Shown: positions 1-64,000, counted from the stretch's first letter. The stretch: DNA of 64,000 bases from an uncultured Verrucomicrobia subdivision 3 bacterium (GCA_903870815.1 CAIQEI010000025.1:30661-94660), one strand, 5' to 3'. The notes: a model not told the origin generated them from the letters alone. Numbers and translations: made by a program.

Positions 1-70
1 ATTCCATCGGCCGCAATGGGCATCGGGGCAGACGACTGAAGCCGGATTATTTCAAAATTTTGACCGCACA

Positions 71-1369
71 TCAACTCCGGAAAAAGGCCAGCCACAGGAC
101 GAACAGCACCGGCACTAGGAAGGGCACGGAGAACTTTAGTATGAATTCCAGGAAGGTCGGCATCCGCACCTGGTTTTGCTCGGCGATGGCTTTGACCATG
201 AAATTCGGGCCGTTGCCGATGTAGGTGGCGGCGCCAAAAAAGACGGCCGCGATGCTGATGGCCAGGATGTGATGCGGGTGGGTGGTCAGCAAGCTGTGGA
301 TGTTTTCCGCGCCTGCCGTCCCGTGCAGCGCGCTCAAAAAGCCGAGGTAAGTGGGCGCGTTGTCCAGTGCGCTCGATAGGACGCCAGTGCCCCAATAAAA
401 GATGGCCGGTGCGGGATGCTGGCCGAGCAGCGCCTGGCTGTCTTGATCCAACCAATCCAGCGCCGGCATCATGGTGGCGAAAATTCCGGCGAATAGGATC
501 GCCACCTCCTGAACCGGATGGAAATCAAACTGATTCGCCGCGTGGACGGATTTCTTGGTGGTGAAATAAGATCCGGCCGCCGCCGCCAGCATCAGGCCTT
601 CGCGCAGGAACACCGGTTTCGGTATGAACACAGCCCCTAGGATCATGGCCAGAAAAAACAGGTTTGGCAGGCCCTCGATTTTCCAAACCTCGGGAGCGTT
701 TTCCCGGTCGCGCACTCCGCGCTGTGCCCGCCGGAAATCGATGTGGTCCAAGCCATAAAAAATAAGCAGCAACAGGCCGACCCCGGTCAGCCACATCGGC
801 CAGCAGTGGGTTGCCACCCACCAGAAGGGGATGCCTTGTAAAAACCCGAGGAACAACGGCGGATCGCCAATGGGTGTGAGGCAGCCGCCGGCATTGGCGA
901 CCAGAAAGATAAAAAAAACGATGTGATGCGCTGTCACGCGGTGCCGGTTCATGCGGATCCAAGGCCGGATCAGCAGCATCGCCGCGCCGGTGGTGCCGAG
1001 CAGGTTGGCCAGAATGGCGCCGATGAGCAGGAATCCGACGTTCATCAAGGGGGTAGCCTCACCCTTGACGCTGATGTGGATGCCGCCGGAGACCACGAAC
1101 AGCGAGCCGACTAGCGCGATGAAGCTGGCGTATTCATGCGCCGTTATTCCGAGGCTGTGCGTATCCTTCAAGACCAGCAGGTAATAGCCGGCGGTGACCG
1201 CACCCAAACCCAGGGCGACTTTGGCATAGTGCCGCAGCCACCACCGGGGCGCAAAGACGGGCGTGGCTGCCATCGCGCCGAGCAGCAGCGCGAACGGCAG
1301 CATGGTCCAGAATTCAGCCAGCGTCATGGCGCGGAATTGTGGTGAGGTTCCGGCGGCGGTCAAACTCAA
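71..1369 (-). CDS. Polytopic membrane permease, ArsB/NhaD-type ion transporter superfamily (Na+/H+ antiporter or citrate-transporter-like)
   Basis: 432-aa ORF that is hydrophobic throughout, with many predicted helices (LPFALLLGAMAATPVF, IVFFIFLVANAGGCLTPIGDPPLFLGF, GPNFMVKAIAE). Recognised at superfamily level only. Confidence 0.55.
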   Translation of the reverse strand: MSLTAAGTSPQFRAMTLAEFWTMLPFALLLGAMAATPVFAPRWWLRHYAKVALGLGAVTAGYYLLVLKDTHSLGITAHEYASFIALVGSLFVVSGGIHISVKGEATPLMNVGFLLIGAILANLLGTTGAAMLLIRPWIRMNRHRVTAHHIVFFIFLVANAGGCLTPIGDPPLFLGFLQGIPFWWVATHCWPMWLTGVGLLLLIFYGLDHIDFRRAQRGVRDRENAPEVWKIEGLPNLFFLAMILGAVFIPKPVFLREGLMLAAAAGSYFTTKKSVHAANQFDFHPVQEVAILFAGIFATMMPALDWLDQDSQALLGQHPAPAIFYWGTGVLSSALDNAPTYLGFLSALHGTAGAENIHSLLTTHPHHILAISIAAVFFGAATYIGNGPNFMVKAIAEQNQVRMPTFLEFILKFSVPFLVPVLFVLWLAFFRS

Positions 1370-1432
1370 ACGTGCGGCCTGGTGGTCCGGGTGGCTTGAC
1401 GGCGCGGCGGTTCGCTGCGAGAGTTTCGGCGC

Positions 1433-4400
1433 TTGCCGCAGGATTCATCAGACAAGGCGACAGGCAAATTGTTCGCTGATATCGCGCAAACTCCCGCCGG
1501 GCAATCCATCGCCCGGCGATTGGAGCGGGGCGGAGCGCACTCTTTTTCCGGCATCGCCGTGTCCGCGCAGCCTTTTTTTGCGGCGCTGGTTCACAACCTG
1601 TTTCCGCACCGCCAGCTGGTCCTGGTGGCGGAAAACCTGAAATTGCAGGAATCTTTCCAGCAGGATTTGGAGACGTGGCTCAATGTATTGCGGAATGCGG
1701 AATGCGGAATGCGGAATGAAACCGCCGCGCCAACTGCCATCCTCCAGTCTCCAGCCTCGCCGCTATTTTACCCCGCCTGGGAAGCCCTGCCGCACGAGGA
1801 CAAACTTCCGCACGCTGATGTCATCAGTGACCGCCTGCAAACCCTCATCGCACTTTCGGATAAATCCGCAGTCCATACTCCGCACTACGCACTGGTGGTC
1901 ACCAGCGTGGCGGCGCTCCTCCAAAAAACTTTTCCGCCCGGCGAGTTGCAGGATCGGATGCGCAAATTTAGGCCCGGCGATAAAATCGCCCCGCTCGACC
2001 TGATTGATTGGCTCGAAGCGCAGGGCTATGAGCCGGAGGCGCAGGTTTCGCAGAAAGGCGAAATCGCCTTGCGCGGCGGCATCGTGGACGTTTTTCCGCC
2101 GACGAGTCCGTGGCCGGTTCGGCTGGAGTTTTTTGGCGACGAACTGGAATCGTTGCGCGAATTTGATCCGCTCACGCAAGTTTCGCGCGGCGAAATCACC
2201 GGCCTTACCCTGCCGCCGGCCGGCGAGTTGGGGATTCTTAAGCCAAGGCAGAATGAAACCGCGCTCGCATCGTTGCTGGACTATTTGCCGCGCGATACCA
2301 TTTTCCTGCTTGGCGAACCGGAATCACTCGCCATCCATGGCAATGCTTACCAACAACAGGTTCCAGCGGGTGATCCGTTTTTCATTTCGTGGCCGGATTT
2401 TCTGGTTGAATTAAATCGCCGCGGCTTCACGTCCTGCGAATTAGTTGAGGAGGCTGAAACCGGCCTGGGCGATTTGCCGTCCGTCATCTCTAATCCGCAT
2501 TTTGAAAATCTCGACGCCTTCCGTCCGCTGGCCGGGCGCGCGCCGGAACCACAAGTCGCCGAGGCCCAGCGACGCGAGTTTTTCCAGCAGCTTCACCGCT
2601 GGCTGCGACAGGATTGTTTCGTGCACGTCTTTTGTAATAACGACGGTGAACGGCAGCGGTTCGAGGAAATCTGGAAGGAACATGGTTTTGGCGCGGAGGG
2701 AAAACTGCTGGTTCAAATTGGGTCGCTTGCGCGTGGCTTCATCTGCGCCGACGCGAAGCTGGGGGTCGTCACCGATGCGGAGATTTTTGGCCGCTATAAA
2801 ATCCAGCGTCCTCGTCGCCAGAAATCGGCGCATGCCCTGGCGGCCCGCTCGGCCTTGGATATTGATTTCACCGATTTGGAAGCCGGCGACTTGGTCGTGC
2901 ATTTGCAACACGGTATCGGCCGTTATCTTGGCCTGAAACTGATGCCGGTTGGCAGCAGTCGTCATCATCCAGCCCTCAATTCTCAATCCACAACCGGCAC
3001 CGAATGTCTCGTCATTGAATATGCGCCTGCCAATGCCGGCGAGGAATCGCCGAAGCTTTACGTGCCCGTCAGCGAGGCCCATCTCGTCAGCAAATATGTC
3101 GGCGCGGGCAAGGCCAATCCGCCGCTTCACGCGCTGGGTGGCACGCGCTGGCATAAGGCCAGGGAACAGACGGAAAAAGCCGTGCGCGACATCGCCGCTG
3201 AAATGCTTCGCATCCAGGCCGTGCGCGAAACCCAGGCCGGCCACGCGTGCCAGCCGGACACGCAATGGCAGCGCGAGTTTGAAAGCGCCTTCATTTACGA
3301 GGAAACGCGCGACCAGATCACCGCCATCGCCGACACCAAAGCCGACCAGGAACGGCCGAAGCCGATGGATCGCTTGATTTGCGGCGATGTTGGATTTGGC
3401 AAGACCGAAGTCGCCATCCGCGCGGCTTTCAAATGCGTGATGGATGGCAAGCAGGTGGCCATCCTCGTGCCGACGACCGTTCTCGCGCAGCAGCATTTTA
3501 ATAATTTTCGCGAGCGCATGGCGGATTATCCGGTCCGCGTCGAGTTGCTCTCGCGCTTCCGCACCAAAGGCGAAGCGTCCCGCGTCATCCAGGATCTAGC
3601 TGCGGGCACGGTGGACATCGTCATCGGTACGCATCGGATCGTGCAGGACGACATCGCGTTCAAAGACCTCGGCCTGGTGGTGATTGACGAGGAACAGCGC
3701 TTCGGTGTGCTGCACAAGGAAAAGTTCAAACGCCTGCGCACGATGGTGGACGTGCTGACGCTGAGCGCCACGCCAATCCCGCGCACGCTGTATCTCGCGC
3801 TCACCGGCGCCCGGGACATGAGCACCATTCAAACACCGCCGCACGACCGGCTGCCGGTCGAGACGATTGCCACGCCTTACGACGAGCGGGTCATCCGCGA
3901 CGCCATCCAGCGCGAACTGAACCGGGACGGGCAAGTCTTCTTCCTGCACAATCGCGTGACGACGATTCACACGACCCTGGCGAAATTGAAATCGCTCGTG
4001 CCGGCGGCGCGCATTGTCGTCGGCCACGGCCAGATGCCTGCGGATGATCTGGAGCAGGTGATGACGCAGTTCGTCAATGGTGAGGCGGATGTTTTGCTTT
4101 CGACCACGATCATTGAAAGCGGCCTCGATATTCCAAATGCGAACACCATCATCATTGACCGCGCCGACCGTTTTGGCCTGAGCGAACTTTACCAGTTACG
4201 CGGTCGCGTCGGGCGGTACAAGCATCAGGCTTACGCCTATCTGCTGCTGCCGCGCCATGCGCGCCTGCTCACCGACGTGCGCAAGCGTATCAGCGCGATG
4301 AAGCAATATGCGTCGCTCGGCAGCGGTTTCAAAATCGCCATGCGCGACTTGGAGATTCGCGGCGCCGGCAATCTGCTCGGCGCGGAACAAAGCGGCCATA

Positions 4401-4864
4401 TCACCGCCGTCGGGTTTGAACTTTACTGCCAGTTGCTCAAGCAAAGCGTCGGCGCCCTGAAAGGCGAGAAAGTGAAGCCGCGCGTCGAAGTCCGCGTTGC
4501 GCTGGATTTTCTGGGCCACGCCAGCGCCCTGCCGGAAAACTACGTAACCGAACCGCATCATCGCATCGAAATGTACCGCAAGCTCGCGCAGGTCAGCGCG
4601 AAACCCGCGCTCGACGACTTGCAGAAAGAATTGCGCGACCGCTTCGGACCGCTGCCGCTGCCGGTGGAGTTGCTGCTGGCGGTGGGTGAATTAAAAATTT
4701 TGGCATCCGAAAAAGCCGTGACCGTCATCGAGGTGGACGAGGATAAATTGAAGCTGACGCGTCACGGCGACTTCATCACCCTCGGTGGCAAATTTCCGCG
4801 CCTTACGAAAAAGGAACCAAAGGGCCGCCTCAAGGAAATCAAACGGCTGTTGCTGGCGATTTGA
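1433..4864 (+). CDS. mfd: Transcription-repair coupling factor Mfd
   Basis: 1143 aa. RNAP-interacting CarD-like block (LVVHLQHGIGRYLG), helicase Walker A (GDVGFGKTEVA), DEEQRFGV box, LSATPIPRTL, QLRGRVGR, and a TRCF C-terminal domain. Confidence 0.95.
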   Translation: MPQDSSDKATGKLFADIAQTPAGQSIARRLERGGAHSFSGIAVSAQPFFAALVHNLFPHRQLVLVAENLKLQESFQQDLETWLNVLRNAECGMRNETAAPTAILQSPASPLFYPAWEALPHEDKLPHADVISDRLQTLIALSDKSAVHTPHYALVVTSVAALLQKTFPPGELQDRMRKFRPGDKIAPLDLIDWLEAQGYEPEAQVSQKGEIALRGGIVDVFPPTSPWPVRLEFFGDELESLREFDPLTQVSRGEITGLTLPPAGELGILKPRQNETALASLLDYLPRDTIFLLGEPESLAIHGNAYQQQVPAGDPFFISWPDFLVELNRRGFTSCELVEEAETGLGDLPSVISNPHFENLDAFRPLAGRAPEPQVAEAQRREFFQQLHRWLRQDCFVHVFCNNDGERQRFEEIWKEHGFGAEGKLLVQIGSLARGFICADAKLGVVTDAEIFGRYKIQRPRRQKSAHALAARSALDIDFTDLEAGDLVVHLQHGIGRYLGLKLMPVGSSRHHPALNSQSTTGTECLVIEYAPANAGEESPKLYVPVSEAHLVSKYVGAGKANPPLHALGGTRWHKAREQTEKAVRDIAAEMLRIQAVRETQAGHACQPDTQWQREFESAFIYEETRDQITAIADTKADQERPKPMDRLICGDVGFGKTEVAIRAAFKCVMDGKQVAILVPTTVLAQQHFNNFRERMADYPVRVELLSRFRTKGEASRVIQDLAAGTVDIVIGTHRIVQDDIAFKDLGLVVIDEEQRFGVLHKEKFKRLRTMVDVLTLSATPIPRTLYLALTGARDMSTIQTPPHDRLPVETIATPYDERVIRDAIQRELNRDGQVFFLHNRVTTIHTTLAKLKSLVPAARIVVGHGQMPADDLEQVMTQFVNGEADVLLSTTIIESGLDIPNANTIIIDRADRFGLSELYQLRGRVGRYKHQAYAYLLLPRHARLLTDVRKRISAMKQYASLGSGFKIAMRDLEIRGAGNLLGAEQSGHITAVGFELYCQLLKQSVGALKGEKVKPRVEVRVALDFLGHASALPENYVTEPHHRIEMYRKLAQVSAKPALDDLQKELRDRFGPLPLPVELLLAVGELKILASEKAVTVIEVDEDKLKLTRHGDFITLGGKFPRLTKKEPKGRLKEIKRLLLAI
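1691..1718 (+). repeat. Perfect 4 x 7-nt tandem repeat (CGGAATG) inside the mfd coding sequence
   Basis: Read directly: cggaatg cggaatg cggaatg cggaatg. It encodes part of ...RNAECGMRN.... Confidence 0.9.
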
Positions 4865-4910
4865 AAAGAGTTGAGTTTTGCCGCGTTTATTTTAACCATT
4901 CTGCCTCGTT

Positions 4911-5279
4911 ATGCTCAAAGTTACCGAAATCGCATTCAGCTGCTATGCCGTCACCAACATGGCGCGGGCGCGGAAATTTTACGAGGAGGTGCTGGGCCTT
5001 AAACCGACGAAGGTGGTGGATTCAGAACACGGTCAGTGGGTGGAATATGAATTTGGCCCGTATACGTTATCGCTCGGTTCGTCCCCCGCCTTTAAGCCGA
5101 GTCCGGACGGGTGTTCGGTCGCTCTGGAAGTGGAAGACTTCGACGCCGCCATCGCGCATCTGCGCGCCAGCCGCGTTAAGTTCCGCATCGAACCGATGCC
5201 CACGCCGGTCTGTCACATGGCCATGATTTTTGATCCGGATGGCAATACGATTTGCATTCACAAGCGGAAGGCAAAGTAA
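4911..5279 (+). CDS. VOC (glyoxalase/bleomycin-resistance/dioxygenase) family protein
   Basis: 122 aa. The N-terminal pattern (IAFSCYAVTNMARARKFYEEVLGL) and C-terminal pattern (MAMIFDPDGNTICIH) are typical of single-domain VOC proteins. Confidence 0.75.
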   Translation: MLKVTEIAFSCYAVTNMARARKFYEEVLGLKPTKVVDSEHGQWVEYEFGPYTLSLGSSPAFKPSPDGCSVALEVEDFDAAIAHLRASRVKFRIEPMPTPVCHMAMIFDPDGNTICIHKRKAK

Positions 5280-5353
5280 TTTGAGTGCTCCTGACCACAC
5301 GGCTGATTTGAATCAATGTCGTAAACCGTAAGCCTGAATCGTAAATCATAATT

Positions 5354-6256
5354 ATGTCGATACTCGTCCAACCCAGTACCAAGGTTCTTGTCCAGGGCAT
5401 CACCGGTAGCTTTGGCGCCAAGCATGCGCAACTTTCCATGGATTACGGCACGCACATCGTCGCGGGCGTCACGCCCGGCAAGGGCGGACAATTCTTTGAG
5501 CACGGTGGCAGGAAAGTGCCTATTTTCGACACCGTCGCCGACGCCGTGAAACAGACCGGCGCGACCGCCAGCGCGGTGTTTGTGCCGCCGCCGTTCGCCG
5601 CCGATGCGATCCTTGAGGGTGCGGATGCCGGGCTGGAGTTGGTCGTCGCTATCACCGAAGGCATTCCGGTGCGCGACATGGTGCGCGTGAAACGTGCCTT
5701 GCAGGGCAATACCAAAACGCGCCTCATCGGCCCGAACTGTCCCGGCATTGTCACGCCCGGCGAAGGGAAGGATTCGCACGGCGGCTGTCGCATCGGCATC
5801 GCCCCCGGCTACATTCACAAAAAGGGAAACATCGGCGTCGTTTCGCGCAGCGGCACGCTGACTTACGAAGCGGTATGGCAACTAACCTCGCGCGGCGTCG
5901 GTCAGTCCACCTGCGTCGGCATCGGGGGCGATCCGGTGAACGGCACGTCGCACCTCGACGTCATCAAACTGTTCAACGCCGACCCGGAAACGACCGGTAT
6001 TATCATGATCGGTGAAATCGGCGGCAGTGCGGAGGAAGAAGCCGCCGAATGGATCAAAGCCAACTGTCATAAGCCGGTGGCCGGTTTCATCGCGGGCGCG
6101 ACCGCGCCTCCCGGCCGCCGCATGGGCCACGCCGGGGCGATTGTCAGCGGCGGCAAAGGCACGGCCGAGGCGAAGATCGCCGCGTTCAAGGCGGCGGGCA
6201 TCGGCATCGCGGTCACGCCGAGCGAGATGGCGGACACGCTGCTGAAACTGATGTGA
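5354..6256 (+). CDS. sucD: Succinyl-CoA synthetase alpha subunit
   Basis: 300 aa. [11 protein letters not shown] CoA-binding start, [16 protein letters not shown], and the phosphohistidine loop [15 protein letters not shown]. Confidence 0.95.
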
Positions 6257-6266
6257 CGGGAAGGGC

Positions 6267-6303
6267 GAATGACGAATTGCGAATTTCAAATGATTCGTCA
6301 TTC
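6267..6303 (+). promoter_or_regulatory. 11-bp perfect inverted repeat (gaatgacgaat ... attcgtcattc, 15-nt loop) just after the sucD stop
   Basis: Read directly. It starts 11 nt downstream of the sucD stop (6254-6256). There is no U-tract, so it is not a canonical intrinsic terminator. Confidence 0.5.
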
Positions 6304-6326
6304 TGGATTCGCCGTTTGTAATTCGC

Positions 6327-7151
6327 ATGGGCATTGTTGATCTCATCCTGAATCTCGCTGGCCTGTTGTTGTGGCTGAACTGGCGTTCCATTCGCTTCGA
6401 CCCCATGGCGAAACGGACGCCGGCAACCCTGATGGGCACACTGCGGCCCGCCGCCCCGAAAAAACTGCGCCGCTGGCATCTGCTGGTGTTTCTCGCTGCG
6501 CTGCTTTTTTTGCGCGCCATTATTTACCGGTGGGTGGCGCCGTTTTGGGTTGGAATACTGGACGGCGGAGTGGTAGCCCCGTCGTTTAGGAGCGACTGGT
6601 TTCCGGGAATGGTCACCTTTTCGTTTTTGAGCTTTGGCCTGACGCTTGGAGTTTTCTATGTGGTGCTGCTGTTCCTGTCGCTCTGGCCCGGAACGGAGCC
6701 GATTCAGAGTCTGGTGAAGATCCCGCTGGGTCGCGTGGATGCTTGGCCGCGTTGGGCAAAGATTCTGCTGCCCCTTTTTGCCACGGCCGCTGTCTGGTGG
6801 CTGACGAGTTGGCTGCTGGGCTGGCTGGGAATTAATCTCAAGCACATCTCCATGGCCCAGCGTTTCGAGGAGTCAATCCTCATTGGCCTGGGAAGTTATC
6901 TGGTCTGGAAATTCCCGGCCGGGGCCATCCTCGCGCTGTATCTCTTGAACAGCTATATTTACTTCGGAGGGCATCCGTTTTGGAAATATGTCAACGCGAC
7001 AGCCCAGAAACTGTTGGCGCCCCTGAAGCAAATTCCGCTGCGGGTCGGAAAGGTGGATTTCGCTCCTTTGTTGGCCATCGGTCTGGTTTTTCTGGCTGCG
7101 GAATTGGCGGCACGCGGCATTCACTGGCTTTATAACCGCGTGCCATTTTGA
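6327..7151 (+). CDS. Integral membrane protein with a YggT-like C-terminal segment
   Basis: 274 aa with multiple TM helices. The C-terminal block LLAPLKQIPLRVGKVDFAPLLAIGLVFL resembles the YggT motif (P..R.iP..g.iDfSp). Confidence 0.4.
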   Translation: MGIVDLILNLAGLLLWLNWRSIRFDPMAKRTPATLMGTLRPAAPKKLRRWHLLVFLAALLFLRAIIYRWVAPFWVGILDGGVVAPSFRSDWFPGMVTFSFLSFGLTLGVFYVVLLFLSLWPGTEPIQSLVKIPLGRVDAWPRWAKILLPLFATAAVWWLTSWLLGWLGINLKHISMAQRFEESILIGLGSYLVWKFPAGAILALYLLNSYIYFGGHPFWKYVNATAQKLLAPLKQIPLRVGKVDFAPLLAIGLVFLAAELAARGIHWLYNRVPF

Positions 7152-7155
7152 GGGA

Positions 7156-8268
7156 TCAATGATTTTTTGGCCGCGGCAACTTGACGACGATGGTGGTGCC
7201 GGTCTCCTCGCTGCTGTTGATGGCGAGGCGGCCGCCATGGAGTTCGGCCAGCTTCTTGGCGATCGCCAGGCCCAGCCCAAGTCCTTCTTGATCCCGCATT
7301 TTCCGCTCGAACTGGACGTAGGCGTCAATCCGCTGGATGTGCTCGGTGGAAAGCCCGCGGCCGCGGTCGTGAACGGAAAAGGTAATTTCTTCGCCGGTCA
7401 CCTTCAGGCTGGCCTGCACGGGTGATCCCGGCTCGGAAAACTTAAAGGCGTTCTGCACCAGCTCGGCGGTGATTTTCTTGAAATACTCCTCGGCCATGGC
7501 CAGTGGGGCATCGGTAAGTTCCAGCGTCAGATCCGCCAATCGCCCGGCCATTTCCGCCTGCGCGATGGCCGTGGCGCGGACCGTGTTCGCCGGTTGGGCG
7601 ATTTTGGCGGAGCGCAGCGCGATGACGCTGTCCGCGTCGGTGGCGACCATTTCCAGGCGGGCGTAAAACAGGAAGTTCTCGATGAGCCGCTCCAGTCGCT
7701 GGCCGGACTTGGAGATTTCCTGTCCCATCTCGGTGATGGTGCCAGTGCCGAGCGTGGCGGCGGAGGTGGCGAGCAGTTCCGCGTTGGAGATGATGCCGTT
7801 GAGCGGCGTGCGCATTTCGTGCGGCATCATCATCGAAATATGCGTGCGGAGCGTGGTGAGTTTCCGTTCGGCGTTGTCGCGGACGGTCTTGATCTTGCGC
7901 AGGCGGGCGTTCACCGCGGCGTAAAGTTCGTCTACCTTGAACGGCTTGGGCAGGTAGTCGTCCGCGCCGAGTTCCATGCCGTGCCGCATGCTCGCCGAAT
8001 CATTCGACATGCCCGTCATCAGGATGAACGGGATGGCGGCGGTGGTGGGATCCTCGCGCAATTTTGTCAGCGTGGCATAGCCGGCGTCGGCCTTGCCCAT
8101 GTTGATGTCGCACAGGATGAGATCAGGCAGGAATTGCTGGGCTTTGGCGGTGCCGTCCGTGCTGTCGGCCGACTCGATGACTTCAAACCCCTGCTGTTCC
8201 AGGGCCAGCCGGATCATTTCGCGCAACCAGGATTCGTCGTCAATAACCAGTATTTTGCTCATGGGCAA
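7156..8268 (-). CDS. Hybrid response-regulator receiver / histidine kinase
   Basis: 370 aa. N-terminal receiver (ILVIDDE..., DLILCDINM, ...LPKPF), then the HisKA H-box (PHEMRTPLNGI) and HATPase_c (VHDRGRGL, GLGLGLAIAKKLAELHGG). Confidence 0.85.
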   Translation of the reverse strand: MPMSKILVIDDESWLREMIRLALEQQGFEVIESADSTDGTAKAQQFLPDLILCDINMGKADAGYATLTKLREDPTTAAIPFILMTGMSNDSASMRHGMELGADDYLPKPFKVDELYAAVNARLRKIKTVRDNAERKLTTLRTHISMMMPHEMRTPLNGIISNAELLATSAATLGTGTITEMGQEISKSGQRLERLIENFLFYARLEMVATDADSVIALRSAKIAQPANTVRATAIAQAEMAGRLADLTLELTDAPLAMAEEYFKKITAELVQNAFKFSEPGSPVQASLKVTGEEITFSVHDRGRGLSTEHIQRIDAYVQFERKMRDQEGLGLGLAIAKKLAELHGGRLAINSSEETGTTIVVKLPRPKNH

Positions 8269-8343
8269 TGTACCGCAAATTGAAGCAATTTCCGCGCCTT
8301 TTAATCACGAAATGGCAAAATGCGTCCGGGTGACGGCTTCAAT

Positions 8344-9639
8344 TTATTTCCTCTGCTCCAGCGGGACGTAGGGATTGTTGGTCTTGCCGGTGTAAATCTG
8401 GCGCGGCCGGTAGATGCGGCTCTTCGGCTCCTCCATGATTTCCTTGTAGTTCGCAATCCAGCCGGGCATGCGGCCAATCGCAAAAATCACCGTGAACATC
8501 TCCACCGGAATGCCAATGGCGCGCATGATGATGCCGCTGTAAAAATCGACGTTGGGATACAGTTTGCGTTCGATGAAGTAAGAATCTTTCAACGCTGCCT
8601 CCTCGAGCTTCTTGGCGATGTCCAGCAACGGGTCAGAAATGTGCAGTTTGGACAGGACATCATCGCAGGCTTTCTTGATGATCGTGGCGCGCGGGTCGTG
8701 GTTTTTATAAACGCGGTGGCCGAAGCCCATGAGTTTCTTGCCGCTGTTCTTGTCCTTGGCCGCCATGATGAACTTGGAGCCGTCGTCGCCTTCCTTGTGA
8801 ATCTGCCCGAGAATTTCCAGCACCGCTTGGTTCGCGCCTCCGTGCAGCGGTCCCCAGAGCGCACACACGCCCGCCGCGCAACTGGCGAAGAGGTTCGCCT
8901 GCGAGGAGGCCACCATGCGCACCGTCGACGTGGAACAGTTCTGCTCGTGGTCCGCATGCAGCAGGAATATCAGGTCCAGCGCCTTCACCACTTCCGGTTT
9001 GATTTCAAAGTCCTCATACGGCATCGAGAACATCATATGCAGGAAGTTCGCCGTGTATTTGTAGTTCTGCTTCGGATAGATCAGCGGCAGCCCTTTTGAC
9101 TTGCGATACGAATACGCCGCAATGGTCCGCACCTGCGAAATCAGCCGGGCCACATACACGTCGAACTGCTTGTTCTTGCCCCACTGCCAGTTCATCAAAC
9201 CCTCGTCAAAACAACTGGCCGCATTGATCATCGCGGACAAAATGGCCATCGGATGGGCGCCCGTCGGGAAACCCTCGAAATGAAACTTCATGTCCTCGTG
9301 TAAAAACTGGTTTTCCGTGAGCATATCGGAAAACTTCTTCAGCTGCGGACGGTTGGGCAGGTCGCCGTAGATGATGAGGTAAGCCGTCTCGATGAAATTG
9401 GATTTTTCCGCCATCGCCTCGATGGGAATGCCGCGATAGCGCAGGATGCCCTTGTCGCCGTCGATAAACGTCACCTTGCTGGTGCACGAACCGGTGTTGC
9501 CGTAGCCGTCGTCGAGCGTGATGTAATTGGTGGTTGCGCGCAGCGCCGACACATCCACCGCCTTTTCATTTTCGCTCCCGGTCAGCGTGGGCAGGGTGTA
9601 AACTTTTCCGTCCAGTTCCAGTTTGGCCTCGTTGCTCAT
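8344..9639 (-). CDS. gltA: Citrate synthase (type II)
   Basis: 431 aa. Signature [14 protein letters not shown]; also [15 protein letters not shown] and the overall length match. Confidence 0.95.
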
Positions 9640-9750
9640 AGCTCCTTCATTAAGTTAAGATGTTGAATTTAACTGGTGGAAATTTGCCGTTGAAAAGAAA
9701 AATTGCAAGCTGTGAAAGCGGAAATTGCTAAAAAATCCGCGTGGATGCCC

Positions 9751-9909
9751 TCATTCCTCGCCGTCCCCACCGTGTCCCGCACAGCCACATCCGGCCAGTG
9801 CAACGCAATCTTTGCAAAGTGTCCGGCCGGCGAATTCCAGCACGTCAAAACTTCCGCACCGCTCGCAGGCGCGGTTTTCTTCTGGTTTGACTGGCGATTG
9901 GGAATTCAC
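9751..9909 (-). CDS. Candidate 52-codon Cys-rich zinc-ribbon small protein, GTG start overlapping the trpE stop (GTGA)
   Basis: Hand translation of the minus strand gives (V/M)NSQSPVKPEENRACERCGSFDVLEFAGRTLCKDCVALAGCGCAGHGGDGEE*. Two CxxC pairs lie 14 residues apart. It fills an otherwise unexplained 265-nt gap between trpE and gltA. It falls below the length shown in the ORF track. Confidence 0.3.
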   Translation of the reverse strand: MNSQSPVKPEENRACERCGSFDVLEFAGRTLCKDCVALAGCGCAGHGGDGEE

Positions 9910-11408
9910 ACGTGGGAAAAACCCTCCGCCAGGGCGATGGCCTTTCGCATGGCCATGGACTTGTTGACCGTCTCCTGGAATTCCGCCTCCGGCGTTGAAT
10001 CATTCACCCAGCCGCCGCCGGCCTGCACGTAAGCCCGGCCGTCCTTGATCAGCGCTGTGCGGATGGTGATGCAGCAATCCAGGTTGCCGTTGAATGAAAA
10101 ATAGCCCACGCAGCCGCCGTAAGGCCCGCGCGCCGTCTGTTCCAGCTCGGCGATGATCTGCATCGCGCGGATTTTCGGCGCGCCGCTCAAGGTGCCCGCC
10201 GGAAATGTTGCGCGCATCAAATCATAAGGGGTTTTGTTTGCGGACAATTTCCCCTCCACCTGCGAGACGATGTGCATGACGTGGCTGTAGCGCTCGATGA
10301 TCATCAGGTCCTTCACCTGCACGCTGCCGAAATCGCAAACGCGGCCGATGTCGTTGCGCGCGAGGTCCACCAGCATGACGTGCTCGGCCCGTTCCTTCGG
10401 GTCGGCCAGCAGCTCCTTTTCCAGCTCCCGATCTTCCGCCTCAGTTTTGCCGCGCCGGCGCGTGCCGGCGATCGGGCGGATCTCCACCTTGCCTTCCTCG
10501 CAGCGGACGTGCAGTTCCGGCGACGCGCCGACCAGCGAAAAACCGTCCAGCTCCAGCAAGAACATGTACGGCGATGGATTCGTGGAACGCGTCGCGCGGT
10601 AAATGTTGAGCGGCGAGGCCGTGACCGGCGCGGAAAACCGCTGCGAGCCGACCACTTGGATGATGTCGCCCGCCGTGATGTATTTCTTGGCCGCGAGCAC
10701 GTTGGCCTGAAACCTTTCCGGCATCAGGTTCGATTCAAATGTCATCGGTGCCACGTCCGCCGGCAGTGTCACCGGCTGATGCTCGCTTGGCTGTTCCAGT
10801 AGCGAGAGGATCCGGTCAATCTCGCTCGTCGCATTTTCATAGGCGTCCGCCGCGCTCGTGGTTTCGTCGAGAATCGCGTTGACGAGAATCGTGATGGTCT
10901 GTTCGGCACGGTCAAAAATCAGGATCTGGTCCGCGATGAGAAAATACATCACCGGCGTTTTCAAGTCATCCTGCGGCGGGCGCGGCACCGTGGGTTCCAC
11001 GTCGTGGATGAATTCATAGCCGATGAATCCGATCGCCCCGCCGGTGAACCGCGGCAGACCCGGCGTGGCTACCGCGCGGAATTTTTTCATCACGCGCTCA
11101 ACCACTTCCAGGCCGTCCTTCACCTCGCGACCGACCATGAAGCTTTCCGTGACCCGGCCGTTTTCGAACATCTGGACGTGCTGGCCGTCCTGCCGGATGA
11201 CCGCGCGCGGGTTGCAGCCGACGAATGAGTAGCGCCCCACGTGTTCGCCCCCTTCGACGGACTCGAAAAGGAACGACTCGCCCTGGCCGCGGATTTTGCG
11301 GTAGGCTGAGAGCGGCGTTTCCAAGTCGGCCAGGATGCGGCGGGCGACGGGGATGAGGTTTCCCTGCGTCGCGAGCTTTACAAATTCATCAGCGGTCGGC
11401 GAATACAT
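9906..11408 (-). CDS. trpE: Anthranilate synthase component I
   Basis: 500 aa. Chorismate-binding enzyme blocks (GGAIGFIGYEF, LSGAPKIRAMQIIAELE, PYGGCVGYFSFNGNLDCCITIRT). Confidence 0.93.
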   Translation of the reverse strand: MYSPTADEFVKLATQGNLIPVARRILADLETPLSAYRKIRGQGESFLFESVEGGEHVGRYSFVGCNPRAVIRQDGQHVQMFENGRVTESFMVGREVKDGLEVVERVMKKFRAVATPGLPRFTGGAIGFIGYEFIHDVEPTVPRPPQDDLKTPVMYFLIADQILIFDRAEQTITILVNAILDETTSAADAYENATSEIDRILSLLEQPSEHQPVTLPADVAPMTFESNLMPERFQANVLAAKKYITAGDIIQVVGSQRFSAPVTASPLNIYRATRSTNPSPYMFLLELDGFSLVGASPELHVRCEEGKVEIRPIAGTRRRGKTEAEDRELEKELLADPKERAEHVMLVDLARNDIGRVCDFGSVQVKDLMIIERYSHVMHIVSQVEGKLSANKTPYDLMRATFPAGTLSGAPKIRAMQIIAELEQTARGPYGGCVGYFSFNGNLDCCITIRTALIKDGRAYVQAGGGWVNDSTPEAEFQETVNKSMAMRKAIALAEGFSHV

Positions 11409-11500
11409 GCGCCATTTTTAGCTGAAACCCTGCGAAAACAAAAGCCCGAAGCCGCCGAATCTGTGTTTCATCTTCGTTTATCTGCGGCTAAAATCCCCGC

Positions 11501-12576
11501 GTGCATCTGGCCCATCTGCGACTCCGTGACTTCCGCAATTACGCGCGGTTGGACGTGGGTTTTGCGCCCGGCTTCCATCTGCTGCTCGGCGACAACGCGC
11601 AGGGCAAGACCAACATCCTCGAGGCCGTTTATCTCATGGCCACGCTCCGCTCCTTTCGCGGCGTCGGCGGCGCGCAGATGATCCGGCACGGCGCGAAAGG
11701 CTACTTTGTCGGCGGCAACGTGGTGGGGCAGGGGAATCACGAGATTAAAATGTATTGGTCCGCCCGCGAACGGAAACTCGTGCTGGATGGTCGGCCGGTG
11801 AAAAAGCTCGCGGCTATCTCGGCGCGCTGCGCACGGTGGTTTTCTGCACGGAAGATCTGCAGCTCATCAAAGGCACGGCCCGCGCGCGGCGGCGGTTCAT
11901 TGATCTGCTGCTGGCGCAGACGCAGTCCGGATATCTACCATTGCTTCAGCGATACATGCACACCGTCCGCGCCCGCAACGCCCTGCTCAAACAGCGCGCC
12001 GTGGACGAGGCCGCGCTGGAGAGTTTCTCCGCCGAGATGGTCACGCTGGGCAACGAAATCATTCGCGCCCGCCGCGAGCTGGCGCCGAAATTTTCCCCGC
12101 TCGCGCGGCTGGCTTATCGCCGCATTTCCAATGATGCGGAGGAACTGCGTATCGAATACCAGTCGAGCGTGAAAAATGATTTTGCCGTGGAACTCGCGCA
12201 GTCGCGGGCGCGGGAACGAACCTTTCGCGCCACGCTGGTTGGCCCGCACCGCGACGATTTGCAATTGTTGCAGAATGGGAAATCAGCCGCGCAGTTCGGC
12301 AGTGAAGGCCAGAAACGCACCTTGGTGATTGCGCTGAAGATGGCGCAGGCGGAGTTTCTCGCCGGCATCCACGGTTCGCCGCCGGTCTTGCTCATCGACG
12401 ATGTGATGGGCGAACTGGATGTGAAGCGGCGCAGCGGATTCCTGCCGTTGCTGGAATCGGCGCGCAAATCCAGCGGCCAGGTCTTCATGACCTGCACCGG
12501 GGAGAACTGGCCAAGCGAACTGGGTGGGGATTTTCAGCGGTGGGAAGTAAAGACGGGAAATCTGACGAGACACTAA
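11501..12576 (+). pseudogene. recF: recF (DNA replication/repair protein) interrupted by a 1-nt frameshift near 11,810-11,815
   Basis: The N-terminal part is in one frame (GTG 11501; LRLRDFRNY, Walker A GDNAQGKTNILEA, ...LVLDGRPVKKLA). The remainder is in the -1 frame (YLGALRTVVFCTEDLQLIKGTARARRRFIDLLL ... LLIDDVMGELD). The join is inferred at ctcgcgg/ctatctc. It could be a genuine pseudogene or an assembly indel. Confidence 0.8.
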
Positions 12577-12652
12577 TTCCACGAATCGGCACTAAGCAAA
12601 ACCAATTCGTGAAAATTCGTGCAATTCGTGTCTGTTTTTTTATCTTTCATCC

Positions 12653-13618
12653 ATGCGAATTTTGTCAGGTATCCAGCCCAGCGGCACGCTGCACCTCGGA
12701 AATTACTTCGGGATGATGCAGCCCGCCATCGCGCTGCAGGATAAAGGCGAGGCGTTTTATTTCATCGCCGACTATCATTCGATGACTTCGTTGTTCGATG
12801 CGGAGCAGCGACGGAAAAACTCCCTGGACGTGGCCTTGGATTTTCTCGCGTGCGGCCTCGACCCTCAAAAGTCCGTCTTCTTCCGCCAGTCCGACGTGCC
12901 GGAAGTGACCGAGCTGGCGTGGATTCTTTCCACCCTCACGCCGATGAGCCTGCTGGAGAAATGCCATTCATTCAAAGACAAGTCGGCGAAGGGATTGCCG
13001 GTCAATCACGGTCTGTTCGCCTATCCGGTGCTCATGGCGGCGGACATTTTGATTTATGACTCGAATATCGTTCCGGTCGGACAGGATCAAAAACAGCACG
13101 TCGAGGTGACTCGTGATATTGCTATCAAGTTCAACGAGCAATACGGCGAGACGTTTGTCATTCCCGAACCCCAGATCCGCGGCGAGACGGCGAAAGTGCC
13201 CGGCCTCGACGGCGAGAAGATGAGCAAGAGCTACGGCAACACGCTGGAAATATTTGGCGAGGAAAAGCCGCTCCGCAAAAAAGTCATGGGCATCAAGATG
13301 GATTCGCGCACGCCGGAGGAACCCAAGCCCGACGTCGACCAGAATCTCGCCATCCAGTTGCTCAAGCTCGTCGCGCCGACTGAGACTGCCAGGGAATTTG
13401 AAAATCGCCTCCGGGCCGGCGGCTTCGGCTATGGCGACTTGAAAAAAGGATTGTTCGAGCACTATTGGAATTTTTTTGCTGACGCGCGAGCGAAGCGCGC
13501 CGAACTCGCGGCCAATCTGGATTACGTCAACCGCGTCCTTGCCGATGGCGCATCCAAGGCGCGCACGCTGGCCCAAACCGTTTTAAAGCGCGCCCGCCTG
13601 GCCAGTGGTTTGGAATGA
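12653..13618 (+). CDS. trpS: Tryptophanyl-tRNA synthetase
   Basis: 321 aa. Class I HIGH-type motif ([10 protein letters not shown]) and KMSKS. Confidence 0.95.
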
Positions 13619-14844
13619 ATCCATCGGCCGCAACTCAGACTGCGGCAAACCGCCTGCGCCTGCGCATCACGGCCACCGCTGAAACCATTTTGCGTTCTGG
13701 CCATCCGTGGCTATTTGCCGACAGCATCCGCGAAACGAATCGCCTCGGGCAATTGGGCGAGCTTGCCGTCGTTTTCGACCGCCAAAACAAATTCCTCGCC
13801 GTCGGCTTGTACGATCCGGATTCGCCGATCCGCGTCCGCATTTTGCACGCGGGTAAACCGCAGGCCCTTGATGCCGTCTGGTGGTTGGCGCGGTTGGAGC
13901 GGGCGCTCCAACGGCGGGCAGGGCTTCTTGATGCGACGACCACCGGCTGCCGGCTGATTCACGGGGAAAGCGACGGCTGGCCTGGCTTGGTGTTGGATCG
14001 CTATGACACGACGCTGGTGCTGAAGCTTTACACCGCCGCGTGGTTGCCGCGCCTGGATGAAATCCTCCTGCTGTTGAAGGAAAAAATACCTTGCGAACGT
14101 ATTGTTCTCCGTCTGAGCCGCAACATCCAGCCGCTCGTCGAAAAACAATTCCAGCGCCGCGATGGGCAGGTCGTTTTCGGTTCGGTGCCCGCTGGCCCGC
14201 TGATTTTTTCGGAAAATGGGGTTCGCTTTGAGGCCGATGTTCTGCGCGGACAGAAAACCGGCTTTTTCCTCGATCAGCGCGAAAACCGCCGCGAGGTGGA
14301 AACCCTTTCGCGCGGTCGGCGCGTGCTGAATGCCTTCAGCTTTTCCGGCGGCTTCTCAGTCTATGCCGCGCGCGGCGGCGCCGCGAGCGTGACCGACCTC
14401 GACATCAGCGCGCACGCACTGGAATCCGCCCGCCGCAATTTTGTGCTGAACCGGAACTTTCCTGGCGTGGCCGCGTGTCGTCATGAAACGGTGCAGGCGG
14501 ATGTTTTTGAGTGGATTGAAAAAACTCCGGCAAAGTTCGACTTGATCGTGCTCGACCCGCCATCGCTGGCCAAGCGTGCGTCGGAACGGGAAGGGGCTGT
14601 CCGCGCCTACGAGCGACTGAATGCGCTCGGGATCCAAAAACTTGCGCGCGACGGAATCCTGGTGGCGGGTTCGTGTTCCGCGCAGGTTTCGGTCGCGGAG
14701 TTTTTTGACGCCGTCCGCCGGGCGGCCACCAAGTCTGGCCGGAAATTTGCCGAATTGAAAACCATGCGGCATCCTCCGGATCATCCGGCTGGTTTCAAGG
14801 AGGCGGAATATTTGAAGGTGATTTATCTGAAGTTTACGACGTAG
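13615..14844 (+). CDS. Class I SAM-dependent rRNA (m5C) methyltransferase, RlmI/YccW-like, with an N-terminal PUA-like domain
   Basis: 409 aa. [10 protein letters not shown] start, [34 protein letters not shown]. The ATGA start/stop overlap with trpS suggests co-translation. Confidence 0.75.
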
Positions 14845-14871
14845 CTGCCGGCGTGGGCCGGCTTGAACAAC

Positions 14872-14891
14872 GAGCGGACTTACGTCCGCTC
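14872..14891. terminator. 8-bp perfect hairpin (gagcggac ttac gtccgctc) between convergent genes
   Basis: Read directly. It lies between the methyltransferase stop (14844) and the kdsD stop (14892). There is no clear U-tract. Confidence 0.4.
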
Positions 14892-15899
14892 CTACATGAT
14901 TTTCAGCTTCGGCAAATCCTGTGAGTCCACCAGGCCAACCGGCTCGTTCTTCGCGTTTACCACTATGAGGTCGTCGATGTTTCGCTCGTTGAAGATTTTG
15001 AGCGCCTCGGCGGCGAGGGCGGTGTCGCGAACGCAAATCGGATTCCGCGTCATGATCTTTTTGAGCGGTTGCGACAGCAAATTATCGTCCTTGCCCATGT
15101 GCCGGCGAAAATCGCCGTCGGTGAAAATGCCAGCGAGCTTGCCGCGCGCGTCCACGACTGCAAGGCTGCCGGATTTGGCGTGCGTCATCACCAGCAGCGC
15201 TTCCTTCACCGAAAGATTCTCGTTGGCGACAGCGTTGCGTTCGCCGCTGCGCATGATTTCACCGACCTTCAAAAGCATCGCGCGTCCGATCGCGCCGCTC
15301 GGATGATACTTGGCAAAGTCCTTTTGTTTGAAGCCGCGCGCCTGCAAAACCGCCATCGCCAGCGCGTCGCCCATCACCAGCGTGGCGGTGGTGCTGCTGG
15401 TGGGTGCGAGGTTGAAGGGACACGCTTCCTTTGGCACTTTTACATTGAGGGTCAGGTCGCTGTGCCGTGCGAGCGAGGATTTCAAATTGCCGGTCAGCGA
15501 AATGATTTTGACGGAAAACCGTTTCAGGGCCGGGAGCAGATTCAGCAGTTCCTCCGATTCACCCGAATAGCTCAAGGCGAGAATCACATCGCCGTCGTTA
15601 ACGATGCCCACGTCACCGTGCAGCGCGTCCACGCTGTTGAGTACGACGGCGGTGGACCCGGTGCTGGTGAGCGTCGCGGCGATTTTTGCGCCGACATTGC
15701 CGGATTTGCCGATCCCGACGATGATTATCTTCCCGCGCGACTTGAGCGCGCCGATGACGGTCTCAACGGCGTGGTCAAAGGACTGGTCAAGCTGCGCGCG
15801 GACCGATTTAAGCGCGGCGAGTTCGATATCGAATACTTCACGGGCTTTGGCGAGATGGCTCACGCGCGGGAGCTTGCCTGCATTGCCGCCGGAATTCAA
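14892..15899 (-). CDS. kdsD: Arabinose-5-phosphate isomerase (KdsD/KpsF/GutQ family; SIS + tandem CBS)
   Basis: 335 aa. SIS block (KIIIVGIGKSGNVGAKIAATLTSTG), then two CBS-like repeats at the C-terminus. Confidence 0.88.
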   Translation of the reverse strand: MNSGGNAGKLPRVSHLAKAREVFDIELAALKSVRAQLDQSFDHAVETVIGALKSRGKIIIVGIGKSGNVGAKIAATLTSTGSTAVVLNSVDALHGDVGIVNDGDVILALSYSGESEELLNLLPALKRFSVKIISLTGNLKSSLARHSDLTLNVKVPKEACPFNLAPTSSTTATLVMGDALAMAVLQARGFKQKDFAKYHPSGAIGRAMLLKVGEIMRSGERNAVANENLSVKEALLVMTHAKSGSLAVVDARGKLAGIFTDGDFRRHMGKDDNLLSQPLKKIMTRNPICVRDTALAAEALKIFNERNIDDLIVVNAKNEPVGLVDSQDLPKLKIM

Positions 15900-15969
15900 C
15901 CGCGAAGCGAAATGCTAATTTGCCGCCGTGCGCCGGTTGTGTTAATGGTTGGAGCTGGTTAAAGTCAGA

Positions 15970-17493
15970 ATGAAGAAATCCCAAGCATTGCAAAAGCACA
16001 TCATTGTGGTCGGGGCGGGGCCTGGTGGTTTGACCTCGGCCATGCTGCTGGCGGCTCGCGGGTTCAAGGTGACGCTGCTCGAAAAGAATGGCCGCGTGGG
16101 CGGCCGCAACGCGGCCATCCTCCGCAACGGCTACAAGTTTGACACCGGCCCGACGTTTCTGATGATGAAGTTCATCCTCGACGAAGTGTTCGAGGAAGCC
16201 GGCCGCCACAGCGGGGATTACCTGAAATTCGTCAAGCTGGAGCCGATGTACCGCTTGCAGTTTGACGACATGGTCTTCGAGCCGACGACCGACCACGCGG
16301 CGATGCTCAAGCAGCTGGACGAGAAATTTCCCGGCAATGCCGCGGGCTACTGGCATTTTCTCGAGACCGAGCAGGAACGTTTCCGCAAAATGTATCCGTG
16401 TCTGCAAAAGGATTATGGCTCGCTGACCCGCTATCTATCCACCGACCTGTTGAAGGCCCTCCCGCATTTGTCGCTCGGCAAGTCCGTGATGGACGTGCTG
16501 GGCGGTTATTTTAAGCCGGAACGGCTCAAGCTCTGTTTCACGTTTCAGGCGAAATATCTTGGCATGTCAGCGTGGGACTGTCCCGGTCTGTTTGCGATTC
16601 TGCCGTTCGTCGAGCACGCCTACGGTGTCTATCATACGCAGGGCGGCTTGAGCGAAATTTCTGAGGCGATGGCAACGGTTTGTGGCGAATATGGTGTGGA
16701 CATCCGCCTGAATTCGCCGGTGAAACAGCTCCTCCTCACCGGTCGGGATGTGCGCGGTGTGGAGTTGGAATCCGGCGAGAAAATAATGGGCGATGAAACC
16801 GTGCTGAATGCCGATTTCGGCTACGCGATGAATCATCTTGTGCCGCCCGGGGTGCTGAAGAAATACCGCCCGGCGAAAGTGGACGAGCGCGAATTTTCCT
16901 GTTCTACCTTCATGCTGTATCTCGGACTGGACAAGGTTTATGACCTGCCGCACCACACGATTTTCTTCTCCAAGGATTATCGTAAGAACATTGAGGACGT
17001 TTTCCAGCGCAAAGTGTTGTCCGATGAATTATCCTTCTACGTCCGCAACGCCAGCGTGACGGATCCCGGCCTGGCGCCGCCTGGCCATTCGGCGCTTTAT
17101 GTGCTGGTGCCGGTGCCGAACAAGACGGCGGCCATTGACTGGTCCAAGGCGAAAGGAGGCTTCCGCGAACGCCTGCTCGACGCAATGGAAACTGCTGGCG
17201 GTATGAAGGGTTTGCGCTCGCATATCCGCGAGGAAATTGTCCTCTCGCCAGACGATTGGCAGAGTCAGAACATTCATTTTGGGGCTACCTTCAATCTTGC
17301 GCACAAGCTCTCGCAGATGATGTATTTCCGCCCGCGTAACAAGTTTGAGGAGCTCGGCCATTGCTATCTGGTCGGCGGCGGTACGCATCCCGGCAGCGGT
17401 CTGCCGACGATTTACGAATCCGGCCGCATTGCGGCGAATCTCATCAGTCGGGCGTATGGCGTCAACTTTGTCTCCAAGAACACGCAGGTGTAA
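15970..17493 (+). CDS. FAD-dependent phytoene-desaturase-family oxidoreductase (CrtN/CrtP/CrtI-like)
   Basis: Dinucleotide-binding start (HIIVVGAGPGGLTSAMLLAARGFKVTLLEKNGRVGGR) and C-terminal YLVGGGTHPGSGLP. The ORF track start at 15949 is TTG; the first ATG is at 15970. Confidence 0.85.
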   Translation: MKKSQALQKHIIVVGAGPGGLTSAMLLAARGFKVTLLEKNGRVGGRNAAILRNGYKFDTGPTFLMMKFILDEVFEEAGRHSGDYLKFVKLEPMYRLQFDDMVFEPTTDHAAMLKQLDEKFPGNAAGYWHFLETEQERFRKMYPCLQKDYGSLTRYLSTDLLKALPHLSLGKSVMDVLGGYFKPERLKLCFTFQAKYLGMSAWDCPGLFAILPFVEHAYGVYHTQGGLSEISEAMATVCGEYGVDIRLNSPVKQLLLTGRDVRGVELESGEKIMGDETVLNADFGYAMNHLVPPGVLKKYRPAKVDEREFSCSTFMLYLGLDKVYDLPHHTIFFSKDYRKNIEDVFQRKVLSDELSFYVRNASVTDPGLAPPGHSALYVLVPVPNKTAAIDWSKAKGGFRERLLDAMETAGGMKGLRSHIREEIVLSPDDWQSQNIHFGATFNLAHKLSQMMYFRPRNKFEELGHCYLVGGGTHPGSGLPTIYESGRIAANLISRAYGVNFVSKNTQV

Positions 17494-17545
17494 CCATAGC
17501 TGCGACGCCCCGTCGCAAAAAGGTGTTAGCGGCGAGGCATTGTCG

Positions 17546-18022
17546 CTACCTTCGCTCCAGCACGCGCAGAAAGCGTCCACGATTGTAGCGTTGGACGAGG
17601 ATGCACGGCACATTGGCGGCGAGCGCGTAAAGGGCATTGACGCTCACTGCCCAGGGCGGATTCCAAATGGCGAACACCGGCACTGCCAGCAGCGCCAGCC
17701 AGTGAACCACTTCACCACGCCATGTCTCACGCAAAAAGGATTCCAGAAATTCCGGCGTCCGCTCTCGCAGTCCGGCCTTGGCGAATCCATCGCCGAACCA
17801 GCTCGCGCCATCCGGTAGCCAATCTTTCCAGCACTTGATCGCGAGCCATCGTTCGTAATACCGGCCCGATCGCTCCCCCCGCCCGAGCCGGGCCAGCCGT
17901 CCGCGCGGGTTGAATCGCCGTGCCGGAAGCCGCGTCAGCGACCACGCCAGCCCCATTTGAATGACCATCCATGCAGCGATATTTAGGACCACGATCCCGG
18001 CGAAGGGCAGTTCAATCAACAT
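17546..18022 (-). CDS. crtO: Glycosyl-4,4'-diaponeurosporenoate acyltransferase-like membrane protein (CrtO-like)
   Basis: C-terminal block ETWRGEVVHWLALL...ALAANVPCILVQRYNRGRF matches, from memory, the S. aureus CrtO block ETKRAELIHW...AMIANVPIIIVQRYNRPRL. The start is trimmed to ATG 18022 (MLIELPF...). Confidence 0.6.
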   Translation of the reverse strand: MLIELPFAGIVVLNIAAWMVIQMGLAWSLTRLPARRFNPRGRLARLGRGERSGRYYERWLAIKCWKDWLPDGASWFGDGFAKAGLRERTPEFLESFLRETWRGEVVHWLALLAVPVFAIWNPPWAVSVNALYALAANVPCILVQRYNRGRFLRVLERR

Positions 18023-19097
18023 GAATTTGCCTGCCTTTCCAAGTGACGGATTTTTTGCGGGTGGCCCGCCAGACCGAACGCGTGAAGACGGCAAAATAAA
18101 AAATCAACGGAACCGGAAATAGCACCGCCGTGGTCCAGCGAAACGTCCCGACCCTCCGCATCAGCCACGCGACCTGCGCAGCGTAAAGACCATAGACTAC
18201 GCAACCCAACGGGGCGATGTGCGCGGAAAATAATCCGCCGGCCGCCATGAGCAACCCGCTCAGCCAGGCAATTACGAGCAGCAACAGCGGCACCGGCGTT
18301 TTGCCCGCGCCGGTTGCGAAGCCTTTAACCCAGCCGTCCATCATTTCGCGCCAGCCGAGCGGATACATCCGGAATGAAAAAACACCGCGCCCGCCCCGGC
18401 AGCGCAGCGGCACACCGGCCGGCCGCAGTTTTTCCGCGAGCCGGAAGTTTTCCAGAATTTGGCCTTTGACCGCTTCGTGTCCGCCAATGCGCCGGTAGGC
18501 GGCGGCTTCGATCAGCAAAAATTGCCCCAGCAAACCGCGCGGTGACAGACGATCGCCCAGCAGCGTGAACCCGCCCGTGCCGCCCAGCATGATGAGATTG
18601 AAAAAAACGGAGAACTGTTCGTGCAGCTTTTCTACCCGGTGCCACGGTGCGACCGATAACGCTCCGCCCCGCTGGGCAAATTCCGCCAGCACTGCCGGCA
18701 ATCCCGCCGGTTCAAACCAGGTATCCGCGTCCAAAAACAGCAACCATTCGCCTTTGGCCTGCAACGCGCCCTGATAACAGGCCCAGGTTTTTCCGCGCCA
18801 ACCGTCCGGCAACGACGGTGCTTCCAGCACGATGGCTCCCAGTTCGCGGGCCACGGCTGCGGTGCGGTCGGTGGAGGCGTCATTCACCACGATGATCTCG
18901 TCCGGCGGAACCGGCTGGCCGCGCAAGGAATCCAACAGCCGGGGCAAATTATATTCCTCGTTCCGCGCCGGAATGATGACCGAGAGCTCTTGTTTTCGGA
19001 CGGCAGTGACATCGGCTGCCGGGGGACAGGCCTTGATCCTGCCCAGCACCATCCAGCCCGCCAGCCAAAGTGACGCCAGGATGATCGGCAGCGTCAT
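18012..19097 (-). CDS. crtQ: Family 2 glycosyltransferase (CrtQ-like)
   Basis: GT2 core (SVIIPARNEEYNLPRLLDSL, IIVVNDASTDRT, LLFLDADT) plus C-terminal TM helices. The start is trimmed to ATG 19097, which forms an ATGA overlap with the upstream desaturase stop. Confidence 0.65.
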   Translation of the reverse strand: MTLPIILASLWLAGWMVLGRIKACPPAADVTAVRKQELSVIIPARNEEYNLPRLLDSLRGQPVPPDEIIVVNDASTDRTAAVARELGAIVLEAPSLPDGWRGKTWACYQGALQAKGEWLLFLDADTWFEPAGLPAVLAEFAQRGGALSVAPWHRVEKLHEQFSVFFNLIMLGGTGGFTLLGDRLSPRGLLGQFLLIEAAAYRRIGGHEAVKGQILENFRLAEKLRPAGVPLRCRGGRGVFSFRMYPLGWREMMDGWVKGFATGAGKTPVPLLLLVIAWLSGLLMAAGGLFSAHIAPLGCVVYGLYAAQVAWLMRRVGTFRWTTAVLFPVPLIFYFAVFTRSVWRATRKKSVTWKGRQIHVD

Positions 19098-20575
19098 GGT
19101 TTGTCCCAGGCGACGATTTTTTTGGCGACGTTCTGGCCGCAGAGGACGACCATCGGCATGCCGCCGCCGGGATTCACCGAGCCGCCGACGAAGAACAGAT
19201 TTTGATACAGCGTGCTTTGCTTCGGCGCTTTGAACGCCAGGTTTTTCCATCGGTCGCTCACGACGCCGTAGATGGACCCTTTGTTGGAATTATACTTTTC
19301 GCGGATGTCTGGCGGCGTCAGCACATGCTCAAATACGATGTGTTGCCGCAGATTCTTCAGGCCCATGCGTTCGAGCTTGTCAATGATGCGGTCCTTGAAA
19401 CGCAGGTAATCTTCGCGCGTCAGCGGATGGTCGTCATTGATGTAGGGAATGTGCGGCAGAATTTTCAGGCAGTCGCAGCCCGGAGGCGCAACGGTGCCAT
19501 CGGTCTTGGACGCGGCCACCAGATAGATCGTCGGGTCGGCGGGTAGTTCGTGTTTCTCGAAGACGGTTTTAAAATGTTCGCGCTGGTGGCCGGAGAAAAA
19601 GAAATTGTGGTGCGCCAGTTGCTGATACTGGCAGTCGAGACCGAGATCCAGCACGAGACCGGAGCAGGCCGGCTCCAGTTTTTTTTCCAGTGAGGCGATG
19701 AATTTTTTGTCCGCGCTCAACAATTTTTCATAGGCCGGAATGACCTCCATGTTCGATACGATGATGTCCGCTGCGTGGAACCGGCCGTTGGCGACCAGGC
19801 CGGTGACCCGGCCCTCTTCCCGGCGCACTTCGCTGACTTCCGCATTGAGATGCACCGGGACGCCGATTTCCGCCAGCAGCCGGTCCAGGCCGCGGGCAAT
19901 GTTGTAAAGTCCGCCGTCCACATACCAAAGGTCATAGCGAAACTGGATGGTTGGCAGTGAATTCATGAACGCCGGTGCGCGGTAAGCCGAGGAGCCGACG
20001 TATTTGATGAAGAAATCGAAGATGTCCCGGAAGTATTGTGTTTGCAGATGGGCGTTGACGCCCTGATGCATCGATCGGAACAAGTCGAATTTGAAAAACT
20101 TCCAGGGTCCGTAATGCCGGGCGAAATCGCGCCAGTTGTCCAGTCCGGCCTCGAAATAGCCCTCGTTGGTCAGGTCGTAGAGATCGGCGGAATATTTCAG
20201 GAATCGCTCGATGTTTTCTGGCGGCTCGCCGACTTTGCGCGCCTCGGCGGCCATCTTTTCCGGCTCGGGATACAAGTCCAGCGTGATGCCGTCCGCGAAA
20301 AAATTCCGCCAGTGCGGGCGCAGGGCGCGCAGCGTGAAATAGTCGCTCATCCGCTTGCCGCTGCGCGTGAACAGCCGTTCAAAAATGTGGGGTAGGGTGA
20401 GGATGGACGGGCCGAGGTCAAACGTGTAGCCGCACTCCTTGAGGACGTTCAGCTTGCCGCCGATCTGCTCGTTTTTCTCAAAAATTTCGACCGCGTAGCC
20501 TGCCTGCTTCAGCGAAATGGCTGCGGACAATCCCCCCAGCCCGGCGCCGATAACGATGATTTTTTTCTCGCTCAT
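19094..20575 (-). CDS. FAD-dependent phytoene-desaturase-family oxidoreductase (CrtN/CrtP-like)
   Basis: 493 aa. KIIVIGAGLGGLSAAISLKQAGYAVEIFEKNEQIGGK; C-terminal FFVGGSVNPGGGMPMV. Confidence 0.85.
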   Translation of the reverse strand: MSEKKIIVIGAGLGGLSAAISLKQAGYAVEIFEKNEQIGGKLNVLKECGYTFDLGPSILTLPHIFERLFTRSGKRMSDYFTLRALRPHWRNFFADGITLDLYPEPEKMAAEARKVGEPPENIERFLKYSADLYDLTNEGYFEAGLDNWRDFARHYGPWKFFKFDLFRSMHQGVNAHLQTQYFRDIFDFFIKYVGSSAYRAPAFMNSLPTIQFRYDLWYVDGGLYNIARGLDRLLAEIGVPVHLNAEVSEVRREEGRVTGLVANGRFHAADIIVSNMEVIPAYEKLLSADKKFIASLEKKLEPACSGLVLDLGLDCQYQQLAHHNFFFSGHQREHFKTVFEKHELPADPTIYLVAASKTDGTVAPPGCDCLKILPHIPYINDDHPLTREDYLRFKDRIIDKLERMGLKNLRQHIVFEHVLTPPDIREKYNSNKGSIYGVVSDRWKNLAFKAPKQSTLYQNLFFVGGSVNPGGGMPMVVLCGQNVAKKIVAWDKP

Positions 20576-21366
20576 GGCTGTTCGGCGGCAGGATTGGCTG
20601 TCATCACGCGGTTCAAGCCGGCTCGCGCCAGATTATCGGCGGGATGTACGGCCAGTGACTTGTGAAAATATTCTGCTGCGTGTGTCCGGTCGCCGAGTTT
20701 TTCATACGTCAGGCCTATGAACGTATGGCAACTGCTGCGTCCCCAGCGCGGTTCCAGCGGGCCGGGAGCACGGGTCGCTTCGCTGGCAAAATAGGTGTCC
20801 GCAAGCAGCAGATTTTTCAAGGCTTCCTTCAAGTCCGCTCTCCCGGTGGCCATGTAAAATTCGCCGGTGGCGAGCAGATAACGCACGCGCGGATTGGTGG
20901 GCGCTTCCGTCATGGCCAGCTTGGAGTGGCTCATCGCGCGCGGCCCCAGCCCCAGGGCCCGGATCCATCGGTCGCCGATGCGGATGCCATAAATCGTGGC
21001 CAGCAGCGCGTGGCCTTCGGCGTTGTGAGCATCCAGCTTCACGGCGGTGGTGAGCGACGCTATGGCGCTGGCTTGCGCGTTCTCGGCGGCGGCGTCATTT
21101 CCCGGTGTGCTGCGCAATTGCAGCATGTGGTGAAACTCCGCCACGCCGAGCCAGTAAAAATTCGTCGCGTTATCCGGTGCTTGTACGGTCGCTTGTCGGA
21201 ATAATTCGCCCGCGTGGGCAAAACGCGCCCCGTCCCAGGCTTGAAATGCAGCGTTAAATTCAATGATGCCTGCCCGTGCCGGTGTCGGGCTGGCGGCCGT
21301 ATCCGCGCGCAGCCCGGGCGAAATCAACGACAGGCATAACATGAAAAGGCGAAACATCGCTTGCAA
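20572..21366 (-). CDS. Secreted TPR-like repeat protein
   Basis: Signal peptide (MFRLFMLCLSLISPGLRA) and helical TPR-like repeats. Its stop overlaps the desaturase start (ATGA), so it is the first gene of the minus-strand carotenoid operon. Confidence 0.55.
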   Translation of the reverse strand: MQAMFRLFMLCLSLISPGLRADTAASPTPARAGIIEFNAAFQAWDGARFAHAGELFRQATVQAPDNATNFYWLGVAEFHHMLQLRSTPGNDAAAENAQASAIASLTTAVKLDAHNAEGHALLATIYGIRIGDRWIRALGLGPRAMSHSKLAMTEAPTNPRVRYLLATGEFYMATGRADLKEALKNLLLADTYFASEATRAPGPLEPRWGRSSCHTFIGLTYEKLGDRTHAAEYFHKSLAVHPADNLARAGLNRVMTANPAAEQP

Positions 21367-21402
21367 TTTATACGCTGCGCGACAACTTTCACCAAATTGT
21401 TT

Positions 21403-22785
21403 ATGTCAACCGCTGCCAGCGTCCGCCGCGCCCGTGATTATTTCGCGACGGGGGTCACGCGGCCGCTCGCGTTCCGGCGCCGGCAACTGGAACAATTGGC
21501 CGCCGCCCTCGAGCAGCATGAAGCCCGTCTGCTCACCGCCTTGCAGTCCGATCTGGGCAAATCACCTTTCCAGGCTCTTTCCTCCGAGTTCGGCCCGGTG
21601 CGCGCGGAGATCCGCCAGGCCCTGCGTCAGCTGTCGCGCTGGTCTGCGCCGTCCCGCCGCCGGACGCCGTGGCTGGTCGCTCCGGCCCAAGCCTGGGTGC
21701 AGCCGGAACCGTTTGGCGTGGCGCTTATCCTTGGCCCCTGGAACTATCCCTTGCAACTGTTGCTGGCCCCGCTGGTCAGCGCCATCGCTGCTGGTAACAC
21801 GATCATCCTGAAGCCTTCTGAGTTCGCCTCGCGCACGGCGGAAGTGCTGACCGCCATGGTCGCCGACACGTTTCCGGCGGAATACATAACGATCATCAAC
21901 GGCGGAGCGGAGGTGGCCCGGGCGTTGTTGCAGGAAAAATTCGATAAAATCTTTTTCACCGGCAGCGCTGCCGTGGGCCGGTTGGTGATGGCGGCAGCCG
22001 CCCGCCATCTGACGCCGGTGACGTTGGAGTTGGGCGGGAAATGCCCCGCCATCGTTAGTGCCGGCGCCCAGGTGGAACTCGCCGCTCGCCGTATCGCTTG
22101 GGGAAAATTTCTCGCGGCGGGGCAGACCTGCGTTGCGCCGGACCATGTCTACGTTCACCGGAGCCTCCGCGAGTCGTTTCTCCGGGCCCTGAAAAACAGC
22201 CTCCTTGAATTTTTTGGCCCGGATCCACGCCGTTCGCCGGATTACGGTCGCATCGTGAATGAACGGCACTTCGACCGGCTGATAAATTATCTCGGCGGCG
22301 GAAAAGTTTTCCATGGGGGCGAACATCATCGGAAGGAATTGTATCTGGCCCCGACCATTTTGACGGAAGTTGCGCCCGATTCGGCGGTGCTGCAGGAGGA
22401 AATCTTCGGGCCCGTGCTGCCGGTTTTTGAATTTGCCGAAATCTCCGAAGTCGTCGCCCGGCTGCAAGCCGCGCCCGTGCCGCTGGCGCTTTATCTGTTC
22501 ACCCGCGACCGCGAACTGGAGCGGAAGCTGATCGCCCAGGTGCGCTCCGGCGGGGTGTGTGTGAATGATGTGATTTCCCAGATGACGGGTACCAACCTGC
22601 CGTTCGGCGGTCTCGGCGAAAGCGGTTTCGGCACCGCTCACGGCCGCGCGGGTTTCGACGCCTTTTCCCACCCGCGTTCCATTCTGCGGCGGGCAACGTG
22701 GCTGGATCTGCCGTTTCGTTATCCGCCGGCACGGGTTTCCGTGGCCGCCCTCAAGCGGGCGCTGAAATTTCTCCTGCGCGATTAA
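21403..22785 (+). CDS. Aldehyde dehydrogenase, class-3-like NAD(P)+ family
   Basis: ELGGKCP and the catalytic Cys block GQTCVAPDHVYV, EEIFGPVLPV, and a class-3 style N-terminus (RRRQLEQLAAAL). The ORF track start at 21361 is TTG; the first ATG is at 21403. Confidence 0.88.
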   Translation: MSTAASVRRARDYFATGVTRPLAFRRRQLEQLAAALEQHEARLLTALQSDLGKSPFQALSSEFGPVRAEIRQALRQLSRWSAPSRRRTPWLVAPAQAWVQPEPFGVALILGPWNYPLQLLLAPLVSAIAAGNTIILKPSEFASRTAEVLTAMVADTFPAEYITIINGGAEVARALLQEKFDKIFFTGSAAVGRLVMAAAARHLTPVTLELGGKCPAIVSAGAQVELAARRIAWGKFLAAGQTCVAPDHVYVHRSLRESFLRALKNSLLEFFGPDPRRSPDYGRIVNERHFDRLINYLGGGKVFHGGEHHRKELYLAPTILTEVAPDSAVLQEEIFGPVLPVFEFAEISEVVARLQAAPVPLALYLFTRDRELERKLIAQVRSGGVCVNDVISQMTGTNLPFGGLGESGFGTAHGRAGFDAFSHPRSILRRATWLDLPFRYPPARVSVAALKRALKFLLRD

Positions 22786-22799
22786 ACCCGGAAACGGAA

Positions 22800-23861
22800 T
22801 TACTCCACGTTCGGATACGAGCCGAGAATTTTGACAAAATTGCAGTGCTTGCCGAGCTGCTGTATGGCTTTGGCCACTTTTGCATCCCGGCAATGTCCGG
22901 CGCAGTCGATGAAAAAGAAATATTCCCACGCCTTGCGCTTGCTGGGGCGGGACTCAATCTTCGTCATGTTGATCTTGAACTTGCGGAACGCGGCGATCGC
23001 CTCGTGCAGCGCGCCCGCCTTGTCCGCCACGCTCAGCATCAGGCTCGTGCGGTCGTCGCCGGTCGGCGGGCTGCACTGCCGGCCCAGGACGATGAAGCGG
23101 GTGACGTTCACGGAATTGTCCTGGATGTCCTGTGCCAGTACTTTTAAACCGTATTTTTCGGCCGCCAGCACCCCGCCGAGCGCGCCGGCGAATTTACCCT
23201 TCGCCGCCAGTTCGGCGGAACGCGCGTTGGACGACGTTTCGACGATCTCCACGCGCGGCAGGTTTTTCGCCAGCCAGCCTCGGCATTGCGCCAGCGACTG
23301 CGGGTGGACGTAGAGTTTTTTGATCTGGGATAATTTCACGTTGCTCATCAGGCACTGCTGGATGTGCAGCAGCACTTGGGAAACAATTTTCAGATCGCTG
23401 TCCACAAACATGTCGAGCGTGTGCGTGACGACGCCTTCCGTGGAATTTTCCACCGGCACCACGCCGTAATCCGCCGTCTTTTTGGCGACCTCCGTGAACA
23501 CGTCGCCGATGGTTTTCTGCGCGGCATAGTTCAGGCTCGCGCCAAACTTCTGGATGGCTGCCTGGTGGGTGAACGTCGCCTCTGGTCCGAAATACGCTAT
23601 GGTCATGGTCTTCTCCAGCGCGAGCGCGCTGGACATGATTTCACGGTAAATGGTGCGGAGTTGCTCGTTGGTGATCGGCCCGGCATTCGCCTTGCAGACG
23701 CGCTCGAACACGGCGCGCTCGCGGTGTGGTGCATAGATCTCTTCGCCGGCCGCCAGCTTGATTTCGCCGATTGCGAGGACCTGGCGCGTGCGCTCGTTGA
23801 GCAGCCGGACGATCTGCGCATCCAGCTTGTCAATCGCCTGGCGATGTTCGGTAAGGCCCAT
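22800..23861 (-). CDS. pheA: Bifunctional chorismate mutase / prephenate dehydratase (P-protein)
   Basis: 353 aa. N-terminal CM domain (IDKLDAQIVRLLNERTR), a PDT domain (IAYFGPEATFTHQAA, ENSTEGVV) and a C-terminal ACT domain (ESRPS). Confidence 0.92.
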   Translation of the reverse strand: MGLTEHRQAIDKLDAQIVRLLNERTRQVLAIGEIKLAAGEEIYAPHRERAVFERVCKANAGPITNEQLRTIYREIMSSALALEKTMTIAYFGPEATFTHQAAIQKFGASLNYAAQKTIGDVFTEVAKKTADYGVVPVENSTEGVVTHTLDMFVDSDLKIVSQVLLHIQQCLMSNVKLSQIKKLYVHPQSLAQCRGWLAKNLPRVEIVETSSNARSAELAAKGKFAGALGGVLAAEKYGLKVLAQDIQDNSVNVTRFIVLGRQCSPPTGDDRTSLMLSVADKAGALHEAIAAFRKFKINMTKIESRPSKRKAWEYFFFIDCAGHCRDAKVAKAIQQLGKHCNFVKILGSYPNVE

Positions 23862-23870
23862 GCCCGGAGA

Positions 23871-23898
23871 GAATGAAGAATGAAGAATGAAGAATCAA
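23871..23898. repeat. Heptanucleotide tandem array GAATGAA x3 plus one degenerate copy (GAATCAA), 9 nt upstream of the pheA start
   Basis: Read directly: gaatgaa gaatgaa gaatgaa gaatcaa. Confidence 0.9.
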
Positions 23899-24022
23899 AC
23901 CTTGTTTCACGTTTGTCTCTTAATCCTGATCTGGCTCGGGTTCGTCATCGGCTTTAACTGCGGATCAAGATTCGGGTGGGGTTTGGGAGCTGGTTAAATG
24001 CCGGTGACGCATGAAGTTTACC

Positions 24023-24050
24023 TTGACTTCGCGCGCCAAAAATCTATTTT
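24023..24050 (+). promoter_or_regulatory. Putative sigma-70-type promoter for rpsU (TTGACT, 16 nt, TATTTT)
   Basis: Read directly, ~70 nt upstream of rpsU ATG 24122. This is a sequence match only. Confidence 0.35.
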
Positions 24051-24121
24051 CACCCTTCCTAAATTTATGCGGGAATTTGCCCGTGGCAAATTGTCCCCGC
24101 CCCCGAAAGGAAGTGAGTGCA

Positions 24122-24319
24122 ATGACAGAGATCAAACTGAAAAAAGGCGAACCTGTGGAACGTGCTTTGCGTCGGCTGAAGAAAAAAGTCGACCGCGAAG
24201 GCACCCTCAAATCCGTGCGCATGCGCCGGCAATTTGAAAAGCCCAGTGCCGTCCGCCGCCGCAAGGAAAAAGTCGCCCGTTTCTCCGCCATGCTCGCCGC
24301 GCGCCACGCTGACGATTAG
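24122..24319 (+). CDS. rpsU: 30S ribosomal protein S21
   Basis: MTEIKLKKGEPVERALRRLKKKVDREGTLKSVRMRRQFEKPSAVRRRKEK... is a typical S21 sequence. A GAAAGGAAG Shine-Dalgarno site lies upstream. The start is trimmed from the longer ORF track entry. Confidence 0.93.
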   Translation: MTEIKLKKGEPVERALRRLKKKVDREGTLKSVRMRRQFEKPSAVRRRKEKVARFSAMLAARHADD

Positions 24320-24341
24320 TCCGCGTTTTGCATTTCCCCAG

Positions 24342-24377
24342 CCGGGCGTATCCGCTAGGATACGCCCGGTTTTTGTT
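24342..24377 (+). terminator. Rho-independent terminator after rpsU
   Basis: 12-bp perfect stem ccgggcgtatcc / ggatacgcccgg with a gcta loop, followed by tttttgtt. Confidence 0.85.
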
Positions 24378-24421
24378 CTGGGGTCGTCCCGGAGCCGGGA
24401 GTCTGGACCCCAAAGCCCAAA

Positions 24422-25336
24422 ATGTATTCCTTTTCCACCTGTTGGAATTCCGCCCGCCACACCGATGGCCGCGCGATGCTGCGCGAAATCCGCGAACTCG
24501 GCTTTGACTACGCCGAGTTGAGCCATGGCATCCGTCTCAGCCTGCTACCTGGCATCTTCGAGGCTGTGAATGCCGGCGAGATCAGGATTTCCACCGTCCA
24601 CAATTTCTGTCCGCTGCCGGTTGGCATCGATAAGCCGTCGCCGAACCTCTATGAATTTTCCTCCGACCGCGACCGCGACCGCCAGCTTGCCGTCAAGCAT
24701 ACCCTCAATACCCTCGATTTTGCCCGGCGCGTCGGCGCGCCGCTCGTCGTGCTGCATTTCGGCAGTATGGACCTGAAGGATTACACCGGCAAACTCACGG
24801 AACTCCTCGGCCGCGGCGAAAAGGGTTCGCCGAAATTCCTCAAGCTCGTCGCCGAGGCCAGCGCCGCCCGCGAGGCGAAGAAGAAAAAATTCTACGACCG
24901 CTCCCGCGACACCTTGCGCGAACTCTACGGCGAGGCCAAAGCCCGCGGCCTCAAATTCGGCATCGAAATCCGCGAAGCCGTCGAGGAGCTCCCCGTCGAA
25001 TCTGATTTTAAAACGCTGCTGGAGGAATTTCCTGCGCCCACGGTCGGTTACTGGCACGACGTGGGCCACGCGCAAATCAAGGCCGATCTCGGTTTCATCG
25101 ACCACGCGAAGTTTCTGGCCGAACGCGCCGACCGGCTGGCCGGCTTCCACATTCACGATGTGAAATTTCCCGCGCGCGACCATTTCCCGCCCGGCGGCGG
25201 TGATGTTGATTTTGCCGCGCTCCAGCCGTCCGTGAAACCGGAGCACATCAAGGTGTTTGAATTAAGCCCCAAGGTCCCGCTCGACTCCGTCCAGCGCAGC
25301 GTTGCGCACCTGAAACGGATTTGGGGTGAAGAATAA
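24422..25336 (+). CDS. Sugar phosphate isomerase/epimerase (xylose-isomerase-like TIM barrel) family protein
   Basis: 304 aa. GFDYAELSHG, VVLHFG, IEIRE and WHDVGHA metal-ligand style blocks. Confidence 0.78.
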   Translation: MYSFSTCWNSARHTDGRAMLREIRELGFDYAELSHGIRLSLLPGIFEAVNAGEIRISTVHNFCPLPVGIDKPSPNLYEFSSDRDRDRQLAVKHTLNTLDFARRVGAPLVVLHFGSMDLKDYTGKLTELLGRGEKGSPKFLKLVAEASAAREAKKKKFYDRSRDTLRELYGEAKARGLKFGIEIREAVEELPVESDFKTLLEEFPAPTVGYWHDVGHAQIKADLGFIDHAKFLAERADRLAGFHIHDVKFPARDHFPPGGGDVDFAALQPSVKPEHIKVFELSPKVPLDSVQRSVAHLKRIWGEE

Positions 25337-25377
25337 ATTGACGTTTTGCGATTGACGAGTTGACTTGCAAATCCGCG

Positions 25378-25405
25378 CGTAAATCGTAAATCGTTAATCG
25401 TAAAT
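25378..25405 (+). repeat. Heptanucleotide tandem array CGTAAAT x4 (third copy CGTTAAT) running into the cca start codon
   Basis: Read directly: cgtaaat cgtaaat cgttaat cgtaaAT(G). The ATG at 25404 lies inside the last unit. Confidence 0.9.
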
Positions 25406-26729
25406 GACCGCCGATTCGCCCAGAACCGTCGCGAAAGAAATCGTGGCCCGCCTGCGAGGCGCGGGTTTTGCCGCGTTCTGGGTGGGCGGCTGCGTGCGTG
25501 ATTTTTTGCTCGGCCGGGAGCCGCAGGATTTTGACCTCGCCACGGATGCCCTGCCCGAACAGGTTGAGCAGCTCTTCCGCAAGACCATCCCCGTTGGCAA
25601 GAAGTTCGGCGTCATCATCGTCGTCGAGGGCGACCGGCAATTTCAGGTCGCCACGTTCCGTGCCGAGGCGGATTACCGGGACGGCCGTCGTCCGGAGCAG
25701 ATTGTCTTCGCCAACGCCGAGGCCGACGCGTTGCGCCGGGATTTCACCGTGAACGGACTTTTCTACGATCCGCTCACGCAAAAAATCCACGACTGGGTCG
25801 GCGGGGAAAAAGATCTGCGCGCGAAAATCATCCGCACCATCGGTGTGCCGGCGGAACGCTTTGGCGAGGATCATCTGCGGCTGCTGCGCGCGGTCCGGTT
25901 CGCGGCGCAGTTGAATTTTGTCATCGAGCCGGAGACGTTCGCCGCCGTGCAGGCGCTCGCGCCGAAAATAAAACTCATCAGCGCCGAACGGGTGCGGGAT
26001 GAACTGGTGAAATTGTTTCGCCCGCCGCACGCCGCTCGCGGGTTGGTGCTGCTGCGTGACAGCGGGTTGCTGGACCCCATCCTGCCGGAACTCGCGGCGA
26101 CGGCCGGCTGCGAACAGTCGCCGGATTATCATCCGGAAGGCAGCGTGTTCAATCACCTTTGCCTGATGCTGGAAAAACTTCCGGCGGATGCGGGCGAATC
26201 GCTCCCGTGGGCGGTGTTGTTGCACGACATCGCCAAGCCGGTGACGGCCGGGTGCGATGCGGCGACGGGCAAAATCCATTTCTACGGCCACGAAAAAGTA
26301 GGCGCGGAAATGGCGGAGAAAATCTTGCAGCGTTTGAAGTTCCCGAACCGGCCGACGGAGGAAATCGTAGCGTGCGTATTGCATCACATGCAGTTCAAGG
26401 ACGTCAAGCAGATGCGCCAGGCGACGCTGCGGCGCCTGCTGCTGCGCGCGACGTTTCCGCTGGAGCTGGAGCTGCACCGGCTCGATTGCCTCGGTGCGCA
26501 TGGCAATCTGGAGCTTTTTAATTTTTTGGTGGAGCAGGCGGAGGCCTTAAAACATCAGCCGCATATCCGTCCGCCGCTGCTGACGGGAACTGATTTGATT
26601 GCGCTGGGCGTGAAGCCCGGCCGGGAGCTGGGCGCCTTGCTGGCGGAAATCCGCGACCTGCAGCTGTCGGATGAATTGTTCACCCCCGAAGCGGCGCAAG
26701 CTTGGGTGCGGGAAAAACTGGCGGCCTAA
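25404..26729 (+). CDS. cca: CCA-adding tRNA nucleotidyltransferase with HD domain
   Basis: 441 aa. PolyA-pol head domain (VGGCVRDFLLGREPQDFDLAT, RRDFTVNGLFYD) and an HD block (LLHDIAKP). Confidence 0.9.
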   Translation: MTADSPRTVAKEIVARLRGAGFAAFWVGGCVRDFLLGREPQDFDLATDALPEQVEQLFRKTIPVGKKFGVIIVVEGDRQFQVATFRAEADYRDGRRPEQIVFANAEADALRRDFTVNGLFYDPLTQKIHDWVGGEKDLRAKIIRTIGVPAERFGEDHLRLLRAVRFAAQLNFVIEPETFAAVQALAPKIKLISAERVRDELVKLFRPPHAARGLVLLRDSGLLDPILPELAATAGCEQSPDYHPEGSVFNHLCLMLEKLPADAGESLPWAVLLHDIAKPVTAGCDAATGKIHFYGHEKVGAEMAEKILQRLKFPNRPTEEIVACVLHHMQFKDVKQMRQATLRRLLLRATFPLELELHRLDCLGAHGNLELFNFLVEQAEALKHQPHIRPPLLTGTDLIALGVKPGRELGALLAEIRDLQLSDELFTPEAAQAWVREKLAA

Positions 26730-27397
26730 TATTTCAACGGCGTGTAATCAATCGAGCGGATTTCAAATTCCCCGCCTTCGCTCTGGATGCCGATATAGCC
26801 GGAGTTGAGGGTGCAGCCGCTGATTTCGTTCACGAACTTGCTGTTCATGAAACATTCAACCTTGTTGTGGATGCAGATGGTTTCGGCTTTGTTCCATTCG
26901 CCGACGGTGACTTCCACCGGATCGTCTGGCAATGGGACCGTGGTGCTGGCGTTCTTGCCCCTGGTTTCCTTGGCGGTCGCGCCGCCCATCAAAATCAAAT
27001 CGCCCTGGTGGCCGTGCCGCCCCTGAACTTGTACGCATTGCGGCCAGATTTTATCGGGAGGCTGGATGTGGACGAAAATGCCGGTGTCGTCGGCTTGGGG
27101 CGTGGTTTTGACGAAGCGCCAGACGACGGTGAGAAAATAATTGCTGTAAACCTGCGCGGTGCGGAGGTAGCCGGTTGCTTTGCCGGTGCAATGGATTATG
27201 CCATTGGTGATGCTCCAGGTCTTCAGTGGATCGGTGTTGTCCTTCATCACAAATTTCCAGCCGGTGAAATCTTTTTGATTGAACAGTCCGACCGACATGT
27301 CGCGGGTGGGCGGCGTAACGGGTGAATCGTTGTCCTGGGCCCGGCTGTTTTTTGAAAATGCCAGCGCCAGGAAAATCATGGCCGCGATTAATCTCAT
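26726..27397 (-). CDS. Secreted DUF1080 (3-keto-disaccharide hydrolase-like, concanavalin-type) protein
   Basis: Signal peptide MRLIAAMIFLALAFSKNSRAQ. FTGWKFVM...WSITNGIIHCTG...GYLRT...YSNYFLTVVWRF and C-terminal GYIGIQSEGGEFEIRSI. The start is trimmed to ATG 27397. Confidence 0.78.
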   Translation of the reverse strand: MRLIAAMIFLALAFSKNSRAQDNDSPVTPPTRDMSVGLFNQKDFTGWKFVMKDNTDPLKTWSITNGIIHCTGKATGYLRTAQVYSNYFLTVVWRFVKTTPQADDTGIFVHIQPPDKIWPQCVQVQGRHGHQGDLILMGGATAKETRGKNASTTVPLPDDPVEVTVGEWNKAETICIHNKVECFMNSKFVNEISGCTLNSGYIGIQSEGGEFEIRSIDYTPLKY

Positions 27398-27429
27398 GCT
27401 GGCGAGAATCCTCCGGCCGGGTCTGCAAG

Positions 27430-28503
27430 TCAAGTGTGCGGCGGCAGCAGTTTTTGAGTGCGCTCCCAAACCTTTCCGGGCGGCAGGGCGCGGAGACATT
27501 CCTCCGGCTTTTCAAAATGGCATTTCGACGAGAGGCAGGGCGAGCAGGAGAGGTCGAGGCGCAGAACATTCTCGAGTTGGCCGTAGGGGCCGGTGCGGCG
27601 CGGTTCCGTCGGGCCGAACAGCGCGACCAGCGGCTTGCCGAGCGCGGCGGCCACGTGCATCGGGCCGGTGTCGTTGGTGACCAGCAAATCGCAGCGGCGC
27701 ACCCACTCGACCATTTCGAGCAGCGAGGTCGCCCCGCATAGATTCACGCAGCGGTTGGGTGCGGCTTGAAATAAAATGTCGCCCAGCGGCCGGTCGCCTT
27801 GGTCACCGAGGATGGCGAAGCGCAGGTCGGGATATCGTTGTGTCAGCGAATGGATGAGTTCGGCAAAATGTTTCACCGGCCAGCGTTTGTTTTTCCAGCG
27901 CGCGCCCGGTTGCAGCGCCATCCAGCTAGGTTGGCGTTCACGCTTGAGCGTGTCACCCGGCGGACCCGCTGAAGCTTGAACTCCAACGACCGGCCATTTT
28001 GATTTCACCTGTGCGGCAATTTCCGGCCGCTCCGGCAGCCAGACGAAATTTCTGTGAACCGGCACGCCGAGCGGCGGCAGCACGGACAAATACCAGTCCA
28101 CCGCGTGCGTGTGAAAACTGGCGCGCGGCACCGCGAGATCGTAAAACCCGCGCGCGCCCTCGCGGACCTCGTCGAGGCCGATGAGGAATTTCCCGCGCGC
28201 GAGCCACGCGAACGCGCCGCTGCGCGCCAGGCATTGGAGGTCGATGACGAGGTCGAATCTTTGTGCGCGCAGCCAGCGGATGCTGCGGAGCATTTCGGGC
28301 CAGTGTCGCGGTTTGCCCCAGCGCTTGCGTTCAAAGCGGACAACCCCCGCCAGGTCGGGATCGCCTTCGATCAGCGGGGCGAGCGCGGAATCAATCCACC
28401 AGAAAATATCCGCGTCGGGATGATGCCGCTTCAGCAGACGCAGAACGGGCAGCGCCTGGATGACGTCGCCGAGCGAACTGGGTTTGAGAATGAGAATTTT
28501 CAA
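27430..28503 (-). CDS. Family 9 glycosyltransferase (heptosyltransferase-like)
   Basis: LKILILKPSSLGDVIQALPVLRLLK start and C-terminal DTGPMHVAAALGKPLVALFGPT. The start is uncertain; I propose TTG 28503, which overlaps the upstream TGA (TTGA). The longer ORF track entry overlaps the neighbouring gene. Confidence 0.78.
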   Translation of the reverse strand: MKILILKPSSLGDVIQALPVLRLLKRHHPDADIFWWIDSALAPLIEGDPDLAGVVRFERKRWGKPRHWPEMLRSIRWLRAQRFDLVIDLQCLARSGAFAWLARGKFLIGLDEVREGARGFYDLAVPRASFHTHAVDWYLSVLPPLGVPVHRNFVWLPERPEIAAQVKSKWPVVGVQASAGPPGDTLKRERQPSWMALQPGARWKNKRWPVKHFAELIHSLTQRYPDLRFAILGDQGDRPLGDILFQAAPNRCVNLCGATSLLEMVEWVRRCDLLVTNDTGPMHVAAALGKPLVALFGPTEPRRTGPYGQLENVLRLDLSCSPCLSSKCHFEKPEECLRALPPGKVWERTQKLLPPHT

Positions 28504-29222
28504 CGGCCGAAGGCCAGCCGTTCGGCCAGCCGTTCGGGCAGGCCGGCTTCGCGGATTTTGCGCTGTGCGGTCTCGATGTCGTAGTCCAGCCGGCGCAGCT
28601 CCACCGTTTGCGCGTCTAGGTCGTAGATGACATAGGCGGCCTTGGGATTGTTGTCGCGGGGCTGGCCGACCGCGCCGACGTTGATGAAATATTTTTTGGA
28701 CGGGTCGCTCTTGAATTTGGAATAGGTTCCGCCGCGGACGACCGTGTCGCGCATGAACGCCACGGGGACGTGCGTGTGGCCGAAAAAGCACATCTGCGTG
28801 TTTTGGTAGGGAAAACTCGCGGCGGCGGCGAGCTTGTCAAAGACATAGCCCCAGCGTTGCGGCGCGTCGAGCGTGGCGTGGACCAGGGTGAAGTTAGCGG
28901 CCATCCGCGAGTATTTCAGGTCGCTCAGCCAGGTCTTTTCCTCGCCGTTCAACTGTTCGCGGGTCCAGTGGACGGCTTCCGCCGCATGGGGATTGAAGCC
29001 GTCGAGTGGGTCATCGGAGGAGCAGTATTCGTCGTGGTTGCCTTTCACGCAGGGGATGTTCATCTCGCGAACGATCTGCAGACATTCCTTGGGGTTGGCG
29101 TTGTAGCCGACCACGTCGCCGAGGCAGACGATGTGGGTGGCGTTCTGGGCACGGATGTCCTCCAGCACAACCTGGAAGGCTTCCAGATTGCCGTGGATGT
29201 CGGCGATGATGGCGTATTTCAT
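28500..29222 (-). CDS. Metallophosphoesterase (calcineurin-like, YfcE/MJ0936-type)
   Basis: MKYAIIADIHGN, LGDVVGY, GNHD and GHTH motifs in the canonical order. Confidence 0.85.
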   Translation of the reverse strand: MKYAIIADIHGNLEAFQVVLEDIRAQNATHIVCLGDVVGYNANPKECLQIVREMNIPCVKGNHDEYCSSDDPLDGFNPHAAEAVHWTREQLNGEEKTWLSDLKYSRMAANFTLVHATLDAPQRWGYVFDKLAAAASFPYQNTQMCFFGHTHVPVAFMRDTVVRGGTYSKFKSDPSKKYFINVGAVGQPRDNNPKAAYVIYDLDAQTVELRRLDYDIETAQRKIREAGLPERLAERLAFGR

Positions 29223-29225
29223 TTC

Positions 29226-29525
29226 CTATCGAACACTCTCAAATCCCCTGAATTCATTTTTAGCGTCGGCCCAGAGTATTTGTTCGTCCCGAATAAATCC
29301 AGCAAGACCTGCGCCATGCAACGCGGCGCAAAAAGCGTCGAGTTCCGCCCGGCTGCCCTCGGCCACCAGTTCTACCCGGCCGTCGGGCAGGTTGCGGATG
29401 ACGCCCGTGATTTCAAAGCCCGTCGCGACGGTTTTGGCCGTGTAGCGAAAGCCGACACCCTGCACGCGGCCGGAGAAAAAAACGGTTTTCCGGCGGCGGG
29501 CGGCGATGTCAACCGGTTGCGGCAT
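29226..29525 (-). CDS. acyP: Acylphosphatase
   Basis: GRVQGVGFRYTAK...GVIRNLPDGRVELVAEG signature. The start is trimmed to ATG 29525 (MPQPVD...). Confidence 0.85.
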   Translation of the reverse strand: MPQPVDIAARRRKTVFFSGRVQGVGFRYTAKTVATGFEITGVIRNLPDGRVELVAEGSRAELDAFCAALHGAGLAGFIRDEQILWADAKNEFRGFESVR

Positions 29526-29689
29526 GGCGGGATGAAGCCAAAGCGGCGCGCGGGATGCAATGTTTTTTGGCGGCGGTTGCAAAGATTTTTTTGTTTTGGT
29601 TTGACCGGGTGGCGGAATTGGCGTAATCAGAACGGGCTGCCACACCTAAATTTATGCAGCCGGTTTTTTGGGGTGGCGGGTAGTAACTC

Positions 29690-31588
29690 ATGCTGAACAC
29701 CAAGTCATTTTTGACCGTTGATTTTGGAGCGGGCAGCCTCAAGCTGGCCGAGTTTGAAATCAACGAGTCCGGCGGTTTGCGGCTGAAATTGTTTGCCATC
29801 CAGGCGCTCGGGCTGGAAGGTTCGCAGGAAAGCTCCCGCGAAAATTCGATCTTGCAGGCTTTGCAGTCGGTGCTTGCCGAAAATCACCTCAAGACCAAAA
29901 GCGTCAACGTTTGCGCGCCCGGATTTCACGTTTTCTCCAAGTTTGTCAAGTTGCCCCCGGTCGATGCGGCCAAGGTCGGCCAGATCATCCAATACGAGGC
30001 GCAGCAGAACGTCCCGTTTCCGCTCTCGGAAGTGGTGTGGGATTACCAGATCCTCGGTTCCGCGGCGAGCGGTGAGCTGGAGGTGCTGCTCGTTGCCATC
30101 AAGTCCGATATTGTTGAACGGCTTTTCCGCGTGGCGGAGGAGGCTAAGTTGAAGTTGCATCTTTGCGACGCCTCGCCCGCCGCCCTCTGCAACGCGTTCC
30201 GCTACAATTATGGCGACCTCGAAGATTGCACCATGCTGCTCGATATCGGGGCCAAGACGAGCAATCTGCTCTTCTTCGAGCAGGGAAAAGTCTTTTCCCG
30301 CAGCATCAATCTTGGCGCGAACATCATCACGCAGGATTTTGCCAGCGAGGCGAAGTTGAAATTCGACGAGGCCGAGAAGATAAAAATCGCTGAGGGTTTT
30401 GTCAGTCTGGGCGGCGCTTACGAGGAGCCGGATAATCCGCATCAGGCGGCCATTTCCAAGATCGCGCGCCAGTTCATGACCAAGCTCCATATCCAGGTGA
30501 ACCAGACCATGCAGTTTTATCGCGGTCAGCAGGGCGGCACGGCGCCGCACCGCTTGTTCCTTTCCGGCGGCGCGTCCATCATGCCTTATACCGCGCAGTT
30601 TTTCGCCGAAAAACTGAATATCCCGGTGGAATATTTTAATCCGTTCCGCAACGTGCAGATCGACCCGGCGGTGAATCTGGAGGAGCTTTCTCGCGTGGCG
30701 CATTCGCTGGGCGAAGTCGTGGGTCTCGGCCTGCGCAACTTGGCGAACTGTCCGGTGGAAATGAATTTGATGCCGGACAGCACGCTGCGGTGGCAGTCCT
30801 TCAACCAGAAAAAACCCTATCTCGTTGCCGCCGTGTTCAGCCTGGTTCTCGTCGCCTTTGGTGTCGGGTTTTTGTTCTCGAAACTCGCCGTGAACAAGGA
30901 GCGTGAAATCGATCAGTTGAATCCCCAGGTGGAAGTGATCCAGGTTAAAGTGGGCCGGTTCAACTCGGCCTACAAGCAGCTGCAACGGGCGCAGGGCGAG
31001 GCCGGCCAGCTCACGCAATGGCTGCAGCAGCGCTTTTATTGGGCTGATTTTCTGGCGGAGGTGCGCCGCGCCCTCATCCGTTCCGAGGACGACCTCAAGA
31101 AAAAAGTGACCGCTCAAAAATCCGGCTCGGATGTCGGCATCTGGGTTGAGCATTTAACCTCCGCCCCGAACCAGGCCGGTGCCGCCGATCCCGCCGTTGC
31201 CAATCCGTCGGATGCAATGTCCGGGGCGGGGCTGGCCGCCAAAATGGCAGCGTTGATGATGAACGCAAATAAAGGCGGCCCGGCGAACCAGCCCGGCAAC
31301 AATCCCGTTGCCATTCCGGGCGCCGCGGTCCCCGCCGCCAATGCGGTGGACCAGTCAGCGGTGAATCCCGTCACCCTGGTCTGCCGGGCGGTGAGCCTTA
31401 AGAATATTGATCCCTCGGCCAACAACACGGACATTGCCTACGCGGTGCGGGACCAGATTGCCTCCTCGCCGTTGGTGAACCCGGATTCCAAAGCGACCCA
31501 GCTCGTGGGTGAAATCTCGCCCGATGACGCCAACGGCACCTTTACCTTCACGGTGAGCGTCACGCCGATTAAACCGCTGACTTTTTGA
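29690..31588 (+). CDS. pilM: Type IV pilus assembly protein: PilM (actin-like ATPase fold) fused to a PilN-like TM/coiled-coil region with a long Ala/Pro/Asn-rich C-terminal extension
   Basis: 632 aa. PilM-type N-terminus (LTVDFGAGSLKLAEF..., LLDIGAKTSNL, LFLSGGAS), then one TM helix (YLVAAVFSLVLVAFGVGFLF) followed by a coiled-coil. Confidence 0.82.
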   Translation: MLNTKSFLTVDFGAGSLKLAEFEINESGGLRLKLFAIQALGLEGSQESSRENSILQALQSVLAENHLKTKSVNVCAPGFHVFSKFVKLPPVDAAKVGQIIQYEAQQNVPFPLSEVVWDYQILGSAASGELEVLLVAIKSDIVERLFRVAEEAKLKLHLCDASPAALCNAFRYNYGDLEDCTMLLDIGAKTSNLLFFEQGKVFSRSINLGANIITQDFASEAKLKFDEAEKIKIAEGFVSLGGAYEEPDNPHQAAISKIARQFMTKLHIQVNQTMQFYRGQQGGTAPHRLFLSGGASIMPYTAQFFAEKLNIPVEYFNPFRNVQIDPAVNLEELSRVAHSLGEVVGLGLRNLANCPVEMNLMPDSTLRWQSFNQKKPYLVAAVFSLVLVAFGVGFLFSKLAVNKEREIDQLNPQVEVIQVKVGRFNSAYKQLQRAQGEAGQLTQWLQQRFYWADFLAEVRRALIRSEDDLKKKVTAQKSGSDVGIWVEHLTSAPNQAGAADPAVANPSDAMSGAGLAAKMAALMMNANKGGPANQPGNNPVAIPGAAVPAANAVDQSAVNPVTLVCRAVSLKNIDPSANNTDIAYAVRDQIASSPLVNPDSKATQLVGEISPDDANGTFTFTVSVTPIKPLTF

Positions 31589-31589
31589 T

Positions 31590-32519
31590 ATGGGTTGGAT
31601 CAAGCGAAATCTGTTTTTTGTGATCGGCGGCGTGGTGACCCTCGGGTTGCTCGGCGCGGGCGGCTATTATATCTATCAGGGCTGGACCCGCAACGCTGAG
31701 GCGGCGGACAAGCTGAATGCTATTTATGGCACGCTGAAAAGCCTTCAGCTCCAAAAGCCCGCCCCCGGTAATGAGAAGATTGACAACCTCCGGATCGCCA
31801 AGGAACAGGAACGGCAGATTCGCGCCTGGATCAACGCCGCTGAGGTGTTCCTCCCGCCTGTGCCGCCGATTCCCGCCGGCAACTTGACGAGCAAACGCTA
31901 TGCGACCGCGCTCGGGTCCACCATTTATCAGTTGCAGCAGGAGGCCCGGGCCGCCAACGTTTCGCTGCCACCGCAATTTTATTTCTCGTTCGACGCGGAA
32001 AATAACAAGCTGACCATTTCGCCGGCCAGCCTGGAGCCGCTGGCGGTGCAGCTGGGCGAGGTCAAGGCGATTGCGGAAACGGTTTTTTCGGCCCGGGTCA
32101 ATGCCTTGGATGGTATCCAGCGCGTGCGCGTGTCCGACGAGGATTCGGCCGGTCCGGCGGGTGATTACCTCGAAGAACATGCGGTGGGGGGCGATCTGGC
32201 GGTCATCACGCCCTACGTCGTCACCTTCCGCTGTTTCACCCCGGAATTGGCGCGCGTCATCGCCGCCTTTGCGACCTCTTCCAATACTTTTCTGATCAAG
32301 ACCGTCAACGTCCAGCCGGCCGCGCCGGCTTCAACGGCCCCCGGTGATGCCCTCGGGCAGCCGGTGCGCCTGCCCATGATGCCCGGATTTTACCCGGGTC
32401 TGTCGGCGCCGGTGGCCCCGCCGGCGTCGGGTCGGGGCGGCTTGCAAACGGTTTTGAAAGAGCAGCTGCTCCGGGTCTCGATGGAGGTCGAATTCGTGAA
32501 ACTGTTGCCGAAGAGTTAA
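31590..32519 (+). CDS. Amuc_1100-like / PilO-like single-pass pilus-associated protein
   Basis: 309 aa with an N-terminal TM helix (LFFVIGGVVTLGLLGAGGYYI). Position (directly after pilM), size and several blocks (VKAIAETVFSARVNALDGIQRVRV; PYVVTFRC...ARVIAAFATSSNTFLIKTVNVQ; C-terminal LRVSMEVEFVKLL) resemble my recollection of Akkermansia muciniphila Amuc_1100. The match is from memory, not searched. Confidence 0.5.
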   Translation: MGWIKRNLFFVIGGVVTLGLLGAGGYYIYQGWTRNAEAADKLNAIYGTLKSLQLQKPAPGNEKIDNLRIAKEQERQIRAWINAAEVFLPPVPPIPAGNLTSKRYATALGSTIYQLQQEARAANVSLPPQFYFSFDAENNKLTISPASLEPLAVQLGEVKAIAETVFSARVNALDGIQRVRVSDEDSAGPAGDYLEEHAVGGDLAVITPYVVTFRCFTPELARVIAAFATSSNTFLIKTVNVQPAAPASTAPGDALGQPVRLPMMPGFYPGLSAPVAPPASGRGGLQTVLKEQLLRVSMEVEFVKLLPKS

Positions 32520-32520
32520 A

Positions 32521-33306
32521 ATGTCATTTCTCAAAAAACATTACGAAAAGATCTTGCTGGGCCTCGTGCTGGCGGGCTTGGTTGGCGTGCTGGTCTTCAT
32601 GCTGTTTTATATTGCGGCCGATAAACGGGCGATGGAAGATCTCGCGGAGACTATCATCAATCCGTCGGCCAAGCCGCTCACGAATATTGATCTGACCGTT
32701 TCCGAAGCGGCGTTGGCCCGGGTGCAATCCCCCTTTCGGTTGGATTTTGAAACGGGCAACAAGTTGTTCAATCCCTTCGAGTGGCAGAAAACTCCCGATG
32801 GGCGGCTCATTAAAAAAGCCACCAGCACGGGGCCGCAAATCGTGGTCGTGACCAACATCGCACCGCTCTATCTGATCTTGTCTCTGGACTCGGTCACGAC
32901 CAACGAACTGGGTGCGCGGTATGTCGTTAGTGTCGAACATCAGGGGGCCACCAATGTGGCCCGGCGCCACCGGACCACCCACTATGTCTCGGTGGGCGAC
33001 AAGAACGACACCTTTGCCCTGTCTTCCATTCAGGGCCCTCCGGAAAATCCCGATGCCTTGATTCTGAAATTAACGGATACCGGCGAGCCGGCCACGGTGA
33101 CCCGCAGCCTGCCTTACCGCCGCGTGGATGGCTATCTGGCCGACTTCCGGTACGATCCCGAGAAGCGGGTTTTTCGGGGCCGCCGGGTTGGCGACCGGGT
33201 TTCTTTTGGGGGCGCGGATTACCTGGTGGTTGAGATCAACCAGCACGAATTGATCTTGGCCGACCAGTCCAACCAAAAAAAAACCTCTTTGCCATTTGCG
33301 CCCTGA
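32521..33306 (+). CDS. Single-pass membrane protein of the pilus module (positional PilP/Amuc_1099 equivalent)
   Basis: 261 aa with an N-terminal TM helix (ILLGLVLAGLVGVLVFMLFYI). It is tightly packed, 1 nt after the previous stop. No motif recognised. Confidence 0.35.
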   Translation: MSFLKKHYEKILLGLVLAGLVGVLVFMLFYIAADKRAMEDLAETIINPSAKPLTNIDLTVSEAALARVQSPFRLDFETGNKLFNPFEWQKTPDGRLIKKATSTGPQIVVVTNIAPLYLILSLDSVTTNELGARYVVSVEHQGATNVARRHRTTHYVSVGDKNDTFALSSIQGPPENPDALILKLTDTGEPATVTRSLPYRRVDGYLADFRYDPEKRVFRGRRVGDRVSFGGADYLVVEINQHELILADQSNQKKTSLPFAP

Positions 33307-33358
33307 ATGTTAAAAATCTAATATTTAACCGCGCCACTTTGAAGAACCTCATACTGTC

Positions 33359-35749
33359 ATGACAAAAGCCGCCCTCCTTTGCCTCGGCCTCGCCGCCCTG
33401 CTTGCTTTGCCCTCCGCCGCGTCCGCCCAGGAAAATTCCACTGCCGTCGCGGTCAACGAAGCCGTTTTGCGCCAGGCCAATACCATCGTGCTCCGCCAGA
33501 AGCTGGCCGCGGCCAGTCACGCCAACCAGGCGGGCGACACTCTCGCCGCCGCCAAGCTTTACCAGGAATCGTGCGAACTCGTTTCCCAAATCGGCTCGGG
33601 TATTGATCCGGAAGCCGCCCAGGCCGTCAATGGCTTGGCCACCACCCGGCTGGCCCTGGCGCAGGCGGACCAGAGCCGCGGAGATTTCCGTGATGCGGCC
33701 ACGCAAGCGCAGCAGGTCCTGAAGGTGGATCCGAAAAATCCCGCCGCCTTGGCTTTCAAAAAACAAAATGACCAGATGCTGGACGCTCAGAAAGGCCAGA
33801 TTCCCAGCGCGGCCGCCACGGAGTTGGGACCGCAGGTGGCCGCCCAAAAAACGGATGCCGCCACGATGGTGCAGGACGGAAAATTGTTTTACGAAATGGG
33901 CAAGCTTGACGATGCCGAATCCAAACTAAACCAGGCCATCGCCCTCGACCCCGATAATCCGGCTGCCTATTATTACATGAATCTGGTGCAGCAGGCCAAG
34001 TTCGCCCGCGAGGACGTGCAGCATTCTGTGGATACCCAGAAGCGCATGACCCAGGTGGAAAAGCACTGGATTTTGCCTTCACCCAATGTCACGTTGCCGG
34101 TGCCCAATCCCTACGCCACAAACTCGCTGGTTTACACCGGCCCTGGCCGCCAGGCGATTGTGACCAAACTTGACCATATCCATCTGGACAATGTTACTTT
34201 TGACGGATTGCCCCTCAGCGAAGTTCTGCGCAATTTATCCGAGCAATCCAAGCTCCGCGATCCCGAACGCAAGGGCGTAAATTTTCTGATCAATCCCAAC
34301 CCCGACGAATCCGGCCCGCCTGTGGCGGTGACTCCGGTGAGCCTCCCCGGAGCCTATGGTGCCTATGGTGCCCCCGGCGCCGCCGGTGCCGCCCGGATTG
34401 ACCCCTCCACCGGCTTGCCCGCGGCGGGGGCGGATACCTCCACCGGCGGTGGCAATAGTGGTGAGCCGGTTGACGTTGGCTCCTTTATCATAAAAATCCC
34501 GAGGTTGACGGATGTTCGCCTGGCCGAAGTTCTCGACGCCATCGTTTTGGTGGCGGATCATCCGGTCAAATATTCGGTGCAGGACTTTGCCGTTGTGTTT
34601 TCCGCCAAGGGATCGGAAACCCCCCAGCTTTTCACCCGTGTCTTCAAGGTGGATCCGAACACGTTTTATTCCGGCCTCGAAAGCGTCAGTACCGCAACCT
34701 TTGGCAACGTCAGTAGCAGCAGCAGCAGCAGCGGCGGTTATGGCGGGAACAGTGGCGGGAACAATGGCGGAAATAACAACAACAACAATAGCAGCAGCGG
34801 CAACAGCGGCACCGTCGTGGGTGTCGTCAACGCTTTCTCCGGTGAGGGCGGTTTGCGCAATACCGGTGGCAACGGCAATTATGGCGGTGGCCAGTACGGC
34901 GGCGGTGGCGGTCAGTACGGCGGCGGTGGCGGTCAGTACGGCGGCGGTGGCGGTCAGTACGGCGGCGGTGGCGGCCAGTACGGCGGCGGTGGCGGCCAGT
35001 ACGGCGGCGGTGGCGGCCAGTATGGCGGAGGTAATAACTCCGGCGTCTCCGTCAATTCCAGCGGCGGTTTGCGCTATGTCACCACCCTCACCTCGGCCTC
35101 GGATCCCAGCTTGGCCGCCAAGCAGTTTTTCACCACGCTCGGGGTCAATCTCAACAGCCCGCCGGGCAAATCTGTTTTCTTCAATGACCGGCTCGGCAAA
35201 TTGTTCGTGAAAGCTACGGCCGATGATTTGGATACCATTGAGCGGGCCATTGAGATGATGAATGAAGTCGCCCCGCAGGTGCACATCAAGTCGCGCTTCA
35301 TCGAGGTGCAGCAGAATGACAATGCCGCGCTCGGCTTCGACTGGTATGTCGGCCAGTTCGGCATCGGCAACAAGGTCGTAAGTCAGGCCGGCAATCCCGG
35401 GTCGCTCACCGTGCCGGCCTCCTCGGCCAATCCGCTCGGTGCGTTTCCCGGCGCCACCGCTGCCAACCTGGTGCCCGATGGCGGCCAGCAGTTGTTCTCC
35501 AGCGGTCTGGCCTCCGGCAACGGGGCCACCACCGCCACCATCACGGGCATCCTGACCAATCCCAATTTCCAGGTAGTCATCCATGCGTTGGAGGAGCGCC
35601 AGGGATTTGAATCCTTGGCCGAACCGGAAGTCACCACCACCAGCGGTCGCCAGACCCAGATGCGGGCCACGCAGATCATCTCCGTCGTCACCGGCGTTTA
35701 TTATCAGGCGGCCCCCGCCGTCACCTCCACTACCACCGGCACACCCTAA
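33359..35749 (+). CDS. pilQ: Secretin (PilQ/GspD family), N-terminal polypeptide: signal peptide, TPR-like region, low-complexity S/G/N/Q/Y linker, N-domain and first half of the secretin domain
   Basis: Signal peptide MTKAALLCLGLAALLALPSAASA|Q. N-domain (LFVKATADDLDTIERAIEMMN, HIKSRFIEVQQNDNAALGFDW). Secretin-domain start (NPNFQVVIHALEERQGFESLAEPEVTTTSGRQTQMRATQ). It ends at TAA 35747-35749. Confidence 0.85.
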   Translation: MTKAALLCLGLAALLALPSAASAQENSTAVAVNEAVLRQANTIVLRQKLAAASHANQAGDTLAAAKLYQESCELVSQIGSGIDPEAAQAVNGLATTRLALAQADQSRGDFRDAATQAQQVLKVDPKNPAALAFKKQNDQMLDAQKGQIPSAAATELGPQVAAQKTDAATMVQDGKLFYEMGKLDDAESKLNQAIALDPDNPAAYYYMNLVQQAKFAREDVQHSVDTQKRMTQVEKHWILPSPNVTLPVPNPYATNSLVYTGPGRQAIVTKLDHIHLDNVTFDGLPLSEVLRNLSEQSKLRDPERKGVNFLINPNPDESGPPVAVTPVSLPGAYGAYGAPGAAGAARIDPSTGLPAAGADTSTGGGNSGEPVDVGSFIIKIPRLTDVRLAEVLDAIVLVADHPVKYSVQDFAVVFSAKGSETPQLFTRVFKVDPNTFYSGLESVSTATFGNVSSSSSSSGGYGGNSGGNNGGNNNNNNSSSGNSGTVVGVVNAFSGEGGLRNTGGNGNYGGGQYGGGGGQYGGGGGQYGGGGGQYGGGGGQYGGGGGQYGGGGGQYGGGNNSGVSVNSSGGLRYVTTLTSASDPSLAAKQFFTTLGVNLNSPPGKSVFFNDRLGKLFVKATADDLDTIERAIEMMNEVAPQVHIKSRFIEVQQNDNAALGFDWYVGQFGIGNKVVSQAGNPGSLTVPASSANPLGAFPGATAANLVPDGGQQLFSSGLASGNGATTATITGILTNPNFQVVIHALEERQGFESLAEPEVTTTSGRQTQMRATQIISVVTGVYYQAAPAVTSTTTGTP
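34883..35023 (+). repeat. 21-nt tandem array (ggcggcggtggcggYcagtaY), one partial plus six full units, encoding GGGQY(GGGGGQY)6
   Basis: Read directly. The full units differ only at two synonymous third positions. An (AGC)6 run at 34715-34732 and an AAC run lie just upstream. Confidence 0.92.
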
Positions 35750-35764
35750 TCCCGAAAGGTTCAC

Positions 35765-36424
35765 ATGCTAAATTTTTCAGCTAACCCCCGCAAAAAACTG
35801 GCGCTGTCCGCCGCGCTGGTCCTTGGCTTGGTCGCCGGGCCAGCCGTTCGAGCCCAAAATAACACCTACAATCCGGGGGCTTCTGCCATCGGCTTCAATA
35901 CCTCGCCGGTGGAGACTGGGCCGATTTTGGACGTGGTGCCTTATGTCTTGGCGGACGGCTACACCATCAACATGGCGCTCATCCCCTCGGTCACCGTTTT
36001 CAACGGTTATGACACCCCGCCGACCATTCCGAACGTGACGGGCAACTTGAATGTCGTCCAGCTCCCGATCATTCTGCCGGACTTTACCGTGCGTCAGGTG
36101 GTCACCACCGTCAACGTCTGGGATAATCAGACTGTCGTTCTCGGCGGCCTCATCTCCTCGTCGTTGCAGTCCACCAAAAACAAGGTTCCGGTCATCGCCG
36201 ACCTTCCCCTGGTGGGCAACCTGTTCCAAAGCGCGAGCAAGACGACGCAAAAAAAGAATCTGATGATTTTTGTCACGGCCACCATCGTGGATCCGGCCGG
36301 CAACCGGGTCCATTCCGATGATGATTTGCCGTTTGCCCAGGCCGCCGTTCCGGTCCAGCCGCCCGGGGCCGGCGTGGTTTCAGATACCGTCAAAAAAGTG
36401 CCGCCGCCCGTGGTCACCCAGTGA
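35765..36424 (+). CDS. pilQ: Secretin family, C-terminal polypeptide: own signal peptide plus second half of the secretin domain
   Basis: ATG 35765 is preceded by GAAAGG (35754-35759). N-terminus MLNFSANPRKKLALSAALVLGLVAGPAVRA|Q. Then GPILDVVPYVLADGYTINMALIPSV, NQTVVLGGLISS, KVPVIADLPLVGNLFQS, KKNLMIFVTATIVDP, which are canonical secretin C-terminal blocks. It is in the same reading frame as the upstream ORF. Confidence 0.85.
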   Translation: MLNFSANPRKKLALSAALVLGLVAGPAVRAQNNTYNPGASAIGFNTSPVETGPILDVVPYVLADGYTINMALIPSVTVFNGYDTPPTIPNVTGNLNVVQLPIILPDFTVRQVVTTVNVWDNQTVVLGGLISSSLQSTKNKVPVIADLPLVGNLFQSASKTTQKKNLMIFVTATIVDPAGNRVHSDDDLPFAQAAVPVQPPGAGVVSDTVKKVPPPVVTQ

Positions 36425-37296
36425 GTCGCCTCCTGATTGTTGACGGGCACGCCTATGCCTACCGGGCGTTTCACGCAATCCGGGAGTTGCGTTCGCCCGC
36501 CGGTCAGCCGACGAATGCCGTTTATGGCTTCGTTAAGATGCTGGAGAAAATGCGTTCGGCCGTGGCGCCCACGCACGGTATTGTGGTCTGGGACGGCGGT
36601 TTGAGTGCCGAACGGCTGGCCGCGCTGCCGGAGTACAAGGCGCAGCGGCCGGAAATGCCGGCGGATTTGCGGCCGCAGTTGGATGGCATCGCGGATTTTT
36701 TGGCGGCCGCCGGTGTGGCCAGCTACCGCCAGTCTGGCGTCGAGGCGGATGATTATATCGCCACGCTGGCGCGGCAGGCGGCGGCGGGTTGGAACGTGGT
36801 GATCGCCAGTTCCGACAAGGATTTTATGCAGTTGGTGTCGGCGCGGATCGGGTTGTTGAATCCGAACGACAAGTCCGGGGCGATTTGGGGCCGCGGCGAG
36901 GTGCTGGCCAAAACCGGCGTGCCGCCGGAATCGGTGGCCGACTGGCTGGCGCTCATGGGCGACGCTGTGGATAACATCCCCGGTGTCCCCGGGGTCGGCC
37001 CGAAAACGGCCGCCGAACTGTTGCGTCAGTTTGGCTCGGTCGACGTGTTGTTGACGCGGCTGGATGAGGTGAAATCGGAAAAATTGCGGGCGGCGTTGCG
37101 TGCTTCGGCAGCCGCGGTGATCCGCAACCAGCAACTGGTGCGCCTGCCGGATGTGCCGTGCGGGTTTGTGCCGGAGCAGTTGGCGTTCCGCCCGGCCGAA
37201 CACGGGGCATTGCGTCGGCTGTATGGCGGTTGGGGATTCAAGGGCTTGCTGGCCGCGCTGGATGCCGGCGTTGAAAAACAGGCAGAATTGATTTGA
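36421..37296 (+). CDS. Stand-alone 5'-3' exonuclease (FEN / Pol I N-terminal domain family)
   Basis: 291 aa. LLIVDGHAYAYRAFHA, EADDYIATLA, SSDKDFMQL and the H3TH block (GDAVDNIPGVPGVGPKTA). Its GTG start overlaps the secretin stop (GTGA). Confidence 0.88.
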   Translation: MSRLLIVDGHAYAYRAFHAIRELRSPAGQPTNAVYGFVKMLEKMRSAVAPTHGIVVWDGGLSAERLAALPEYKAQRPEMPADLRPQLDGIADFLAAAGVASYRQSGVEADDYIATLARQAAAGWNVVIASSDKDFMQLVSARIGLLNPNDKSGAIWGRGEVLAKTGVPPESVADWLALMGDAVDNIPGVPGVGPKTAAELLRQFGSVDVLLTRLDEVKSEKLRAALRASAAAVIRNQQLVRLPDVPCGFVPEQLAFRPAEHGALRRLYGGWGFKGLLAALDAGVEKQAELI

Positions 37297-37403
37297 ACAT
37301 GAATTTGCATAGGTCGATCAACCAAATAGTCGGTGCTAGGAAAAACCTTGCGGGAATTTTTAGACAATCCCGCCGGGGTGGTTTATTTTCTTCACCTATC
37401 GTC

Positions 37404-39377
37404 ATGCCCATGTCAATCCGTTGCGGGATTTTTGCGTTGTGCGCCGGCTGCCTGCTGGCCACGGCCGTTGGCGCTTTCGCCCAGACCAATTATTATGCGG
37501 CCAACGGCACGGAATACCCCGTTGTGGGTTCGCTGCCCGGCGATCAGGTTTTCCCCTCAGTCGCCATTTCCTCTACTGGTGGTTTTGTGGTCTGGCAGGA
37601 CAATATTACCGATGGCGATAGTTGGGGCATCAGCGCCCGGCAGTTGGATGCGACGTTGTCGGGTCGGAACAGCGCGTTCCGCGTGAACGCGATCGGTGCG
37701 GGCAGCCAGGAAAATCCAAAGGTGGCCATCCTCAAGAATGGCGGCGCGGTGTTTGCCTGGCAGGGCGGCTCGCTTGGCCATCAGCACATTTTTGCCCGTT
37801 TCCTCACGCCGACCAACACCTTTCTGACCACGAACGACGTTTTGATCAACTCCTTCACTAACAATTTTCAGATTAACCCCGCCCTCGCGGTGTTGACCAA
37901 CGGCAACGTCGTGCTGGTCTGGGCTAGTTACAACCAGGCCGGGTCAAATTCCATGCAGGATGTTTATGGGCAGATTTTATCGCCCGCTGGCCAGAGGGTG
38001 GGAACCAACTTTCTCGTCAACCAGTTTACCAGCTTCAACCAGCGCTCCCCGTCGGTCGCCGCTCTGGCGGGCGGCGGATTTGTGGTGGCTTGGGTATCCG
38101 AGCAAGAGCGGCGGACAGTGGTGACCAACTCCTCGTACGTTGGCTCCTCCTCCGCCTTGCTCCCTAGCGTGGACATTTACGCTCGGCTGTTCAAGACCAA
38201 CGGCGTGGCCGTGGCCAGCGAATTCTTGGTCAATGCCGATTATAACCCCTGTGCGAATCCCTCCGTGGCCGGCGTGACCGATGGCTCCTTTCTGGTCGCC
38301 TGGACCGCGCAGGACTTGGCTAATACCCAGAACGATCTTGATGTCCATGCGCGTGCTTTCACCGGCGCCGGCCTTGGCGGCGCCGTGTTTTATGTCAATT
38401 CGCAGCTCTACGGCGACCAGTATGCGCCCCGTATCAGCGCGCTGGGGTTGGATTATCTGGTTGTCTGGACCAGCCTGGGTCAGGACGGCTCGCGCGAGGG
38501 CGTTTATGGCCAGTTCGTGCACGCCGATGGCTCGCTGGTGGGCGGCGAATTCCGCGTCAACACCACCACGCTTGGTCAGCAGATGCAGACCGCCGTGGCG
38601 GCGGACGGTGCGGGCCAATTCCTGGTGGCGTGGACCAGCTTTACCGGCTATCCCAACACTTTCGACCTCTTTGCGCAGCGTTATCTCAATGCCTCGGCCC
38701 TCCTGTCGCCCATGTCTGCGCCCTTTGTCTGGGCGCCGTTCGTGGTCAGCAACGGCGTGTATCAGCCGCAATTGGTGGTTTCCTGGCCGCCGTTGTCCGG
38801 CCTGTCCGTTGCCAGTTTTGAAATCTATGTGGATGCTTCCAATGCGCCCGCGGCGTCCGTCTCCGGCAACCAGTGGACCATGACCGCCGCCAACGGTCTG
38901 GCCACGAACAGTCCGCATTCTTTCCAGCTGGATTATGTTCTGACGGACGGCCAGCGTTCCCCGCTTTCCCCCTCCGCCGGCGGTACGACTTGGAGCGGGT
39001 TGAACTGGGGCGGCATTCCCTATGAATGGATGGCGGAGTTCTTTGGGGGATATTACAATGGCAAATACACCACGACTTACTGGCCCCCGGCCGGTGCTCC
39101 TTTGGTCGTCGGCGGCCCGTCCCTGGCCAATATCTTCCTGGGCGGCGGCAATCCGCTGGATCCAACCACCTGGTTGCAGACGACGCTCACCAAAACCGCC
39201 CAGGGAATGTTCCTCGGCTGGAACCCGCAGCCCGGCGCCACCTATCAGGTGCAGGTGACGACCAATTTAGCCTTTTGGAGTAATGTCGGTTCGCCGCGGT
39301 TTGCGGCGGGCACGATGGATTCAATCAATGTCGGCGGCGGCGCGGTGGGTTACTACCGGGTGGTGCTGTTGCGTTAA
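37404..39377 (+). CDS. Secreted protein: seven ~55-aa propeller-like repeats, an FN3-like module and a C-terminal beta-sandwich ending ...YYRVVLLR
   Basis: Signal peptide MPMSIRCGIFALCAGCLLATAVGAFA|Q. Seven repeats share the pattern P.VA.L..GgFvVaW.s....(D)vyg(q/r).f...G...g.eF.VN. The core strands are FVVWQD, VFAWQG, VLVWAS, VVAWVS, LVAWTA, LVVWTS and LVAWTS. Confidence 0.6.
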   Translation: MPMSIRCGIFALCAGCLLATAVGAFAQTNYYAANGTEYPVVGSLPGDQVFPSVAISSTGGFVVWQDNITDGDSWGISARQLDATLSGRNSAFRVNAIGAGSQENPKVAILKNGGAVFAWQGGSLGHQHIFARFLTPTNTFLTTNDVLINSFTNNFQINPALAVLTNGNVVLVWASYNQAGSNSMQDVYGQILSPAGQRVGTNFLVNQFTSFNQRSPSVAALAGGGFVVAWVSEQERRTVVTNSSYVGSSSALLPSVDIYARLFKTNGVAVASEFLVNADYNPCANPSVAGVTDGSFLVAWTAQDLANTQNDLDVHARAFTGAGLGGAVFYVNSQLYGDQYAPRISALGLDYLVVWTSLGQDGSREGVYGQFVHADGSLVGGEFRVNTTTLGQQMQTAVAADGAGQFLVAWTSFTGYPNTFDLFAQRYLNASALLSPMSAPFVWAPFVVSNGVYQPQLVVSWPPLSGLSVASFEIYVDASNAPAASVSGNQWTMTAANGLATNSPHSFQLDYVLTDGQRSPLSPSAGGTTWSGLNWGGIPYEWMAEFFGGYYNGKYTTTYWPPAGAPLVVGGPSLANIFLGGGNPLDPTTWLQTTLTKTAQGMFLGWNPQPGATYQVQVTTNLAFWSNVGSPRFAAGTMDSINVGGGAVGYYRVVLLR

Positions 39378-39387
39378 GCGAACTTGT

Positions 39388-41748
39388 ATGCGGAAATATT
39401 TTAATTACATTTTCTTGGCGGTCGCGTTTTTTCTGACGCTCCCGTCCGCATGGGGATTTGCCCTAATCGGCCCGGTTGGGAATGGCGGTGATGCCTGGCA
39501 GACCGCCGCCCTAGGCTATGGCCCAAACAACTTTGATTATGGGGCACCGAAGGACATCTATGAAGAATACCGGCCGGTGGTGCCGGTGATGTATTATGCC
39601 TGTGATGCGACTTTTTTAACCTATTATGGTTACACCGGGCTCACGAATGTTGATGCGGCCTTTGGCATCCTGAATGGCTTCATGTACGGGCTGACCAATA
39701 CCCCCCTCTTTTTGTACACCCCCACAAGCGGGATCACCCTGCCGGGCAATGGGCTGCCGGGCGGTGTGACCAACCTCAACCTGGCTACCGTTGACCGCTA
39801 CAGCGCCAGCTTGTCCGAATTGTCGCTGGAAAACCAGCAGATCAATTATACCGCCCAATCGCTGGGGCTGATGGACATCAAATCCTTTGTCCTGCACCAG
39901 GTCGTCTCGGAATTGGGGCTGGAGGATCCGACCCGCTATGTCTGGACCTTGCACGACCGGCTTGCGGATCCACATGTGCAAAATCCCACCTGCCCCGCCA
40001 ACGAGGTGTATCTGGTGGTGCAGCGGAATTTTGATGTTAATCCCACCCAGAATTATCCGTACTCATCATATATCAATGGCTCGCTCTATTTGTTCTATAT
40101 TGATGAAAACTGCGGCAACAACGCCAATGTGCCCTACACTGCCAGAACGTTTTGCAGTCCGGCTGACCAGTTTGGCTCCTATCCGCCAATCACCAAGTAT
40201 GGTTTGCTGATTGAATATGAAGAAACCCAATTAGGGGCTTATTTTACAAGCCTGACGCGGGATGATGGGGCGGGCTTTAAATATTTGTTGAGCACCAACA
40301 ACCTCAACTGGGAGTCAACGGCGGCCAGCGGCGGCACCTTGATTGTGACCAATATCGGCGGGCAGGTGCCGCTGATCACTTCGGATCTGGGTAGCTTGTA
40401 TACCGCTTCCCTCACCAACGATCCCGTCGCGCTGGCCGGACTGTTTCCTGGCTTGGTGGTTTACGGGGTGGCCACGAATTATTCCCTCGGGTTTATCACC
40501 AATACCACTACCTATTATACCAACTACATTGGCGAGCCGTACGGCTCCCCGCCCCAGCTGGTGACCGTCACCACCCTGACGCCGGGCATCCTCACCAACT
40601 ACCTCAACGCCTTCGGTAATGTGGTCATCAACCACTATTATACGAATACTTACGCTGAGTTGGAGACGATTGCCGTCACCAACCGGATTGGTGCGCCCTA
40701 TGGCAGTCCGTTGTATACCAACATCTCTTATCAGCCGGTGGTTTTTACCAATCGGCCGTCCGGGGACTACTATTTGATTTCTTCCAACCTGGTGGGCTAT
40801 AAAATCAATTCCGTTTTCTATACCAACCAGGTCATATATACCGTCACCAATGTTGCGGCTACGGGCACGAACACGGTGACGGCCACGAACAAGTATTCTT
40901 TGACTCAAATCACCCAGTTCTATACCACCAATTACTGGCTGCTGGTGCAGCCGCTCACTCTGACGTTTCCCAGCAATGGGCCGGCCCTGCGGGAGGGGAT
41001 CGGCCGGGTTGGTTTTATTCGCGCTAACTACGATTCCCTGCTGGGCCAGTTCTTCCAGCCTTTGACTAACTATTACAGCATGGTCAAGGTCTTCAACAGC
41101 CAGCCGGTCATGGAGTACTACCAACGGGTGGTGACGGCGCCGGACTTTTTGTTTCAGTCGGCGGATCTGACCGTGCCTTCGCCGCCGAACTTGCCTTACG
41201 GACCAGACGAAAGTACCACTGGGCCAGTGTTTGACACCAGTGCCATTCAGGGGAACCTGGCCGGGCCGGGTGCCATCGAACCGGTTCCGGGCAAGGTGAT
41301 TGTGTTTAATAAAAATGAGAACTTGTTGTATTTGTCCGCCAATCAGTCGCAAAAAGGTTCCGGCACAAACGTTTTTTTAAATTCGTCTGATTTGACCCAG
41401 ATGCAGGGATGGGGATCCTTTGACGGATCCACCAATTATCCGGTGTTTTATCCGTCCACTTACAGCATCGCAAACTTGATGAATCAGGCGGTCATTCCCG
41501 TTACCCCCGCAACCGTCCCCGACGGCACCAACAATGTGCCGTACAGCATTACGTTCAGCGCCACCGGCGGGACACCGCCCTACACCTGGGCCGCGCCGGG
41601 CTTTAACGTGCCGGGACTCGCTTTCGACCCGGCCACGCAGACGCTTTCGGGCACGCCCACGTTGTCCGCCAGTTATAATTTCACCCTCCAACTGACCGAC
41701 TCGGCCAACCGGGTGATCAGCTTGGGTTACCCGATTACGATCCACTAA
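39388..41748 (+). CDS. Secreted T/N/Y-rich protein with a C-terminal He_PIG (putative Ig, dystroglycan-type cadherin-like) domain
   Basis: Signal peptide MRKYFNYIFLAVAFFLTLPSAWG. C-terminus PYSITFSATGGTPPYTWAAPGFNVPGLAFDPATQTLSGTPTLSASYNFTLQLTDS matches the He_PIG pattern. The start is trimmed to ATG 39388, 10 nt after the previous stop. Confidence 0.55.
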   Translation: MRKYFNYIFLAVAFFLTLPSAWGFALIGPVGNGGDAWQTAALGYGPNNFDYGAPKDIYEEYRPVVPVMYYACDATFLTYYGYTGLTNVDAAFGILNGFMYGLTNTPLFLYTPTSGITLPGNGLPGGVTNLNLATVDRYSASLSELSLENQQINYTAQSLGLMDIKSFVLHQVVSELGLEDPTRYVWTLHDRLADPHVQNPTCPANEVYLVVQRNFDVNPTQNYPYSSYINGSLYLFYIDENCGNNANVPYTARTFCSPADQFGSYPPITKYGLLIEYEETQLGAYFTSLTRDDGAGFKYLLSTNNLNWESTAASGGTLIVTNIGGQVPLITSDLGSLYTASLTNDPVALAGLFPGLVVYGVATNYSLGFITNTTTYYTNYIGEPYGSPPQLVTVTTLTPGILTNYLNAFGNVVINHYYTNTYAELETIAVTNRIGAPYGSPLYTNISYQPVVFTNRPSGDYYLISSNLVGYKINSVFYTNQVIYTVTNVAATGTNTVTATNKYSLTQITQFYTTNYWLLVQPLTLTFPSNGPALREGIGRVGFIRANYDSLLGQFFQPLTNYYSMVKVFNSQPVMEYYQRVVTAPDFLFQSADLTVPSPPNLPYGPDESTTGPVFDTSAIQGNLAGPGAIEPVPGKVIVFNKNENLLYLSANQSQKGSGTNVFLNSSDLTQMQGWGSFDGSTNYPVFYPSTYSIANLMNQAVIPVTPATVPDGTNNVPYSITFSATGGTPPYTWAAPGFNVPGLAFDPATQTLSGTPTLSASYNFTLQLTDSANRVISLGYPITIH

Positions 41749-41751
41749 GTT

Positions 41752-44700
41752 ATGGAATCATTTGTTCGCCGCAGGAAAGTCCGCAATGGGTGTTTGAAAG
41801 CCCTGCCGGTTGCCTTGTTGCTGGTCCTGTTGGGGCGCTCGGCCGTGGCCCAGTTGGCCACGTTCAATGTCGGCAGTGGCACTCCGGTCGGCAATGTCCA
41901 GCCGCTCGTCAATTACACTCCTCCCATTTACGCTACCAATTTCTTCAACGACACCGGCTCGATGTTTAGTTGGAATCTCGGCAATGGCAGTACTTGGCTG
42001 GGTAGCCTGTATCAGGGTTGGTATTACACCCTCAATTTTACGAACCAGGGCGAGATGGATTCCTCCACCGGCTTCCGTTTTGACTCGCAAATTCCCAATG
42101 TCTCCGGCCATACCGAGGCGGGCGGTTTTGACAACGTCGGGGTGATTAACGGTGGCACCTCCTCGGCCAATGGCATTTTCATCAATCAATTCTCCGTCGG
42201 CTCCACTTTTTATGGCGGCTATGGTGGCGTCTACGTCTATGCCACGAATATTTTCAATTCCGGCACCATGGCCGTCGGCACCGATGGCCTGATTAAATTG
42301 ATTGGGGATAATATTGCCCTCAACCGCGGCACGGTGACCATCCAGAGCCAGTCTTTTTTTGGCAAAAGCGCCAACTACACCGCTTCCGGTGCGGTGGACG
42401 CCAGCACCAATAAATGGTCGCCGTCCGGTAACTTGGGTCAGAATTATGCCTATGGGCCGATGAACAAGACGCCTTACCAGCTTTCTCTCTATAATTCCAC
42501 CCCTTATTTCAGCGTCCAAACCAATATCGGCGGCTCCAACGTCGTGGTGCGGATGGTTTTTTTGCAGGACCGTAGCGTGAACGTGGCTACCAACGTATAT
42601 TTCGGCAATAGCTTCTTTGCCGGCGATTATGCCTATGTGGAATGGGTGGGAAATTTTACGGATCCGGCCACTGGTCTGCCGGCGAATCGCTATCTGTATT
42701 TGTACGACAATTTTGACGCGGTTGACACCAACCTTCTTGCCTCCGGCTACGGTGATCCCGGCTCGGGTATTCCGGCCAATTACAACCTCTATGCTCAGGA
42801 TACTCCGCTCAGTTTGGGTCTCCCGGCTACCAACGGCTTTGTGTTCAATTTGCTCGATTCCGACCCTATCACAAATAATGTCTATTCCTATGTCACGGCG
42901 CAATTCAATCCGTCCGACGTCTCCACCAATAGTGTGTACGGGCCGCTTCCGTTGAACGCCCTGCCGGGCCGGGTGGAATTGTCCGCGGCCAAAAACTTGA
43001 GCCTTTCGCTGGCGTCGGTGTCCGGCATGAATTATCTGCTGCTCAACAGCACCAATGAGTTTGACACCGATCGGTCCCCCATCGGCGCGCCCTATTCGGA
43101 CATGTACCTTGGCCACACCAATGGTACGATGGCCGTTACCAACCTCATCGCTTCCACGCTCCCGATTTGGAGCGGCAGCCTGAAAGCCTGGACCACCCGC
43201 TGGTTATATACCCAGACGAATGGCGGTGCCGGGGGCACCAACACCATTTTTTACGACTTTCGCGTGCTGCTCGTGTCTAGCCAGTTGAACCCCGCCACCG
43301 CTTCATCGGTCGAGGATTTTGTCCTGTACAGCAAGGATAATGTCGTCATCAGCGACGTGTTGAACATCACCCGCACTTTTTCCATCAACTGCACCAATTT
43401 GCTGCTGACCACGAATGGGATTGGCAACGGTGCCGCCTCGCCGGACGGTGAATTGAACCTCAATTCCTCGGCGATCAACTGGGCCGCTTCGATGCCGTAC
43501 CTGCGCTGCCTCACGAACAACGGTGCCATTAATTGTCTGAATGCGGTCCAGTTTGCCGGCAATGTGGGTTTGGTTACGGTGACCCCCGGCACCAACGCCG
43601 TGGCCGCCGCCGGCGCGCTGTCCGAGATTTCAGGCCGCACCAATGTGCTGGTGAACAACTCCGTCACCATTGGTACCAACCTTTATGCCTTCGTCACCCG
43701 GCTGACGAACACGGTGCCCAATCAGGTCAGGATTGCCGCCCAGTTTGACGGCACCCTGAGCAATTTGATCGCGGCCATCAACCGCACCGCCGGTGCGGGC
43801 ACCAATTATAGCACCAACACCCTGGCCAACCCATTCGTCACCGCGGGCGCTCTCGTCAGCCATGCCTTTACGGTCACTGCCACCACGAACTTTACCGGTT
43901 TGGCGGGAAATTCAATCACCACCACCCGGTCCGCCGTCACGACGAACGTGGCTTGGTCCGGTCTGACCCTTTCCGGCGGGGTGAATTCGGTCGTGCCCGT
44001 CACGAACAGTTCCCTGGTTCCGGTTCCTTATCTTGATCTCGTCAACTACGGACTGATTTCAAACTTGGGCACTACCATTTGGGCGAATGATTTTGAAAAC
44101 TACGGTTATTTCACTGCCGGGCCTGGTTCGTTCACCCTCCAGTCCGTCACCGCGACGATGACCAATGGAACCATTCTTGCCGCCGGCACCGTCAGCCTCA
44201 CGGCTTCCAATATGCTGATTGCCGGTACCTCGATTCAGGCCGGCAAATCGATGACGGTGGTTGCGACTAACAGCCTGTCTGATAACGGTCCCGGTAACGG
44301 CAGCTCGTGGCTGATCGGGCTTAACTATCCCGGTTATGGCAATTGGACCGGGCTGGTTTTGCCCGTCAAGCCGGCCGTGGGCGACCTGCTCGGCACCTCC
44401 ATCACCAATTTTGCTGTCACCAACTCCTTGATCAACCTGACTTGGTCCGCCGAGGATCGCGGCGCGGTCAACGCCGGTTTCAGCAACAACGCCGCTATCG
44501 GCCAGATGATTTTTGACGCGCAGGGCCTCACCCCGCACACGGCGTTTGCCATCAAAGGCACCGGTGCCAGCAACGCCATGTATGTGGACAACCTCGTTCT
44601 GCTGGATCAGGCCACCAACCAGGATGGCAGTTTCAATCTGCTGGCCCTCAACATTAACACCAACGTCGTGATCTACTTCGCGCAGGCCATGCTCAACGGC

Positions 44701-45195
44701 TTGTCCATCGCCGAAAAATTGGACGGCAAGAACCCGGACGCCAATGGTAAACCCCATCTCCGCTGGGTTCCGACTTACGCCGGCTACTATAGCTCGACCA
44801 ATCTGGTTTATCCCCCGGGTGTGACCAACACGGTTAATGCCGCGTTGGCCCAAAGTTCATCCATTGATTCCAACGGTAACGGCATTCCCAATAGCACCGA
44901 CCCGATGCCGTTCCTTGTGCCGGCGCAGTTGAATTTCACCGTTACCCTGACCAATCTGCCGCCGCCGGTCGTCCAGTTGCAGTGGGTGACCGTCGCCAAC
45001 GGCACCAACTTTGTCTATTACAAGACCAACCTGCTGTCGCCAGCTTGGCTGCTGTTGACCAATTTTATTTCGCCGCTGCCGTATCCCTCGCCGCCTGGGT
45101 ACGTGTCGATTTTTGATCCGTTGACGAACACGGCGCATTTTTATCAGCTGGATGTTGAGCCTAATTTGCTCTTCGGCCACCCCGCTATCCCATGA
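41752..45195 (+). CDS. Large secreted protein, N/T/S/G-rich, no recognised catalytic motif
   Basis: 1147 aa. Signal peptide (LPVALLLVLLGRSAVA|Q). The C-terminal ~70 aa (VQLQWVTVANGTNFVYYKTNLLSPAWLLL...AHFYQLDV) resemble the C-terminal module of the 37404 protein. ATG lies 3 nt after the previous stop. Confidence 0.5.
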   Translation: MESFVRRRKVRNGCLKALPVALLLVLLGRSAVAQLATFNVGSGTPVGNVQPLVNYTPPIYATNFFNDTGSMFSWNLGNGSTWLGSLYQGWYYTLNFTNQGEMDSSTGFRFDSQIPNVSGHTEAGGFDNVGVINGGTSSANGIFINQFSVGSTFYGGYGGVYVYATNIFNSGTMAVGTDGLIKLIGDNIALNRGTVTIQSQSFFGKSANYTASGAVDASTNKWSPSGNLGQNYAYGPMNKTPYQLSLYNSTPYFSVQTNIGGSNVVVRMVFLQDRSVNVATNVYFGNSFFAGDYAYVEWVGNFTDPATGLPANRYLYLYDNFDAVDTNLLASGYGDPGSGIPANYNLYAQDTPLSLGLPATNGFVFNLLDSDPITNNVYSYVTAQFNPSDVSTNSVYGPLPLNALPGRVELSAAKNLSLSLASVSGMNYLLLNSTNEFDTDRSPIGAPYSDMYLGHTNGTMAVTNLIASTLPIWSGSLKAWTTRWLYTQTNGGAGGTNTIFYDFRVLLVSSQLNPATASSVEDFVLYSKDNVVISDVLNITRTFSINCTNLLLTTNGIGNGAASPDGELNLNSSAINWAASMPYLRCLTNNGAINCLNAVQFAGNVGLVTVTPGTNAVAAAGALSEISGRTNVLVNNSVTIGTNLYAFVTRLTNTVPNQVRIAAQFDGTLSNLIAAINRTAGAGTNYSTNTLANPFVTAGALVSHAFTVTATTNFTGLAGNSITTTRSAVTTNVAWSGLTLSGGVNSVVPVTNSSLVPVPYLDLVNYGLISNLGTTIWANDFENYGYFTAGPGSFTLQSVTATMTNGTILAAGTVSLTASNMLIAGTSIQAGKSMTVVATNSLSDNGPGNGSSWLIGLNYPGYGNWTGLVLPVKPAVGDLLGTSITNFAVTNSLINLTWSAEDRGAVNAGFSNNAAIGQMIFDAQGLTPHTAFAIKGTGASNAMYVDNLVLLDQATNQDGSFNLLALNINTNVVIYFAQAMLNGLSIAEKLDGKNPDANGKPHLRWVPTYAGYYSSTNLVYPPGVTNTVNAALAQSSSIDSNGNGIPNSTDPMPFLVPAQLNFTVTLTNLPPPVVQLQWVTVANGTNFVYYKTNLLSPAWLLLTNFISPLPYPSPPGYVSIFDPLTNTAHFYQLDVEPNLLFGHPAIP

Positions 45196-48100
45196 GGTCA
45201 GCCCTGTATATTTTGAAAACCGAAAACCGCGCGGCCAGTGCTTGCGCGATCCTTGGAAAAATGTTGTGAATACGATTCTGAATAATATTGTCGGCCGGTG
45301 GCCCGCCCGGGCTTGGCTGAAGCTGGGGTTGGTGCTGTGTCTGGGTTTACGGCCTGGCCTCGCCGGCGCCCAATCGCCCACCAATGATAACTTTGCCAAT
45401 GCCATCATTCTGTCCGGCCTTTCCGGGTCGGCCAAGGGCACCAATGTCAACGCCACTTTGGAGCCGCCGTGCGAAACAAATCAGGTCAATTGCGCGGATG
45501 ACGGCCCCCAGTCCGTGGATCAATCCGTCTGGTATGCCTGGACGGCTCCGGGAAACGTGACCGCCGCCTTCAACACGGTGGGCAGCGGATTTGACACCGT
45601 TCTTTCCGTCTGGACCACCACCAACGGCCTGTGCGATGCCACCTTGACCAATCTCGTTTCGGATGACGACACCGCCTACAACACCGGCCTGGACACGAAC
45701 AATTTCACCAGTTCCCTGTCGTTCAGTGCCGTGGCCGGAACCACTTACTATATTTCTGTTGCCGGCAACGCCTTGGACTTTGGTAATGACGCCGGCAAGG
45801 TGGTGCTGAATTGGACCAATATTAGCGTCACGCCCGTTTCCTCCGGCACGTTTCAATTCACCACCAACAAGTTTGTGGTCAGTGATCTGGACTCCACCTT
45901 TCCCAATGCTAACGATGGTAACACTGTCCGGCCTTGGCCTCCAAGTGGCGGCCAATTGGGTGGGCGTCTAACTGTCACCCGCGTGGGTGGCTCCAGCGGT
46001 CGGGTGTTTGTGGACTACTTCACCACCTCGCAGACGTATACCAACATTTTCACCACCAATTATTTCGGTACCAACATTTCCTACACTTTGGTTAATACGA
46101 ATGGCGTGGGCTGGACCACCAACGTGATTTATAATTTCATCGTTTACAGTAACTCTTACCCGTCTTACATCAATGGCGGTTATGTTAACTATGTTGTAAC
46201 TGGCGCCTCAACCAACATTGAAACCCAGATTTTCAACCAGATTTCCACCGCCCTCAACGGGACCAATTATCCGGTGGTGAGCGGGCCGCTGGTGCCGCCG
46301 CCGGTGATCTATCCGCCCCTCGGTAGTTCCATCCTTCGCCTGACCAATAATATCGTGGGCTACGGCACCAATATCACGGTCACGACCGTCTTTAGTTCGG
46401 CCGTCACCAACCAGCTTCGGGGCACGAACGCGGCCAACGGCACGACCATTACTAGCGGCCTCGTCACCTATACCAATTTTGCCACCTATTGGACCAACAA
46501 TTTCACCACCAATTATTTCGGCACCAACATTTACACCGCCTATTATCAGGTCGGCGGGTCGCAGTTTTTTACCAACTACTATTATACGAACCTCGTGTTC
46601 TCCCAGTTCAATTTCACCAACCAGGTTTATACCAACGGCCTGTTGCTGACCAACCTGTATTCCTCGGGCCGCACGTTGGCGGCCGTCACTAATTTTGCCT
46701 GGAATATTACCAACAATGTGAGCGGCGTATTTAGTGACGTGGTCGGTCCCACCGGTCCGTATTCGCCGGTCCCCACCAGCTATCCGCCGCTCGGCACGAC
46801 CAACGTGGGCTATGCCACCAACTATGACTCGAGTGGGGAATTGATCATCACCACTACCAACACGTACCGGTATCCCTTGTACGTGACCACTGCGGTTGTC
46901 CCGGCTTCGGGGGCTTCTTTCTTTACCTACTCCAACACGCTCGTCTTTGATGATTATCAGATGAGCCAGGACATCATGTTGCCGGTTCGCCCGGTTAACA
47001 GTGCCACCATTGCCTCGCAGGTGATTGGGATTCAATTGGCCAATCCTCGGCTGGATACCAATGAGTCTGCCGATTTGTTGATTCCCACTCTGGGGCCGAC
47101 GGGTAGCAATGCTACCGTCAGCATCTTGAACAGCACGTTTCCCTCCGGCCCGTCCGTCTTTAATATTGAGCGTTCCGCCTTCACCGTTTACAAGTACAGT
47201 TATACCGCCGGCACCAACAGTGCTAACAAAATCGCTACTATTACCGTTTATCGCACGGGCAGTTTGGCTGACCCGGTGTCGGTTGATTATACGATTGATC
47301 CGGTTCCGCCGCTGGTCGGCGGCGCCGTTGTGCCCGCCACCTTTTCCGGCGGTTATAATCCCGCCAATCGGTTCAAGCTCCAGGCCGGGTCAGATTATGC
47401 TACGGTCGGCAGCGATTTCACTTCGGTCAGCGGTACCTTGTCGTGGGGTGTCAATGATGCCAACCCGAAGACTCTCACCATCCCAATTCTCAATAATGGG
47501 TTGGTGGAAAATAACGCGGATCTGCTCCTCCAGTTGTATAATCCCCTCGATAACGGTCAGACGGGTGCGGGGGCGGTCTTGGGCATGGTTAACTCCGCCA
47601 CCTTGACCATTCTTTATGATGAATCCACTTGCGGCCAGCAGCCGGCTGGGGCCGTGGATCGTTGCTGGAATAAGGACGGTTTTTCGGATTCAATTCCTCC
47701 GGACCTTCAGTATCCCGGCACGCAGGGCGGCGTCAGCGGCGGGGCCAATGGCAATGGTGGCACCGTCTATGCCGTCGCCGAGCAGCCGGACGGGAAGGCG
47801 ATTGTCGCGGGCAGTTTCATCTCCTTTGACTCCAATCCCTACAACCGCATTGTCCGCCTCTTGAACAACGGCTATCAGGACCCCACGTTCCTGGCTTCGC
47901 CCAACAGCGGTGCCAACAATTACATCACCTGCTTGGCCTTGCAGCCGGATGGGAAAATCCTCATCGGTGGCAATTTCACCTCTTTCAATGGGGCCAACCG
48001 GTTTCACATCGCCCGGTTGAACACCGATGGCAACGTGGACCCCTCCTTCAACCCCGGGCTCGGTGCGAACGGTATGGTGGTTTCCCTTGCCTTGCAGACC

Positions 48101-51100
48101 AACGGCCAGGTGGTTATTGCCGGCCAGTTCACTCAGGTGAACGGCACCAATCTGAATTCCGTTGCCCGCTTGAACGCGGACGGTACGGTCGATGCGAGCT
48201 TCAATCCCGGCGTCGGCCCGGATGGCCTGGTTAACGCCGTGGTGGTGGACCCGTCAGGCCGCGTCATCATCGGCGGTGAATTTGACACCGTCGCCGGTGT
48301 CCCGCGCGGTGGTGTGGCGCGGTTCAATGTGGACGGTTCGCTGGATGCCGCTTTTGACCCCGGCATCGGCACCTACAATCCCGACAGCGGTTCCACCGAC
48401 CCGGTCTATTCGCTGGCCTTGCAGCCGGACGGCCGGTTGCTGGTCGGCGGAGCGATGGCCTATTTTGAGTTGGCCACTTACAATGGTCTCGTGCGGCTCA
48501 GTCCGGATGGTACGGTGGATACCAGTTTCAACCCCGGCACCGGTACTTACAATCCGTTCACCGGCGTGGCGGATTCGGTCAATGCCATCACCCTCCAGCC
48601 GGACGGCAGGATTTTGATTGGCGGCGATTTCACCACTTACAATCAGACCCGGCGTGTCGGCATTGCGCGGTTGTTCAGCTTCGGCAGCTTGGACACCAGC
48701 TTCATGGATACGTATTACAACCAGTTTGCCGGCCTCATCAACCACTACCACAACCCGAACGCCGTCAATCCCAGCCTTTATCCGCCGGGTAACAACCGCA
48801 ATTTTGTGGACGCGATCGCTTTGGAACCCGGCACCACCAATGCCAATGTGATCATCGGCGGCGGTTTCCTCCGCGTCGGCGGCGGTTATTACCGCGAGGA
48901 TGTCCATCCGCGTAGCAACGTCGCGCGTTTGATTGGTGGGTCCACGCCCGGTCCCGGCAACATCGAGCTTTCCTACAACAAATATTCCGTGGATAGCAGC
49001 GCGGGCCAGCTGTTCGTTTCCCTCATCCGCACCAATGGCAGCCTCGGACCGGCCTCCGCGCTCTTCTCCACCAACATGGCGGCTCCTGGACCGGGCGTGG
49101 CCACCGGGGATGATTTCTCGCTTACCACCAATTATACCATGCCTACTTGGCCCACGCTTTGGTCGTTGAGCCCGACTTTTTCTTGGATGAAAAGCCCCGC
49201 CGTATACGGACCGAATTATCTGACCACTCCCGTGGTTCAAGGTCAGGCCTATGTTTATCTGAATATTAACAACAATTCGAACATCACCGGCAATGTGAAT
49301 GCCAATCTGGCGCTGTCCCGCCCCGATGATACCACGTTCTTCCTCGGTGGTGAAAAAATCCCCCTGGGTGTGGCGTTGGGCTGGCAGGATACCGCGCCGC
49401 TCACCATCATTGATGACAACTTTCTGCCCGGTGTGCTTGGGTTCAGTTCCTCCACCTATACGGTGAATGAAAATGCCGGCACGGCCACCATTACGGTGGT
49501 CCGCACCAATTTCACCGGCGGCGTGGTCCAGGTCAGCTATGCCACCACCAACGGTTCGGCCGTCAGTCCCACCAACTACACCGCCACCAGCGGTACCTTG
49601 ACCTTCCAGGCGGGTGACGCCAGCAAGAGCTTCACCATCCCCATCATCAATGGCACGATCTACCAGCCGGATACGACCGTGAACCTCCAGCTGAACACCC
49701 CTGCCGGCGGGGCGACGCTGGGCCGAAGCAATGCCGTGCTGACCATCGTTAACCAGAATTCCAAGTTCGGCCATCTGGGCTTTGTCTCGGCGGCTTACAA
49801 TGTCAATGAAAACGCCGGGACCGCCTTGATCGGCATCAGTCGTCTCGGCGGCTCGGTCGGCACGCTCAATGTCACCGCGTTCACCGCCGATGGTACTGCC
49901 ACCAACGGCGTGAATTATCTCGGTGTCACGACCAATTTGACTTGGAACAGCGGCGATGTCAGCACCAGGTATGTCGCTGTTCCCGTCCTCCATGACGGGA
50001 TCTTTACTTCCAATCTCACCGTGAATTTGTTGCTCACGAACGGAGTGTTGAACTCCGCGCCCAACAATGCCGTGGTGCTGGGTTATGGCGGCACCAATGC
50101 CGTTTTGAATATCGTTAACGTGGATTTCCCCGGCCAGGTGCAGTTCACCGCCGGGGCTTATTCCATCAAGAAATATGCCGGTTCCGCTTTGATCCCGGTC
50201 ATCCGCACCGGCGGCAGCGCCGGGACGGTCACGGTCAAATTCAATACGGTCAACGGTTACAATTCCGCCCAGGCTGGCGTGAACTATACCAGTACCAGTG
50301 GCACCCTCACCTTCGCCAATGGCGAGGTTTCCAAGTATTTCAACGTGCCCATCACGGCCGGGGCCACCAGCGGGTTGGTGTACTTGAACCTGATCCTGAC
50401 CAATGCCTTGGTGGTGGGCAATGCCATTCCATGGAATGCCCTGGGCACCCCGAGTAACGCCGTCTTGAACATTATTGACACCACCACGGTGAATGAAGTT
50501 CCCGGCCAGCCGGACGTCACTTACAGTCCCTATGCCGGCTTCAACAACGCGGTGTACGCTTTTGCGTTGCAGCCGAACAACCAATTGCTGGCCGGCGGTG
50601 ATTTTACCATGGCCGACGGGGTGCCGCGCCAGCGGCTCGCGCGCTTGAACTCGGACGGCTCGCTGGATGCGAACTTCTCGATGCCTTCCTCTGCCTTCGG
50701 GGCGGACGCCTCGGTGCGTGCCTTGGTTGTACAGGAGGATGGGCGGATTCTCGTGGGTGGCTACTTCACTAATTATAACAGCGTGACGGTGAACGGTATC
50801 GCGCGTTTGAATAACGACGGCTCGCTGGACAGCACCTTTAATGCGGGCTCGGGCGCGAATAGTCCGGTCTTTGCCTTGGGTGAAACCTACGTGGGCGGCT
50901 TGCGAAAAATTCTGGTGGGCGGCGCCTTCGCCTCCCTCAACGGGCAGGTGTTCAACTATATCGGGCGGCTCAATGATGACGGCACGCCGGATCTGGCCTT
51001 CAACGCGGGCGGTTTGGGGGCCAACGGGACCGTGTATGCGTTGGCGGTGCAGAGCGATGGGAAGGTGCTAATCGGCGGGGATTTCACGGCCTTCAACAAC

Positions 51101-54100
51101 ACGGCCGTGAACCATATTGCCCGGTTGAACGTGGATGGCACGCTGGATCTGAACTTTACCAATGCGATTGTCAATATCGCGGCGGGGGCAAACGGTTCGG
51201 TCCGTGCCATCACGCTCCAATCGGACGGGAAGATTTTGATCGGCGGGGCGTTCACGAGCGTCAATGGTACCGCCCTGAACCGCATTGCCCGCTTGAATCT
51301 GGACGGTTCGTTGGATGGCGGGTTCACGCCGGGCGCCGGTGCCGACGATCAGGTGTTGAGCATCGCGCTGCAGACCGATGAGCGGATTGTGGTGGGCGGG
51401 CAGTTCACGCACTTCAGCGGCGTGACCCGCAACCGGATTACGCGGTTGAATCCCAGCGGCACGGTGGATCCGGCCATCAATTTTGGCCCGGGCGCCAACG
51501 ATTTTGTCGCGGCGATCGCGGTGCAGGAAGCGACCATCGCGGGCTATCCCGCGAACGTGCCAGATGAGAAGTTGATCATCGGTGGCGGGTTCACCCAGTA
51601 TTTTGCCCAGCCGCATGCGCATCTGGCCCGTATCTATGGCGGGGCCATCAGTGGCGTGGGGGCGTTTGAATTCTCTTCGCCCACCTACCAGGTGAATGAA
51701 AACGGTGCCAATGTCTTGATCACCGTGATCCGCACCGGTGGCACTAGTGGTACTAACGCGGACGGCACCGGCGACATTTTTGTTCCCTTTGCCACGGCCA
51801 ATGGCACCGCCCTGGCGGGAATCAACTATAGCAACGTCGCGGTCAATCTGGATTTCCCGGCGGGCGAAGTGATCCAGACGGTGACCATCCCGGTGAAGGA
51901 TGACGGGATTATCACTCCAAATCTGACCGTCAACCTCTCGCTCAATCCCGTGGCGCCGGCGGCTTATGGTGACCAGCCGACCGCCGTGCTGACCATTGTC
52001 AATGTGGACAGTTCGATCAGCTTTTCCTCCTCCAATTATCAGGTGGCCAAGAACGTGCCGGGTAGCGTTAAGCAGATTGATATTTTCCGGCTGGGCAGCA
52101 CCGTCGGCACCGCCACGGTGCTGTTTAGCACCACCACCAGCGGAACGGCGTTGCCGTTCCTGGATTATTATCCGCAGACGAATGTGCTGGTGACGTTTAA
52201 TCCCGGCGTGTCGGATGTGAAGGTGCCGATGTCGATCACCAACAACACGTATCCCGAGGGCAACCAGACTGTCGGCCTGCAGTTGGCCAATGCGATCGGC
52301 TCCGCCTTGTTTAACCCGTCAAACGCGGTGCTGACCATCATTGACACGGTGCAATTGCCGGGTGTGCTGTTCTTTTCGGCGACGAATTACTCCGCCGTCC
52401 CGACGGACGGGAACGCCTATGTGACGGTGTACCGGACCAATGGGTTCTCGGGTATCGTCTCGGTGAATTATTTGATCCAGCCGGGCTCGGCGCAGCCGGG
52501 GGTGGACTACAACGCCACCGGCGGATTGCTGACCTTTGCCGAAGGGGTGACGAACCGCACTATCACGATTCCGCTCGTGCCCCAGGCGCAGGTGAAACCG
52601 CCGGTGAGTTTCTCGGTCTTGTTATCGAACGCTGTCAGCGGAGCCACGCTGGCCTATCCGAGCAATGCTACTGTGACTATTTCGAGTGCCATCGCTGGCA
52701 TCTCCTTCGTGTCGGCCACCAATGTGATTTCGGTCAATAGTGCCGCGATCGTCCTCAACGTCCAGCGTCTGTACAACACCAACAATGCCGTCTCGGTCAA
52801 TTACCAGACGGCGGATGGCACGGCCGTGGCCGGGGTGAATTATCTTACCACTAGCGGCCAGCTAACCTTCAACAGCGGCCAGACCTTGTTGCCCATTACC
52901 GTCCCGCTCCTCAATGCCACCAATTCGACGGCGAACCTGCAGTTCAATGTTCAGTTGACGAACCCGACCGGTGGTGCGCAATTGCTCGCGCCCTCTAATG
53001 CTGTTGTCATTGAGCAGCCCGCAGCTGCCAGCCCCAATCCCACAAACCTCAACGCGGGCACGTTCTTGTTCACTTCGCCCCAGTATGTCGTGAGCGACAA
53101 CGAATCGTTTTCTCCCCAAGATCCGGCCACCGCTGATGTGCCCACTTGGCTGGGCGCTCGCGTGACTGTCACCCGTACCAACGGTTCCAGCGGTCGCGTG
53201 ATTGTGCCCTACGCGGTGATTGTGACCAATCCGGCTGCCTTCTCGCTTTCGGGATTCGGTTTTGGCTTTAATTTCACGAATCTGCCGGTGGCCATCACCA
53301 ATAACGGCACCCTGGTATTTGATGACTACCAGATGAGTTCGGATATCGTGGTGCCGATCTCCCACCTCTTGGCGGTCACGAGTACCAACGGAATTTTTGG
53401 GACGAACGCGCCTTCGACGAACTCTCTGGTTCCTTATGCGCCGCCTGCTTATATCAACGTCTTGCTGGGCACCCCATCCTTGGACCCGTTGGAATCGTCC
53501 GACCTGAATCCGCCGCTGGCCGCCGGGGGAACCAATGGTACTCAGACAACCATAAAAGTTTTAAGCGCCACCCTGCCGGTCAGTGTGGCGGCGGCGAAGC
53601 CGGTCTTTTTCAATATTGAGCGGGCCACTTTCCGCGCCAGCCGGGGGATGGGCAGCGTGACCGTTTATGTTTATCCTTCCGCAGCTCCAACCGCGGACCC
53701 GGGGTATTCGGTCCAATACGCCTTTGATCATAACGCTTCAATGTTCAATGAAGGGCCGCAATACAATACCTTTGATCTCCAGGCGGGTTCGGATTACGCC
53801 AAACCCGGTACGGATTTTACCGATGGATCTGGCGGAACTTTAACTTGGGGCCAAGGTGATAAGACTCCGAAACCGATTACCATAACCATCGACAAAATTA
53901 ATACGGCGGCGTTTAATGAGGACATTGAAATCGAACTATACAATCCTTATGATAATACCACCTCCCCGCGCACTCCTCTAGCCTGGGGTCAGGTTCATAC
54001 GGCGACCGTCACCATTCTCTTCAATGTTGAGCCGGCTGGCGCGGTGGATCAAGGTTGGAACCCCGATGGTGCCAATAACTCCGTACCGCCGTTCTTGAGT

Positions 54101-57100
54101 TATCCTGGCACCGGTGGCGGTGTCAGCGACAGTGCCAACGGCAACGGCGGCACAGTCTATGCCGTGGCCGAGCAGCCCGATGGCAAGGCGATTGTGGCCG
54201 GCAGTTTCATCTCCTTCGACTCCAATCCTTACAACCGCATCGTGCGTTTGTTGAACAATGGTTATCAGGATCCGACCTTCCTGGCCACCCCGAACAGCGG
54301 CGCCAACGAAGCCATCTATGCCATGGCCCTGCAGCCGGATGGCCGGATTGTCATTGGCGGCAATTTCACCGCCTTCAACGGGGCCAACCGCAATCATATC
54401 GCCCGCTTGAACACTGACGGTACCGTGGACACGACGTTCAACCCCGGTTCCGGTGCGAATGGCCGGGTCTGGGCGGCTGCCCTCCAATCCGATGGCAAGA
54501 TCTTCATCGCGGGTGAGTTCACCGCTTACAACGGTACCAATTGCAACTACCTGGCGCGGCTGAATGCCGACGGCTCGCTCGATACCGGGTTCAACCCCGG
54601 CACCTCGCTGAATGGTCCGGTCTATGCCCTGGCTGTGCCGCCGTATGCCCCGCTGAATGTTAGCCGTGGTGCCCAAGGATTTGAAACCGAAGATGATAAT
54701 GTTGTCAATTTGGGTTCGTCCACCTCCGGGACACTGACGGTTAACTACAACATGTATTCCGTTCCCGACGACCTGCGGGTCTATTACGGCACCACCAATG
54801 GTGTATTGATTTTTGATACCGGCTACATCCCCGGCTCGGCAACCGTGGTAATTCCTTTTGGCCCCACCAATGGCATCACCACCAATGTCGTCACTATTGT
54901 CATGAATCAGGGCGGGGGACAACTGGGCACGGTTTGGGATTATACCGCCTCGATTGTCACCGCTGGTTCCACCCAGGTGTATGCCGGCGGCGCCTTTAAT
55001 CAGGTCAGCGGGGTAACCTATGGCGGTGTGGCCCGGTTCAATGGCGATGGCACGATTGATTATACATTCGCTCCCGGCATCGGTACCTATAATCCCTACA
55101 CCGGAGCCACTGATCCGGTTTATGCCTTGGGTCTGCAGTCGGATGGTAAATTGATTGCGGGCGGTGCCTTTTCCACGGTGGAGATGGCCAGCATCAATGG
55201 TATCACCCGGTTTAACCGGGATGGCACGGTGGATTTAACCTTCAGCACGCTGGGTACCAATAACGGTACTTGGAATCCGGCCACCGGCATTGCCGACACG
55301 GTCAATGCGATCACGCTTCAATCGGACGGGAAGATTGTGTTTGGCGGCAATTTCACCACCGTCAACCAGACCCGGCGCGTGGGTCTGGCCCGGTTATTCA
55401 CGGATGGCAGTCTGGATACCAGCTTCATGGATACGGCCTATAACCAGTTTGCGGGCATCATCAACCATTACCACAACTCGGTTGCGGTCAACACCAACGA
55501 CTACCCGCAGGGCAACCACCGCAACGCCATCAAGGCCATCGCTTTGGAGGCTGGCGGTAATGTGATTGTCGGCGGCAATTTCTTGCAGGTCGGCGGCGGT
55601 TCCTACGGCCATTCCGGCTCGATCGACAGTGTCGTGGGTAATAATCAAACCAACGGTATCATTAATAACGGTCGCATGGATGTTCATCCCCGGAGCAATG
55701 TGGCGCGTTTGATTGGCAATACCACGACCGGTCCCGGGAACCTGGAATTCTCCTACAACAATTATACGGTGGACAAAGATGCCGGTACCTTGTACGTGTC
55801 GCTGCTCCGTCTAAACGGTAACTTGGGCAGCATTGCCGCTAACTTCTTTTCGCCGCCGGGTGCCGCCGGCCAGCCGGGCATCGCCATTCAGGGGACCAAT
55901 GCCAATTTCTCCATTGGCAATTTGATGCCGGAATGGGATACCACCTGGTCCGTTCCGGGTTGGATGAAGAGCGCCGGTTTTGACGGTCAGAATTATAACT
56001 TCAATACGGGGGATTTGGCTAATGAAACCCTGACCATCTACAACAACTCGAATATCACGGGCAACCTGAATGCCAACCTCGCGCTGAACTCGCCCAATCC
56101 CAACCTCTTCTACCTCGGCGGCGAATTGATCCCGCTCGGTGCAGCCCTCGGCGCGACCCAGATCAGTCCGCTGACCATCATCGATAACAACTTCCCGGCG
56201 GGCACTTTCGGGTTCAGTTCGCCCACTTATACCGTGAATGAAAGCTCCAATACCGTGACCATCACGGTTGTCCGTACCAACGGCACCAGCGGCAGCGTGA
56301 GCCTCTCTTACGCTACGGCCAATGGCTCGGCGGTCACTCCGGCCAACTACACCGCCACCAGCGGTACCCTGACCTTCAATCAGGGTGATACCAGCAAGTC
56401 CTTCACGGTCCAGATCATTCCCAGCACGCTCAATCAGCCGGATAAAACGGTCAATCTCTCCCTCTCTGCTATCACCGGCGGTGGCGGCTACGGTTTGACC
56501 AATGCCGTCCTGACCATCGTGAACAACATTTACGGCGCCGGCCACATCGCCTTCGCCGCCCCCACCAATGTCGTGAGCGAAACCGCCGGGTTTGCCAACC
56601 TGGTGCTCAACCGCCTCGGGGCCAGCAGTGGCACCCTCGATGTTACCGCCATCACCGGCAACGGTTCGGCTGTCAATGGTGTGAACTACGTCGGCTCCAC
56701 GACCAACCTCCATTGGAACAGCGGAGATGCGCTGCCCAAGTCCATGATCGTTCCCGTCCTGCATGACGGGATTTACACTTCCAATTTGACGGTCAATATC
56801 CGGCTGACCAACGGTCTGGCGGGTGGTTTCCCCAACACCAACGTTTTGGGCCTCTCGTCCATCACCAACTCCACCCTCGTCATCTCTAATGTGGATTTTC
56901 CAGGCACCGTCGAATTTACCTCCGGAGCCTACTCGGTCAAAAAATCCGCCGGCTTTGCCCTGATTCCGGTGGTCCGCACCGGCGGCAGCGCCGGCACCGT
57001 CACCGTGACCATCTACACTTCCGACGGCTCGGCGCATAACGGCGTGAATTACACCGGCCAGACCAATGTTCTCACCTTCACCAACGGGCAGGTGAGCCAG

Positions 57101-60100
57101 TCCATCAACGTGCCCATCACGGCTGGTGCTGGCAGCGGACTGGTCTCGTTGAACCTGGGCCTTGCCAATGCCACGGCCGTGAACAGCTCCTTGCCTTGGA
57201 ATGCCCAGGGCAATCCCTCCAGTGCGGTGTTGAACATTATTGACACCAGTTCCGTCAATGAACCGCCCGGTTCGCCTGACATAACTTATAGCCCGCTGGC
57301 CGCTTTTAACGGGGCAGTGTACGCCTTTGCGTTGCAGCCAAACAACCAATTGCTGGCCGGTGGCGATTTCACCATGGCCGATGGGGTGCCGCGCCAGCGT
57401 TTGGCACGATTGAACCCGGATGGCACCCTCGATCCCACGTTCTCGCTGCCGTCCTCGGCTTTGGGTGCGGATGCCTCGGTGCGCGCCCTGGCCCTCCAGA
57501 CCGACGGGCGGATTCTCGTGGGCGGTTATTTCACCAACCTCAACAGTGTGGTGGTCAATGGTATTGCGCGCCTCAACTACGACGGCTCTTTGGACAGCCT
57601 CTTCAATCCGGGCTCCGGGGCGGATAGCCCCGTTTTAGCTTTGGGCGAAACCTTTGTGGGCGGCCTCCGGAAAGTTCTGGTGGGCGGCGCCTTTGCCTCG
57701 CTCAATGGGCAGGTGTTCAACTATATCGGGCGGCTCAATGACGATGGCACGCCGGATCTGACCTTCAATCCGGGCGGTTTGGGGGCCAACGGTACGGTGT
57801 ATGCCCTCGCCGTGCAGACCGATGGCAAGGTGATCATCGGCGGTGACTTCACCGCGTACAACAACACGGCCGTGAACCATGTGGCGCGGTTGAACGTGGA
57901 TGGCACGCTGGATTTGAATTTCCCCAATGCGGCTTCGAACCTGTCGTCTGGGGCAAATGGAACCGTCCGGGCGATTACCCTCCAGCTCGACGGTAAGATT
58001 TTGATTGGCGGAGCCTTCACTACTGTCAATGGCGTCACCATGAACCGCATTGCCCGGCTCAATTCTGATGGGTCCTCCGATGGTTCGTTCCTGCCGGGGG
58101 TCAGCTCGGGTGGTGGCCTGACCACCAATGCCATTCCGGTCAGCAATAATTCCTTCGAGAACCCCGTGGTGCCGGGCGGTAGCTATGTCACTGGTAACCC
58201 GCCGGGTTGGTCTTCGGCTCTCTTGAGCGGGACCGTGGATGCCGTGGTGAATCCGGGCCTGAGCGGTAGCAGCGAACCCTGGCCGGTGAGCCCCCCGCCT
58301 GGCCTTGACGCCGCCAATTTCTGCCAGATTTTCGCCTACGCCCCCGGTGGTGGTGGAACGGTTTATCAGGATACGGGTGTCAAGTATCAGGCCGGGGCAA
58401 CCTATACCCTCACGGCGGCCTTTGGCCTGCAGACCAACCAGCTTTTTGCCACCAACAGCATGATGGTGTTCTATAACTCCGCGCTGGTTCCCATCGCCTC
58501 CAATGTCATTAGCGCCTCCAAACTGATTTTGGGAGCATTTACCAACATGAGCCTCACCTACACCGGAACGGGCTTTGAAGGTGGTAATGGCGACATCATC
58601 GTCGGCTTTTCAGTACCTGCTTCTCCCAACGCTTCTTACCTGGATTTTGATAATGTCCGGGTGACCGCGGTCAATCCTCCGGCGGCCCTGGGTGCCGATG
58701 ATACGGTGTTGAGCATTGCGCTGCAGACCGACGAGCGGATTGTGTTGGGCGGACAGTTTACGCATTGTAGCGGCGTCAGTCGCAACCGGATCACGCGGTT
58801 GAACCCGAACGGTACGGTGGATCCGACGATCAATTTTGGCCCCGGCGCCAATGACTTTGTGGCGGCTATCGCCATTCAGGAAGCGACCATCGCGGGCTAT
58901 CCGGCGAATGTTCCGGATGAGAAAATTATCATCGGCGGCGGTTTCACCCAGTATTTCGGTCAGCCCTATTCGCATATCGCCCGCATCTACGGCGGCAGCG
59001 TCAGCGGCGTTGGGGCGTTCGAATTCTCTTCGCCTACCTATCAGGTGAATGAAAATGGCTTGAATGCCTTTGTTACCGTGATCCGCACGGGCGGCACGAG
59101 CGGTACGAACGCGGATGGCACCGGCGATGTCTATGTGCCGTTCGCCACGGCCAACGGCACCGCCCTGGCGGGGATCAACTATAGCAACGTCGCGGTCAAT
59201 CTGGATTTCCCGGCGGGCGAAGTGATCCAGACGGTGACCATCCCGGTGATCGACGACGGAATCATCACGCCGAACCTGACGGTCAACCTCTCGCTCAACC
59301 CCGTGGCGCCGGCGGCTTACGGCGACCAGCCCACGGCCGTGTTGACCATCATCAATGTGGACAGTTCAATCAGTTTCTCGTCGTCGAATTATCAGGTGGC
59401 CAAGAATGTGCAGGGCGGGGTGAAGCAGATTGATATTTTCCGGCTGGGCAGCACGGTCGGCACCTCGACGGTGGTGTTCAATACCACCACTAACGGAACG
59501 GCGTTGCCCGGCACGGATTACACGCCGCAGACGAATGTGCTCGTGACGTTCAATCCTGGGGTGTCGGATGTAAAGGTGCCGGTCTCGGTCGTGAATAACG
59601 GCCTGCCGGAGGGCAATCAAACCGTCGGCTTGCAGTTGGTGAATGCAATCGGCTCCGCGTTGGTTAACCCGTCGAACGCAGTCCTGACCATCATTGACAC
59701 GGTGCAGTTGCCGGGCGTCTTGTTCTTCTCGGCCACAAATTACGCCGTGGGCTCGTCGGATGGGAATGCCTATTTGACCGTGTACCGGACGAATGGATCC
59801 TCGGGCATCGTTTCCGTGAATTATACGATTTTTCCGGGCACTGCCCAATTTGGCGTGGACTACACGACCAGCGGTGGTTTGGTGACCTTTGCGGATGGGG
59901 TGACGAGCCGGACGATTACAGTTCCGATCGTGCCGCAGACGGTGGTGAAGCCGCCGGTGAGCCTGTCGGTGGTGCTGACGAACGCGGTGGGCGGGGCCTC
60001 ACTGGGTAATCCCGCCACCGCCAAGGTCACCATTTCCAGCGCCATCGCCGGCATCTCCTGCACGGCGGCCACCAATACGCTGCCGGAAACCAGCGGCTTC

Positions 60101-61762
60101 GTGAATATTAACGTTCAGCGGCTGAATAACACCAACAATGCCGTGACCGTGAATTACCACACGGTGAATGGCTCCGCGGTGGCCGGGGTGAATTATACGG
60201 CCACCAGTGGCCTGCTCTCGTTCACCAATGGTCAGACGCTGGCCTCCGTCCTTGTCCCGTTGATTAATGATACCAATGTCACCGGTGATTTGACCTTTAC
60301 CTTCCAGTTGTCGAACCCGACCGGCGGCGCCCAGTTGCTGGCCCCCTCCAATACCGTCGTCGTTATCCAGGACGCGGATGCCGGGTTGTATTTTACCACC
60401 AACTCCACCACCGTGCTCAAGAATGCCGGCAACGTCACCCTCTCGGTGGTCTGCTCCAATCCGCGGGTTGAGCCGGCCAATACCAACGGCATCTCCGTCG
60501 GTTATTATACCGTGGATGGCACTGCCAAGGCGGGGACGGATTATCAGGCCGCCAGCGGCACGCTGGTCTTCGTTAATGGCCTCACCACCAATTCGTTCCC
60601 GGTGACGATTTACAACAATAACGTCGTCTCCGGCAACAAGGGCTTTTCCGTGGTCCTGACCAATGCGACGGCTCCGGGTCAGATTACCTCGCCCGGCACT
60701 GAGAACGTCGTCATCGCCGAGAGCAATGCCGGCTTGAGCTTCTCGCAATCCGGCTACACGGTGTACAAGAATGGCGGCTCTGCCACCATCACGGTTAACC
60801 GGACGGGTAGTCTGAACGGCGTCGTTTCCGTGAATTATATTGCCACCAACGGTACGGCCCAGAATGGCATCAACTTCGTCTCGACCAATGGTACCTTGGT
60901 CTTCAGCAATGGCGTGAGCAGCCAGGCTTTCTCCGTGCCCATTATCGCCAATAACATCGTGAACCCGAACCTCACCGTGTTGCTGCAGTTGCTCAATCCG
61001 GTCAACGCCTTCCTGGTGCCGCCCAGTTCGGCCGTGCTGACCATTCTTGAAAACGGCGGCAGCTTCGTCATTCCGGCGGGGGCGCAGATCGTCACCAATT
61101 ACACCTCCGCTTATGATTACGCCAACAACCTTATCGGCTCCAACGATACGGTGCAGGTGCTGTTCGGATTGCGTGACAGTGCCGGGTTGAACGTGACGAA
61201 CCTGATCGCCTATCTGCTGGCCACCAACGGCGTGCTGTCGCCTACCCCGGCCAGCCAGGTTTATGGACCGCTGATCGTCTATGGTCACTCGGTGTCGCGC
61301 GCGTACACCTTCACGGCCCGCGGCACCAACTCGTTCGCCATTGCCCCGACGTTCGCGCTCTACGATAATGCCAAGCCCATTGGCACGGCCGTGTTCAACT
61401 TCTATCTCGGCACTTGGACCACCAGTTTTGCCAACTCCAACCCCATTGTCATCCTTGATAACACTAACGCCGCGCCGTATCCGTCCATTATCAATGTCAG
61501 CGGCGTCGGTGGTACCCTCATCAAGGCGACCGTCACCTTGAATAAGCTGACCCACACCTCCCCGTCGGACATTGACGCGCTGGTGGTTGCGCCGGTGGGA
61601 ACCAACACCCTGATTATGGCCCATGCCGGTGGCCAACTCAGTGTGACGAACGTCACCCTGACCTTTGACGACAATGCGGCTAATTCTTTGACGCAAACCA
61701 CCCGGCTGACGACCAGCACCAACAAGCCAACGCAGTTTTATCCGGTGCAACGTTTCCCCTGA
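45152..61762 (+). CDS. Giant (~5500 aa) secreted surface protein: PPC-like N-domain, many Calx-beta domains, delta-60-repeat (DUF5122-type) beta-propellers, C-terminal proprotein-convertase P-domain
   Basis: A single uninterrupted ORF. Calx-beta pattern is repeated many times (e.g. [42 protein letters not shown]). Delta-60 repeats occur throughout ([40 protein letters not shown]). The probable true start is GTG 45266, which gives [37 protein letters not shown]. ATG 45152 would overlap the upstream gene by 44 nt and bury the signal peptide. Confidence 0.85.
   Translation: [5536 protein letters not shown]
45845..53013 (+). repeat. Intragenic super-repeat, unit 1 (~7.2 kb)
   Basis: Starts [14 protein letters not shown]...[17 protein letters not shown] and ends ...[19 protein letters not shown]. 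It is colinear with unit 2 through the same order of Calx-beta and delta-60 blocks. Confidence 0.8.
53057..60370 (+). repeat. Intragenic super-repeat, unit 2 (~7.3 kb)
   Basis: Starts [14 protein letters not shown]...[17 protein letters not shown] and ends ...[19 protein letters not shown]. Shared landmark peptides include [49 protein letters not shown] and [31 protein letters not shown]. Confidence 0.8.
58100..58690 (+). other. ~197-aa DUF642/CBM-like (galactose-binding-like) domain inserted in a delta-60 propeller of super-repeat unit 2 only
   Basis: Unit 1 reads [20 protein letters not shown]. Unit 2 reads FLPG[VSSGG...[25 protein letters not shown]...TYTLTAAFG...[19 protein letters not shown]][15 protein letters not shown]. 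The NSFE..P...W start and the (L)DFDNVRV end are typical of this jelly-roll class. Confidence 0.55.
61410..61759 (+). other. Proprotein convertase P-domain-like module at the extreme C-terminus of the giant protein
   Basis: [58 protein letters not shown] fits the P-domain pattern (i.D....s.i.v.......v.v.l.i.H.....D..i.L.sP.Gt...L). Confidence 0.6.
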
Positions 61763-61796
61763 TGTCGTAAGGCGTAATTTTTAACGAGCGATTTTT

Positions 61797-64000
61797 ATGT
61801 GCAAGATGTTTTTCAAGATGGGCCTCGGTTTGCTGGCGGCGGTGGGTCTGGCGTGGCCGGCGGTGGCGGCCATGCCCGGCCTGCGGGCTTTGAATGGCCA
61901 TGTGCCCGCCATGGCTTCGCAACTAGTTGCCACCGGCCAGTTGGCTACTACCAACCGTCTGCACCTCGCCATTGGCCTGCCCCTGCATAATCAGGGTGGA
62001 TTGGATGCGCTGCTCCAGCAGATCAATGATCCGGCCAGCCCCATTTATCATCACTATTTGACGCCGGATCAGTTCGCGGCCCAGTTTGGCCCCACGCCGG
62101 CGGATTATCAGGCTGTGCTGGATTTTGCGAAGACCAACGGTTTGACGGTGACCCGTACCCACGGCAACCGTATGCTCGTGGATGTGGATGCACCAGTCGG
62201 CGCGGTCGAAAAATCGTTCCATGTCACCATGCGGACCTATCATCATCCTTCAGCTGCCCGGGATTTTTTCGCTCCCGACTCCGAGCCGACCGTGGACGCA
62301 CGCTTGCCTATGTTGAGCATTCAGGGCATGAACAATTATGTCTTGCCTCATCCCCTGTTGCAGAAACGGCCGGCTTCAATTCCCCGGCCTTCTATTGGCT
62401 CGGGTCCGGGCGGCGGCTACATGGGGCAGGATTTTCGTAATGCTTATGTGCCGGGCTCAGCCTTGAACGGTTCTGGTCAGGTGGTCGGCTTGCTCCAATT
62501 TGACGGTTATTATGCCAGCGATATTGCGGCCTATGAAAGCCTGGCGGGATTGCCCAGTGTGCCCCTGCAAAACGTTTTGCTGGACGGCTTCAATGGCGCG
62601 CCGGGGTTCAACAACGATGAGGTTTGTCTGGATATCGAAACTTCCATCTCCATGGCTCCGGGTTTGTCCTCGGTGGTGGTGTTTGAGGCGGGACCATTCG
62701 GTAATCCCAACGACATCTTGAGCAGCATGGCTGCCAGTAATACCATCAAGCAGTTGAGCGCTTCCTGGGGCTATTACGTGGATGCCACCACCGAGCAGCT
62801 TTATAAACAGTTGGCTGTGCAGGGGCAGACTTTTTTTAATGCTTCCGGGGACGGCGATGCCTGGATTGGTCCCATTCCTTATGGATCTTGCGAGGATCCG
62901 AACATCACCATTGTGGGCGGGACAACCTTGACGATGAATGGCACCGGTACTTCCTATGCCTCCGAGAAGGTCTGGAACTGGGGCAATGTGGGCGACTATA
63001 ACTGGAATCCCGATGGGTATGCCGGCAGCAGCGGTGGTATCAGCACCGATGTCGCCATCCCGAGCTGGCAGAAAGGCATCAGTATGGCCACCAACCACGG
63101 TTCCACCACCAAACGGAATCTTCCGGATGTGGCGTTGACCGGGGATAATGTTTTTGTCGTCTCCAGTGGTGGCGCTCAAGGCATCTTTGGCGGCACCAGT
63201 TGCGCCTCGCCGTTATGGGCTGGTTTTATGGCCTTAGTGAACCAGCAGGCCGCTCTCAACGGCAAACCTTCCATCGGCTTTCTGGCTCCGGTGGTTTATG
63301 CCTTGGCTCAAACCGGCGGCTATAACAACTATTTTCATGATACCACCGCGGGCGACAATACTTGGGATCAAAGTCTCAACAACTTTTTTGCCGTGCCGGG
63401 TTATGACCTGGCCACCGGTTTGGGCACGCCCAATGGCACCGCCCTCATCAATGCGCTCGCGTCGGGCGGTTCCTCCGTTGGGCCGACCATTTCTGCGCCG
63501 TTGGCGCCCTGGGGAAATACGTTGGCCGTTATGAATGGTAGTAACCCGAACGGGGCATGGTTCCTTTTTGTTCAGGATGACCTGCCGCTGAACGTCGGCA
63601 TCATCACCAACGGCTGGTCGGTCGCGCTCACCACCGCCAGTCCGGTTGGTTACGCTGCTGACAATCAGGTATACGCCGCGCCCGCTGCCTTTTCCGCCTT
63701 CCCCAACTCCGCCTGGTCGGTGACGCTAGCGGTTACTAATTATGGCCCGTCCATCTCTACCAACGTTTACGTCACGGACACTTTCCCGGTGCCCGTCGCC
63801 GCGGTTACGCTGGTATCCACCGTCCCCTCGGCCGGCGTCACTATCGTCGGCGATACGCTGACTTGGACGGTGGGCACCTTGGCGGTCAACGCCGGTGCTA
63901 GTCTGGTCTTGAATTTTAATGTCGGCTCCTCGGCCCTCGGCCTTTACACCAACAGCGTTGTGGTTCATGCCGCCACGAGCGACCCGAATCCGGATGATAA
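61797..64000 (+). CDS. Secreted S53 (sedolisin/kumamolisin-like) serine peptidase with pro-domain, followed by a P-domain-like tail and a DUF11-like repeat; partial, runs off the window
   Basis: Hand-translated from ATG 61797; the ORF is open to 64000, so the ORF track does not list it. Signal peptide MCKMFFKMGLGLLAAVGLAWPAVAA. Pro-kumamolisin activation block (INDPASPIYHHYLTPDQFAAQFGPTPADYQAVLDFAKTNGLTV). Catalytic Ser motif GGTSCASPLWAGF. Then NPNGAWFLFVQDDLPLNVGIITNGWSVAL and LAVTNYGPSISTNVYVTD...LTWTVGTLAVNAGASL. Confidence 0.85.
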   Translation, partial: MCKMFFKMGLGLLAAVGLAWPAVAAMPGLRALNGHVPAMASQLVATGQLATTNRLHLAIGLPLHNQGGLDALLQQINDPASPIYHHYLTPDQFAAQFGPTPADYQAVLDFAKTNGLTVTRTHGNRMLVDVDAPVGAVEKSFHVTMRTYHHPSAARDFFAPDSEPTVDARLPMLSIQGMNNYVLPHPLLQKRPASIPRPSIGSGPGGGYMGQDFRNAYVPGSALNGSGQVVGLLQFDGYYASDIAAYESLAGLPSVPLQNVLLDGFNGAPGFNNDEVCLDIETSISMAPGLSSVVVFEAGPFGNPNDILSSMAASNTIKQLSASWGYYVDATTEQLYKQLAVQGQTFFNASGDGDAWIGPIPYGSCEDPNITIVGGTTLTMNGTGTSYASEKVWNWGNVGDYNWNPDGYAGSSGGISTDVAIPSWQKGISMATNHGSTTKRNLPDVALTGDNVFVVSSGGAQGIFGGTSCASPLWAGFMALVNQQAALNGKPSIGFLAPVVYALAQTGGYNNYFHDTTAGDNTWDQSLNNFFAVPGYDLATGLGTPNGTALINALASGGSSVGPTISAPLAPWGNTLAVMNGSNPNGAWFLFVQDDLPLNVGIITNGWSVALTTASPVGYAADNQVYAAPAAFSAFPNSAWSVTLAVTNYGPSISTNVYVTDTFPVPVAAVTLVSTVPSAGVTIVGDTLTWTVGTLAVNAGASLVLNFNVGSSALGLYTNSVVVHAATSDPNPDD

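Follow-up and report, generated by a model that had tools for sequence, protein, structure and literature searches.

The canonical secretins (GspD/PulD, PilQ, InvG and phage pIV) build each protomer from one polypeptide, in which the elements follow one another as outer strand, lip, outer strand, Gate 1, Gate 2 and outer strands (PMC8563730). Gate 1, the central gate, is defined between two conserved Gly pivots, and its tip between these pivots is disordered and variable in secretin cryo-EM structures (PMC8563730; PMC10550240). Amuc_1098 of Akkermansia muciniphila has been shown to be an abundant outer-membrane protein (PMC4960237). The secretin of the rhizobial Rhc-type type III secretion system (T3SS), on the other hand, is encoded by the split genes rhcC1 and rhcC2, and the functional significance of this RhcC1 (NolW)/RhcC2 split is stated to be unknown (PMC3574062, PMC3973906). 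Together with HrcIIC1/HrcIIC2 of the Pseudomonas syringae T3SS-2, it is the only published case of a split-gene secretin that we found. The premise of the original prediction, namely that secretins are single polypeptides, thus holds for the canonical solved ones but has a published exception in rhcC1/rhcC2.

The locus described here lies in a window of 64,000 nt (the whole stretch of DNA that was analysed) from an uncultured Verrucomicrobia subdivision 3 bacterium (GCA_903870815.1 CAIQEI010000025.1:30661-94660), and all features given below are on the plus strand. The cluster context opens with a gene for an Amuc_1101-family PilM-like pilus complex protein of 632 aa (29690..31588; NCBIfam NF045709, E 2.8e-144; TIGR01175 pilM, E 7.6e-42), followed by a gene for an Amuc_1100-family pilus-like protein of 309 aa (31590..32519; NCBIfam NF038287, E 3e-18), for an identical copy of which (locus L084) Pfam PF28028 is recorded. 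The next gene, of 261 aa, stands at the Amuc_1099 position according to the ORF list and synteny (32521..33306); it gave no family match in the NCBIfam search and is syntenic in nearly all related loci. Then comes the secretin, encoded by ORF1 (33359..35749; N-terminal chain, 796-aa precursor, from the ORF translation, NF042912 and Pfam) and ORF2 (35765..36424; C-terminal chain, 219-aa precursor, from PF00263 and NF042912). Downstream, a 5'-3' exonuclease gene of 291 aa (36421..37296; ORF list and profile search) begins with a GTG that overlaps the ORF2 stop by 4 nt, in an abutting layout found in most related loci; it is a conserved neighbour outside the pilus system. The Amuc_1101/1100/1099-type synteny is common to most related loci, whether split or fused, whose sequence reaches far enough upstream, and the split and fused loci are therefore orthologues.

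On the strength of profile matches, both ORFs are assigned to the Amuc_1098 family of type IV pilus secretins from Verrucomicrobia, with NF042912 (Amuc_1098_fam) by far the best match of each: ORF1 covers profile positions 5-381 and beyond (E 2.3e-63, 214.5 bits) and ORF2 positions 663-804 (E 2.5e-33, 115.2 bits). Since these scores, even when summed, stay below the equivalog cut-off of 750 bits, the locus represents a divergent subfamily-level relative and not an equivalog by NCBI's threshold. The Secretin profile PF00263 is matched by ORF2 at positions 40-169 of 169 (E 2e-27; 96.3 bits, cut-off 27.5), and the missing first ~39 positions are located in the tail of ORF1, which aligns to the opening portion of the secretin domain in solved GspD/PulD structures. 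The secretin domain is thus divided between two ORFs, as had been claimed from the sequence alone, and the usual supply of a whole barrel protomer by one polypeptide does not apply, a stop and a new start with signal peptide lying inside the domain.

ORF1 begins with a predicted Sec signal peptide (MTKAALLCLGLAALLALPSAASA|QENS, 33359..33427), inferred from the n/h/c layout and A-x-A of the translation and without a lipobox, and continues with a TPR region (Pfam TPR matches at residues 56-232), low-complexity linkers and an N3-like domain, the Secretin_N match being weak. A 21-nt tandem repeat within ORF1 (34889..35032; 6.9 copies, 96% matches in TRF) encodes GGGGQYG units and is polymorphic in copy number, with an ORF1 of 782 aa versus 796 aa in another assembly with identical ORF2. 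The barrel elements come last: outer-barrel strands 1-2, together with the lip region, are followed by strands of the inner barrel and by the ascending Gate 1 strand (ATQIISVVTGVY, residues 772-783, 35672..35707; strand E182-193 of the AF2 model of the fused chain). A Thr/Gly-rich C-terminal tail, corresponding to half of the Gate 1 tip loop, and the TAA complete the gene (35708..35749), the chain ending in ...VVTGVYYQAAPAVTSTTTGTP (...TSTTTGTP-TAA) with the stop at 35747-35749.

The intergenic spacer that follows is only 15 nt long (35750..35764) and contains a Shine-Dalgarno-like GAAAGG (35754-35759), which ends 5 nt before the ATG of ORF2 at 35765; no other start codon occurs between the ORF1 stop and this ATG. 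The sequence and the ORF check agree with the original prediction on the coordinates of both ORFs, the TAA, the GAAAGG-N5-ATG and the shared reading frame. The predicted 30-aa Sec/SPase I signal peptide of ORF2 (35765..35854; heuristic scoring) has an n-region MLNFSANPRKK, an h-region LALSAALVLGLVAG and a c-region PAVRA, with predicted cleavage before Q31. The mature N-terminus (35855..35947) completes the Gate 1 tip loop (QNNTYNPGAS...) and also supplies the descending strand of Gate 1 and the inner barrel (NTSPVETGPILDVVPYVLADG; AF2 strand E217-237); the remainder of the chain consists of inner barrel and Gate 2, then outer-barrel strands 3-4, and closes with a conserved C-terminal tail. Gate 2 was placed approximately at ORF2 residues ~83-109 (36011..36091), on AF2 loop 259-280 between inner-barrel strands, which stands shortly before an invariant Arg (fused residue 286); this placement is an inference by analogy with the order of pIV, Gate 1 and then Gate 2 (PMC8563730). 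Outer-barrel strands 3 and 4, with the GGL motif and ...KKNLMIFVTATIV (36128..36289; AF2 strands E298-316 and E331-351, pLDDT above 90), form the stretch that aligns best to all solved secretins.

The exact ORF2 was found on at least 10 contigs from several ENA samples, and the junction is base-identical, TAA included, in two independent assemblies (L084 and L085), which establishes that the stop is no assembly error. Among 79 orthologous loci, 40 are split, the window included; two of these (L038 and L078) look frameshifted, and the 38 intact ones are species-level genomes of the Limisphaerales/subdivision 3 with 59-85% identity. The orthologue comparison that the original prediction had called for came out in its favour, in that the stop, spacer, start and signal peptide are conserved in all 38, across three frames. 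The 39 more distant orthologues are single-chain, with 914-1026 aa where the locus holds the entire gene. In addition, the best 120 database matches to ORF2, drawn from NCBI, JGI, ENA and Logan on contigs of up to 285 kb, are all 171-229 aa long, and two more divergent lineages (L087 and L088) are also split. Judged from this comparison of sequences, the split is real and old.

The break, first described as lying in the middle of the secretin domain, is indeed inside that domain, but more exactly it sits at the disordered tip of the Gate 1 loop. When the pivots were mapped by alignments to 5wq8 and its G453A mutant 5wq9, the V. cholerae GspD pivot G453 aligned to the T of 'RATQ', 25 residues before the ORF1 C-terminus. 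The second Gly pivot corresponds to the G of 'ETGP' in ORF2. The Gate 1 tip of fused relatives is a low-complexity loop of 20-30 Gly/Asn/Ser/Thr residues, and the segment from SGRQ to GPxLD has a median of 55 aa in fused and 54 aa in split loci once the leader is removed. We also modelled one protomer with AF2 as an artificial fusion of ORF1 591-796 and mature ORF2, a design that cannot test two-chain association. The model (mean pLDDT 74.7) has the expected secretin strand order, and the junction falls in loop 194-216, between the paired strands 182-193 and 217-237; the pLDDT is 53-67 in this loop, which holds the ORF1 C-terminal tail. All of the top 40 Foldseek matches of the fused model in the PDB are secretins (E 1.7e-18 to 1.5e-11). 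The TM-scores reach only ~0.4, which we read as the effect of comparing an isolated protomer with protomers from assembled rings, an explanation that remains untested. The fold expected of a secretin protomer, a double beta-barrel with hairpins at Gate 1 and Gate 2, is therefore present, as a prediction only.

Because the arrangement is conserved in dozens of species, the split in this soil and freshwater group of Verrucomicrobia is very probably a working two-chain pore and not a broken gene, although no experimental evidence exists. More specifically, we think it likely, again without experimental evidence, that ORF1 and ORF2 are one Amuc_1098-type type IV pilus secretin protomer made as two polypeptides. 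The two genes would be co-transcribed, and the translation of ORF2, itself inferred, would start from its own Shine-Dalgarno site and ATG, 15 nt past the ORF1 stop. Each chain would then be exported by Sec across the inner membrane via its own signal peptide, the 30-residue leader of ORF2 being removed by signal peptidase I after VRA, and the two chains would pair in the periplasm to give one protomer; export, cleavage and co-assembly are likewise inferences. Multimerisation and outer-membrane insertion of such protomers would follow the course of single-chain secretins; for secretins as a class, BAM-independent insertion has been reported (PulD, PMC4604470). ORF1 would contribute outer-barrel strands 1-2 and part of the inner barrel, and ORF2 the remaining inner barrel, Gate 2 and outer-barrel strands 3-4, while the Gate 1 hairpin would take its ascending strand from the ORF1 C-terminus and its descending strand from the mature N-terminus of ORF2. 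If this is true, the secretin would be a normal one overall, except that the backbone of every central-gate loop is nicked at its flexible tip, and any functional consequence of this nick can only be inferred. What has been observed is the gene structure and its conservation, purifying selection acting on each half, a break located in a disordered loop and matching lengths, and these findings support the genuine two-chain secretin that was originally inferred. Counted against it is the patchy spread of the arrangement, the split and fused states being oddly interspersed in the tree.

It is conceivable, though unlikely, that the halves have been sub-functionalised and their products no longer build one barrel: ORF2 alone might form a reduced pore or join another secretin, and ORF1 might be a TPR/N-domain periplasmic scaffold or a pilotin-like factor with vestigial barrel strands. 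The TPR region of ORF1 is in fact pilotin-like, with weak NCBIfam matches to Tgl and PilW, and at least one genome, the MAG PLHK01, carries a fused paralogous secretin (L065) elsewhere than its split gene (L002), so that the split copy need not be the cell's only secretin. In the rhizobial T3SS, too, the N-domain RhcC1 and the barrel RhcC2 are separate proteins, and RhcC1 is reported to be constitutively expressed, unlike the rest of the system (PMC3574062). Vestigial strands, however, do not agree with the substitution pattern, in which the barrel strands of ORF1 are among the most constrained parts (dN/dS 0.03-0.16, and 0.01-0.19 in the final strands up to the break; 0.09-0.20 for the whole of ORF1). 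The mature ORF2 has a dN/dS of 0.04-0.19 and its signal peptide a more relaxed 0.22-0.84, as expected for a leader; by these ratios, both halves are under purifying selection. Furthermore, mature ORF2, of ~189 aa, lacks two of the four outer-barrel strands and has just one half of Gate 1, the gate length is kept exactly across both chains, and in nearly all split loci the genes are still neighbours, ~20 nt apart.

With one protomer in two chains still the preferred reading, the leader of ORF2 might yet remain uncleaved and hold the C-terminal half at the inner membrane as a membrane anchor or signal-anchor, but we give this little credence. By heuristics only, the leader fits the criteria for an SPase I substrate, namely a positive n-region (net charge +2 here), a hydrophobic h-region of 10-15 residues (maximum 10-residue hydropathy 2.6), small-x-small at -3/-1 (VRA|Q) and no lipobox Cys. 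The second genes of related split loci carry a comparable leader of 26-32 aa, with a hydrophobic core, A-x-A|Q and, in most, an n-region charge of +1 to +4. A few c-regions are atypical, e.g., in L023 (...TTGRP|Q) and L088 (...RAFG|Q), which would suit an anchor, and cleavage itself is only predicted. Nevertheless, in nearly all loci the distance between small-x-small plus Gln and the conserved GPxLD strand is constant (14-23 residues), the h-region is short and fits a cleaved signal peptide rather than a transmembrane helix, and an anchor would keep the Gate 1 strand away from the outer membrane.

The window alone, where both ORFs share a frame with one TAA between them, could suggest a single polypeptide produced by programmed read-through or frameshifting, the hydrophobic segment being an internal insertion in the gate loop; the relatives make this very improbable. 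Of the 38 split loci, 12 have the second gene in relative frame 0, 9 in frame 1 and 17 in frame 2, so the shared frame is incidental and not a conserved feature of the split. The A/T-rich spacers differ in sequence and in length (median 20 nt; 14-38 nt in most loci, 208 nt in one), some of them hold further stops, and a single recoding mechanism cannot account for such variation in frame and spacer. ORF1 ends in TAA, an efficient stop codon, in 34 of the 38 loci, and its final residue is Q or P in 36. A purine-rich, Shine-Dalgarno-like core precedes the second start in only 22, which counts against the two-chain reading. The start codon and the full n/h/c signal peptide with A-x-A|Q are conserved. 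In fused orthologues, moreover, the loop contains neither the leader segment nor any other hydrophobic stretch, and their match to ORF2 begins only at residues 36-51. On these comparative grounds, the split is taken to be two genes and not a recoding site. Finally, a pseudogene or artefact (a recent nonsense mutation in a hydrophobic insertion, the alternative that the original prediction had left standing, or a sequencing error or misassembly in a dying secretin gene) is effectively refuted: the split genomes found are all metagenome-assembled, and L038 and L078 attest that damaged or mis-sequenced copies occur, but the junction is identical in independent assemblies, the halves are intact under purifying selection in 38 species-level genomes, and a second exported chain would require just such an added leader.

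Compared with Amuc_1098 (PilQ) of A. muciniphila, the split secretin has the same N-terminal TPR region and C-terminal secretin barrel, and Amuc_1101-, Amuc_1100- and Amuc_1099-type genes likewise lie upstream; Amuc_1098, however, is a single 907-residue chain, whereas the present secretin is interrupted at the Gate 1 tip and continues in a second part with its own signal peptide. The predicted double-barrel fold and the order of its elements are also those of GspD/PulD, PilQ, InvG and pIV, from which ORF1/ORF2 differ in taking two polypeptides per protomer, in a longer Gate 1 loop between the pivots (~48 versus ~30 residues) and in a Thr in place of the first pivot Gly in their family. The resemblance to RhcC1/RhcC2 is more limited. 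On pNGR234a, NolW (234 aa) has only N0 and Secretin_N domains, and RhcC2 (475 aa) has pilus-N and BON domains and the complete PF00263 (positions 1-169 of 169); with a full PF00263 in RhcC2, that cut follows a domain boundary and spares the barrel. The rhc genes lie ~12 kb apart on opposite strands and serve a T3SS, whereas ORF1 and ORF2 are adjacent, belong to a type IV pilus system and are cut inside the barrel at PF00263 position ~40; of the flanking ORFs that were examined, none is an sct gene, the neighbours being PilM-like and Amuc_1100-type pilus genes. An intra-barrel split of a secretin thus still appears undescribed, as first supposed. A beta-barrel cut in a loop can assemble in vivo when each fragment has its own signal sequence, a principle known from engineered split OmpA variants, whose two separately exported fragments assemble. 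Split OmpA is, however, a laboratory construct and a monomeric BAM-dependent barrel, whereas ORF1/ORF2 is a natural and conserved arrangement in a multimeric secretin.

The observed gene structure at the junction is, down to the two ORFs, the TAA, the GAAAGG and the ATG, the one described in the original prediction. ORF1, the N-terminal chain of the secretin, occupies 33359-35749 (+) and encodes 796 aa with the C-terminal end ...ATQIISVVTGVYYQAAPAVTSTTTGTP, its TAA lying at 35747-35749. The spacer that follows measures 15 nt (TCCCGAAAGGTTCAC), contains no other start codon, and carries a Shine-Dalgarno-like element, GAAAGG, 5 nt upstream of the ATG at 35765, from which ORF2, the C-terminal chain with a predicted signal peptide (leader) of its own, extends over 35765-36424 (+) for 219 aa. 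Its N-terminus reads MLNFSANPRKKLALSAALVLGLVAGPAVRA up to the predicted cleavage site and QNNTYNPG... after it, placing the predicted mature N-terminus at Q31, NNTYNPGASAIGF... (window 35855). Gln is the predicted first mature residue of ORF2 in nearly all split loci, and Q31 could be cyclised to pyroglutamate, shielding the free end in the channel lumen. Two further observations concern the same genes. The stop of ORF2 and the GTG start of the next gene, for a 291-aa 5'-3' exonuclease, overlap (GTGA, 36421-36424), and the two genes abut likewise in most related loci, which suggests that the secretin is co-transcribed or translationally coupled with an unrelated DNA-repair gene. Within ORF1, a 21-nt tandem repeat at 34889-35032 (6.9 copies, 96% matches) encodes the GGGGQYG units of a low-complexity linker; since ORF1 has 782 aa, not 796 aa, in another assembly with an identical ORF2, a difference of two repeat units, the copy number is polymorphic.

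As for the family, ORF2 matches PF00263 (Secretin) over positions 40-169 of 169 (Pfam, E 2e-27), and ORF1 shows TPR repeats together with a weak Secretin_N match. The best NCBIfam match of both ORFs is NF042912 (Amuc_1098 family type IV pilus outer membrane protein), ORF1 falling on the front part of this 805-position profile and ORF2 on 663-804. Upstream of ORF1 lie a PilM-like gene of the Amuc_1101 family, one of the Amuc_1100 family and, in the place of Amuc_1099, a gene of 261 aa; together with the family matches these identify the locus as the type IV pilus-like cluster of Verrucomicrobia known from Akkermansia. Amuc_1098 of Akkermansia, the most abundant outer-membrane protein there, is a single chain of 907 residues (PMC4960237), whereas the secretin of the window is encoded by two ORFs; a search of the window for a second secretin found none. 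A second, fused secretin of 918 aa (L065, PLHK01000106.1; 57% identity over the ORF2 part) does occur in the same MAG as the split locus L002, in a different context without Amuc_1100/1099-type neighbours. After the barrel, at the C-terminus of ORF2 (window 36290-36424), stands a motif, IVDPAGNRVHSDDELPFAQ..IP.QP, which is near-invariant in split and fused family members and missing from the other secretin classes aligned; it might serve as a ligand of the TPR region at the N-terminus of the same family.

The split is found well beyond this contig. At least 10 contigs in several ENA samples encode the exact ORF2 protein, and the two independent assemblies readable across the junction (L084 and L085) agree with the window there base for base, also in the TAA. 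Searching 5.8 billion proteins with ORF2 returned 2,387 matches, of which the best 120 are all 171-229 aa long, share 70-97% identity, and are drawn from NCBI, JGI, ENA and Logan, some of them on 100-285 kb contigs. Scanning GTDB at one genome per species yielded 80 loci, all Verrucomicrobiota by sequence though several record titles give other taxon names, and most labelled Limisphaerales or 'subdivision 3'. When ORF1 and ORF2 were mapped onto them, 40 loci were split (the window counted) and 39 had one continuous ORF, of 914-1026 aa where the locus contains the whole gene; two split loci that look frameshifted (L038, L078) were set aside, leaving 38 intact ones for the feature counts. Two loci from divergent Verrucomicrobia, L087 (884-1609) and L088 (869-1507), of the 'ADGYTIQ' type and only some 52-54% identical, are also split, with ORF1 again ending ...TP and ORF2 again bearing its own leader, so that the arrangement extends past the immediate clade. 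Among the short representatives (about 170-260 aa) inspected, only P0239, P0242, P0257 and P0273 are further genuine split C-halves, several others having turned out to be truncated gene calls or, in the case of P0269, a chimera. The latter (238 aa) joins a Tat-like signal and a PQQ-dehydrogenase-like N-terminus directly to a secretin C-half at GPTLDV, and is probably a chimeric assembly or gene call; the best-scoring representative, P0236, has 1,901 aa with four separate secretin-like stretches, which points either to an unusual fusion of several secretins or to a misassembly.

Conservation across the 38 intact split loci includes both sides of the junction. The ORF1 tail is Thr/Gly-rich, ending in Q or P in 36 loci. 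TAA serves as the stop codon in 34, without the genomes being A/T-rich (58% G+C for the window). Spacers are A/T-rich and have a median length of 20 nt (mostly 14-38 nt, 208 nt in one locus), and a purine-rich core precedes the ORF2 start in 22 loci. A leader of 26-32 aa is always present, its n-region carrying a net positive charge (+1 to +4 in most) and its hydrophobic core reaching a maximum 10-residue hydropathy of 1.9-3.3, before an A-x-A-type site followed by Q; a K-L-A-L motif recurs at the n/h boundary in 15 leaders. Beyond the leader, mature ORF2 is strongly conserved (Q..N..PGTSAI...Q.VETGPILDVVPYVLSDGYTINL). Fused orthologues align to ORF2 only from residues 36-51 onward and have, in place of the hydrophobic stretch, a low-complexity loop of 20-30 aa rich in Gly/Asn/Ser/Thr. 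The lengths balance: the median distance from SGRQ to GPxLD is 55 aa in fused proteins and 54 aa in split ones (ORF1 tail plus mature ORF2). A split locus thus amounts to the fused protein into which a cassette of stop, spacer, start and leader has been inserted, and after the inferred cleavage of the leader the same protein remains with one nick in its backbone. No significant match to a donor of the signal peptide, be it the 5' end of another gene or the ORF1 leader, was found in the window.

Where, then, does the break fall in the fold? In pIV, the secretin domain runs from an outer strand through the beta-lip to a second outer strand, and then to Gate 2 and further outer strands, the 'vGq.vP ... 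dvG' segment that comes after the lip being Gate 1, the central gate (PMC8563730); in XcpD the central gate is likewise the loop bounded by two Gly pivots, its extremities being poorly resolved (PMC10550240). Aligning the family profile with V. cholerae GspD places the first pivot (G453, the residue that differs between 5wq8 and the G453A mutant 5wq9) at the T of 'RATQ', 25 residues upstream of the ORF1 C-terminus, and the counterpart of the second pivot is the glycine in ETGP, 22 residues into mature ORF2. An AF2 model of ORF1 591-796 fused to mature ORF2, built on an alignment of 95 fused homologues (mean pLDDT 74.7; top 40 Foldseek matches in the PDB all secretins), forms a hairpin of strands 182-193 and 217-237, and the loop that joins the two, of low confidence, contains the junction (206|207). 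The pivots and the hairpin together locate the cut at the tip of the central-gate loop. A break at the tip of the extracellular beta-lip, the cap-gate insertion site, was ruled out, since the lip precedes the Gate 1 segment, and the 5wq8/5wq9 alignments agree. On this model the gate hairpin would be shared, its ascending strand coming from ORF1 and its descending one from ORF2; ORF1 would also contribute outer-barrel strands 1-2, the lip region and part of the inner barrel, and ORF2 the remainder of the inner barrel together with Gate 2 and outer-barrel strands 3-4. The two termini created by the cut would be found inside the channel lumen, where the domain is most flexible and least conserved.

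We consider it probable, with some room left for doubt, that ORF1 and ORF2 are two Sec-exported chains that pair into one secretin protomer. Translation of the two would be coupled through their proximity, signal peptidase I would cut off the ORF2 leader, the chains would pair via the Gate 1 hairpin and the shared barrel sheets, and the resulting protomers would multimerise and insert like other secretins, as PulD does without BAM via a membrane-adsorbed prepore (PMC4604470); the trypsin-resistance study of PulD holds no information on tolerated nicks (PMC4604470). The data show the gene structure, its conservation, the selection, the position of the break and the balance of lengths; translation, export, leader cleavage and pairing are inferred, as is any effect on gating. 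That the halves have separate functions is unlikely in our view, and that the ORF2 leader stays uncleaved as an anchor more unlikely still. Recoding of the two ORFs into a single chain could have been read from the frame they share in the window, to which the original prediction had drawn attention; that frame is incidental, however, for ORF2 stands in relative frame 0, 1 and 2 in 12, 9 and 17 of the 38 loci, so that neither read-through nor frameshifting can be the general mechanism, and we give the idea very little credence. Selection was observed on both halves: by Nei-Gojobori estimates over nine to eleven pairs of split loci, dN/dS is 0.09-0.20 for ORF1 as a whole, 0.03-0.16 for its part with N3 and the barrel strands, 0.01-0.19 for its last strands before the break and 0.04-0.19 for mature ORF2, and it rises to 0.22-0.84 in the ORF2 signal peptide, typical of a leader constrained in composition, not in sequence. 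A pseudogene, a random nonsense mutation or an assembly artefact is therefore hardly credible, because selection keeps both halves after the split and the junction recurs in independent assemblies and in relatives. The two-chain secretin originally proposed thus gains comparative support, with corrections, its expected conservation of stop, ATG and signal peptide in orthologous loci being borne out; there is no experimental support yet, and what we describe is a conserved two-gene secretin divided within the barrel, not a new kind of machine.

The distribution of the split is patchy. The loci of both states are orthologues, as the neighbourhood they have in common shows (an Amuc_1100-type gene, the 261-aa gene, the secretin and the 5'-3' exonuclease). 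In a neighbour-joining tree with bootstrap support, built on 1,189 concatenated positions, the two states are nevertheless interspersed, with at least 5 state changes even when only nodes with at least 90% support are kept; L055 (split) beside L047/L040, and L013 beside L053/L079, are examples. The count varies with the part of the locus used, from 10 changes for the flanking genes to 3 for the ORF2 part alone, against a mean of 14 for shuffled labels. A single origin with a clean split clade is backed by neither the secretin-only nor the concatenated tree, and parsimony does not tell a single origin followed by at least 5 re-fusions from at least 5 splits that arose independently. The common TAA, terminal Q/P, A/T-rich spacer and K-L-A-L motif suggest one origin, in which case the patchiness would reflect either recombination of alleles or repeated clean re-fusions, between which we cannot decide. 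L055 is a mosaic, its flanks and ORF1 nearest the fused L047/L040 (78-82% identity) and its ORF2 part nearest the split L002, L001 and the window (82-88%, versus 76-78% for L047/L040), a possible sign of recombination at the junction. More speculatively, and with real doubt on our part, the two-chain state may be a selected alternative secretin allele, swapped among Limisphaerales, and not merely a tolerated nick. Every central-gate loop would then be cut at its tip and the barrel would have to be put together from two separately exported halves, so that gating could change, e.g., towards easier or wider opening, and a premature pore could be prevented until the halves meet in the periplasm; exchange by homologous recombination around the junction would explain both the patchiness (at least 5 changes) and mosaics such as L055.

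There is still debate on how secretin protomers fold, form multimers and insert into the membrane without BAM. If the two-chain secretin is real, covalent continuity of the protomer is not needed, the central-gate loop can be open-ended, and separately exported halves can meet in the periplasm; the locus would then be a natural split system for work on assembly and gating, and on BAM-independent protomer folding and pairing. For annotation, it means that the genes of about 215 aa in Limisphaerales, called 'general secretion pathway protein D' at source, and their upstream partners of about 790 aa are halves of one PilQ-type secretin, to be counted neither as pseudogenes nor as two secretins. 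The repeated switching between fused and split orthologues also offers an unusually clear example in which to study the fission and fusion of genes as well as the gain and loss of signal peptides. The finding is directly testable and of interest to the field of secretin and outer-membrane protein assembly.

Within the incomplete coverage of our literature search on split, two-gene or frameshifted PilQ, no account of this arrangement was found, and a search on the secretin amphipathic helical loop, gate 1 and lip found nothing. The name 'split secretin' does have a precedent, in rhcC1 (nolW)/rhcC2 of the rhizobial Rhc-type T3SS and hrcIIC1/hrcIIC2 of the P. syringae T3SS-2, and the functional significance of this split is stated to be unknown (PMC3574062, PMC3973906). 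Our domain scan of pNGR234a found only N0 and Secretin_N domains in NolW (234 aa), and pilus-N, BON and a complete PF00263 (positions 1-169) in RhcC2 (475 aa). The rhcC1/rhcC2 pair of this T3SS is thus cut at a domain boundary, with its genes about 12 kb apart on opposite strands, whereas in the window the cut goes through the barrel domain, the two genes lie side by side, and a leader has been gained by the second half, an arrangement different in kind from the Rhc split.
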